Below, piece after piece: positions 1 through 64,000 of a stretch of 64,000 nucleotides of DNA. Position 1 is the first letter of the stretch, and each line of letters begins with the position of its first letter. Made by a program: the position numbers and the translations under genes. The DNA lies in assembly GCA_951406725.2 (NCBI GenBank), contig OX597828.1:51770001-51834000 (forward strand), in the 5' to 3' direction. This DNA is from Octopus vulgaris. Its lineage: Eukaryota. Under the pieces are notes generated by a model. It was not told the origin of the DNA, ran no database searches, and worked only from the letters and a program-made list of their open reading frames with translations.

Positions 1-284
1 GAGAAGAGAGGAAGGCGATTAGGAGTGAGAGGTAAAGGCGATGGAGGATAGAAAGAGAGGAACTAAGAAAACATCACGTAGACTGAGCATCATGTGAGAA
101 AAAGAAAACTATGTATATTAAAAAATACTTACATTTGACGGATACTTGTCCTCATCTTGTTTGTTGTTAACACAACGTTTCGGCTCATATACACTCCATG
201 CTTTATCAGGAAATTTCGAACCTGGGTTCTCATTCCTAAGGTATTTTACGGTGTTGGTATTATTATTATTATTATTATTATTCT

Positions 285-600
285 ATGTTTGACTTTTGCT
301 TTATATTTGTACAAGTTGGCTCCAAGTCTCACCCAGAGACCTCAAGAGACAACAGGGTTGGAAGTTCATGTTGTTGTTATGCGTAGTGTTCCATATATTT
401 GGGGGGTGGGGATGTTGTACTAATGAATGTCTAAAAAAAAAAGGGTTTTTTTTTTTTAAACCGAAAATTATGTTTGTTTTAAACCTTGAGATTACATAGA
501 GAGTATTTTGCGTAGGATACGAGCAGTTCCCATGAGCACTATCTTTTGAACTTCTGCCATTTTTGGGTTTCCTGGTATCTGAGTTAGGTAGCTTATTATC
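285..600 (-). mobile_element. 3' end of an R4/Dong-clade (RLE) non-LTR retrotransposon
   Basis: Peptide YLTQIPGNPKMAEVQKIVLMGTARILRKILSM* (stop at 492) matches the typical R4/Dong C-terminus. It is followed by a 3' UTR and flanked by (TAA)n on both sides. Confidence 0.75.
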
Positions 601-604
601 CTTA

Positions 605-665
<61 letters not shown>

Positions 666-718
666 TATTATTATTATCATTATTATTATTATTATCATTA
701 TCCTTATTATTATTATTA

Positions 719-771
<53 letters not shown>
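596..771. repeat. (ATT/ATC)n microsatellite
   Basis: Directly visible trinucleotide tract. Confidence 0.95.
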
Positions 772-775
<4 letters not shown>

Positions 776-1429
776 TCACTGCATGGAATCGAACTCTGAA
801 TCTTTGTGGTAGTAGCCCGCGCTCTTAAACACTTCGCCATATGCACATGTGCATATGGCGTATTATATAATGTTATATAGTATAATACTATAATTTTATA
901 GTATTTTATAATATATTATGATAAAGTATTATATAATATAGTATAACATATTATTATATAATATTAAATCATTATATAATGTTATAATATTAAAATAGTA
1001 TTTTGTGTGCAATGTCATACACGGTGTATTTGTAATACAGTAAATGTTTGAAGTTTTAAATCGATTCTGTTAGAACAGTGAACCAGCTGTCTTGCACTCG
1101 ATGTTCTGTCTCTTTATATCTACACGCAACTCACACAAATGGCCTCTTCGGTGATTGACTTCACCCAATAACTGGTTCAACACCATCTGCAGGTTTCTTG
1201 AGAAACTTTCACGAAGTCTACTCTGTTGCAAATATTGAAACCAAGTTTGAAGCTAGGAGAAGTTATCCTCAAACCAAAGTGTACACATAATCGGCACTGC
1301 ATTCCCACGTGATAAAAAAATAATGAAATGAAAAATAGCAAAAGAAAAAAAAACCTTTTTGCTTTCCATTTTGATCATTCCGTTTTATTAAAGGTGTTCT
1401 GAACATTTTGCCGAATGTGAAACTGTCCT

Positions 1430-1725
1430 GCCACTAATCTTATAATCACTGTAAATCCGCTCAGTGCTTCCTACTGCTACTATAGACACTTCTGTTACTC
1501 CAAACTGACTGATTTGCTACTAAATCCATTATTTTCATCCCTCTCACTCGTACGTCCTCGTCCATTTACACTTATTATGTTCACACATGGAGGGCCCCAT
1601 ATTGACTGCAACACCTTAACCTTTCTTATCATGTAAGTGCTTTGGTAATCTGTCTGATCCTCTATTTCTTGCACACGTTTGTATCCTACTGTTTAAGATT
1701 AACCTTAGCCATGTCGATCTCAATA
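1430..1725 (+). mobile_element. highly decayed 3' end of a CR1/L2-group LINE
   Basis: Broken frames resemble the C-terminal motifs of invertebrate CR1/L2-group ORF2 (FYxYYxxHxS ... LWxxL ... LFK). Many stops. Confidence 0.3.
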
Positions 1726-2997
1726 TCCATATGAGTATTAAAACGAACACTGGTATAAATTATGTTTCAAAAGTTAACTTACGTGAACATGATACGCTTC
1801 TGCATAAAGATAAAATAACATTTTATATATTTTCTTCCTTTTGCTGAAGATACATTTTCAAGTCTAATGTAAAATCTTGACAGGACAGTGCTCATGACCT
1901 ATGACCTTTGACCCCTGACGTTATGCCAATCATGTTTCGTTTAAACTGTAGGAAAGACATAAGGTTCGGAAAGTTTCTGGAGGGCTCATATTCCATGGAA
2001 GGAGGTCTGAGCATAAGGGTTATTCTAGGGACATGTATTTCGGAAAAACGTGACGAGCAGTGAAGTGATAAGGGTGTTGAATAATGGAGCTATGAGAGCA
2101 GTTAATCAGTGGCTATTATAAATGTTCATGTCATCTGTTAAACATAAATGCTTGGTCACAATTTCAACACTGGTTTTCAAAAATAAATATACGGCTCCTA
2201 TTTATGTTCCTGGTATTTCTTTTTGTCCTTCATTTACTTGCTCTTCGCTTCAGTTAATAGCGACAAATTTTCTGACCGAAAGAGAAAAATCAGTTCCATG
2301 TTTAACTTGAGTGTTAAAGTAGCGTAAAGAGGTGATAGACATTTTCTTCCCTTTGTTGAAGATGCATTTTCAAGTCATATGTAAAAATTTCAAAATTATA
2401 AATCCATAATATCAAATACATATACAGCACGTTTGCTGAAAGGGATGACAAATTAAGAGAAAATAATTCGTTTTTATTGAAGATATATTTTCGTGTCATA
2501 GATGAATTTCGGTGTTGAATGTCAAGATTCGTTATTAATTCAAAGCTTAAAACTGACATTCCAAACTGGAACTAAGAAATTTGAGACCGAAAATTTAATT
2601 CTGTTTCAAGTGATTTGGAAAAGGCAATTTCAAAAAAAGACGGAGAAACTTTATCTCAGCTAAAGTGGTCCCTCCATTTCCACACAGCGGGGTAACTTAT
2701 AATTGGTGTTACGGATTGCTATTCTCGCTCATAATTTAAATATATTTGTATAACAAGAAGAGAGGAGAGCCACATGTAGGCAGAACATTATTGTCATCAC
2801 TCATTTTGTCATTCCTTTCAACACGTGGTCACTATATAATTGATAGTCGAGAAATCGGTTGAACATATAATTGGTATTTATGGTTAGTAATAACACATAA
2901 TGAACACCAATTACAGGTGATTACACCAGGCGTGTAACTGTTGGACTACAGGGAAGTAGACTGATATCGAGAGACAGTCAGACAAAGTGGTAGAGTT

Positions 2998-3193
2998 TTA
3001 GATAGACAGATAGTGACAGGTAGATAGATAGGTAGTTGGGTATGTAGATAGATAGATAGATAAGGAGACAGACAGATAGATAAAGAAATAAATGAATAGA
3101 TAGATAGGTAAATACATAGACAGACAAGCAGACAGACAGATAGGCAGACAGACAGACAGACAGACAGAAGGGCAGACAGACAGACAGACAGAC

Positions 3194-3273
<80 letters not shown>
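2998..3273. repeat. (GATA/GACA)n microsatellite
   Basis: Directly visible. It abuts the 3' end of the Tx1-like LINE. Confidence 0.95.
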
Positions 3274-3275
<2 letters not shown>

Positions 3276-3756
3276 GTTTCTTTATTAGCCACACAGGGCT
3301 GCACACAGATGGGACAATTTTGGGGATGAAAAAAAAAAGTGGTGTAGGTTTTCGATCAAAAGGGATCGTAAAGGAAAAAAAGAAAGGAAAAAATGAAAAA
3401 AAAGGAAAAGAAACAAAAGAAAAGAAAAAAGAAAGAAGAAAAATAAAGGAAAAAAGGGGAAAAGATAAAAAAACGATCAATAGGGATCGTGTATCACAGT
3501 GTCATGATGTACGGTGTAAAGGGGGAAGCAGATAAGATTTATCCGTGGGAAGAAAAGCCTACGAAAAAGACCACGGTAACCTCGGTCAAAATTGTTACAT
3601 GTTACCACGTTTGTTTGCAAGTGGGTAACCCTCTGTTTTCAATTTCTGGGTTCATAGGATTATGCTCAAGGTGGCTTCGTCATTCATACGTGCCATCCTT
3701 GCTACATTCACCCATCTTTTTTTAAAACATTCGCTAGACAAAACTTGCCTCTCTAC

Positions 3757-4883
3757 TCACACTTTCCTTTTCAAGTGATACTTGAAAAAGTTGATGAGAG
3801 ATTGACCAGAGAGGAAAGTGTTTGTCTCCAATCCTTTCAGACGCGTCAACCAGATACATTCTTTCGCCATAGCCACAAGGATGATAAAAATAGCTCTTCC
3901 TTCCCGTTTGAAGGAAGGAGGCGTGACAATATTGACGATAGACTCAGCTGATAAACCGACTCGTCCCACACGTGACAGCAGTTGTTCGACATAAGCCCAC
4001 AGGTCGGAAATTGTTGGACACTGCACGAGTGCGTGCAGAACGGTTTCGTCGCTCTGACCGCATCTAACGCAGGTCGGCCCCGTGTTTCTCGAGCCCTGTC
4101 TATAGAGCTTATCCCAAACGGGTAGCGCTTCTCGGCAGCACTGCCAAGCCAGGGATCTCTGGATGTTGTCCATGGGCCCTGGTCCGAATGTCGTCTCGAA
4201 CAGGCGGGTCAGGTATTCCTCGTTGACCTCCAGGTTCGCCCCGAGCTCGTCGTCGTACCTTCCCTCCACTAATCCCCTATAGAATGCTTGGGTTGTGTTG
4301 GAGTCACTCAAGGTCGACCCGGGACGGCAGAGTTGCTTGAGAGCAACGCGACACTCGCGGTGCCATTCGCCCTTCTCGGCCTCTTTTTGATCCACGACTG
4401 CAGTTCGGTCATGGAGACGAGTTGCGGGAAAGCGTGCCTCACAAACGGCGACTACACCTGTTCACCGTCGTCTACGTAGAGTTTGAGGTGTCGCAATCTC
4501 AGCGCGTATCTGCGCATCATCAACCACGGAAAGGCCAGTTCTCTTTTTAACGGTGTTCACAGCAAATGGATCGCCTTACCATCGGAACGAATCCTTTCCA
4601 CAAGAAGCGAAAGAGAATGCGTTCTAGTTTGGTGATGGTAGGGTCGGGACAAGGCACGACGGTCAGGCGGTAGTAGATGACGGACGCGATGTACGAGTTC
4701 ACCACCTCCACCCGACCTTTTAGGGACAGTTGCCTCTCGGCCCATTGCCGGGCGAGAGAGACCATCCTACTCGTTATCTCGTTCCAGTTCTTCTCCATTT
4801 GGAGATCCGGACCAAACCAGACCCCGAGCAAGTCGACCGGACCCTCAGTCCAGCGTCCCACGACGGAGGTACTGGTGGACGGC
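3757..4883 (-). pseudogene. Tx1-like ORF2 C-terminal region (post-RT and zf-RVT zinc knuckle), frameshifted
   Basis: LLGVWFG...W..RQLSLKGRVEVVNSYIAS...FRFLW and CVRCGQSDETVLHALVQC, typical of L1/Tx1 ORF2. Confidence 0.85.
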
Positions 4884-4899
4884 TAGGCTCATCATTCCG

Positions 4900-5629
<730 letters not shown>

Positions 5630-6037
5630 CGGATATGAACAAAGTGGCAAATATAGATATAGATAAGAAATCTTATGCAACCCAAGGCTGAATTTTGGTA
5701 GTGGCTGGTTCAGTGTTAGGAAAGTCTCGTAATTCTAAGCCATATTGCAATAATGGATCAACGCTTGACCTTATAGTATTGACTGACGTCCTAACAATGT
5801 CTTTATTGTTGCTATGATAGAGCCTTGGGAAAACAATTATGAAGATTTAGGGATCATGTGGGCTGGGAAGTAAATGGCATATATTATTGTATATATCTAG
5901 CCTTGAATTTTAAGCACACAATAGTAGCGACTCGGTAAATGAATGTAAATTCAACAAATGTTAAATCATGTTTATGCAAGAGGTATGTGATAGAAATACA
6001 AAAGCTGAGAGCAAAGACGAAATCCTCAGCTAATTCT

Positions 6038-6337
6038 GAGACCCACTTCGGTCACGACACAGACCATGGGATTGCACCTAGAAAGTCACCCTCCCAGGCA
6101 CAAGTCCGGGCAAGGTTGTTTATAGAAGACCAGCAGTCGCCAATGCATACCGGCCTGCCCTCTCCACGCCACCAGTATTATCCAAGGGAAAGGCAACTCA
6201 TTTCTACAGCTGATTGAACTGGAGCAACGTGAAATAAAGTGTCTTGCTCAAGAACACAGCACGTAGCCCGGTCCGGAATTCGAGCTCACAACCTCACGAT
6301 CGTAAGCTCGACGCTCTAACCACTGAGCCATGCGCCT
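6038..6337 (-). mobile_element. tRNA-derived CORE-type SINE
   Basis: aggcgcaTGGCTCAGTGGttagagcg...gagctcgaattcc (A/B boxes), then tgtgttcttgagcaagacactttattt resembling the CORE domain. Confidence 0.8.
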
Positions 6338-6399
6338 CAGCTAGTAATATACGCAATAATTTGTACATTGTTGAGATTAAAACAACATTTGATCTATTG

Positions 6400-6830
6400 T
6401 AATATTGCCAAGATATCGGAGAAAGAGAATGTATCACAGTGTCAACTCAAAAGCCCAGGATATTTCCTGGTAGCTTTAACGCTGTTCGGTAACGTTAGAG
6501 AGATCGATACTTTCGGAAATATGCGCTATCACCTGTCTACAACTAACGATTTGAATTTCCCGCAGTGCATATTTTGGTTCAATCCATATATTTGTCGTGT
6601 CTTTCAGCTATGTTTTTCGGTACTTGTTATTATTGATACACCGTCACTGTATGGAGCTTATTATCTCTCCAAACATGGTGAGTTACATGAACTCACACAC
6701 TAACGAAAAATGTGAACCAATATTGTTTCCTTGTGCGACATACGTCACTAATCTATATGTACATTCTATATTTCATTCAATAATCAAAATTCCCGATGGA
6801 AACCTATGACTGAAACTCATCCTTCGCATA
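6400..6830 (+). mobile_element. decayed Penelope-like element, RT-endonuclease linker
   Basis: IFWFNPY resembles the PLE IxWFNPPY motif. The frame is broken afterwards. Confidence 0.3.
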
Positions 6831-9212
6831 AAGAACACGTATTTTTGATGCCACACACATGAATTCACTCTTCTTTTTCTGTAATCGATCCTAAACCATC
6901 GTACGACATCTATATTACAATATCTCTCTCACAGAAACTGAGAAAGAATAGACACTGAAGAGAGAAAGAAGTTGTATTTGCATAATTTTACAATATATTT
7001 AAAATTTGGAAGCTAATCGAATATTAGAAATACATAGAGGATTTCCAGTACATATTTGAGGCGTGTCTACTGCTAGCAGGGACAGTCAGCATACAAATAA
7101 CGGTTTCCAGTTGAATTAACTGCATTAAAGTAAAAGTGGTTAAGACAGAGTGTATGAAGTAGTGAGCAGATTAAGCGGAGAGGCAATGAAGAATGAACCA
7201 CCTGTGACTCTTTCTAAAGTCAACATCCTCAGTAATTTCATTGCACAATCTTTTTGGTTCTTCCACTAGAGAAGACGAATAGTATTTTCTAAGCGTATGC
7301 AAAATTGCTGCCTGTGTTCTTGATCGACACATAATTTTACCAATTCTCTTCCCTCACAACAGACACACCCTTCATAATCTCTTCACGTATTTCGCTCACT
7401 TCTGCATACGCCTCTCCTAATCACTGGTATTTCAATGCAGCTATCTGATCAGAGAGCCACTACTTCTAAGGTGGGTATCACTGCTAGCAGCGGGTTGAGC
7501 GTTACCTACATATCTCGACCCTCTCTACTTCTTATATGCATTTAGCTTTCAACGTTCAATTGTTGTGTCGAAATATATGTGATCACAATTGTTCACCATC
7601 TTCAGTGATCATTATTCTTTCTCAGTTCCTGACTGAACGATTTTTCTACAGCCAAATGTTTTGGTTGTGTCTGATAAGAGAATCTGCAAGTTATTTATCT
7701 AAATACGTGTTGCAGAAATTACTTCCCCAGCAGGGAATCAGAAGTTAATTGTCAGAGAATTCCATTGCAGTGGGCATTCAATCAATGTAGGCAACGAAAA
7801 TTCTCTACTGTAGCTCATACTATTTTCTACAACATATTTTTAATCACGCACCTTTATAAACAACATTTCCAGTTTGTAATAAGCATTTTAAACACTTTGG
7901 CGCTGTCAGTCTCATCGAATATAACAGCATGTGCAAAATTATAATCGTAATCCATGCCCAGGAAATATGCTCCATAGGTGGTAGATATAACAATGGCTGA
8001 TTATCCGCAATCATATTGGATTTTCTATACTTTTTAATATCGCCTGCATTTCCCCACAAGCGAGTTACATAATTCCATTCCACAGCTAATTTACTTCATG
8101 AAAGTAATTCTCATTGCTTTTGCCAAAGGCGGAATACGTTATATCTTATTTATCTAATTTTATTAAAGAAATCATTTACTTAAAACACTTTTTTCTCAAT
8201 TAGAATTCTTAGAATCCGAACATATTTACCGGTGTAAATCATCGTCATCAAACTTAAGAAAACTTCAGTTTCCTATCACAAATAGCATTTGACTAATTTT
8301 ATTCCGCCTCTTTTAACATGTCATATCTAATTCCTATAAACTGTCCACGCAAAGTGTTTCTGAATTGTAGATTTCATTGAATTATTTCTCATTTTATTGA
8401 TAAAATCAAAATTCTGTACAGTACCTTCATTCAATATAGTATGCTATCTTTTCCTCTTCTGCTCTCCTGCCTTAAAAATAATATGAGGTGAATTGTCTAG
8501 AATGTCGGAGTTTCTTAATTTTCAAATTATTTTGTTTTCGATATCTATTATCTTAAATTATGTTTCTCTGATCAGCCAAGCGGTAATCTTAAAAACAAGA
8601 AATTTTTTTAATCGTAAACATTAACCGATTATTCCCAAGTGTATTATACACCAGAGTATTGCTGTTGTCTCGACAGATTAGTGACTACACTCTTAGGAAA
8701 TTTAACTTTCAAACACAAACACCTATGCAACTGATAGGCAAACGTTCTCTTGACAACTTAGTATGATCACTTGTGTACACCAAAATTTTCTACTCCATTG
8801 CAACCACTAGACATATACTTTACTCGGACTTGTTACGTGGAGTAACGAGTATATCTCCTCTCACGTCACTCAAGTCTTAATACAGCTGTTTTGAGTTTAC
8901 CTGAAGATCCTCCGCTGCCATTTTACAATCTACATAGATATGTGATGGTCTTTGTTACTATTTCTTAGATATACATCTCGGGCAAGAAGATCCAGTTTCA
9001 CTTGCCAGGGTTCTGTTCTGCCATAGTATTTGCAGTTGCGCTAGTGTCATGCTTTTCGCGTTGGAAAAGTGCCATTCTCAAAGATTCAATGATGATTTCT
9101 TTCTATATGTCTATTCCTGGGATGCGTGCAATCATCATCGTGATTGTGGTTGTCGCTCCTACTAATAATGTCGCCCACCTTTTATATAATAATCCTATTA
9201 ATGTGTATAGTG

Positions 9213-9262
9213 AAGGCGCGTGGCTTAGTGGTTAGGGCATTCGGCTGACAAATTTAAAGTCG
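9213..9262 (+). mobile_element. truncated tRNA-derived SINE head
   Basis: aggcgcgTGGCTTAGTGGttagggcattcggct, similar to the head at 6337. Confidence 0.5.
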
Positions 9263-10388
9263 TGGATAAAATTATGTAGCTGGCTGGCAGAGGAAAATCT
9301 TAGAGGTATTAAAAAGTTAAGTTGTAGGCTGCATCATTGAGATTATATGAGAAGGACTGCTATCAACATTGAAAAACTTTAACAGACACTATGGAGGAAC
9401 ATCTCATCATAATCATCATAATTTCTGCCGGTAATAAAGTTATTCTGTCATTATAAAAATCGAGATGAACTTTACTTGTGAGTAGTTTTGTTTGTGGATG
9501 ATGTTGCGGAAAGAATATATGTTTGAATTATTATTATTTTTTTTAATACTATTGATTCATAATTCAACTATATCGAAGCATTAGCAGAGAAAGATTATCC
9601 ATAGGACTTACACTTTGAATTTTGAGTTGTGAAATAATAAAGTACAGCTAAATCTTCTATCCGGTACACAACTGTTTATAATAAACAACAGCATTAGTTA
9701 AATGGCCAACTACCATTAAGTTTGAAATCATTGTGAGTTTATAAATAAAACACTAATATAGGCAGAATACCTAGATTTTGGTGGAGTGGAATAGTCGATG
9801 ACAACGACTCCAGTGGTAAACATTTCTTTCATCGACTCTGATAGACGATCTGGTTGGGAATTTGAAATTTAAAAAATATATTAGATAGAAACCATCGTAA
9901 GAATTCATTAAACCATTGGTTATATATGAATAGAAGATAAAGGACAGGTTCTCAGTTGGTGAAAAAATAGTGAAACAAAGTGATGTTTCAATAATATGTT
10001 TAATGGCGGGTTAGTAATACATCATGCAATATTTGTTTTGATTAAAATATGTTCTTTAGATTTTACATTATGAAAGATAACAATGTCCACTAAAGGGTGT
10101 TTGTATTGATTCACGTGCAGGAACGTGTAGACGTGCCAGATATCCATTTTCCATGAATCAAAAATCTTTACCGAACCTCATCATATCTTTCCAACAATCA
10201 TCGTTCATTAATAAGATTGTTTTCATTATGGGCATAATTATAAACGTTACTCCTTTTACTGTGATAATTATGATTCATAATACCATTTAATTATCAGTCG
10301 AGGAAATTAGACGAAACATTCGTATACATACCCTCTAATTTCGTTATGTATCTGAACATGTTTCGCAATTACGTGTATCTATGAATAA

Positions 10389-10419
<31 letters not shown>

Positions 10420-10597
10420 TGCATGTATGTATGTATGTATGTATGTACATCATTGTTAAGTTTAATTTCAAGATTTCTCGCCAATAGAGAAATAACCGGT
10501 TTCTAACCTAGACTCAAGGCTACTTCATTAGAAATTCAACCACATCAACCGGGTAGTTTTGTATGTATGTATGTATGTATGTATGTATGTATGTATG

Positions 10598-10628
<31 letters not shown>

Positions 10629-10632
10629 GTAA

Positions 10633-10830
10633 AGTTAATCCAAACATGAAAACACAAAGAGAAAACACAACAACGCGAGGACATGGAACAAGTATAGTGT
10701 TATTGGACGCTCAGGAAAGGAAAGAAAGAAGGAGGACTTCACGTTTTGAGCGGAGCTCTTCGTCAGAAACATAGGAAAAGGAATGGAAGACGCAGGAAAA
10801 AATTCGCCAACGATACACATTCGGTCACAT
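10633..10830 (-). mobile_element. Penelope-type terminal repeat, family A (hammerhead motif with GAAA->AAAA)
   Basis: Homologous to 56725-56870 and 58672-58868. Minus strand gtttCTGACGAagagctccgctcAAAAcgt. Flanked by (GTAT)n. Confidence 0.7.
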
Positions 10831-11499
10831 GTATGTATGTATGTACCTACGTTTGCAGATTTATAGATTTCGTTTTATGTATGTATTCCTGTACATATAG
10901 TTGCATGTCAAATGTGCTCATTTATACTTACATGAGAAACGTCTTGAAAGTTCTATAGATTTTTACAGTTCCAGTGATGGCTTGGATCAGTTTAGAGTTC
11001 TAATGATTGCTTGAATGAGCTTTCTAATTTCTGGCTTTGAGAATCCTAATTGCTCAAGATTGGTATTTAGGCACAATGTGTTCCATATCCCAATGTCCCA
11101 ATCTACGTATATTGCTATAAAGATTTACGCGCCTACTTGTAAAGTGGTGTACTTTTCTTTATACTTGCATATTGAAAAGCTTTTATATGTTTTCATTTAT
11201 GTGCATGGATGCACACTCCTACTTATTATCACTCAGTTATCTATGCATGTATATAGTTATATCCATCTTTCTGTCTCTCCTTCTGTCTGTCAGCCTGAAG
11301 TTAATATCCTTCCATCGCACATCTCTTTTGGTTCTTGAATGTCTTTCTGCCTATCTCTCTATTTATAGATGTGCACACACAGACACAGGGTCATGCGCGC
11401 ACACACACGTTCGCACACACACACACTGACAAACATACACACACATACACTTATACATATATATGTGTGTGAGCAGTTTGTGACACACCAAGCCTTTCA

Positions 11500-11660
11500 T
11501 TTGCTGGGTCAAATCTCATTTGAAGAGAAAAACTAACCACCACCAGCTATTCTGCGTATATATCTGTGCACACTATTCAATGCCATGTATGCCATGAGGT
11601 CGTAAATTCTAACGCAGGCCTCAAAAGACATTTTTAGATACTCAAACATCAGTACTGAAC
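11500..11660 (+). mobile_element. RTE-clade LINE 3' fragment
   Basis: QCHVCHEVVNSNAGLKRHF resembles the terminal zinc finger of RTE ORF2 (compare 45802-45880). Confidence 0.35.
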
Positions 11661-11807
11661 TGCAACTCTTGGTGGTCTAAATCAGATATGCAATCTATAT
11701 GGGTGTTTTACAACATTTACTCTGGTTTAAAAAGCCATTTCAGACGCCCTGACAAATCTAAGGTATAGGTACAGGAAGTAGCTAGACTTTGCATAAAAAG
11801 AAGCCGT

Positions 11808-12168
11808 AAGGCTACACTTCCACACACGCCAGCTTAATTTAGCTTGCCCTTTGTCGAAAGACACCTGTTGTTAATGTCTTGTAATTATGTACCATTTCTC
11901 CGTTTTGTTTTGTCCTTGTTTTCGTATACATTCGCTTGCTTTCCTCCAAAGAATCTAGTGATCTTAGTGTATATTTTCTTGGGGCCGGGCAGATTGGAGC
12001 AGTGTCGAGTGTAAACTGCCGAAACTGCAACGAATATCTGGAACTCGACTGATGACAGAAAGTTCTGAATGACTTGTCCCTGTTTTTTCCTGTCGTTTCT
12101 TGGATAGTCTAACTGTCCGGGTCCTTTTTGTCGCTCGTTACGTTCTTATTCCATTGTTTGCCCTGTTT
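11808..12168 (+). repeat. ~360-bp interspersed repeat, copy 1 (probably Penelope-associated)
   Basis: Colinear with 13195-13560 (cacttccacaca, gtcgaaaga, ttttcgtataca, cagattggagcagtgtcgagtgtaa, tctggaactc). Confidence 0.75.
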
Positions 12169-12171
12169 TAC

Positions 12172-12790
12172 AGAAATTCAAGATAAAATCTAATTTTATT
12201 TGTGCCTCTGAAAACATAATTTATGTCATAAGATGCTTGGGCTGCCACGAAACCTACGTGGGGTCCACGGGACTATCACTCAGACGTAGATGCACACTGC
12301 ATCGACAACAGTTTGCATTCCCAGAATACAGAATGATACCCTTTAGTGAGCACATTGAGAAATGTGCAAAGCAACTACTACCACAATTTTTAATCTTTCC
12401 ATTCTACCAATGTGCTATCGGAACACCAATATGAATTAGACTAAACAAGGAAACATTCTTCATTGAAAAATACAAGCCCAAACTTAACCATTCCAACATT
12501 CTTATACAGAGAAACTCACTCCAAAAAAGGCAAAAAATATTAAGCGATTATCTCCCTTACACCGGAAGAAATCACTTATTACCTCCCCTTATCTTGAACT
12601 CTTTCTTCACACTTCTCAACGTAAACATAACGATGTAAGAAACTTGAAAAGCTGAACGCGAAACCGGTCATTTCTTCAAAAACTATGTCATTGTATGAAA
12701 AAAATTTATAACATTCTCCAGACATATTGACTCAAATATATATTTTTTAACCTTTTAAAACACGCCTTCTGTAGTGTTTTCACTTTTTAC

Positions 12791-12795
<5 letters not shown>
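12172..12795 (+). mobile_element. Penelope-like element 3' end: GIY-YIG endonuclease remnant plus terminal repeat
   Basis: FICASENIIYVIRCLGCHETYVGSTGLSLRRRCTLHRQQ...E..FIEKYKPKLN with one internal stop. Downstream hammerhead-like motif aagaaa...gcGAAAccggTCatttctt at 12637-12676. Confidence 0.85.
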
Positions 12796-12858
<63 letters not shown>

Positions 12859-13194
12859 CGGCCTACATGCACTTGTGTTCACCTGTAGGTAAGTATATAT
12901 CTAAATTCTGTACGACTCTACACACTATCTTCGCTCTTTCCACTTTTCTTTTTCACGCTCCCCCTCTCTCACATTTCTTGGTCTTTCCTTCATTCTCGTC
13001 ACTTTGTTCTCTCCTCTTTTACCTCACTCTGTCCCTTTCCTTTTTTTACTCCCTTTCTCCGCGCTAATTCTTCAATGCCTCTGCCTCTACCTCTCTCCTC
13101 TCCTTCCACTGGCTGGCTTTCTTGGTTCGACTACCATCCATGTAGAATCTCTTATATTACGTATCATGACTTTCATCTCTTATGTTCCTGCCAT

Positions 13195-13560
13195 AGGGCT
13201 TCACTTCCACACACTCCAGCTTAATTTAATTCGTACTTAGTCGAAAGATACCCGTTGTTAATGTCCTTTTTTTTGTAATTGTAATAGTGTACAATTTCTC
13301 CGTTTTTTCTTCATCCTACATTTTCGTATACATCCGCTTGCTTTCTCTCAAAGAATCTAGTGTTCTTAGCTTAGATTTTCTTGGGTCCGGCCAGATTGGA
13401 GCAGTGTCGAGTGTAACTGGCCAAAACAGCAACCATGATCTGGAACTCAACTTACGATAGAATACTCCGAATAACCCATCTTTGTTTTTTACTGTCCTTT
13501 TTTGTATCGTCTAAATGTCTGGATATGTTGGTGTCTCCTGTTACATTCTTGTTCTATTTT
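13195..13560 (+). repeat. ~360-bp interspersed repeat, copy 2
   Basis: Direct repeat of 11808-12168. Confidence 0.75.
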
Positions 13561-13622
13561 TATATATATATACATTTACGTAGTACATTTTTGGTCTCCT
13601 ATATATATGTGTGCATGTGTGT

Positions 13623-13661
<39 letters not shown>

Positions 13662-14924
13662 AGTATATACACATATAAGTATGAATGAGTATGTATATAT
13701 ATATATATATATAGTATTTCTATTTTCTTCCCAGAATCTTTTTTTCTAAATACAACAATACAAACCACAATAAAAATAACAGCAGCAACAATAGGCACAA
13801 TATTGTATGAGAATTTGATTAGTTTAACATTTTGATGAGGGGGAAAAAGATAATTTAAATTCTTTAATATATAATTATTACTAAGATGGATCATGCAATG
13901 GCCAACAATGAGAATTTTTAAAAAATGATATATAATTCAAACACAATGTGAATATATGTGTGTGCGTTTCAAATAATATTTATTGCGTTAAACAGTGGAA
14001 TTTTAAGTAGTTATGCGTCTCTTCCTTGGTTTAGAATTTCTTTTATCTAATTTATTTAATATTTCTGATCACATCGTATGTCTTTCATAAAATTTCTTAC
14101 AATTCCAACATTCCACTCTAATTAACATGCCTATGTAATGCTGCTACATGTGTGATTAAAACTTACAAAACCATGAAGTGTTGGTGGTTTTTCTGTAGAA
14201 TGTTATGATTAAGTTGTTCGAACCATCGAAACAAAAAAAACCCCATTATACTGCAAACGGCAAGGTAAATGTAGTTGGCGTGATGCTATAATGTGTAGAT
14301 ATACTCCATACGAAATTATAATTTATACATACGTCTCTCTCACCCTCTCTCTCACTATATGTTGGCACTTTTAAATCTAATTTCATAAGTATCAACACAC
14401 GAGGTCTCGGATCTTGAGTTACTCTGTTGCATCTGCTGTTGATAAGAATATATATATATTCATATTTTGAATTTTTTTTTTTCTTTTTGCATCAACATAA
14501 CTATGTATGTATGTATTTATGCGTATATTTATATGTACGATTTTTCGTTGAGTTTTCAATTAAGTATTTGAAAGAGTTCAAGCCGGTGGCTAACAAAACG
14601 ATAAAACATTTTGATTTAAGAGACTTCCAAGTGTTTGTAAATATGTAGTTAAATTCAAATATTGTTTGTTGAACTGTCGTTGCATACAGTGGAGTACGTG
14701 CATCTTTTCACATAAGAATTTTTAGAATGTCTTACAAATCTTCACTGTGCTACCTATAGATTGGATTTGGAGAATATGTGTCAGTTTTCTTCTCTCTCCC
14801 TCTCTCTCTCTCTCTGTCTCACTCACTCTCTCTCTCTTTCTCTCTGTGAAACCGAGTATTTCTAGGTCTTTGTGAGAATTTGTTGGTTCATAAACTTATA
14901 TGCATTCCTGTTTTATCTTTTCTC

Positions 14925-15090
14925 TATTGTCTGTTTCAGCCACTGTACTGGGGACATCCTGGAGCATGAATTTGAGACGATAATTCGAAGAAACTGGTGT
15001 TAATATATTCTTTTTAAAAGTTGTCTACTTGTTCTGTGTCTCCTTTTGTCAAATCGCTAAGTTACATGGAAGGTAGTAATCCGACATTAT
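14925..15090 (-). mobile_element. decayed 3' half of the CR1-tailed SINE family
   Basis: tgtttcagccactgtactgggacatcctggagca ... cgctaagttac aligns loosely with 42288-42420. Confidence 0.4.
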
Positions 15091-15369
15091 TTTACTAAAT
15101 TCCTTACTTTCAATGTTTATTGAAATAAAGACTGTATTCCAAAAGAAATATGGTAATAAAACTGTTAGGATTATGAAAATGAGAAAAAACGAAGCCTAAA
15201 TCAAAACGGAACGAGAGCATTTCACATCCTCGTTTACATGTTTATATTTCCTTCAGATATCAGGCGTATGTGTGTGTTGTGTTGATGGTTGGGAATTGGA
15301 GAAGTGGTAGGATAAAGTGGTAGCAATTACGACGTCAACCAATGCTGGGTATGCAGTTATTAAGCGTAA

Positions 15370-15860
15370 AAGACTATCTGTATAAGCAAAAGATGAAGTT
15401 GATACATAGCTTATATTAAAATTGTGACGCTAAAGCAACATTGCCCAGCGTTGCAAACAATTCGCTGTACATACTGGGATGCCAGATTTTGAACCAAATA
15501 TTTTCAAGTGTTGTTTATGATCTGTTTAAAGAGCGAGGGTTCTGCCATGCATCATGCGATGAAGTTTTTTTAATGAATTTTGTTCTTACTATAAACAATT
15601 GTCAATACTTCTTTTACTATTTATGAATATTTCTTTTCAACTTTTAATAGACTTTTTGAAGCATGTATATTTAGCTTATGTGAGCCATCAACCATTTTGT
15701 GCAAGAGTGCTGCTCCTATTCCATAATCTGACGCCTCTGCAGCAACGATAATCTCTTTAATGGGACCAAAATTAGTCAACATTTGATCACAAGATAGTAT
15801 TTCGTTGAATTTTGCATAGCTAACAAGATATGAGATTAGGGGACCCCTAATTTGACGCAT
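15370..15860 (-). pseudogene. Gypsy RNase H remnant
   Basis: IIVAAEASDYGIGAALLH...HASKSLLKVEKKYS, then TANCLQRWAMLL. Confidence 0.8.
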
Positions 15861-16015
15861 GCTAGGTATAAATGAGCTGAAATAACTAACAGATTCCTAA
15901 AACAAGAACGTAGTTTAGTTATATCTGTTGTTGGTAGTAAATGCTTGATAATTGCCATTTTATCAGGATCTGGAAAACGTCCATCTAAATTCACAACAAA
16001 ACCCAAATATGATAA

Positions 16016-16633
16016 TTAATGACGAGAAAATTTACCTTTTTCTAGTTTTCGACAAAGACAATATTCCTTAATTCGTATCAAAAGATTTGATAAATGTTCT
16101 TTATTTTCAGCTTCAGTTGACAATACGATGATAATATCATCGATTACGCAAAGGCATATGAAAACTCCACGAGCATAATAGTCATCAGCTTTTGAAAAAC
16201 TCCCTGGGGCAGCAGACTTTATCCCAAAAGGTAATCTGTTATACTGATACAGCTCATGATGATTATTTATGGTTAAGAGCTCTTTTGATGCATCGTCTAC
16301 AGATATGTGTAAATATGCTTTTGCTAAATCAATCTTTGAAAACCATTTCTCGCCATTTAATCTTGCAAATAAGTCTTGGGGAACAGACAATGAATAGCAA
16401 TGTAGATATAATGAATCATTAAGTCCAGTAGACAAATCAGCGCATATGCGTATAGAGCCATTTGTTTTTATATTTACTATAACAATGGATGCTGCCCATT
16501 CTGAATCATTCACGTTTGATATTGTATTGAAGTTTTCTAATCTATCCAGTTCGTTTTCAGCGAGCGATAACGAGGCATAAGGTACTGGAGGCGTCGGCTT
16601 GAAAACAGGTCTGGCATTTGGTTTAAGATACAC
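16016..16633 (-). pseudogene. Gypsy reverse transcriptase remnant
   Basis: SEWAASIVIV, GSIRICADLSTGLN, FSKIDLAKAY, LYQYNRLPFGIKSA, IDDIII. Confidence 0.9.
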
Positions 16634-18612
16634 AGATGCAGTAAATTTTGTGCATATCCTAAGCCAACTTTGAAAATTGATTTGAATTCTTGCTGAAATT
16701 TTCCTCTAACGTTTGTTGTATGAAATGTGCTCAAAATCAACAATGTTTAAAAGAGTGTGCGTTACTTTATTTACTGTTATATTCCATAACACAAGGTTTT
16801 CAATCTCGTCTGTTCCGAGGATGTCCAGGTAAGAATTCTCAGTAATATAGTAGAATTCCAAATGAATGGATGTCAAGACTCTGAGTGAATAAAAATATAT
16901 TTTTCCTTTGATAACCGATGGCTGGTTGGACGCATTCTTGGTTTTTTGCTCAGTTGATAAAGTGGCTGGTTTAGTGATTTTGTGCCACGCTTCTTTAGAA
17001 ATGAGAGGAATATCAAATGCAGCGTGAAGTTGTAAGCATATATGAAATCTACCTGTCTTTACAATAATATACTTCATTTTTGAAATCATTTCGTCTTTAA
17101 ATGTGGCGTAGATTCCATTTGAAATAATACCTTCTGCAGTTGAATCGGATTCAATGACTTTTACTCTATTACTGGAATGTTTATATCCATGGTTGTAACA
17201 TTTGAGTGATTTTTTGCTCTTGTGCCGACAATATTTTGCATGGCGTTGCCTGACGCAATTCTCAACATGCTGTTAGCGGTGGCCGCGTTGCTAAGTTCTC
17301 GTAGATCCATAAGGCTGTTTAGAATTCTGCGAAATCCAGTTTTGTTTCCTTGCGGTAACTGCACAAATGCTTGGAACTATTTCATTTCCTGTGGAATCTT
17401 GAATCATTTGAGTATCATGCTTAACATTAATGAGTCGTTGTCATTCATTCCTAAATTGTTGTAAGGTAATGCCGTTGCATGTGTCCAATTTGGCTAGGAC
17501 ATGACGATTTATATCATCATAGCTTGGTGATGTAGCCCACATAAGAAAATTAGTTTCTTAAATTGGTTATCTACCGTTGTCTGTCTTTTTTATACGCCTA
17601 ACATATGCAATAAAATCTTCAGGGTGTTTTCCTAATTTCAAACATTTCTATCTGCTGTTAAAGACAACGTCTCACAGAACATGTTTCTATATTGGTCCAC
17701 TGTAGATTTAAAGTCAAATTCATTAGGATGTTTGGTTTATACAAAATTAAAGTACGTATATTCGATAAGGCCCAATTTTTGATGTAGTGTTGCTTTGATT
17801 GTTAATCAATGTAGTTGGATTTGGCTACATAAGCTTCAATGCTACAGCTGTTAAAATATCCAAATGCTGCTTGTCATGTTCTTTTTCCATTTCTTAGCAC
17901 TCTTGTTGCAGGCACAAGTTAATGAGATCTGCATAACTTTACATTTACAATAGTTGCCAAATGATGTTATAACGTAAGACGCATAATGCTATTGTGCTCG
18001 TGTAAACACCTCATTAACGAACGAAGAAAACACTGCAACAATTCCCAACCGGACTGCAAAATATCGAATTGTCCCTTCAATTGTCCTCGATGCAAAATGA
18101 ACCACGTGCGCCACATTAAGCGTACTGAGGGGAAGAGAATAAATCCACAATGAGTCGATCCATATCTAACGTCATCTGATACAATACGTGTGACCTCGGA
18201 CGAATGTACGTAAGCTTAAATAATAAACGATGTGGGAGTGAACAACACCACATGACAGAATCGAATCCATTGATTGGATGATCCTTAAGAAACAATGCTT
18301 CATGTCGAAACAACTGGAGTTGTCTTACTAATTATTGAAATGCGTTCTTCCTATGCCCAGGAAGTTTGAACATTTCAGGAACTATATAACGGTGAACTCA
18401 AACGCAGGACAGTCTGCAAATAGTTTAGCTGACCGAAATTTCAAAGTCACTTTCAATATTGATTGTCTGAAAAATTATATTTCTGTACCAACAGCATTGA
18501 GTAAACTTTCAGTTTATTTTAAAATTCTTTCATGTATAATTTAATATGAAATAAACGTCAAAATAGATATATACACGCATACGTACCTTTCATACATGCG
18601 TACATGTATACG

Positions 18613-18649
<37 letters not shown>

Positions 18650-18652
<3 letters not shown>

Positions 18653-19085
18653 GTGAAATTTGATTTAGTATTTCTAAATTGAATTTTTTTTCTTTGTAAG
18701 TTTGTATTTTATTCCCTCAAATAATTTCCGGTAATTTAGCGCGCCAAAACGAGGACATTTGAAATAGTAGCCACGAGTGTAATGTGTAGGACTATTTTAC
18801 AAGTCTGTGGACGTCCTAGTATGTAGTCCTGCTAATTATATTCACCTTGGACGGTCGTACCGATGATCTGCGGACAATTACGTAAGTTACGTAAGTAAGA
18901 TTACGTAATTTGTTGATAGTGAAACATGTGTACGAATAATCCATATTTTTATTACTTTTTCTTTTGTCATGCTCGATTACGTTTTGGCTGTTTTTGCTAA
19001 ATTTTTATTGAGAACATTTCTTGGTGGTGAGACCGTAGCGGATCTATTTCTAGCATATGGGTGTCCACATAGTGGTTTCCCTCTA
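18650..19085 (+). mobile_element. probable Penelope-type terminal repeat between (TA)n tracts
   Basis: tcgta-CCGATGA...acaattacgtaa/ttacgtaatttgt hairpin...GAAAcatgtg-tacga at 18855-18935 (degenerate hammerhead layout). Confidence 0.4.
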
Positions 19086-19769
19086 ATATATATATTGATG
19101 TATATGTATGTATGTATGTATGAATGTATGTATATTCTAGAGTTCAAATTCCACATGCTGGTGCGAAATCAGTACCCAACATATAACCTTTTTATCTATC
19201 AAAAGGAAGTAATATTCGACAATGCAGGTTGAAACTGAAAGGAGAAGTAAGAAAATCTAGACAGGTGGTTAATGGAGTTATGAAACATTTTAGTTTCCTA
19301 AACAGACTCGAACAAGTTCATACAATACATAACAGACGATTAAAGACGGTAAAAATGTTTATATATATACGTATGAATATACACATACATAGAAACATAC
19401 CCTCCACACACACGCTCACACACACGCTCACACACACACACGTAACTGATTTATGTATATAATAATGTGTGTATCCGTAAAACCATATTATTTCCCAGTG
19501 TTTTCATTCATAATGGTAAAAAAATATGTCTGACTTTCCAGAGAATTTATCATTTTATTGTAAAGTTGAAAATCTTTTTATTTACCCCATTATCTCATGA
19601 ATCTTTTTACTTGACTTGTCTGTGAAAATAATATGTTAAACATTTCTACGAATCACTATTGATTAATGCGTTATCTCTACTGTTTTCCTTAAACACCACG
19701 TTCTCTAATGTTCCATGTTATTGTTATGATTTTCAAAACGAAACAACGTATACATATTCATCCATTCAG

Positions 19770-19843
19770 CTATATATATATATACATACAAAAAAAAATA
19801 TATATATATACACATATACATATATATATACATATATATATAC

Positions 19844-19881
<38 letters not shown>

Positions 19882-19900
19882 CTAAGTTTTATCTAAGTTT

Positions 19901-19934
<34 letters not shown>

Positions 19935-20021
19935 AACATAACAATATATATACATATATACATACATACATATATATATACATATATATGTATAAACATA
20001 ACAATATATATACATATATAC

Positions 20022-20053
<32 letters not shown>

Positions 20054-20192
20054 ACATATATATGTGTGCATATATATATATATATACACGCATACAGACG
20101 CGCACACACACATATATATATTTTCCATCACTTTGTCTCTTTCTCACTTTCCTTTTGTTCCATTTTGAGTGTGTATATATATTTTCACATAC

Positions 20193-20226
<34 letters not shown>

Positions 20227-20377
20227 ACATACATATATATATACATACATATATATATACATGCATATATATATACATGCATATATATATGTATATATAT
20301 ATATATGTATGTATATATATATGTATGTATATATATATGTATGTATATATATATATGTATATATATATATACATACA

Positions 20378-20417
<40 letters not shown>

Positions 20418-20542
20418 CATACATATATATATATATATGTATGTATATATATATGTATGTATATATATATGTATGTATATATATATATATATATATATAT
20501 ACATACACATATATATACATATATATATACATACATATATAT

Positions 20543-20586
<44 letters not shown>

Positions 20587-20589
20587 ATA

Positions 20590-20643
<54 letters not shown>

Positions 20644-20651
20644 CATATATA
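19770..20651. repeat. compound (TA)n/(CATA)n/(TATG)n microsatellite field
   Basis: Directly visible. It is the source of many YI/IY ORFs. Confidence 0.95.
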
Positions 20652-21317
20652 GATGAAAGAAGTCACCCCCACCTGGTGGACGCCCGGGAGGAGGTTTTGA
20701 ATGAGAAACCTGCCCGGGAAGTGAACCCAGGTGCAAGTTCTCCAACCGGCAGCAAGGGACATGGAGACGGAGAACCCGGTGAAGAGGTAGAGGGAGGAAG
20801 AAGAACTAAAAGAAGGACTGGAAGAGCTAAAGGAAAAGAAAAATCTCAAGCAGGACCAAAGGGTGAAACAACCAGGAATAGAAGTGGAACCGCAAAAGAT
20901 AGAACCAAACAGCGCACACGGGTGTGTATGTTCTACCTGAGAGGTTCCTGCTGGCATGGAAAGGAAGGTGCAGGCTGCCGCTTTGCACATCGGGGACCCT
21001 GCCACAGAGACACGAGGCAGATGGACAAACCATCAACACAAAGAAAAGGGATGGACCACGCACCACCTGCCCCAAAGCGGAGGTACGCAGATGTTGTGCG
21101 CGCCACAAACCGCCAACATGATGTTGTCGAAAGAGCAGCTGCTGAGCAACAATCTTTTTTGTGCATGGCACAAAAGATTGTACAGCAGCTGACCTGGCTT
21201 CATCAAACCCAAGCCCGCAGGTGGGACTATCCACTATATACCAGACCACCACAGCAAACAGACACAGGATGGACACCGCCGGCAACAACGTACACCTCAC
21301 CTCGATGCTCCTACTGA
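20652..21317 (+). CDS. LINE ORF1 C-terminal part with CCCH zinc finger (5' end missing)
   Basis: Open frame DERSHPHLV...[22 protein letters not shown]...SPRCSY*. Confidence 0.7.
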
Positions 21318-24249
21318 ACATCAGAGGACTGCAAACACTCAGTAACAGGACAAAGATCCCGTTCCTGAGAGACTTTGTTGCATGCAATCAAGCCTTATGC
21401 ATAGCACTTACAGAAACGCACCTGAAACCGGACATAGCAGATGCGGAGTTACACATACCACAGTATGCTGTACTACGGACCGACAGGAAAGAAAGGAGTC
21501 ATGGAGGTGTTGCTATGTACATCCGGGAGGACCTCACACCCCAGGTCCTCTTGTCATACTCAAACTCGGTGTGTGACACACTAATTGTACATATTAGGCA
21601 ACTTGATGTAGTTGTGTGTGCTACATATCGCCCTCCAGATGCCCCAAGCCATGTGGGCAAGTTTGAAGACTGCCTTATAAAAATAGAAGAAATTCTAACC
21701 ACATTAGAACAACACATAGGTGTGCTTCTTATGGGAGACTTCAATCTGCCCAATGTCAGATGGCCCGAGGGCCTTTCTCTCCCAGGAATGACAAGATGTG
21801 AACGAGGACAGGCGAGGTCCCTCCTGAACCTCATCAACACCCTGTACATGGAGCAGGTAATACTCCAACCAACCAGGGCAGGTAACACACTGGATCTCTG
21901 CTTCACAAATGACATGGATCTCATCCATAATGTGAAAGTGACACCGACACTACTCTCGGATCACAACATGATAGAGCTGACCATGTACGGGCCAAAAGAG
22001 AGCACGGACATGCAGCCTACAAGAAACCCTCAAAATATTTCCAGCTTGAACTACCATAAGGCAAACTGGAAACAAATTGAGAAAGAGATCCTCAAACAAA
22101 ACTGGCCTAAATGTCTCTCCTCGCCAGACATCGACGTGAAACTTCAATAATTCATGTCTGTAATGCAAGCCATATGCTACAAATGTGTCCCAGAGAGAAA
22201 GGCCACTGTACACAAGAACAAAATCCCCAGAGAGAGGGAAATTTTAATGAGACGGCGTACGAAATTTTCAAATCGCCTAAACAAACAGATTGAAAGCAGT
22301 GAAAAGTCCCGCCTAAAAATAAAACTGCTGGAAATCGAAAAATGTCTGCAACTCTCCCATGAAAAAGAAAGAGCAGACAAAGAAGCCTGGGCTATAGAAA
22401 ACATAAAATCTAACCCCAGAGCTTTCTACAGGTATGCCAAAGAAACAGCTACAGTTCACTGTAGAATAGGGCCACTCCTCGAAAAGGATGGCACACTTAC
22501 AGGAAAACCAATGAGGGTAAGTGAAATACTGAATGAGCAATTCAAGAGTGTTTTCACTCCACCCCTGGGCATCTCCAAATCACCAATCCAACTGACTTTT
22601 TTACCACTGCAGATATAAAATCAGAGGCGGCGACGATAGATTACATCGATATAAAGGAAGACGATGTAACCAAGGCTATAGATGAAATGAAAACAGACTC
22701 AGCTACTGGCCCCGATGGATTCCCGGCAATCCTCCTAAAAGCATGTAAGAGAGTCCTAGCAAGACCACTGCAGTTCCTCTTTCAGAGCTTCCTTGCAGCT
22801 GGCAAACTTCCAGGAAAACTGAAGGAAGGTAAAATATGCCCCATTCATAAAGGAGGTAGCAGAGCGGAAGCCAAGAACTATAGACCTATCTCTCTGACCT
22901 CACACATCAGCAAGGTCATGGAACGAATAGTCAGAAGGAAGCTGATCACCTTCCTTGAAGAGAATGACTTGCTGCCCGACACCCAACATGGTTTCCGACC
23001 AGGGAGAAGCTGTTTAACTCAGCTCCTACAACACTATGACTGGGTGCTGAAACGGCTGCTCAACCACTCAAATGTGGAAGTGATATATCTCGACTTTGCA
23101 AAGGCCTTTGATAAAGTCGATCATGGAATGATATGTCACAAACTGCGTGATCTCAACATAGTTGGAAAACTGGGAGAATGGCTTCATGACTTTCTGAAGG
23201 ATAGAAGTCAGGTGGTAGTAGCCAATGGGGCCACCTCCATTAACACACAAATAGTGAGCGGTGTTCCGCAGGGCACTGTTCTGGGACCACTACTGTTCAT
23301 AATGGCCCTCTCAGACATGCCCTCAGCCACGCAGAGAGCCACGATCACAAGTTATGCAGATGATACAAAAGTTTCACAGGCAATACAGAACCCTGAGGAC
23401 ACTAAACACCTGCAATGTGAGCTGGACGAAATATACAAGTGGGCTGAAAAGAATAGCATACAGTTCAATGCTGGAAAGTTTCAAGCTTTATACTATCAGC
23501 ATGCAAAACTGAATGCAATACCCAATGAATACACTGGACCCGGAGGGATTGCAATCCCAGAGGCACAATCAGTGCGTGACCTGGGTATTCACATGAGTGA
23601 TGACGCGACCTTTCATGTACATGTTGCTAAACTGACAATGAAATGTAGACGGCTGGCTGGATGGATTCTTAGAACCTTTAGAACAAGAGAACAAGAAACC
23701 ATGATGGTCCTCTGGAAGACACTTGTCCTGAGCTACCTTGACTATTGCTCTCAGCTATGGTCACCATCCAGTGTCAAGTTGATCACAGAACTTGAGGCGA
23801 TCCAACGAAGCTACACGAAGAAGATAGCCTCTATGCAGAATGTAAGCTACTGGGAAAGACTCAAGAGATTAAAATTATATTCCCTGGAGCGTAGGCGGGA
23901 AAGATATGCCATAATATACATCTGGAAGATCCTGGAGGGAAGTGTCCTGAACTTTGGCATCGAGAGTTACGCAAATGCCAGAACTGGGCGCCACTGCGTG
24001 GTGCCTAGGACTCCAAACCTGCCAAGATTCTGTGACAGCCTGGGCTTCCGAGGCCCACAGCTCTTCAATATCCTCCCGAAGAACCTGAGAGACCTGCATG
24101 GGGTGGATACAGATGTCTTTAAAACGAAGCTGGATCTCTTCCTGTCAGGTGTCCCAGATGAACCAACTTCACGGCAGGAGGGGCAGATGAGGGCAGCTGC
24201 ATCGAACTCTCTCTTGCACCAAATAGCAGTTGCTAGAAAGCCTCCATGA
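21269..24249 (+). pseudogene. LINE ORF2 (apurinic endonuclease + reverse transcriptase), one nonsense codon and one frameshift
   Basis: NIRGL, LTETHL, YRPP, GDFN, LDL, SDH; then YRPISLTS, QHGFR, DFAKAFDKV, GVPQGTVLGP, YADD. TAA at 22148-22150, frameshift near 22570-22620. Confidence 0.92.
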
Positions 24250-25064
24250 AGTGAAACCAAGTAGCAGCACCAAATGGCGGTGCCCCAGCATGGCCACAGC
24301 TCATAAGCTGAAACTAGAATCAATCAATCAATCAATCATATATATATACATACATATATATATATACAAACATAAATGTAACTTAATAGAAATTAATCGA
24401 AGATTTGCAAGTAGATCTATTGTATTCTTTAAAGTTCAATTAGGATAACGGCTGTAGATGCATCGTCGTCGTCGTCGGTGATCTGTTTTGGTTTGATCGT
24501 CGTGTACTTGTACAATGTGATTCAGGAATTCCTTTAGTATATACACGTGTATAAAGCGTTTATTTCATAGTTTTGTAAATATTCCTCGTTTCTTTATTTG
24601 TTTTGTTCATCTTCCATAACCCAGTATAAATTGGAAAGGAATGCATAAAGTAGATTATCATTATTCAGTATTTCAAAAGATATAAAAAAAATATACTCCT
24701 GTGATGTTATATGCTTGAGGGAAAAAAATCAACCTTAGCAACATGTTTAAATATATTAGCCCCAATTCAGTGCTGCATTGTACATAAAACCTACATAACA
24801 TTGAAATGGTGTCAAAAGAAATTTTTCACATCTGCCTAAAGAGCAGACTCTTGTACTTAACAAAAAGTTAATTAGGTATAAATAACACTGAAACTAGAAT
24901 AATATGTAGCATACACAATTCTTATTGCGTCAGAGCCTTTATATATATAATTATATATGAAGATTTATATATACAGATGCACCATATATATAAACTTAGT
25001 ATCTGTCCTTGTATATATATATATGGCGTATATATATAGGATGTATATAATATATATATAAAAT

Positions 25065-25116
<52 letters not shown>

Positions 25117-25559
25117 TATATTTTGATTCCGTCTGTGTTGTAATAAAACCTGGTGGGAAAATCAATATTATGTTGTATCCTTGACTGAAGAAGATGGAGT
25201 AAGGTTTTCTGATTTTGGAGAATCATTCAACATACACATATCAGATGTATCTACAGGTGCGGTTGAGAAGAGACATAATAAAACATTTGCAATTCAAAGG
25301 GCATTTAAATATTATTACTTGTAACAACCTATATTACTATTAACACGATCGCGCGCAAAAACAAACACAGATGCACACGCTCACACGCGCGCTCGCACAC
25401 ACACACACAGACACACATGAACACACACACGCACACATAAGCACACACACGCACACATAAATACACACACGCGCGCATGAACACACACACACAAACATTG
25501 TGTCTTTTATTTCACAAATGCACTCCCCTATATTGCAAGATTAAACGGAAAGAACTAAC

Positions 25560-26900
25560 TCTAAAGAAGTTGTTATCAACACAGGTTTTGAAAAATGAGT
25601 AACACAAATGACGGGCTCACGCTTAACACAATAAAGAACATATAGAAAAACGGAAATTGACATTTGTGAATCTTATTTGAACTTTACAATAGAAATCTGA
25701 AAGTATTAGATTTCCTTTAATCAAAATACAGGAAAACATGATCTCTGACTTAAACCCAAGAACAGAAAATATATAAAAGTATAAAGTCCAAACAGCGCTG
25801 CACGACTTTAGAGCACCTTACAAACAATATTAATAGATGTATATCAAATTTATCCGTGGAGAGTATAACATTATTACCGAAACATTACCAGGTGTAGTAT
25901 TCAATACAAAATACAGAATTAATTTCATATGGTTTATTGGTATCATATGATATTGTGACAGTTTTCACGCGTAATCCGTTTGTTCGGACTACGGTTTCGA
26001 AATATAGATTGTAGATTATAAAAGAGACAGAGATTGTGAAGGAGAGCAGGATTTACTGAATATTAGGTTATTAAATGGTTTCCAAGATTATTGGGTTGGG
26101 AAAAAAAGCTGAAGAATTATGGTAGAGAGGAAAACGCTGCAGTCGGTGAACTAGTATATATATATGTAAAGTTGGAGAATATATATATATGAAGTACACA
26201 CGTAATATGCGATATGTGTGGTGATGTTTTATATGTGTGATGTATAAGTCTATTGAAATTAGACAAACAAAAGTGAAGAGTATAACTGGAACATATAATT
26301 TTAAATGAATATATAAGTGTATAATTTTAAATGAATGGCGGGCAATGATTTCGTAGCTAAGTTAAGATTTTCTATCGTTTGCTTTTATATAAATTAATCG
26401 ACTTCAAGAAACCTCCAAAATAATAAGAACAAAGAACTGATGCGTTTTTCATTGAGAATAAATTGGTGGCACCAAAGATTTTAAAACTTTGTCATTGAAT
26501 ATATATGGAATTGAGGAATTATGTTTGGTTTTAGCTAACAGGAATATTTGTACATTTAGTGTATGGACGACTTTTTTTCAAATACAGTAATAGGATGCGA
26601 GATTCGTAGGTTCCAGCTAATAAAATATTTGATTTAGATGTAAGTCTAAACTAGTTGTAAATTATTAACGTTGTGGTGTTTAGGTTTTAATTGTTCAGCA
26701 TTATAGATGGTATTTTATAGTTGTATATCCAAAACCTCTGCTTATTGATTTTAACAGACTTTAGTGGGATCAATAATTGTGTAGTGTGAGTGTGATAGGT
26801 AATATTGATTTAGTAGTTAGATCACTAAAGTACAGTGAAAAGAAGAGAACAGTAGAAGAAATAATGTGATAAAGTATTTCATTAAACTTGAATGTTAGAT
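25560..26900. mobile_element. heavily decayed Penelope-like fragments in mixed orientation
   Basis: Broken frames loosely resemble the PLE RT thumb (plus, ~25700-25980) and the endonuclease C-terminus (minus, ~26450-26800). Confidence 0.3.
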
Positions 26901-27770
26901 AACTGCATCTGTTGACTTTGCAGACTTCTAGAGTACACTCTACATAGCCAAATTTTACATACCTTTTAAGCTATATATGAGAGTATGTAGATGTAAGGGA
27001 TTTTTTAAAAAATAGGAAAATGAGATTTTTCCTACAAAATGTAGCTACCTCTCAAATTATTTCTTTGGAAAATACGTTATAGGGAAAGTGTTGACTACTT
27101 TATGAAGTGAAAGAAGAGGTTAGATATATATTATTGTGTGCTAGCTTTCAAAGTAAAGCAAAGAAAAGTTGTTCACGAACTTAGTAGATGTCTATATAAC
27201 ATATTCGTTTTTTGAAATAATTTGCAATGGAATCTACAAGAAATTTTAATTTTGTTCTCAAAGTGCATAGCGATATATTAAGCCGTGGTTTGGCTGAGTG
27301 CCACATTCTAATGATCTGCTGAAGTATTGCTGCTGCTACTCATTAGCAGGTCAGCACATGAGCAATATATTCTCCAAAATGGTACACCCGAACATGTTAA
27401 CAGTAACTTGACTATTAAATTTCTTATGAATGACGTCTTCCAACAACTTGGCAGAGGGTGATCAATTCCATGAAATACAGTTTAAATAGATTTAAAGACT
27501 AATGTCCTCACCCATTCTAACATTATATCAGATGTATTTCTGTGCTTCCATATCCAATGTAACTTTCTAATATCAATATTTTCAATACGCTTATAGTTTT
27601 TATTTTCGGATTTCTAAACAGTCTAAAGCAGAAATAGAAAATGTAAAAACACTAGTGTCATTAACATTGAAATGATTGGTGAAATTATTTGAAGGGGCAT
27701 AATAAGTGCGAGTATTAGTGGTGCATGTAGGAGGGATGTGCTTATCCTTTTTTGCCAGTGCTAGCATAAA

Positions 27771-27819
<49 letters not shown>

Positions 27820-27871
27820 TATATATCATATATATATATATATATATATCATATATATATATCATATATAG

Positions 27872-28593
27872 CTTCAGCTTTGTTGTGCATGCACATTGTT
27901 AGCGTTCTAGCTCACTTCTGCTCTTTACAGCAGTGCATGGGAGGAAGGAAGATGTGTAACGTGCGATCCTCGCATTAAACATGGCAGAGAAAGTTAAGCA
28001 GAGAACCTACTTCAAATTCTTCCAAAAACTTGGGGATAGCTGCTCAGCGGCCTACGCACAGTTTTCAAAAAGCTTTCATCGTTCTCAACACGATCAAGGA
28101 GATCTTGTTCAACTGAAAACCGAATTTCCTTTTGGTCAGCTGAATGCAGTTTTGGTACAAACTTAGCAGATTCGCATCTCATAACCATATCTTCAGTGAT
28201 AATGGGCTGAACTAAACCGTAATATTCTCTGATAACTCATGGATGATGATTCGACGACTTCCCCTCCCAGCTGCACGCACCTCTGCAATGTTTTTTCTTA
28301 GTTCTGTTCGTTGCGAGTATCTCAGAATATTTATCAATATTGACATATTTTCGGCCATCTTGGAAATTTCTGAGCTACTCGTACACTTGTGTGCAGCTTA
28401 TGCACTCCTCTCCATAGACTTTCAATAAATTTTGCGTCGGCTCTGAGCAGGTATTGGCATGACGACTTTCTCTATCATGGTCAATGCGACGATCACACGG
28501 TACATACCTTCCTTCGAAGCAATGTTGTAAAGAGCGGAACTGAACTAGAACGTTAAAACTTAGTGTTAGTGTACATGCATAGCAGAGCTTAAG
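27872..28593. mobile_element. mariner-derived element made of two inverted 5' ends
   Basis: Plus MAEKVKQRTYFKFFQKLGDSCSAAY; minus QNLLKVYGEECISCTQVYE...FQDGR. 27872-27995 is an inverted homologue of ~28462-28593. Confidence 0.7.
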
Positions 28594-28892
28594 ATCCATC
28601 TTTGCCAAGCGACATTATTCTGTGTGACTTAGATTCGTTACTATGGCAACATGCCTAATACTTATCGATAAATATTAGCAATAATTATAACGATAAAGAA
28701 TGTGTAAATTGATATAACCACTACACGAAGTATGGACAATTGCATTTGAAACCGAGAATAATTTTCTGTGCACCTTCGCTTAGAGTCTTTCAACCAGCCA
28801 GGCCCACAGCGAATTAAATTTAGTTAGTTGTTTATTAGTTAGGGTAGGGGGAATGAGGAGAGGTTGTTTCGCATTTGAAATATGTCATGTTT

Positions 28893-28949
28893 GTAAACTT
28901 GTTTCGTTGACCGCTTTTTCACTTTAGTTGCTGGCCGTCCTCAGGATAC
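28893..28949 (-). ncRNA. type I hammerhead ribozyme-like motif
   Basis: gtatc-CTGAGGA-cggccagc...gcggtcaac-GAAAc-aa-gtt-tac. Both core boxes are canonical, stems are imperfect. Confidence 0.45.
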
Positions 28950-29127
28950 TATTTCATTAAGTCAAAATTTATGTTACTGTTTTAGAAGATTTCTTTCTAT
29001 ATTGTAGTATATGGGTACTAAATAAGCTTAATTTCAACTATAATTCATGTAATACACTGATTATGCATGTATGTGTATTTATATTTATACTTATACATTT
29101 ATACATGAACACATATAGGTGTATATG

Positions 29128-29178
<51 letters not shown>

Positions 29179-29716
29179 ATGCGTTAACGAACTGCCATTA
29201 TCAAACTAACAACACAATGTTTTTACCCCCGATGAATTCTTCGGACATACCTATTGCAATAAATTTGTGTGGTGCGGGTGGGTGGTGCGAATATATGACA
29301 CCAAGGCAGTGAAAATGGAATTCATGTACGGTTGAATACGCCACAGGTCCCAGGTCAATAGATGTTTAATTCATGCTGTGGAAGGAGGAATAAATAATAT
29401 GTTGGGAATTTGGGAGATGAGAAATGGTTGTAGAGATAGGATTAGGAGAAAAACAGCTGATGTTCACAGAGCTCTGATTGTTAACCGTTTTGTGTCAATA
29501 GATGTTTAGTCATAAGGTTATATATTTTAGATGTTTAAGGTTAACAATCGTTTAATAAATTGAAGAAAACAGTCGTGTGATATAAATATGCATTAAGTCC
29601 AAATTCCATGATCTCAAGTCGTTTTTTTAGTGCAGGTGTTAATCTTAATCTTCCTATACGTTGTCACACCTTGTCAATGAAGCAACCTTCTTATTTTCAT
29701 TATCCTTCATAAGTTT

Positions 29717-29908
29717 TGGGGGCAAGCTTGTATGATGGTTAACGATTCGGAAGAAAGGCTAGGCAATATTTCTTCCGGCTATTTACATACTAGGTTCAAA
29801 TTCCACCAAGGTCGTATTTACCTTTCATGCGTTTAGACTACATACAATAAATACCAGTTGAATACCGGGGTTGATGTAATCGAAAACTTGCTGGCCTAGT
29901 GCTAAATT
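29717..29908 (+). mobile_element. old diverged copy of the Meta-like SINE
   Basis: ggttcaaattccaccaaggtcgtatttacctttcat...ataccagttg...ggggttgatgtaatcga aligns with 40523-40753. Confidence 0.65.
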
Positions 29909-29932
29909 ATTCTTCGCACAAGATTTGCATGG

Positions 29933-30010
29933 ATACATTTGCAATATCCCTTTTTACTATTTCATCTTATAAATAAGATGAGATAGTAAAAAGGGATATT
30001 GCAAATGTAT
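29933..30010. repeat. 78-bp near-perfect palindrome
   Basis: 38-bp arms with 37 complementary positions and a 2-nt spacer. Confidence 0.95.
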
Positions 30011-30913
30011 TAGGAAAATATACACGTTGTTTATAGTGTGCCTCATAAGCCGTAATTTTCATGAGGTTCACAGAGTCATTATATGATCAGCACCGTTTTA
30101 AATTCCGAATGAAATTTTTCGTTACAGATTAGCGATTGCCATTCCGACGTGATCGAGTAAGAACAAAAAATATCTCGTATAAATCTCCGCGTAATTAAAA
30201 TACACCCAAATGTATTGCTTGGGACTCTCTAATAGTCTAAATTCATTACATACCATATTTGCATATCCATAATAAAACCCACCCGTTTTCAGTATGACCG
30301 ATATTTTTATCATATTCTTCTGTAAATATAATTCATATCACATTATTAAGTTTTATACATAATCTTGAATTTCATACAGAAGTTTGCAATTCCCTAAGAA
30401 ATTTCATGACCTTATCGATTTTTCTTCTCTGTCTTTTATGGTGCGTCTGTAGTTATAAAGGAATAAAGGAATGGCAAAATTAGACAGATATCGGAAATGT
30501 TTAACGGTACCAGCGTTATGTCTGTTACTTCCGCCAGAAGGTATATATATAATCTATAATGCTGATCAAAAATGATTTGCCATTTTAACTCTTGCGACTC
30601 GTAAAAGGAAACTTATTCAATCACTCTCACTTTCACTCCCTGTTCTCCCACTCTCTCTTATTAACTCTCTCTCTCTCTCCCTCTCTCTCTTAATCTCTCT
30701 GACTCTGTTTTAACTATGTCTCTATCTCTGCCCCTCTCTTTCTCCCGCTATTATAAATGATTCAGACGTTTATCCCGATAGCTTCGTAAGATTAAATAAT
30801 TAATTTCTCATTTGTTCACACATACGCATAAACATAATCACACACACACATATAAAAATGTAGCGCACATGTCTTTGTATGCACGTATATATACATATAT
30901 GTGTGTGTATCTA

Positions 30914-30953
<40 letters not shown>

Positions 30954-32416
30954 CGCACATCTATTTATACGGATATGCGTGTATGTGTGAATGTCTTCAC
31001 GCACGTACACTTATTCATCCATATACATGCACACAAACATACAGACAAACACTCACATTCATACACACACACACACATGCTTATGCGATGTGCATTGAAG
31101 ATTAAGGTGAATATATATCGTTTGTGAAATAGACCTACACATTAAGTTTAGAGAGGAAAAAAATTACCTCTTCAGTAAAATACTTCAATCAGGCCACATA
31201 TTCATTAACGTTTACAAAGAATGGATTCTTATGTAACACGTGGAAATGCATTTTTGAGCCGACTAAAAATGATAAATTATAAATAGCTAATCCTCAATCT
31301 GTTTGGGAGAAAAGGAAGCACGCGTATTTCTTATTTCCCATTAACGGAATTGTTGGTTACCATTGAAGATATTCCTTAATTACCTTTGAATCTCGTTTCT
31401 TTTCTTTATAGTATTGTCAATTATGAATTGCTAAAAGGATTTGTCTCACTTTTGGGATCAAAACCAAATTTATTCTAGAAGCAATACTCATTGGTATATA
31501 CATGTCCCTGTGTGTATATGTACGAACGTGAGTACATACATACATACATACATACATACATACATACATACATACATACATACACATACATACATACATA
31601 CATACATACATACATACATACATGGATGAATACCTACATACAGTTCAAATTCACAGTAAACAAAAGACGAAGACGCTCTTCGACAGAAGGGATTGACAGG
31701 TAAAAATAATGGAAACAAGGAAACAATGCGAAGAGATAAAGGAAAAATTTGTAGGGCCTAACGGTTAAGAAGATAAAATGGCAGAAGAAAGTGGTTGATT
31801 GAAAGGGAGATAATAACGGTTGAACTAGGGTGTGCAAGCGCGTGTGTGTATTTGAGAATGGGGGTTTGTGAGTGAACATGTGCGATTATGGGCGAGCGTC
31901 TGTGAATGTATATGTGGGTGAGCTTAAAATTGTGTGTACGTGGAGGGGTGTATGTGTATCAATAACCTAATTCGTACATTTTGTGGAGTGATGTGCCTTT
32001 CGTGTACTGGTGTGTATGTGTGTGTGCCTATAGACGTGTGTACATATGTATGTATGTGTGCATGTGAGTAGGTGCGCAAATAATTTAGTGCGTGCGTTGT
32101 GTGGAGCGATGTGCGTTTCGTATCTATGTGTGTTGATATAGTCGTGTGTAAATGCTTGAGGATCTGTCGTGTGTGTGTGCGTGTGCGTGCGTATGCGTGT
32201 GAAAACGCTTGTGTATAGAAATTGAAGGTGCTTGTTCGGCTGTTATGTGCACGTGTATATATGTGTGACCCTATAATATACATGTGTATTGTATATGTTT
32301 GAGTGCGAAAGATTATGTGTTTATGCGTGTTGTGTGTGTGTGTATTAATTGTTTTCAAGCGTTTTGTGTGCATGTGCAGTGTGTGTTTTATAAATAAATA
32401 TATATATATATATATA

Positions 32417-32608
32417 AGGAGTATTCACGAAAAAACATAAGACGAAGACAGGTGGTGTACAAAACGGACAGATGTATTAGTATAACGCTCAGGAAGTGAA
32501 AACAGTTTCGACCCTACGCTCTTCCACAGAAAGGAACACAGAAAGAAACAAAGAGAGAAACAAGGAGAGAAAGAAATGTGTAGTGGCTACCGATCTATCA
32601 TGGCGACT
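32417..32608 (-). mobile_element. Penelope-type terminal repeat, family B
   Basis: Homologous to 49643-49838 (agacgaagacaggtggt, cagatgtattagtataacgctcagga, ctacgctctt, atcatggcg). Flanked by (TA)n/(TG)n. Confidence 0.65.
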
Positions 32609-32620
32609 ATATACATATAA

Positions 32621-32651
<31 letters not shown>

Positions 32652-32868
32652 AATAGTTTGCATTAAAGCAAAGGATTAACATTTAAGTTTTAGATTACAT
32701 GTTAACTTTCACATGGAAAATTTCGCCATTCACTTGGGATATACAGCATGCTCATATTTAATGGAATGTCTGATGAAGTGTGGCAAAACGAAGTTTCAAA
32801 TTTGTTGTTAATCATAGCTTTGTAAATTTTACTTCATACAGACACACAAGCGCACACACATATACATA

Positions 32869-32956
<88 letters not shown>

Positions 32957-34054
32957 GAAAGAAAGAAAGAGGGAGTGTGTGAGAGTGAGAGATAGTCTTA
33001 TAGTACTTCTATCCAAAATATTTCTGAATGTATACGTACGGTCGTTTAAGGACAGGTCCTCTTAAGCAATAACGTAACAGCACGATGAACTTATACAACG
33101 TGCAAACTTTTTCTTTTTGGCGACGGAAACGTGGCTTCACTATTAAAAACAAGAAGAAATGTCTTTCAAAAACGAATTAACAACAACACGAATACTCTTC
33201 CCGTGATTCTCAGTCCCATTAATTCGTCATGAAATACCGCAACAAGATTATTTTGTTGAAAACCAGAGAATGAATGAATGCAATATCTATGGCGCCTAGA
33301 TATATTGTTTTTGAAATAACCAAACTGGGAAAGTTTTAATGGAGATGAATGACAAATACTTTACAACCACCGGTCAACACAAGTATTATTTCACCCATTT
33401 AAATTTCTTCCAGTTACAAAAACAACGTCGATTTCTTCCAATCAAATAACAAAAAATTGTTACTTCGTTTGAGCCACTCAAATGATGTTTTATGTATTCT
33501 TATATTTATCAGGCAATTGAAGTTACGCATATCTCGCAAGCTCCTAGAGCAATCATGAACAAACATTTACGAGAAGCGTGCCGCCTTAGCTCATCATCAT
33601 GTGCTTCACGCTACTGAAAAAATTAAATTCTCATTAGGTGCAGCATTCAGAAAGTTCCAATAGCTGTAGAATTCCAAAGACTGTCACAGAGGCTGCGTGG
33701 CTGTAACATCAAATAAAACAATTCGAAGCGGGACACAATGTGATTGGGTCTGAATGAAAAGTGACAAATCACGTCTTCGAAATACCTGTCTGTAGAATTT
33801 GAACCCTACTGAAATAAAATACGAAATCAGTATGTAACTGATGCACGTGACTGCATAACTATGTCATAATCGTAGTAAAAGGTCCACAATTGACCAGTGT
33901 TCTTTTTTTTAATTGAAAAATCATATTTAGTTAATTACCAGCTAAGATTAAAGAGCTCATCATGAAACCTGAGACTTATTTTTAACTCGTAATGTATTGG
34001 TGTAATAATTCAGTAGAATGCGTCTGGGAATCCTTAACCTGTGACACACACACT

Positions 34055-34236
<182 letters not shown>

Positions 34237-34575
34237 TTAATCTCTAATTATGTTCGTATACGTGCATTATCTCAGACTTGCCCTAGTATATAAAAACTTC
34301 TCATCGTTATCCTGGGGTCCAGAATCCAAAGTCATAGCTTGGTATTTTGTACAAATGTGTTTTCGCCTTGCACGCTGCTTGCTTGAATTTTTATGAGTAA
34401 ATTAAGATTGAAAGAAACCGTAGAAAATCCTATGGTGAATCGAACCTGCAACTTAACAGTTCAGTCTGGCACCCTGTGTCACGCGCAGTATATCTTTAAT
34501 AATAAAATTAAGGTTATACATTTCTGTGGTATATTTTAATGAGTGTAGTGCGGTTAGTAATTCACACCTAATGAT

Positions 34576-34675
34576 NNNNNNNNNNNNNNNNNNNNNNNNN
34601 NNNNNNNNNNNNNNNNNNNNNNNNNNNNNNNNNNNNNNNNNNNNNNNNNNNNNNNNNNNNNNNNNNNNNNNNNNN
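34576..34675. other. assembly gap (100 N)
   Basis: Run of 100 N. Linkage distance across it is unknown. Confidence 1.
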
Positions 34676-35999
34676 TTCATTCTTTGGTTTATACTTAAAG
34701 TCACTCCAGTGCTTCAGCAACATTCAAATTTACCTTGCAAGTTGTATTTTACTCCTCACGATTTTCTTTTTATATCATCACTTTGATCTCATTCCCTGCA
34801 TTTCTCGACCTCAATTCCCTCCCAACCTCCTCTTTCACCCAGTTCTCTCAAATAAGTATACTCATATTTACACGTATTTTTCGTTTCTTCATTCTATTAT
34901 TGTCGGTCCGTCTTTTTCACTGTCTTTTTTGTTCGTAATTTTCTTCCACAGTATCACTTTAATTGTCGATTACTCCAAATTCTTTCTAGATTTTAAAATG
35001 TTTTGCTATTTCAATCTATTTCTCTCGTTTCTTTAACAGTCGTTGTGTGTTTATTTATTTCTAATGGCCAAGCTGGCTCTTTCACATGTTTTACCCCCTT
35101 GTGGCTAAAGTCCCAACAAAGCTAAACAGTTTCAGCGTGAACCAGAAATACAAATGTTTGATATATTATTTGCTGTCTTACATTAAAAAGAAATTTGAAT
35201 AGAACATATTAACTCGTTGCTTTTTTTTATGTAATTCTTTTTCCCCGGTGACATACGATATTTTCTACTTTAATGAAATTCCAGATTTAAACTTCATGAT
35301 TGATGTTACAATCAAAAGTAGCTTCATTGATAAAAAGTAACTTGTGAATATTACTATAAGTTGTTACGTCATAGTTGCTGCTGCTGTTGTTTTTAATTTT
35401 TGTTTTGTCGGTTTCGAACTATTTGTATTAGTGATGTTCATATTAATGTTGTTGATATTGGTTCTTGATAGTTTTTTTTTCTTGTGGGAGTTGGGGGATA
35501 TCATTGACTACATTTACCACTCTGTGAAAACAGAAATTCTAAAAGGAAAAATATTAATAGGTAATATTACAAGGGTCGGATGGCTGAGGAGAGAATATAC
35601 ATCTCGGAAAGTTTCTTGATATGATGATGCAATTATTGGTAAAAGTATCATTGACAAAAATGCAATTGGAAACTCCAAAGAAAAGATAACATCCTAAAGT
35701 TCTTCTAGATATACTTAACAAACATATTTAATAATATATTAACATAGATGAAGATAACACTTGATGAGTCCCTTTGATCTAAAAAACGAAAACTCCAAAA
35801 TGTATGAGCAAATAATGTATTTCCTCGCAGTTTAGTGCTATAATAATACATGGGGAGAGATGAAAATTCCTATATATTTGCGTAATAATATCTACCAATC
35901 AAAGTCGTCATTACTGAAAGGGAATGAGAGAAAATGGGGTGTGTATGATCTAGTTTGGTAAGTAGAAGTCTTTTGACAATATTTCTCAAACGTGAATCC

Positions 36000-37700
36000 T
36001 AGAAACACGCCATACACAAGATGGTACCTCTATCAAGCAGATACATTTACGTACATCGCGAGTGCATTGTAAACATTTTTGAAAATAAAAAGTGACTGAA
36101 AATTAGGAAAACTAACCACATTTCAACAATGAGAAACATATTCCAAAGTTACCTATAACCGTCTTTCCTTCCTGTCGCTAAAATTTGTTTAAACAGATTA
36201 GAGCTGCTGTAAACGCTGACGTGTGATGACAACTAACCATCAGCTTTTACGCCGTAGGAACTGCCACATTATAACTAGAAAAATTTATATGTAACGTACA
36301 TTAGAAATTGTGCCAAAATGGCCTTAAAGAAAGAAAATGTATTTACGAATATAGATTTTATTTTGACGTAAATAGACAGTGATTTAGATAAAACATAGTT
36401 TTACAAAAACGGTATGAGTGGTGTTGACAAAGTAACACACACAGCAATTGCAGGAAATTTTAGAATAGGAAATTGTAGAAATATTACATTAATACTGAAA
36501 ACAGAATTAAATGCAGAAAGTATGATTAGATGCATCAATACTCTAGAGTTTTAAGTGAAAATATATTTATGATTAATTAGCAATACGAGACTAATAAATA
36601 AGAAAAATGATTACAGCAATAACTCACTGACCAAAATCTAACATTGAAATTGAAATAACATAATTACCATGAATAAAGTGAGTTAGGGACATCATGCAAC
36701 TTCATGCAGATTATAATACACTTCAAATTTCAGGACTACAATAATTTGTTATAAAGAACAGCATATAAGTAAAATATATTACTAGAAAATATAAATTATT
36801 TCCTATTTTGAACTGTTTCCTATTTTGGTCGACAATAAGTATAAATGGCTAGAAACTGAAACTGAAAAACAGAAACTGAAAAACAGCAAACTGTTAAATA
36901 GAAATTCTTCGGTAGAAATAGTGAACTGTATAAATGTAAGCTAACTTTAGGTTACAGAATCTCTTACCTAAGTGATAACAAGAAAAGCCCATACATGGGG
37001 TATACCTGAAAACTTCAACTGTGTCGAAATGAGCAATGAGAAACGCAGCAGTGTCTGAGAACCACGTGATTCAAAGCTGAGTCTGAAAGGTTTCATCACT
37101 GAGGCACAGGATTAAAATGTTTGCGTCGTAAATCATTAAAACACAAACATGTAAGGCAGCTGGGTATGTTAAGTACGACAAAAGATGAAGATGATATGAC
37201 TCGTACAGCCCAGTTTTACTCATTCGAGTGGACACGAGTAGGTATGAACATCCTGGCAATACAGGAAACGATTATATAATGAAACATCATAAACGAAGTA
37301 ATGATAAAATCATACATGAAAAAATGGATCTTAGGGAATAAAATATAGATTATACTCGGGAATACGTGTAAGGGCAGATGCATCGAGATAATTCTGTGAG
37401 ATATTGATGTCCGAAGCCAACAAGAAAGGAAATACTTCCTAATGGAATAATCCATTAGCAGTAATGTATCGCTAAAAGAAATGGAGACGCTATCCTAATA
37501 TAAGGATCTGAAAATAAAGATAAAGAGAAAAATGTGTACTGAAAATAGAAACAGCCTCCATAAAAACAAACGTCTTGGGAATTATTAAAATACATGCACT
37601 CAAATACGTAACCCAAACCTCGGGAATTACACATATACATAATATAGAGAAAATAGTTTTATTATAAAATATACACTGTTCATACAAAACATAATGTGTT
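36000..37700 (+). mobile_element. decayed R4/Dong LINE, late RT to RLE domain
   Basis: LILKTELNAESMIRCINTL (~36490) and YKDLKIKIKRKCVLKIET...LGIIK...IHNIEKIVLL (~37500-37665). Confidence 0.6.
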
Positions 37701-38039
37701 TCTTAATACAATGCGATGTGTAACTCAAAACCAGCAGATAACATTCGACAGTGAATTGAAATCATGTAATAAATATAAATTCATTGAAAAATAAAATTTA
37801 TTTGAATAAAATATCGCAAGAGAATAGGGGAAATAAAATAAGAATTGACGATTCTAAACTTGGAAATTCTGAGTATAAATCTAAAGATACAATTATCTAA
37901 ATATTAATATTCTCAGATCTTTCTAGGGAACACAAAACACGTACCTCTTAAAGATAAAATTACACAATGATATAGGAAGCAGCAATAAATATTTCATATC
38001 TCGTCAACGTTGATTTAATGAAATCAAATGCAAACAGCA

Positions 38040-38750
38040 GATGACGAAGCTGAGCAAAATACTATGAGCAGAAAGCACATTAGTTACAAAGGAATGTGGA
38101 TACCGCCTACAATCTACTCTTATAAAACTACTAAAACATTAAAAAATAAAACAAGTGGGTAAACAAAGATAAAAAGAATATACAAAATTGAAGAAAATTT
38201 CTTTAATCCTAAACAGGGAAAAAGATCAATATGATGATGAGAGAAAATACAGAAAACTTGACAACAAATAACAAATTATTCAAACTCAGATGAATGCTTA
38301 AAAAAAATGAGAAAATCCTAGCAAGATCGCAAAGAACTATTGTTATATAAAGCAACGAAGAATCTTTAAATAAAACAAAAACGTTCGACTCCAATCTAAG
38401 AAGATCTTAACAAAAACTAGAAGAAAATATAAATGAATTCAGTGCCTAAAGCAAGTGCTGTGAAACACAAGAAAAACAACACCTGCATAACTGTGGGACT
38501 CCGTATTAAGTGAACGAATACTCCACATATTACAAATAATAAATACCTGGAAATTACAGGGAGATAACTTTGTCCTGCACTTGCTTTGAAGAATTTGCAG
38601 GCATATATAAAGAGTCGGCAAAAACATAAAGCATAAAATATCTACTGAGAGGAAAATCATATCAACAGCCAAACCTAAGGGGGAATCATGCTATACCTAT
38701 CAACAAACACGTAGTTTTTAACTACCAAAACTCACATCATTGCAATAATA
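38040..38750 (+). mobile_element. decayed R4/Dong LINE, pre-RT region
   Basis: NKTFDSNLRR and WKLQGDN-like remnants of the conserved pre-RT segments. Confidence 0.4.
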
Positions 38751-38925
38751 TTTCAGAGCATGAATCTAGTTGGGGGATCACTGGAAAGGGGAAACTCCAT
38801 TTTATCTTATTACTGTGATATTTCTACAAGTTTTTCATTATTCATATCTATATATATATATATCTGTAGTTCTACAGCGCCTATCAGAAAATTGTTTTGT
38901 AGTTTAACATGAGCAGCAAATCTCA

Positions 38926-39262
38926 GGAAGCGCAATAGCCCAGTGGTTAGGGCAACGGACTCGCGGTCGGAGGATCGCGGTTTCGATTCCCAGACAGGGC
39001 GTTGTGTGTGTTTATTGAGCGAAAACACCTAAAGCTTCACGAGGCTCCGGTAGGTGGTGATGGGGACTCCTGTTGTACTCTCTCGTTCCTGTTTCTTGTG
39101 CCCGGCTTCCTACGCAACAGCTGAGCCTGGATGCGCATTCATCCGTCGATGCTCTCAGTGTCAGGAGTTGACCTGATTTCTCTTCAGGGTCTTACAAATA
39201 GCAAAGGACCACGTTTCGGACTTGTCCCACGGAGATGAAGACCGCTTCGCTCAACAACAAAA
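38926..39262 (+). mobile_element. tRNA-derived SINE (octopus OR-like head), tail type 1
   Basis: ggaagcgcaatagcccagtggttagggc...ggtttcgattccc, gtttattgagcgaaaacacctaaagc; ends in (AAC)n. Confidence 0.85.
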
Positions 39263-39361
39263 TAAACAAAGAATCAACTCTCTGCATTCGCGGTTACTGA
39301 ATCTTTCAATGTTAGATTTAGGCAGAATATTCTAATTGAAATTATTATCATTTGTTTATCG

Positions 39362-39735
39362 TTTACTTGTTCCATTCATTAAACTGATGCCTTGCTGCAG
39401 CACCGCCTTGGAACATTTGTTTCAGTCGAATGATTCGACCCCAGTACTTAGTTTTTTGTTAAGGCTGGTACTTATACTATCGGTAACTTTTGCCGAACCC
39501 CTAGGTTACGGGGACGTAAACACACCAACACCAGTTGCCAAGCGGTGATGGGGTACAAACACAGACACAACAGATACACACCGACACACTCACACACATA
39601 AAAACCATGGGCTTCTTTCAATTTCTGTCTACCATATCGACTCATAAAGCTTTGGTCGGCCCAAAGCTATAAGTAGAAGACACTTGTCCAAGGTGCTACG
39701 CAATGAGGCTGAACTTAGAACCAAGTGTTTGGGAC
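39362..39735 (-). mobile_element. CR1-tailed SINE
   Basis: Colinear with 42278-42726 and 57268-57702. Confidence 0.8.
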
Positions 39736-40522
39736 CTATAAATTATTGCTGGAACAGCAAGAAAATGGTATGAGAAAATTTATTTTTGTACATTCAAAAT
39801 TCCCTAATTTTCAACGTGCTTTTTTTGTAACGCATTCTACTTCTGAAGTCTTATTAGAAAATATTCTTTAAATGTAATGTAAAAAAATTTATGAAAGTGT
39901 CTACAACCTTTCCGGGAGGATCTCTGTGTTAATGTTTTGTAAATCGACTGATTTGGGTGAAATGTAGAAGCGCCGTTATATGCTACGAGTTTGTGTTTTA
40001 CTCTGTTGTAAGGATTCGTTTGTTGTTTGTATCACGTTGAGTATTTATTATGTTGAATATCCCTTATTTGAATCATGTTAAATTCTTGTGTTTATCATGT
40101 GTACGTAAGAAACGTCATATGATAGGGAACGTTGGTTTGTGACTGCCTGAGATGCTTCAGGTGATGTAGTGTTCTGTTTTGATAATACTTCGTATAAATT
40201 GAGTTGTTTTCTAATATCGATAATTGTTAGCGTGGGATACAGTCTGCCGGAACTAATTCAAAAACATAACAGAATTATAAGATTGATTATTTGAACAAAA
40301 TTCCTAAAGTTTTGAAACTTAATAATTCTTCGAACTCAATGGAAGAATGGAGGTATTATCCGTGCGCCGCAAGACGGCGTAGGAGAAGACGAAATATGTG
40401 GAGAACTAATGCTATAGGAAAAGACAACGATAGAGAGAATGGGAGGGAAAATCAATGTGAGCGGAACGGTTAGAGTTAGGTGATGTGAATAGCGTGAGAA
40501 TCAGACGGTATGAGAGGAGATA

Positions 40523-40753
40523 AGGCGGCGAGCTGGCAGAAACGTTAGCACGCCGGGCGAAATGCTTAGCAATATTTCGTCTGCCACTACGTTCTGAGTT
40601 AAAATTCTGCCGAGGTCGACTTTGCCTTTCATCCTTTCGGGGTCGATTAAATAAGTACCAGTTACGCACTGGGGTCGATGTAATCGACTTAATACTTATG
40701 TCTGTCCTTGTTTGTCCCCTTTATGTTTAGCCCCTTGTGGGTAATAAAGAAAT
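40523..40753 (+). mobile_element. full-length Meta-like SINE with Tx1-type tail and probable TSD
   Basis: ggcggcgagctggcagaaacg head; gaggtcgactttgcctttcatcctttcggggtcga core; tail ...cttgtgggtAATAAAgaaat. Flanks tatgagaggagat (40509-40521) and tatgagaagagat (40757-40769). Confidence 0.9.
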
Positions 40754-41699
40754 GGATATGAGAAGAGATGTCAGTTCCTAGTAGAAATAAACTCTTTTGG
40801 GAATTGAACATAAATCTGAATGAGAATTTGATGAAAGATTACAAGAAAAATTTGAATAAAAAATAAACATTTGGGCCGAATATATTTTCTCGAATTAATT
40901 TATTATGTTGTAAAATTCTCCTAGAGTTAGTTGCAACTCTACTGTAAATCTGCTTGCATAACATTGTATAAGGATAAGTAAAATATGGCAAAATCTTAAT
41001 ATCAGACTTGATGACAACTGTCTGTTTCTCATTGCTAATTTGTTTTAGAATTTTAGCGGCAGAAGAGGCACTGAGACTTTTCTGTAGCGGGTATTTATGC
41101 TGACCAAATATAAGCGGCCTAATGTGATCTGCAGTTAAAACAATAACAAATTCATCCCATAAGCTCATTGTTAAATCTATGATTGGTGAGAATAACTGAG
41201 CATCGTAAAAAAACTAAGATTCAACCAAATCAAAAAATGAACCCAAATACTAAGCGAACAAAGATGAACCATCCCACCTCCATTCCGCGCGCACACGCAT
41301 ACATACATTTACATATACACACATATTCACACAGAGTTGAAAGGCTGGTTGATTAATTTTTCAGCGTACAATTTTCATCATCCCACTACCAAATATGACA
41401 TCACTCCTTGTTCATCTATCATCTCTCCCTTTCTCATTCCTAAACACAACAATATTATTATTTCAGATTATGTTGGTATGAAAAAAATACAAATACCTGT
41501 ATCACCACCGGATCATTCTACACGTGTTTAATTTTTCGCGCAATTCCACCCATCCGTTTAACCGTGAATCCCATGACAAGAAAGAATCGCCCATGTCAAA
41601 TTTATATATGTATATGAATTTAGATACTATCTGTCTGTTAAAATAGGATATTTCCCTTGTCTAAGAGAAGAGAATTTTGAAACAAATGTTTTACTGTAT

Positions 41700-42270
41700 T
41701 CGGTGATAAATCTTTTGTGTATATTCTGCGCTTTGTACTGAAATTTAGTGAGTGATATTTGCTATTCAATTGACACTACTGTTATGGTTTTTGTCTGTGT
41801 TGAATTGCAAGTCCTGGCATTGTAAGTCTTTGTATTGTTTCATGAATTTGTTCAGTCTCTTGATTATTATACACAGTCGTCCAATTTTTATTGATATTAC
41901 TTTTGCTGTCCACTCCTTTTCGATCGATGTTTTTGTAGTAGGACAGATCAAGATATCTCTCTAAGTGTATATATACGTGCATATATTCTCAAACATGTCT
42001 AGTTTTGGCTCGATCTAATCATCACTTTGAACAGGTATGTCTAAAAATTACCGTAATAAGATAGCTGTCATATGCTCAAAATACACAGAAACATTTATTA
42101 TTTTATCACTTCTCGCTACTTCCAACCATCGGCATATTGCCCAGTGGACGTAGCTGCAAACGTAATCAATTCTTTGGATATATTCTGAATTTAGAAATAC
42201 AGTGCTACCAGAAATAATAAAGTTAATCATTCTGGTATAATAATTGCGCAGTTTGTAGTCGATGATAGGG
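41700..42270 (-). mobile_element. decayed R4/Dong LINE zinc knuckle and RLE region
   Basis: INFIISGSTVFLNSEYIQRIDYVCSYVHWAIC resembles the R4 HIISGC...EY..RHD...HW motif. Confidence 0.55.
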
Positions 42271-42277
42271 AGTTGTT

Positions 42278-42508
42278 TATTCTTTTACTTGTTTCAGGCA
42301 TTTGACTATGGCCAAGCTGGAGCACCACCTTTAGTCGAACAAATTGACCCCAGGACATATTCTTTGAAAGCTTATTACCGTTAACCTACGGGGGCGTTAA
42401 CACACCAACATCAGTTGTCAAGTGATCATGTTGGGGGACAAATACAGATACACACACACATACACATGTATGTATATATATATGTATATATATATATATA
42501 TGTATATA

Positions 42509-42568
<60 letters not shown>

Positions 42569-42726
42569 GGGCTCCTTTCGGTTTCTGTCTACTAAATGCA
42601 CTCACAAGGCTTTGGTCAACCCGAGGCTATAGTAGAAGACACTTGCACATGGTTCCACACAGTAGGACTGAACCTGGAACCATGTGTTTGGATAGCAAAC
42701 GTCTTAGCACACAGCCACGCCTGCGC
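42278..42726 (-). mobile_element. full-length CR1-tailed SINE with internal (TA)n
   Basis: gcgcaggcgTGGCTGTGTGctaag head, aagtgtcttctactatagcctcggg body, tail ggtggtgctccagcttggccatagtcaaatgcctgaaacaagtaaaag. Confidence 0.88.
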
Positions 42727-43495
42727 ATACTTCATTAGTCTGTTTCTATATATCCTATGTTTGTGTATGGCATTGATCTGATGTTTCCAAAATAAGACCT
42801 ATTTTTCCTATATTCTAGAACCTTTGGCACATATTCGGCTTTTCATGTGCCAGACCTCCACACTGTCTAGACAACTGGTCATTTTTTTCGTATATTTGTA
42901 AAATCTATTTTGATTTTTCTTTTGTTCAGATTTTCAGGGTTTTTTTTCTTTTTTTATTGATGTAGTTTTCTTTGAAGCATTCAGTTTTTGTTTTATTTTT
43001 TCTTTTGTATATAAAGAAATATTCATTAAGTTATTTTAGGTGTTACGTCACACGCCTCAGTTACTCATTTATTATTCTAAATATTTCCTTAGCCCTACCG
43101 TTGTTCACTCGTAGTAGTATTCCTCGTGTGTGTGTGTAATAGTAATAGCCATATCTTCTATATATCATCTTTGGTTTAGCAGGCTTCAAAACGACTTTAC
43201 AAGTTACCTAGGTTCTCTTTCAAAGCTCTTCCACTAACGTTTACTGATTACAAGTATTGAATTCTATTTCCGTTCAGGCAATTCAAAACTCTCACAACTA
43301 GAACTTTCTATGTAATTTCTCTCTATTTAGATAGAATCCAATCATTAGTGTATGGTGCTGAGTCGACTCCTACATATAGATCAGCTTTTAAATGATACTT
43401 CAAGGATACAGTTAATAGCTTTTCAATTACACTGAATGAAACGGCTTGATTTACCAGCAGTTCATGACGCATAATTCATTATATAAATAAATCAA

Positions 43496-44425
43496 GGTGG
43501 CAGAGAGAAAAGTTAGGACGCCGGGTGAAATGGTTCGCGGTATTTCGTCTGCTGTTATGTTCTGAGTTCAAATTCCGCCGAGGTCGACTTTGCCTTTCAT
43601 CCTTTCGGGGTCGATAAATAAAGTATCAGTTTCGCACTGGGGTCGATGTAATCGACTTTATCCCTTTGTCTGTCCTTGTTTGTCCCCTCTGTGTTCAGCC
43701 CCTTGTGGGTAGTAAAGAAATAGGTATTTCGTCTGTCAATACGTTCTGAGTTCAAATTCCGCCGAGGTCAACTTTGTCTTACACCCTTTCTGAGTCGATT
43801 AAATAAGTACCAGTTACGCACTTGGGTCGATATAATCGACTTAATCCGTTTGTCCCCTCTGTGTTTGGCCCCTTGTGGGTAGTAAAGAAATAGGTATTTA
43901 GTCTGCCATTACGTTCTGAGTTCAAATTCCGCCGAGGTCGACTTTGCCTTTCATCCTTTTGGGTTCGATTAAATAAGTACCAGTTACGCACTGAGGTCGA
44001 TTTAATCGACTTAATCCGTTTGTCTGTCCTTGTTTGTCCCCTCTGTGTTTAGCCTCTTGTGGGTAGTAAAGAAATAGGTATTTCGTCTGCCATTACGTTC
44101 TGAGTTCAAATTCCGCCGAGGTCGACTTTGCCTTTCATCCTTTTGGGTTCGATTAAATAAGTACCAGTTACGCACTGAGGTCGATTTAATCGACTTAATC
44201 CGTTTGTCTGTCCTTGTTTGTCCCCTCTGTGTTTAGCCTCTTGTGGGTAGTAAAGAAATAGGTATTTCGTCTGTCTTTACGTTCTGAGTTCAAGTTCCGC
44301 CCAGGTCGACTTTGCCTTTCATCCTTTCGGTATCTATAAATAACGTACCAGTTGCGTCATGGAATCGATCTAATTAACTCGCCCCTCCCCCAAAATTTCG
44401 GGCCTTGTGTCTAGAGTAGAAAGGT
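43496..44425 (+). mobile_element. tandem array of five Meta-like SINE units
   Basis: Units restart at GGTATTT at 43538, 43723, 43893, 44077 and 44261. Four carry the Tx1-type tail, the last has a different tail. Confidence 0.92.
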
Positions 44426-45801
44426 TTATTCTGATAAATCATTTACGGTATTAAATACACGCAAACACATGCACGGGTGCACACACACACACACATATAT
44501 GTATGCAAATAATATGCATGTACGTACGTACATATGTATATATGTGACTGTGTATAGGTGTGTGTGTGTGTTTTGTGTGTATGTGTGTGTGTGTGTGCCT
44601 ATGTATATTTTACGCATCAAATAAAAGAGGAATTCGTTTTACCATTAGCTATGTATGACAGAATACACTTTATGACTATAGAAAAGAAAGGTATATTTAC
44701 AACATCGTTGGGAGGTTCAAATGGGAAAGTACAGAGAAGTATAATGAATGGAAGACTATAATGGAAACCTGCAACAGAGCTACTTAATCGGGTGAACAAA
44801 AGGCATAGCAGAAAAATATCAATTGACGTTGTTGAAAGATTAACGAGTAAAAACAGAAAGGGAATCATTGATGACGGCTGCCAAAAGTTAAGAAAAAAAA
44901 TCCTAAATCTTTGTCGATGCAGAAATAGACTAAACTAGTAAAATAAGTTAGAGCTGGATTTATGGTAATGTTCACAGAATGATGACGATCATATAAGTTG
45001 AAACACTGTAGTAGTGATATTATTGCAAAGGGTAAATGATATAGGTTGGTTAGTAGCGAATATGGATTTACAATAATAGGAAACTGCACCAAAAGAATCA
45101 GAATGCGAAACGCAATGATCAAAAGGGATCAAGTCGGGGATTATTTACAACATATATTTGTAAGCATTATATCAAGACCAACATTAACCAAAGTACTTTG
45201 CATTTTCCAGTGTTAGGGTGTAATTTAAAGGGTTTGTAGTTACTCTTTCTACTCTGTATGCCGATTATATAACTCCCCTTTTCTTTTCAATTTTGTTATG
45301 AAAGTGATTCTTGCACGAGTCTTTGGTATTTATTCTTCTCTTGACCAAACAAGAGTGAATAAAAAAGCAGATGTGATGGTAATAAAGACGATGTTTTGGG
45401 ATAATGATAGAGATCTTACTCGAAGTTTAAATAACCAAACCGGGGTAAATGTTAGAGAAAAGTATAAAGCAGTCTTGGAGTGGACTGCCAAAATTGTATG
45501 GGAAACGCATATAAAATATATGTGCGTGTGTGCGTGCGCGTACGCGGGTGTGCATTAAAACTAAAATCACAAACGGGAAGAAGCTATAGTGTATGTCTCT
45601 GATACAGTATAGCCTCGTTACAAGCTTCTAGAAATAACATTTTTTGCAGGAATTTGCTTTATGTAATCTTAAGAGATGTGTTCAATGTCGAACATATGTG
45701 ATGGTCACTATCATCGACTTCGACGTATGAGTTTGAAGGAGTAGATTTACATTTTAAAAAAGCGATGGAAAAAGAAACTTTAAAAATTAAAGAAGCTGTG
45801 T

Positions 45802-46545
45802 CTATTTCTGATGGATGTGTGAGTGCAATTTGAGTCCAAGTATGGATTTTGCTATGATATCACATTTGGGACACTGGTGATTCTGATTTGCGTGGGATTA
45901 GGGCAAATGTACCTGGGTACAATTCCTTTATTCTTCTGCTTCTTCAACTCAAATTGTTTTGATGCATCACAACACATTTTATACCGTGTAGAACGAGACA
46001 GGCAATGAGTTTCACAAAATGTCAAATTAAACTATAGAGACTTTAGTGATTGCTTCAACTCATCCTTTCACCTTAGGAGGGGTCTTTTACCGTGGTATAC
46101 CTCTCTATTTGTTGGCCAGAATAAAGGATTTTCGAAATGAGATCAACATGTCATACCCATCTGCACTAAATTCTCAGCAGCTTGTTTTGGTACTGCAGAA
46201 GTCTTATTTTTCTAAAATTTTGACGTTTGATATCTTATCTTGTTGTTTTCTGTTGAAGGTATATTTTATGTCTTTCGCAGGGACTCCATTCTTGTGACCC
46301 ATAAAAAGTGTGCTCAAAATACAAGACTTTTATATATTGATTTTATTTTTCTGACTGGCACCGTGTTCTTCCCGCAAACAACGGAATGGTTTCCAAAGCA
46401 TTTATAGCTTGGATACTCTAACATTGATTTCGTCATCAAGGGTACTCCTAAATTTTAGTGTAATTCCGAGGTATTTAAATAACCTAACCCTTTCGACCGG
46501 ATTGTTTTCAATAATAACATTTGAAATTTGAGTATGCTCTACCTC
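45802..46545 (-). mobile_element. decayed RTE-clade LINE 3' end
   Basis: VERVRLFKYLGITL...LDDEINVRVSK, KSCILSTL, terminal HQCPKCDIIAKSILGLKLHSHIH. Confidence 0.75.
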
Positions 46546-46574
46546 AGGCAACATCGAAACAATGAAAATCTAGG

Positions 46575-46672
46575 TAAACTTCTGTGGAATTTGAACATGA
46601 GGCGTAAAGGCAGAATACATGCGGCTCAGCATTTTACCTGTTGTGTTAGCGATTTTGTCAGCTCATCACTCT
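46575..46672 (-). mobile_element. diverged Meta-like SINE head
   Basis: gatgagctgacaaaatcgctaac...aaatgctgagc...gttcaaattccacagaagtttac. Confidence 0.55.
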
Positions 46673-46676
46673 AATT

Positions 46677-46677
<1 letters not shown>

Positions 46678-46739
<62 letters not shown>

Positions 46740-46758
46740 GTAATAACAACAACAATAA
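46678..46758. repeat. (AAT)n microsatellite
   Basis: Directly visible. Confidence 0.95.
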
Positions 46759-47284
46759 TGTCCAAATCCGTTTCATCGATTGAGGTATAAAAGCTAGAGA
46801 GTGAGATAGAAAGTGAGGGAGAGATAAAAAGAAAGACAAAGAAAGAATAATAAAAAAGAAAAATCTATTAGGTTTCGAAATTTATAGATAGAAGAGGGAA
46901 CTACCAATGGGGCTTTTTATGTGTTGCCCTTACCATTTTGTAAATCATCTTGTCGCTGAGAACTCTAATAATAAATGTAATTATAGAATGAAAAGAGACG
47001 GGAAAAGAGGAAATGTATTATATGCTTTCTTCCTGATATGCGAAAATCGAAAAACAATGTGAAAGGAAGAAAATTAACACATAAGAGGCTAGAACAGAAA
47101 GCGAAAAAAACAAAAAAAAAAACAGCTAAAAACATCAATATTATGTAATAAAGAAAATAAATAAGAGATAACAAAGAGATAAAAGTAGCCAATAGAATAT
47201 CATCATTACCAATATTTAATAAAATCATCGGTCCAGAAGTATAAATGATACAAGATAATCTGAAATGCTTTTACTTTGAATCAG

Positions 47285-47439
47285 ACGCTCAAATTACGTT
47301 TATTGGAAACGGTGGACATAATTTCCATCAGTCGAAATGTATTTCTGCATCTGTTCTTCCATTGGAAGGTGTTAATACAATCACAGTAGGTTTAGATTAC
47401 ATTATACGAGTTTTCAGAGACTTATTACCACAAGATATC
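47285..47439 (+). CDS. candidate internal coding exon of an unidentified host gene
   Basis: ttttactttgaatcAG acceptor, GTAAGT donor, 155 nt, open frame (D)AQITFIGNGGHNFHQSKCISASVLPLEGVNTITVGLDYIIRVFRDLLPQDI. No transposon motif recognised. Confidence 0.45.
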
Positions 47440-47556
47440 GTAAGTTCTTTTGTTTTTGTTTTTTATATTTCGGGTATTTCCAGAGAATGTGAGACCAAAC
47501 TAATTTATTGTTTCACTATTCCCAAGAGGACATCTCTCTGTCTACATGTGTATATA

Positions 47557-47643
<87 letters not shown>

Positions 47644-48112
47644 ATTTATATATATTTAAGTAGGTGAATGAATTATCCTAGCATGGAAAATTCGTTTAAC
47701 CGATACATGGGTAGCAAATTCACGTCAGAAAACATGTGTCGAGAGTAAAGGAATTTTGTTAAAATCTTCGTTCGACTCCATTCTTTCATTTATTCATATA
47801 TATATGACGTCATATTTATTTCATATATAGTCATTTATAAGCATGATATAGCTATATGTAAGCGTTTGTGTATCTATATAGTCAAAGATACACACACGCA
47901 CACACATAGACACCCATAATTTGAACAATTGATAGGGTGACTGTAAGCGCGTAGATCCTGCGACAAAAGTGCAACAACGCAGTTAACTCCTAATACCCGT
48001 TAAGTGGTGACCGCGCCCTGAAATCGCTCTATTACGGACACACCAAAGACAAGGTTTGGATGCTACATTTGAAAGTCGCCTATGTGAACTTTAATTTTAA
48101 GCATAATCTATA

Positions 48113-48418
48113 TATCACGTGATCACGTGACCAACCAGACCATCAGATGTTGTTACACATCGCTGGTCACAATGCGTTCGCATTGTTTTAGCCTTCGAAC
48201 GACGCCACCCTGCTGGCTAAGCGAGCAGGCCAACAGAAGAAAGAGTGAGAGAAAGAGTGGTGAAAGAGTACAGCAGGGATCACCACCCCCTGCCGAAGCA
48301 TCGTGGAGCTTTTAGGTGTTTTCGCTCAATAAACACACACAACGCCCGGTCTGGGAATCGAAACCGCGATCCTGCGACCGCGAGTCCGCTGCCCTAACCA
48401 CTAGGCCATTGTGCCTCC
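48113..48418 (-). mobile_element. tRNA-derived SINE (OR-like head), tail type 2
   Basis: Same head as 38926 and 52347; ends ...ggtcacgtgatcacgtgata. Confidence 0.88.
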
Positions 48419-48509
48419 TATATATATATACATATATTTCGTTTTTGGATAAGGCACAAAAAGAAAATGACTCTCCTCAAACGCAACAGACTATATATAT
48501 ATATATATG

Positions 48510-49120
<611 letters not shown>

Positions 49121-49174
49121 AATAAAAAGTAAAGGAGTTAAAACGAAGGGTAAGTACAGTTAGATAGCTTCTTA

Positions 49175-49291
49175 ATCGCTACAAATGTTTCGATACTTAC
49201 ACATCCTTGTATATACAGGATTTAAAGATTAAATTAAATCATTTAATAATTTACCTGTATAAGAAGATCTATATGTATCTCCTCTGGCGAT
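49175..49291 (-). ncRNA. type I hammerhead ribozyme-like motif with extended stem II
   Basis: atcgc-CAGAGGA-gatac...gtatc-GAAAc-attt-GTA-gcgat. Stems I and II pair perfectly over 5 bp; one core substitution. Confidence 0.55.
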
Positions 49292-49456
49292 ACTCAGTTG
49301 CTGTCTCCGTAAGGAAAATCTAGATTTCCATGCTACAACATACATAAGTCTAGAATTGGCAGCATACCATAAGAGTACTACAAGCTATTTAGGAATTCTA
49401 AGGGTGAACGAACTCTATTTGTACACTTATACGTTCTTAACAGAACACGCCTCAAC

Positions 49457-49612
<156 letters not shown>

Positions 49613-49642
49613 ATATAGTATATATATGCATAAATGTACAGG

Positions 49643-49838
49643 GAGAGTTTAAGAAAAAACAAAAGACGAAGACAGGTGGTATATAAAACAAACAGATGTA
49701 TTAGTATAACGCTCAGGAATAGAGAAAATCATTTACGTTTCGAGCCTACGCTCTTCTACAGAAAGGTACACAGAAAAAACAGAGAAGCAAGGAGAGAAAA
49801 AAAATATGTGTAGTGGATAACGATATATCATGGCGGCA
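49643..49838 (-). mobile_element. Penelope-type terminal repeat, family B
   Basis: Homologous to 32417-32608. Minus strand tttCTGTAGAagagcgtaggctcGAAAcgtaaa. Confidence 0.7.
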
Positions 49839-49879
49839 TATATAGATATATACACAGATACACACACAAACACACACAC

Positions 49880-49929
<50 letters not shown>

Positions 49930-50686
49930 AGAGAGAGAGAGAGAGGGGGGGATCAACAGAAACATATATTTCTGAATACACACACACATATATGCAATAA
50001 ACCTAAGTACACGGATATATGTGTGTTTGAGTGTGCATGTGTGTGTGTGTGTGTTTGTGTGTGTGTTCAAATTCAAATCTCACCTGACGTCGAAATATTA
50101 TTATAAGAGCAATTAACAATATAAAAAGCTCAACAGAACACAGAAAAGAGAAAGGCGAATACAACGGTTTATGTTTAGTATATATTATAATCACAAACTC
50201 TTTCTTTTTTCTGTTTTATACAAAAGCATTGAAAGCAGAAAATGAAACAGTAACTGTCTCCACGCCTTGTTCATTGTAACGAAATACCCAAGACATTTTA
50301 TAAATCATTTAATAATTTCACAAATAAATCTATTTTTCTCTATTTGCATAATTATGTTCTACAGCCTAAATGAAAATATAAACGCAGATTCTGTCTGCAC
50401 TTTTATCATAATCTCTAAATAAACGTTTTCAGATTATGTGTTATGAAGTGATCGATATACCATAGGAAATTTGAGAAATTTTACTCATTAACCATACACA
50501 AACACACGCACACATACATTCACGCGCATACAAGCACACACATACACACACCAAAACACACACAAATACACACAAACGCACACAAACATATGCACACACA
50601 TGCACGCACTAGCAAGTATGTTTTATATATTTCATCTTCAAAATAATAGTTTAATTTGATTCTATTCGACACACAGACGCACGCAC

Positions 50687-50721
<35 letters not shown>

Positions 50722-51229
50722 CATACATATATATATTTATATATATATATTGTTGTCTGAAGAGAATCATACTCTCTTAATGCCTCATTATTGAACACAC
50801 CGATTCAATTTCCATTCATTTATTTTTCATATTCTTTCTTTTAAAATTTTCGTTGCGTTTGCAAACTTCTTGATGAGAGTCAACATCCGTTTACAAAATA
50901 ACGAAAGCTAAGAAAATTTTGGAAGAAAAAATATAAATAATAAATGAGGGGAAATGGAACCGGACAGTGTGTGTTAGATAATATGGCCGTAAGGTAGTAT
51001 GACTGCCCAGCAATTTACACAATCCGAATTTACACAACCAACAAGGATGGGATGAACCCAAAACAACAACACACCATGAAGTTTTGTAAAATATCATTAA
51101 CAATTAAGTGTCAACAAAAAAAAAAAACAGCTTACATACAAAACAAATATATACGAACAAAACTAAATTAATGCTACATTTGACGTGCAGTCAAAATATT
51201 TATAAAGGCAATATATATATAGTTCAGAA

Positions 51230-51440
51230 ATTCGAACTCAGAACCCTGCTTCAACTTGATTTCCCAAACTTGTATTCGCAGCTATTCATCCACAAAATTT
51301 GGTTCCACCAAAAATGGCATCACCCAAAACCTGAACTCACAAATTTGGTTTTCGAACCTTGGATTTCGAACCTTGGAATGTCATAAAATCTGTCTTCGCA
51401 AATTCGGTTTTCGAAACTTGGGTTTCGAACCTTGGACCGA
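51230..51440. repeat. cluster of short imperfect repeats (ggttttcgaaccttgg-like)
   Basis: At least four tt(t)cgaa(c/a)cttgg units at 51347-51436. Confidence 0.6.
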
Positions 51441-51999
51441 AACATAAATAAATCTAATGTCACAGCAACTATTTAAACTAAAATTTCATGGCAAAAAAAA
51501 AAAAACGGCTGCCAGACTACATCAATAACTGTAGTTAAAAATAGTCGAACAAAAAATTACTTTGCTTTAAAGTCACACAAAATTGCTTCATACAAGCATG
51601 CTGAGTAACCATTAGACAAAATTTACAGTTAGTTGTCTCATACAAAAATTGGCTACATGAAAAAATTAAATTAATACACCTACAAATTTTAACATTTATC
51701 TTAACAGAAAATAGCTAGCAAAATTGCTACACAACCTGCCACAATTGCAGCTTTCAAAATTCACATAAATATCATAACATAACATAACTTAAGAGATTTT
51801 TTTGTACTCACCCAGATGAGACACAGAAATTATTTTAAAACTAACAATCGAAAAGTACTGGCAAATTCCTGGAACATAATCTATTACTGCCTAATACCAA
51901 GCACAACGTGCATAAATTAAAGAGGCAATCATAGCTACCAACACCTAATTGAACCTAGTCTCACAGAAAAATATGTCACAAAAGACTGGGGTACAATTA

Positions 52000-52238
52000 T
52001 TTCTGCTTATAAAGGTTTGCTAAGTTCTAGCCAATTTGTTAGAGTTTCACAGTTTGGCTATTAATGCCGAGCTTCCTCCATTTTGACAATGGACTTCATC
52101 CTGACCTTGCAGTGTCTTATGAAGAACTGCCTGTTTAACGTTTAACTTAACATTATCCGATAAAAAGTTTTTATCGCTTTTAAGTTCCTAACAGTATATA
52201 CATATTGTATATATACATGTGTATATATTTATATATGT

Positions 52239-52282
<44 letters not shown>

Positions 52283-52300
52283 TATATAAACATATATATA

Positions 52301-52340
<40 letters not shown>

Positions 52341-53560
52341 TATATTGGAGGCGCAATGGCCCAGTGGTTAAGGCAGCTGACTCGCGGTCATAGGATCGCG
52401 GTTTCGATTCCCAGACCGGGCGTTGTGAGTGTTTATTGAGCGAAAACACTTAAAAGCTCCATGAGGCTCCGGCAGGGGATGGTGGTGATCCCTGCTGTAC
52501 TCTTTCACCACAACTTTCTCTCACTCTTACTTCCTGTTTCTGCTGTATCTGTATGTCAAAGGGTCAGCCTTGTCACTCTCTGTGTCACGCTGAATATCCC
52601 CGAGAACTACGTTAAGGGCGCACGTGTCTGTGGAGTGCTCAGCCATTTACACGTTAATTTCACGAGCAGGCTGTTCCGTTGATTCGGATCAACCGGCACC
52701 CTCATCGTCGTAACCGACGGAGTGCTTCCATTGGACGTATGAAAGCAGCGCCATCTTATGTGTACACGTAATTATATCTTACTGCTTTGATCACCCATGC
52801 CGAAAATATTATCCTCCAACATTTTCATGTAAAATGCCAAACTGACCTTCGTCCCTTCTTTAATGTACACCAGAGAAGATTTTCCGCAATCGGATGACAC
52901 TGCCGCCCAAACCATCTCTCTTCTTTGGCGGATATCAATCGGCGAAATACCTTACAGGCTCTTTTTTTGAAGGGTATACGTCTTTGTGGCCAAAATCCTT
53001 CCATTCTGGGAGTTCACTACAGCCTCCACGGTGAATATCATTTCGTCTGACCAAATGAAGACATTGTCACAGGCGATCTAAATCTCTTCCGCCATTTTTT
53101 GCACCTGTCCTTTTCTTTTTCTTTGGAAGATGTCAAGACTAGGTGTCGATGTTGTACTTTTAATGACTTACAATTTAAGTATTTACGAACAACGGTCGTG
53201 TGGTTGCCTGTGAGATATAGTGTATTTTTGACATTTTTCGCATGCTGCACCGGGGATTTCAAGAGACTCGCTTTCAGAATACATCCACCAATTGTTTCAT
53301 CCTTACAATTGGTGGATATAGTCCAGGAATGGGTTTGTTGTCAATAGAGTCTACTCATAACATTATAGACAGTTATGTGAACAACACCAAACCTTGAAGC
53401 CACGTCCTTGGTGCTATGGCCTGCTTATTTTTTTTTAGAATTTCATTTCGCCTCTCAGCAACCATATTGAAACGTTTAACTCCTCGAGTGTAAACAAACA
53501 ATGCAGAGTACATGAACAATTGAACGTCGAGGCGAGCATTTTAAATATTTCTGTGCAATT
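52000..53560 (-). mobile_element. decayed Tc1/mariner-superfamily transposon (DD37D/maT-like), split by (TA)n and a SINE
   Basis: IWSDEMIFTVEAVVNSQNGRI, MVWAAVSSDCGKSSLVYIKEGTKV, DGAAFI. Putative C-terminal remnant near 52050-52140. Confidence 0.7.
52347..52730 (+). mobile_element. tRNA-derived SINE (OR-like head), tail type 3
   Basis: ggaggcgcaaTGGCCCAGTGGttaaggc...GGTTTCGATTCCc; ends gtaaccgacggagtgcttcca. Confidence 0.9.
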
Positions 53561-54523
53561 TCATTCTAAATTTAATAAAGTAAACTTATTTAAAGAATCG
53601 TTCAACTATGTAAATGTGCTGTTTTACCTTCTGCATAAAAATTTGCTGATACGTTTTCTTGTCAAATATTCAAACAGAAATATTAATAAATATGGGTTTT
53701 ACAAAGATGTAAGATGTGCTCATTAGGCAGAATTGCCGCATCTTCGTTAGTGGAATTATATTATTGTTTAAATATTAAGTCATCGGTTATTTACCCTCAT
53801 TAAAATTCCAATACAGCACTGTAGGACTTTTGAGAAAATGAATGGAAATTCAAGAATATAATAACGGATTATTACACTCGAAAATTTCTATGAGAATTAA
53901 TTATTAAAGATACTGATGTGCTGCTCTTTTTCGTTGATTTGTATGCAATCTAGTAGTTAATCTAAAAACACACGTGGAAATGGCTTCCTTAAAATTACTG
54001 ACAAATCATTAGTGTTTATTAGCAAATTCTTGAAGTGCAAACGTGTTAAAACTTTTCAGATATCAATCTGAACATAGTTACCCGTAGCTGTGTCCAACAA
54101 GTACGTTCACGGGTAGGAGAGTCAAATTCGAAACAATTCAAGTCCGATTGAACCAAATTAAAGGTAGGTCATAAAATATACATACAGAATTAAGTACGTA
54201 CATACATACATACAGATACAGATATATACGTACGTTAGTGTATATACGTACGTTACCCAGCATATTATAAAAAATCTCACTTGATTCAATACAAAATTAC
54301 ACCCATCTATAAACCTACTACTTAAACAAAATATTTCCTTTATAAAAACTAAATCGAGGCGCAGCTTTCAGAATACAGGAAAATTGCTATAATTACAAAC
54401 CAAACAAGGGAGAGAATTTATGGAAATGACGACAACGGATGGAGGCAATATAAAAAGAATGAAAATTCGTTATATAAAAAAGGTGGAATTGTTAATCTGA
54501 GATCTTCACTACACACACACACA

Positions 54524-54588
<65 letters not shown>

Positions 54589-54610
54589 AAACACACACAC
54601 AGACACAGAA

Positions 54611-54712
<102 letters not shown>

Positions 54713-55047
54713 TTAGCGGCGTTAGAGGTTAAAATAACCGTCCAGGCGATAGAGGAATCCATTATATCACCGGTATATTATCTATGGTTATCCATGGGCA
54801 TATATATGCAAGCACATTATCCTCATAAATTCTAGGTAAACACAATAATAAACATCAGGTTATCAAGAATCAAAATTTAAAGCAAACAGAAAATACGAAA
54901 ATATTACTGAACAACAATTGACTTACGTTATTATTTATTAATTCAATAAAAACTGCAGCGTATTGGTATTGAATTAATAAATAATAATTGATGTAAGTCA
55001 ATTGTTGGTCATCAATATATCTCCACTTTCTCATTTCTTTAAACATA

Positions 55048-55116
<69 letters not shown>

Positions 55117-55693
55117 ACAATTGCAGCGTGGAAGGTGTTTATAAGCCATTTAAGAAACACACAAAACCGTTCGATTCACTTAAACATTTAAGTTTAATTT
55201 GTCAAGATATTTTAGGGTATAGTTTTGGGAGTAAGCGTCATAAATCACTTTCTAGCTTCGGCCGTAGGAAGTTGAAATTTGATAGCTTTGTGATGAGTGG
55301 TCACTCTACATCCATCCATCGCTACAGGTTGATAGCTTTATGTTTTATAGAGTGTATGTGCGTGCATATACACACACATACATATATACATACATACATA
55401 CATACATACATACATACATACATACATACATACATGCATACACAGGCGTATGTGCGTACATGCATACGTACATACATACACACATGTATGCATACATACA
55501 CACATACATACGTACATATATATGACGAACTAACTGTTACTTTCTTAGATGCAGCACGGACTTTGTCAGTGAACAGGTCGCGGATTTTAGCGACGAAAAT
55601 ATTTTGACAAATTAAACTTAAATGTTGAAGTGAATCGAACGGCTTTTGTGTGTTTCTTAAATGCCTTATAAACATCTTCCACGCTGCAATTGT
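55117..55693. repeat. pair of ~97-bp inverted repeats (Penelope-type termini)
   Basis: 55117-55213 is the reverse complement of 55596-55693 with few mismatches. Both outer flanks run into (TA)n. Confidence 0.85.
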
Positions 55694-55749
55694 TTTCGTT
55701 TCAGCACACGATCTCAGATCAAATTACTTGCTATGCGAGTACATCTCCG

Positions 55750-55891
<142 letters not shown>

Positions 55892-56204
55892 ACATATATA
55901 AATAATGTAATATAATATAATATACTGTTCTGTGATAGAACATTCAATAGAAAATATACTCCATCTGGTGAGAGAGAAATATAATTTATATAAAGGGCAC
56001 AATATCTATCTATTTATCTATCTATCTATTCATATATTTATCTATATGTGGCATTTATGTGTAATAATGCCCTCTATACAATATAAATAAATATTTTCAA
56101 GTGAAAAAATTATTTTCGAATTTTTTCTCTTATGAGGTTTTTCACGCTAACTACCTGATAATTTATTGTTAAGATTCCTTATTAAGATTTTATCCTTAAT
56201 TGTT

Positions 56205-56269
<65 letters not shown>

Positions 56270-56318
56270 AATGTGTGTGCGTATAAAAACAGAGAGAGCT
56301 GCATTCATATATATGTAA

Positions 56319-56367
<49 letters not shown>

Positions 56368-56662
56368 CATATATATATACAGAGGACAGACAACTGAGAT
56401 AATATTGAGCAACAATTGATTTGCATCAATTATTATCTATTAATTATTGACAAAAATACTGCATCCCATCTACCAACAGTTTCTGTTGCGAATTGCCTTT
56501 GGTATCATCATTATTATGCTAAAAATATATATCATATTTTGCAAGGAAAACAACCGATTTGAATCATTCAGCTTCATCAAAGTGATATATATATATGAGT
56601 GTGTGTGTATAGAAACGTGTGTCGGAAGTAAAAGTATTTGAATTATACCTGCGTTAAACTCC

Positions 56663-56720
<58 letters not shown>

Positions 56721-56724
56721 AAAT

Positions 56725-56870
56725 TTAGTCCAACATGAAAACACAAAGAGAAAACACAACAACGCGAGGACGTGGAACAAGTAAAGTATTATTGGACGCT
56801 CAGGACAGAAGGAAAGAAGGAGGGTTTAACGTTTCGAGCGGAGCCCTTCGTCAGAAACATAGGAAAAAAG
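56725..56870 (-). mobile_element. Penelope-type terminal repeat, family A
   Basis: Homologous to 10633-10830 and 58672-58868. Confidence 0.75.
56824..56858 (-). ncRNA. minimal type I hammerhead ribozyme motif
   Basis: gttt-CTGACGA-a-gggc-tcc-gctc-GAAAcgtt-aaac. Intact core boxes and palindromic AACGTT in place of stem III. Confidence 0.65.
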
Positions 56871-57267
56871 TTATAAAGTTATATGGTTATAAAGTTATAT
56901 GTAAATGCTAAAGTATAACATAACCCCAAATATAATCAAGCACCTCTCCTTAACAGCTTACCGAAAAAACTAATTACCTCCCCACTCGAACTCACATACC
57001 CAAGGAAGATTTTAGCTTAACAGAGACAAGATAAAGCCAAGGTCAACTTCAATGTATTGCAGTCCGACGGTGAATTAAAAGGCCGAAACTTTGAAGTCCC
57101 TGTCATAAATATTCTTGCTTGAAACATATTATATATATGTTCTACAACATTATAGAGTAGCGCTTCAGATAATTATAAAATTATTTTTATTAAAACAGAA
57201 CATAAAAACTCACACATACATACATACATACACATGTGATTTGTGTGTGTGTGATTGTGTGTGTGTA

Positions 57268-57407
57268 ACTGCGTCGTAAGAAACTTGCCTCCAACCACAT
57301 GATTCCGGATTCAGTGGCACCTTGGTCACGTGCATTCTAATAATTTCTCAAGCCGACTAAAGCCTTAATTGGATTCGGTAGGCGTAAACTAAGAGAAGCC
57401 CGTCGTG

Positions 57408-57453
<46 letters not shown>

Positions 57454-57460
57454 CGTATGC

Positions 57461-57515
<55 letters not shown>

Positions 57516-57696
57516 AGAGTGACTTTAAGTCTTGACAACCAATGTTAGTGTGTTTATGCCCCCGTAAACAAGCGGCTCGGCAAAGGAGAACGATAAAATA
57601 ACTACTACGCTTACAAAGAATAAGTTCTGCGTCAATTTCTTCGACTAGAAAGTCCTAGAAGGTGATGCTCCGTCGTGGCCACAGTCAAATAACTTG

Positions 57697-57702
<6 letters not shown>
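57268..57702 (+). mobile_element. CR1-tailed SINE with internal (TG)n
   Basis: gtaagaaacttgcctccaaccacatg head, agaagcccgtcg, cttgacaacc, tail ggtgatgctccgtcgtggccacagtcaaataacttgaac. Confidence 0.8.
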
Positions 57703-57762
<60 letters not shown>

Positions 57763-57877
57763 CAAGGGCAAAAGAAAATTATTGCCCTTGTTTATAAGTT
57801 GTTTATAACTTTAACCTTTAAAGATATTTTAATATGCTACCACTTTGTAATGAAATTTTTTCTGTAAAAAACTTCAT

Positions 57878-57994
<117 letters not shown>

Positions 57995-58671
57995 GATATA
58001 CATGTGTGTATGTATTAATGCTAGAAGATTTGGGAGAATGAGCGTCATTGAGGATATTACAAGAATTCAAAAACATTCTGAAAGGAATATTTTTACTGAT
58101 AAGATACCTGGCTGGCAGTAATCAATTTCGTTTATTTGCCACACGAATATATAAGGAAAATTGTTTAAAATCTATTTTATATATATTCAGAATTGCGTTG
58201 TCACTGCAAGTTAATTCAACATGATTTGAAATAAAATTCCTCAATTTAATGTTTCGAAGCTTCAGAATCGGTAACTTAGAATAGATTTGGAATATTACAT
58301 TTCCATCATTGCGCGAATTATATTAAGATACGGGGTAAGACCTTAAACCTTTTATATTTACATGTTTATTTTTACTATTTAGTAAAACATTTCTATTATA
58401 TTATACTGTATGTGAAATAATTTGATTATTGAAATATAGTCAAATCAATGACATTATTTCTTAGGTAAACAATATTTAACTCGGTGTCAAATTGTTGTCG
58501 GTTTAAAAGTAAAGGGCTTGTACTAAATACATTGCACACAAGCTAACATTGGATAACAACGTACTGCTATACACACAAACATACATACGTAGACATTCTA
58601 TATACTTATAATTATGATGTATATCTATCTATCTAGCTATTTATCTATCTCTACATATATATATATATATA

Positions 58672-58868
58672 GTTAATCCAAACATGAAAGCACAAAAAAG
58701 ACACAACAACGCGAGGACGTGGAACAAATATAGTATTATTGGACGCTCAGGAAAGAAGGAGGGTTTAACGTATCGAGCGGAGCTCTTCGTCGGAAACATA
58801 GGAGAAGGAAAGATCCAGAGAAGGGAAGACAGAGGAAAAAATCGCCAACGGTACACACGAGGTCACAT
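58672..58868 (-). mobile_element. Penelope-type terminal repeat, family A (core mutated)
   Basis: Homologous to 10633-10830. Minus strand CCGACGA...GATA. Confidence 0.75.
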
Positions 58869-58880
58869 TTTGAAAAAAAA

Positions 58881-58915
<35 letters not shown>

Positions 58916-61669
58916 TGTATGTATGTATGTATGTACCTATGTATGTATGTGCAACAGTCCTTCAAATTTTCTAAGCCCTGTAAAAGAACTATGATGGTTA
59001 AGCTTCCAACCAGGCCTTTCGTGACACCCTTAATGCCAGGGTCTTTTCAGCACTTTCTCTTTTATATATGTATATATCTTTGTTGTTTGTGTGTGTGTGT
59101 CTGCGTGTGTATACATACGCACAAAACACACACACACACACACACATACACACATCACACACAGAAAGACGTATGTTAGTTTGATTATTTAGTTTACTTA
59201 AAGGTGTGTAGGCGAATAGTTAAATTGGAAATAAACGTTTCCATGCGATAAAATTGACGTAATACATCCATGTTTTTAAGTAATTATATTATTTCATATC
59301 GTCAAAATAAAATATGAAACTTCAAATTAGATATCCCACGGCATCCATTACTGTTATGGATTGAAAAGTAAATAACTCATTATCTTGACAGAAAAAGATT
59401 CCTGCAATTTTATTGCCTAATCCAATAAGAAGCAGAAAAGCTAGAATAAGGTTTCACTACTTGTTTATGGAATAATACATCAGAAATCAGGCGGCTGCAG
59501 CAGATTCTTTAAAAGTTTTGAAATTTGGTTTTGGACAAATAGTATCCTTATAATTTCCCTTTATGTGGAGAAGAAAGCCTAAATATTAATATCTAAATGT
59601 TTGAAAGCATAATTCTACAAAATCTTGTTATATGTTTGATAAGTGTTTGATAAATGGAAATGATAAATGCTGAATATACAATAGATAAGATATTGGTAAA
59701 TAAATTTCCTTTATTCCACTGCTTATAACAAGCCATTACTATGGGTTTGTTTGGAATAAAGTATTGTGATAAATCACATTTTAAATATTTGAAATATGTT
59801 AATAACAATGCGAAATATCTGAAGATATTGGATGTCGGTGCTTGACTGAAGCAATGGTATGAGGGTTACAGCAGCTTTTAATAAATATGGGAAAAGGAAA
59901 CGGTGAAATAAGTGTTCGAGATTGTATGTAGATTATGGATAGAGAACAGTCTGGTCGCATTTCATGTAAGTAGACCAACTCGGCGCAAAGCCTATTGTAA
60001 ATATATTTTTTCATATAAAATATTATCGCTATCGTTAGCAATAATATTTTCTTACTTTAAAAGCAGCTTTCTGATTCCTCATGAAAAAATAAACTAGATT
60101 CTTTAGATGAGGAACGTGTTTGGAGTGCTTTCGCGACATAGTTCTTGCCTCTGAATGTTTCTTCACTCGTAACCTGCATAAGTAATCCGAATAAGTATAT
60201 ATAAGACGATTCTAGGTCTGGTAAAAATGATAATAGGTGAGATAGTGTTAGCCAGCCAAATAAATTATCTTGTCTTGTGTTGTCTTCGCTGATTGTGGCG
60301 CCACATTAACATGTTGCAGGGTGATGTACCTATTGTCATTCTCTAAGCACTTTTTCAATCTGTTCGATATTATCTTGCAGAATAGACCAATGTCTATTAA
60401 ACCTCCAGTATAGGTCCTTAAAATTTTGATTAGGATCCTCTTCAATTGGTGTTTTTACTACATCATTATTGAGAACACAGTTGGTCTTCCTGATCGATAG
60501 GTATCCTAAAGATCGAAATCACCGTTTTTATCGATTTTTGCTCCTCTTGTGTTGACCATTTCAATTAGACATACGAGGATATAGTATTATATAATGACAA
60601 AGTGATAAAAGTGATAACCTAGGAATTGAGCGAAACATGATGTTTGTTTCAGTTGACATGACATTTCGACAATAGAGAGAGGGTTTGTGTATTTCTCTGC
60701 AAAGAATAGAATTAGATGCTGTTTGTTTGTTTTTATTTCTAATATGTAAACCAATTTTATGCAGATAATTTGCAGAGTCTTTTGAGTGTCGATTAGAATT
60801 CCGCGTGCAGTTTATTCTGAATTTTTGAGCCCCGCGTTCATATTCCTCTGACCTGAACATTGAGATTCCGGTCGTTAAAAATAATTTACCAACCCAAGTG
60901 TTGGATATACCCACATATCAGACCGGCTACTTTGCAATATGCTTCTCAAATCTTTGTGTTGAATTCATACCCTGTTGTGACCAATTTGGATAGTAAACGT
61001 TTCTTAATAAACATACCATAACGGTATTTAACACGAAAGGGTTAATTATTGCCTGTGTGTATAAAAAAAATTCTATGTCCAGGAATGAAACAAAAGAGAG
61101 AATGTCAATATGAGGCTAATCCATTGTTATTTATAAATTGAGCATAGTTTGTATAAAATGCTAATTTGTAAAGCACTTGTGCTTTAGAAAGTATTTCGTA
61201 AAATCTACGTGAAAATTCCTCAATTATTGAAGAGAATTGAAATTTAATGTAATTAACAAACAATCAAATCATGGTTGATGATGATCTTAGCGACACTTAT
61301 TGCATTATCCTCGAACAAAAGCTTGGAATAAATGAGGGAAAATAATAATTGGAGTGGCTTATAAAAAACATCAACTTTTAATATTATGGTGCCACTATCG
61401 ATTATTCTATTAAGACAATTTATTGGAGAGATAAAAATCGATACACTTATTGGCTCTCCTTACGGAGAGAAATAGAGAAGCTCAAGTGTATTGCCAAGTC
61501 CATTAAGCCATGATATCTACACGATTTTCATTAACCCAATATCTTTTTTCATACAAGAGTACGCTTGAGAGAAATGTTTTGTAACGCCATATCTTTCCAT
61601 CTATTTACAAATATTTTTGCCATCGATTTCTCATATCGGTTTAGTAACAATAACACACAAGAAAAAAAA

Positions 61670-61696
61670 ATGATAATAGTAATAGTAATGATAATG

Positions 61697-61763
<67 letters not shown>

Positions 61764-61873
61764 CAACAACTACAATTGTAATGATAATGATTATTTTTAT
61801 TATCATTATCATCCATTTTATTGTTGTTCGTACAGTTGTAGTTTTTCTTCTACTTCTTCTTTTTCTTCTTCTT

Positions 61874-61940
<67 letters not shown>

Positions 61941-61960
61941 GTATTGCTGTTGTTGTTATT
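61670..61960. repeat. opposed (AAT)n and (ATT)n tracts
   Basis: Directly visible. Confidence 0.9.
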
Positions 61961-62629
61961 ATTGTTGACTGCTCCAATAACTTTATCCAGTGAAAACGAT
62001 TTAAAAAAGAAAATCAACGAATGAAATGGAAAACAAATATTGAAAATATTGAAAGATAACTGTGTCAGTAACGCTTGCTAAATATATTGACCATTATCTG
62101 AAATTATTTTGCATTTCATAAATATAAAGCGAGACAGATCGGATACAATGTGTTCCCATGTCGAAGTAAATAACGAAAATACGTTTCTTAATAATAGTAA
62201 TCATATAGCACTTCTATTATGCATACAACGAGGAAAGACCCATTCGGCCCTAAATTAAACGTTGTATACTTAATTGGCATGTCGTGCGTAAACAAAGAGG
62301 TTCTTAACGATAATAAAGACTTAAGTAAATGCCCTGTCATTTAGTCTTATTTTATCGCAATTCACACAGAAGAGGTACTCGCGGATTTAAACAGTTTAGG
62401 AGCTAGTATCAGACGAATAGAAGAGCGCGCGTGTTGCGACAGTAGTGTTTAATAGAAAATTTAATAGTTTTATAGTTATCCAACAGACTCACACTAAAAA
62501 TCTGCTTCAAGTTACGGACTCATTACTCTATTCATAATGTATTTTATATATGTATATTCAGGTTCTGTAACATTAAGTCTAGAACAGCAACCGAGGGTTT
62601 TTCAATGGCTAACAAATTATCGTTGTCTT

Positions 62630-62800
<171 letters not shown>

Positions 62801-62978
62801 CGATGATGAACAAAAGACCTATGTTTCAACATATTCAACCCCAAACAATTTCTCCCAACACATGGCTATGACGCACCCCCAGTACTTCTGCTCTCGTGAT
62901 CAGAAATTGCACATATTGTCAGCCACTAAGTGACAAGCTCCGCTGGTTAACGTCAGGCAATTGACAAGTACGTCTGTG

Positions 62979-63201
62979 GGCAGAAACGTTAGCGCGCCGG
63001 GCGAAATGCTTAGCGGTATTTCGTCTGTGTTATGTTGTGAGTTCAAATTCCGCCGAGGTCGACTTTGCCTTTCATCCTTTCGGGGTCGATAAATTAAGTA
63101 CCAGTTACGCACTGGGGTCGATGTAATCGACTTAATACCTATGTCTGTCTGTCTTTGTTTGTCCCCTCTGTGTTTAGCCCCTTGTGGGTAATAAAGAAAT
63201 A
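62979..63201 (+). mobile_element. Meta-like SINE with Tx1-type tail, slightly 5'-truncated
   Basis: Same family as 40523-40753; followed immediately by GGTATT. Confidence 0.9.
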
Positions 63202-63327
63202 GGTATTGAGCAGAATATTTGATGCGGCCCATATTTTTACACCAAGACAAAACATTGTACATGATAACACTTCCGATCAGTGAAGATCAGAAGCTATCAG
63301 AATCACTGCCCGGTACTGCATCAGGGC

Positions 63328-63428
63328 TTCTTCTTCTTCTTCTTCTTCTTCTTCTTCTTCTTCTTCTTCTTCTTCTTCTTCTTCTTCTTCTTCTTCTTCT
63401 TCTTCTTCTTCTTCTTCTTCTTCTTCTT

Positions 63429-63459
<31 letters not shown>

Positions 63460-63460
63460 A

Positions 63461-63515
<55 letters not shown>
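63328..63515. repeat. (CTT)n(ATT)n microsatellite
   Basis: Directly visible. Confidence 0.95.
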
Positions 63516-63519
<4 letters not shown>

Positions 63520-63520
<1 letters not shown>

Positions 63521-64000
63521 TTTATATTATTTTTTTCCTTCTTTCTTCAAATTTTCTTCCGTTTCTCGCCGACATTTTCCCGTACACCTAGGGCAGAGAA
63601 GTTCATTGTATGCATTCCCAGATTACACACGCAAATTCACAGGTAAAATATGTATTTAAAAAATAAATAAATAAATAAATTTATGAATGGACGTTATTTT
63701 CACAGCGATAATGCTCTTCTCAGTACATGAACCGTTCCAGGTAACACGATTCTTTGCACTTCCTGTAGGGATTGTAAGCCTGGTATCATTTTCAAATAGG
63801 TTTCAGTACATTTTTTAAATCATTTCTAGAGATCCTACAATGACTGGTACTGTAGTCGCCTTGAGATGCCTTATTTTTTTCAATTTCTAGTAGCAAGTCT
63901 TTATATTTACTAATCTTGTCAAATTCTTTCGCCGCTATATTGTGATCGCAAGGAATACTCATGTCAATTAATAAACACATCTTTTTTTGTCTGATCTTTT
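63520..64000 (-). mobile_element. R4/Dong LINE RLE domain and 3' UTR (runs off the window)
   Basis: CLLIDMSIPCDHNIAAKEFDKISKYKDL, VPVIVGSL, LQEVQRIVLPGTVHVLRRALSL*. The 3' end abuts (TAA)n. Confidence 0.85.

Follow-up and report, generated by a model that had tools for sequence, protein, structure and literature searches.

Nested SINE arrays at a GGTAT site in the head of related SINEs in Octopus vulgaris

Several retroelements described in other animals bear comparison with the octopus arrays reported here, as far as the accessible portions of the papers concerned go. SINEU-3 of crocodilians strongly prefers one site in Mariner-N4, leaves a target-site duplication (TSD) of ~16 bp, forms tandem copies by sequential insertion and is mobilised by Tx1-type LINEs, Tx1-Mar (PMC4494074); family-specific microsatellite targets are presented in the same source as typical of Tx1, with Kibi, Koshi and crocodilian families among them. 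When R2 RNA carries upstream 28S sequence, its cDNA has been proposed to anneal to the upstream target and so to give uniform joins, a minority of which duplicate upstream sequence (PMC3774820). Assays on R1Bm and SART1Bm indicated that priming is helped by short stretches at the RNA 3' end that match the target (PMC7265360). Tandem arrays that combine a single complete head with repeats truncated at the head are on record for a SINE of the clam S. broughtonii (PMC11481361) and for squamate SINE-derived satellites (PMC10702118).

The octopus SINE is like SINEU-3/Tx1-Mar in preferring one site within a repeat and in its tandem sequential insertion. However, SINEU-3 targets another transposon, Mariner-N4, whereas the octopus SINE targets its own head; SINEU-3 tandem copies sandwich a TSD, whereas octopus joins are mostly seamless and head-less; and a Tx1-Mar LINE occurs at the SINEU-3 site, whereas the octopus searches gave no LINE at the site of the SINE (PMC4494074). 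The upstream-duplicating joins of R2 resemble octopus cases with two heads (PMC3774820), although R2 is autonomous and targets rDNA while the homology available to the octopus SINE lies in the element's own head. For R1Bm and SART1Bm, 3'-end pairing was demonstrated by assay, whereas in the octopus SINE it is indicated indirectly (PMC7265360). The clam and squamate arrays are explained in the available text mainly by unequal recombination, with no fixed insertion motif, whereas each octopus unit retains its whole tail and ages vary from unit to unit (PMC11481361, PMC10702118). No paper in the literature searched dealt with an octopus SINE that nests at one defined position in the head, a body that leaves most subscription papers and Repbase outside its coverage, and the words 'nested' and 'target' each occur 0 times in the accessible text of PMC13282606, whose supplements or repeat library may annotate these arrays.

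The window is the whole stretch of DNA analysed, 64,000 nucleotides of contig OX597828.1 (assembly GCA_951406725.2, positions 51,770,001 to 51,834,000, forward strand). The array within it consists of one 43-bp head, four core/tail-A units and a terminal core/tail-B unit:

43496-43538 (+): SINE head, the 5' part up to the GGTAT site, present once, 43 bp
43539-43722 (+): unit 1, core and tail A, 184 bp; B box at 43564; ends AAAGAAATA
43723-43892 (+): unit 2, core and tail A, 170 bp, with a 14-bp deletion
43893-44076 (+): unit 3, core and tail A, 184 bp; TTTT run at 43957
44077-44260 (+): unit 4, core and tail A, 184 bp
44261-44430 (+): unit 5, core and tail B, 170 bp

An earlier sequence-only reading had described five units whose tails are followed directly by GGTATTT, with the 5' part of the head in the first unit only and a different tail on the last. 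This description holds, all four internal tails reading AAAGAAATA followed by GGTATTT and the last unit bearing tail B; the start it gave, 43496, also stands, while its end at 44425 falls short, as the last unit reaches about 44430. Compared with the copy at 40524, the A-box region of the head is ~5 bp shorter (deletion damage). Unit 1 is young, at 0.034 from the family majority, and unit 2, which diverges by 12-16% from its neighbours, is thus likely to be a separate insertion. Units 3 and 4, already noted as near-identical, differ at 1/184 bases, remaining unit pairs being 11-16% apart, and are likely, judging from the bases themselves, to be a DNA-level duplication, with assembly error also possible; in the comparison made for the empty site and for units 3 and 4, none of the contigs from four runs spans the array, where they break off. 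Both carry the TTTT run, and such a run could stop Pol III. Unit 5 lies 0.086 from the majority; it is the older sister-family SINE and would be the original host of the array.

The family has several features of a tRNA-type (Pol III) SINE. An internal B box and an A-box-like head are present: B-box-like GAGTTCRARTYC occurs in 5/5 units, and A-box-like TGGCAGAAWCG in the heads was recognised by eye against the general consensus. Searches with ARAGORN and Rfam gave no match to a tRNA. Copies are dispersed and numerous, with TSDs of about 10-22 bp, and the tail is common to a LINE, 41 bp being 85% identical to a LINE in the window, with a closer LINE-end match at locus L161.

The junction seen in the array recurs throughout the genome. 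The last 24 bases of tail A have 77,480 exact matches in the 2.8 Gb assembly, and AGGTAT directly follows 40,973 of them, AGGTATTTYGT following 24,004; other continuations include AGGTATV (5,503), AGGTATTV (3,273) and AGGTAC (2,299), while reversed-pattern controls of the tail junctions gave 0 matches. Of 75 tails with a core directly behind them in the DNA examined, 65 kept the exact register, and in 5 the join lay 33 nt upstream of it within the head. A variant with a GAAATA repeat before GGTATTT accounts for most of the first 100 of 1,591 matches listed (e.g. G000:C1:3617158; L006, L009, L196, L300), and resembles the outcome of slippage as reverse transcription begins, or else a tail variant passed on by descent.

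Three solitary copies in the window bear on whether GGTAT belongs to the element or to its target:

40507-40769 (+): full-length SINE (40524-40754) with 15-bp target duplications; the upstream duplicate starts GGTAT
62979-63208 (+): solitary SINE inside another repeat family, at GGTATTG; empty paralogues compared
48510-48738 (-): solitary SINE in (TA)n; ends AAAGAAAC, like the (TATC)n LINE family

The duplicated flank attributed to the first of these is confirmed as a 15-bp duplication with 2 mismatches, GGTATGAGAGGAGAT / GATATGAGAAGAGAT. The second, reported at 62979-63201 as followed by GGTATT, has GGTATTG directly 3', and empty paralogous sites of this copy carry GGTATTG at the insertion point in 9/11 cases. 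For wider samples, TSDs were anchored solely on bases 8-15 of the 3' flank and then read backwards, with microsatellite flanks and head-less copies left out. Among copies chosen for AGGTATV, a TSD was anchored in 15/31 (shuffled control mean 0.16), and the upstream duplicate carried GGTAT in 13/15 and a preceding TA in 1/15. A less biased sample was drawn mostly from the first 20 Mb of contig C1, as stretches of 3 kb and 10 kb with a tail match at the centre, and was completed by 20 stretches of 10 kb chosen at even spacing; its 3' flanks were unselected and arrays were over-sampled. Here a TSD was anchored in 28/87 (shuffled control mean 0.65, maximum 3), and the upstream duplicate carried GGTAT in 8/28, against an expected 0.0012 per site, and GGT in 12/28. 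Together, the upstream TSD copies and the empty paralogues place the end of the SINE at AAAGAAATA and show GGTAT to be target sequence, as had been proposed for the recurring GGTATT; the converse possibility, that GGTATT is part of the SINE, is ruled out by the same evidence. Overwriting of the first target bases by the RNA was also considered and showed no bias, GG matching in 16/16 upstream versus 14/16 downstream, of 28; L050, L313 and L332 are single cases hinting at overwriting and are not decisive.

Junction counts, two-head loci and TSDs all show that the SINE prefers a defined site, and the preference is loose. Among 131 terminal ends AGG follows in 52 and AGGTAT in 25, and 79 are without even AGG, which agrees with the earlier caution that specificity is not absolute, drawn from the copy at 48510 in (TA)n, itself borne out.

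GGTAT is also present within the head, at 47 nt from its start, both in the tail-A SINE and in its tail-B sister family. The proposal that the SINE carries the target site and inserts into relatives gains support from loci with a second head: the pattern of a site and second head has 164 matches genome-wide, and in 22 of 29 distinct loci checked a full-length copy lies between two copies of the SINE site, the remainder being 2 ordinary non-SINE sites and 5 other structures. The duplicated sites often share locus-specific variants on both sides. Of such two-head cases 10 lie at tail junctions, no more than roughly what the share of these sites would give, a point against the reading preferred below.

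Ages of units were compared in seamless arrays ending in tail B, from which two-head loci and duplicates of a locus had been taken out. The first unit of these A...B arrays diverges by 0.039 and the last, tail-B unit by 0.097, the last being older in 20/22 (p=0.0002) and the two uncorrelated; solitary A and B copies give 0.034 and 0.090. Last tail-B units differ by 18% between loci, with a minimum of 9%, and a single dimer master is therefore rejected. The GGTAT-bearing B subfamily makes up 20/23 typed B last units versus 21/42 solitary copies (p=0.003), a host control that is weakened by the greater age of the GGCAT-type B subfamilies (0.11-0.13 vs 0.07). It had been asked whether arrays always end in the other tail type, and they do not: final tails among 63 arrays are A in 38, B in 16 and other in 9, where the chaining of units itself means that non-last units are never tail B.

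We consider the array to be a series of tailed SINE copies at the GGTAT of an older relative's head, probably produced by repeated target-primed insertion in which the cDNA pairs with the host head to give a seamless join (probability about 0.58). On this reading, with an element ending at AAAGAAATA and a duplicated target beginning GGTAT, as the TSDs show, an L1/Tx1-type LINE endonuclease of the tail-sharing group would nick at GGTAT, perhaps assisted by read-through RNA ending GGUAUU; the endonuclease of R2 is of another type. The pentamer would be met in the heads of the SINE and its tail-B sister, where full-length copies with duplicated sites do occur. In most events the cDNA end would then anneal to the host head upstream of the nick, in the manner suggested for R2 (PMC3774820), and replace most of that head, and annealing would allow integration to be completed far more often than at unrelated sites. 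Every insertion would recreate the site, so that arrays could grow, and some units, such as 3 and 4, would later duplicate as DNA. That read-through RNA can exist is indicated by a solitary copy (L068:+, near 5023) in which 29 nt of the following unit stand ahead of the target duplication, a 3' transduction; it is the only clear read-through copy in 381 ends.

Per-site rates were taken from 200 kb holding 315 generic GGTAT, 11 sense SINE, 176 generic GGTAC and 22 antisense SINE sites. The sense head site is used ~67 times (38-135) more than generic GGTAT, so that a short motif alone is insufficient. The antisense GGTAC site of the same elements has 641 junctions, ~3x over generic GGTAC, a comparison that counts against the rates of the pairing model in that the control motif is GGTAC rather than GGTAT and the sites are few (11 sense, 22 antisense); an ordinary duplication and a full head are present in about half of 20 antisense loci. 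Rough totals after correction for pattern capture are ~61,000 nested, ~930 two-head and ~1,900-2,500 antisense insertions, the two-head form being no commoner than the antisense.

The most serious rival, though an unlikely one, is that the partner endonuclease, or pairing by 3' read-through RNA, reads a longer head-like sequence, so that each insertion starts with two heads and the extra head is lost by recombination between ~62-bp repeats. Each sister LINE family has its own flanking sequence, and non-SINE sites show a 1.8x preference for T as sixth base; if further bases add like this one, a preference for a longer sequence could account for a large part of the excess. A tail subfamily containing AATACCTAT, the complement of the junction, is also the more GGT-specific, its solitary copies lying at GGT in 20/28 against 17/42 and 1/23 for two other tail variants. 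However, non-SINE targets have no consensus past about 6 bases, the searches made found no LINE at GGTAT, and ~98% of second heads would have to vanish, yet 64-65-bp head repeats persist and even expand. Tandem runs of a 64-65-bp unit of head and duplicated site are found at G000:C10:17996023-17996506 and at L186. An array of a different type, at L317-L320 (G000:C1:12697585-12698357), has four full-length copies with the same target duplication between them and a 247-bp period. Pairing of the cDNA is favoured over later loss of a head because the repeats of head and duplicated site persist and because the two-head form does not outnumber the antisense one.

The composition of the heads is less discriminating. 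In A...B arrays the head is host-like over nt 0-15 (0.194, with solitary A at 0.091 and B at 0.242) and donor-like from nt 15 on (n=18), positions 60/62 being of donor type in 15/18. The suggestion that an inserted copy regains its A box from the host copy is not upheld in that simple form, as only the first 15 nt are host-like in these arrays and the head of the window array lacks ~5 bp of the A-box region. The host-to-donor gradient fits pairing, and also a later deletion between two heads by crossover. Just past the junction the last unit is host-type, with A-type bases in 5/21 versus 4/23 in solitary B, and an extension of donor sequence into the last unit was rejected for want of any excess over solitary B. 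Over nt 100-138 divergence is higher in the first units of A...B arrays (0.065) than in solitary A copies (0.037), an excess that fits neither pairing nor later head loss.

A bolder and distinctly doubtful proposal is that the SINE RNA steers its own insertion, AATACCTAT and read-through sequence guiding a loosely specific LINE enzyme, and that tails have switched from an A-box site to GGTAT in an RNA-guided homing loop. Copies with GGGCART tails join the A-box site AGAAWCGTTAGC at 2,115 junctions, of which 20 were read, all SINEs, and which make a second self-insertion site; GGGCAAT tails lie at GGTAT in 0/22. In a folding of one copy, run without a shuffle control, AATACCTAT and six read-through bases close a 9-bp stem (-13.8 vs -9.5 kcal/mol). 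Subfamily age or partner could equally link the AATACCTAT tail with landing at GGT, and steering by RNA therefore stays the bold case. If it were true, both sites would lie inside the element's own head and the homing loop would be self-reinforcing.

That the arrays arise at the DNA level, with an existing dimer as the template when a nick or break at GGTAT is mended (gene conversion, homing-like), or through unequal crossover, is improbable as their general origin. Near-identity within 2% is found in 10/94 adjacent A-A units, compared with 0.7% of random pairs, and units 3 and 4 of the window array and a satellite-like run point the same way; however, the other 84/94 lack near-identity (median 7%), donor-type bases do not continue beyond the junction into the last unit, and two-head copies with TSDs require insertion. 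DNA duplication thus contributes a minority, in line with the 10/94. The run (L020, G000:C31:9542158-9545341) comprises at least 17 consecutive 184-bp units and is a SINE-derived satellite. Least probable is that dimers are composite SINEs copied as a single transcript from a few masters, or products of template jumping: head and first unit are correlated in age in A...A arrays (Spearman 0.41) and the L068 copy is a read-through, but last B units are 2x the age of first units with between-locus divergence as in solitary B, and template jumping would predict full-length units rather than GGTAT-cut ones.

The pattern is real and genome-wide, has firmer support than the sequence-only reading could provide, and would present known Tx1-type targeting and homology-assisted joining in a new form. 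The joining of the 5' end is the least understood step of non-LTR retrotransposition, and a single site with natural events in the tens of thousands makes the contribution of homology measurable, with two-head, antisense and generic sites as built-in controls. The arrays also offer a route from SINE to satellite through insertion instead of recombination, and repeat annotation will name them as dimeric families and misdate them.

The tail said to be of Tx1 type is common to an L1-superclade LINE group, represented in the window by one broken copy:

3270-5530 (-): LINE, 5'-truncated and broken, with zf-RVT and part of the RT, in (TATC)n; its final 41 bp match SINE tail A at 85% identity

The family of this copy is abundant, with many intact 1149-aa ORF2 copies (loci L081-L110, L151-L170), and ends AAAGAAAC(A/T)TATC in (TATC)n-type flanks. 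ORF2 of the group contains endonuclease (PF03372), RT (PF00078) and zf-RVT (PF13966) domains by Pfam, its best PDB match is human LINE-1 ORF2 (E 7e-53), and a zf-CCHC match in ORF1 is weak (E 0.0032, below the curated cut-off). Among named relatives of the protein the best comes from Argonauta hians (69%), and none of the 120 homologues listed, nor of the Atlas matches listed, is named Tx1; judged by domains and similarity, the group belongs to the L1 superclade and is a Tx1-type candidate. A second family (ORF2 of 1145 aa, 76% identical, with a related tail) lies in (ATT)n at 30/30 sites. Both recovered families thus sit in microsatellites and neither at GGTAT, which leaves the earlier suggestion that GGTAT is the target of the partner a conjecture; targets of this kind recall Kibi and Koshi, although the repeat units (TATC)n and (ATT)n differ from theirs (PMC4494074).

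The search for a partner was made with exact patterns and covers the matches listed. Genome pattern searches gave no LINE with the exact SINE tail or at GGTAT: 5 matches to a LINE-like tail followed by AGG were all SINEs, a further search gave 2 matches, at most one of them read, and no LINE, and in a 36-match search the 3 read were all SINEs. Two larger searches, with 273 and 1,591 matches, showed no new LINE family within the first 100 listed for each, 22 candidate LINE-end matches were by appearance shifted SINE tails, and L015, considered as the partner LINE, is a truncated SINE instead. Searches with P0001 and P0002 both gave the (ATT)n family. For tail B, 11 of 128 matches lacked a core, and no LINE end was seen by eye among these 11. 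That these searches brought no LINE to light at GGTAT also tells against the pairing model.

Other observations concern neighbouring repeats. The young (ATT)n LINE family forms head-to-tail runs with a 5.87-kb period (L268-L307, e.g. G000:C4:93803118-93828600), and at L156 a sister LINE end is followed by (AGAT)n. An old SINE fragment, duplicated nearby, lies within the 3' untranslated part of a LINE copy (L247:-, near 8879). The window contains a second LINE at 21146-24249 (+), with endonuclease and RT frames by Pfam in a (TA)n-flanked region and only 25% identity to the tail-sharing group, as well as degenerate frames at 16016-17272 (-) that by eye resemble LTR-type pol. At 29767-29883 (+) there is an old SINE core, 73-76% identical, with a different tail.
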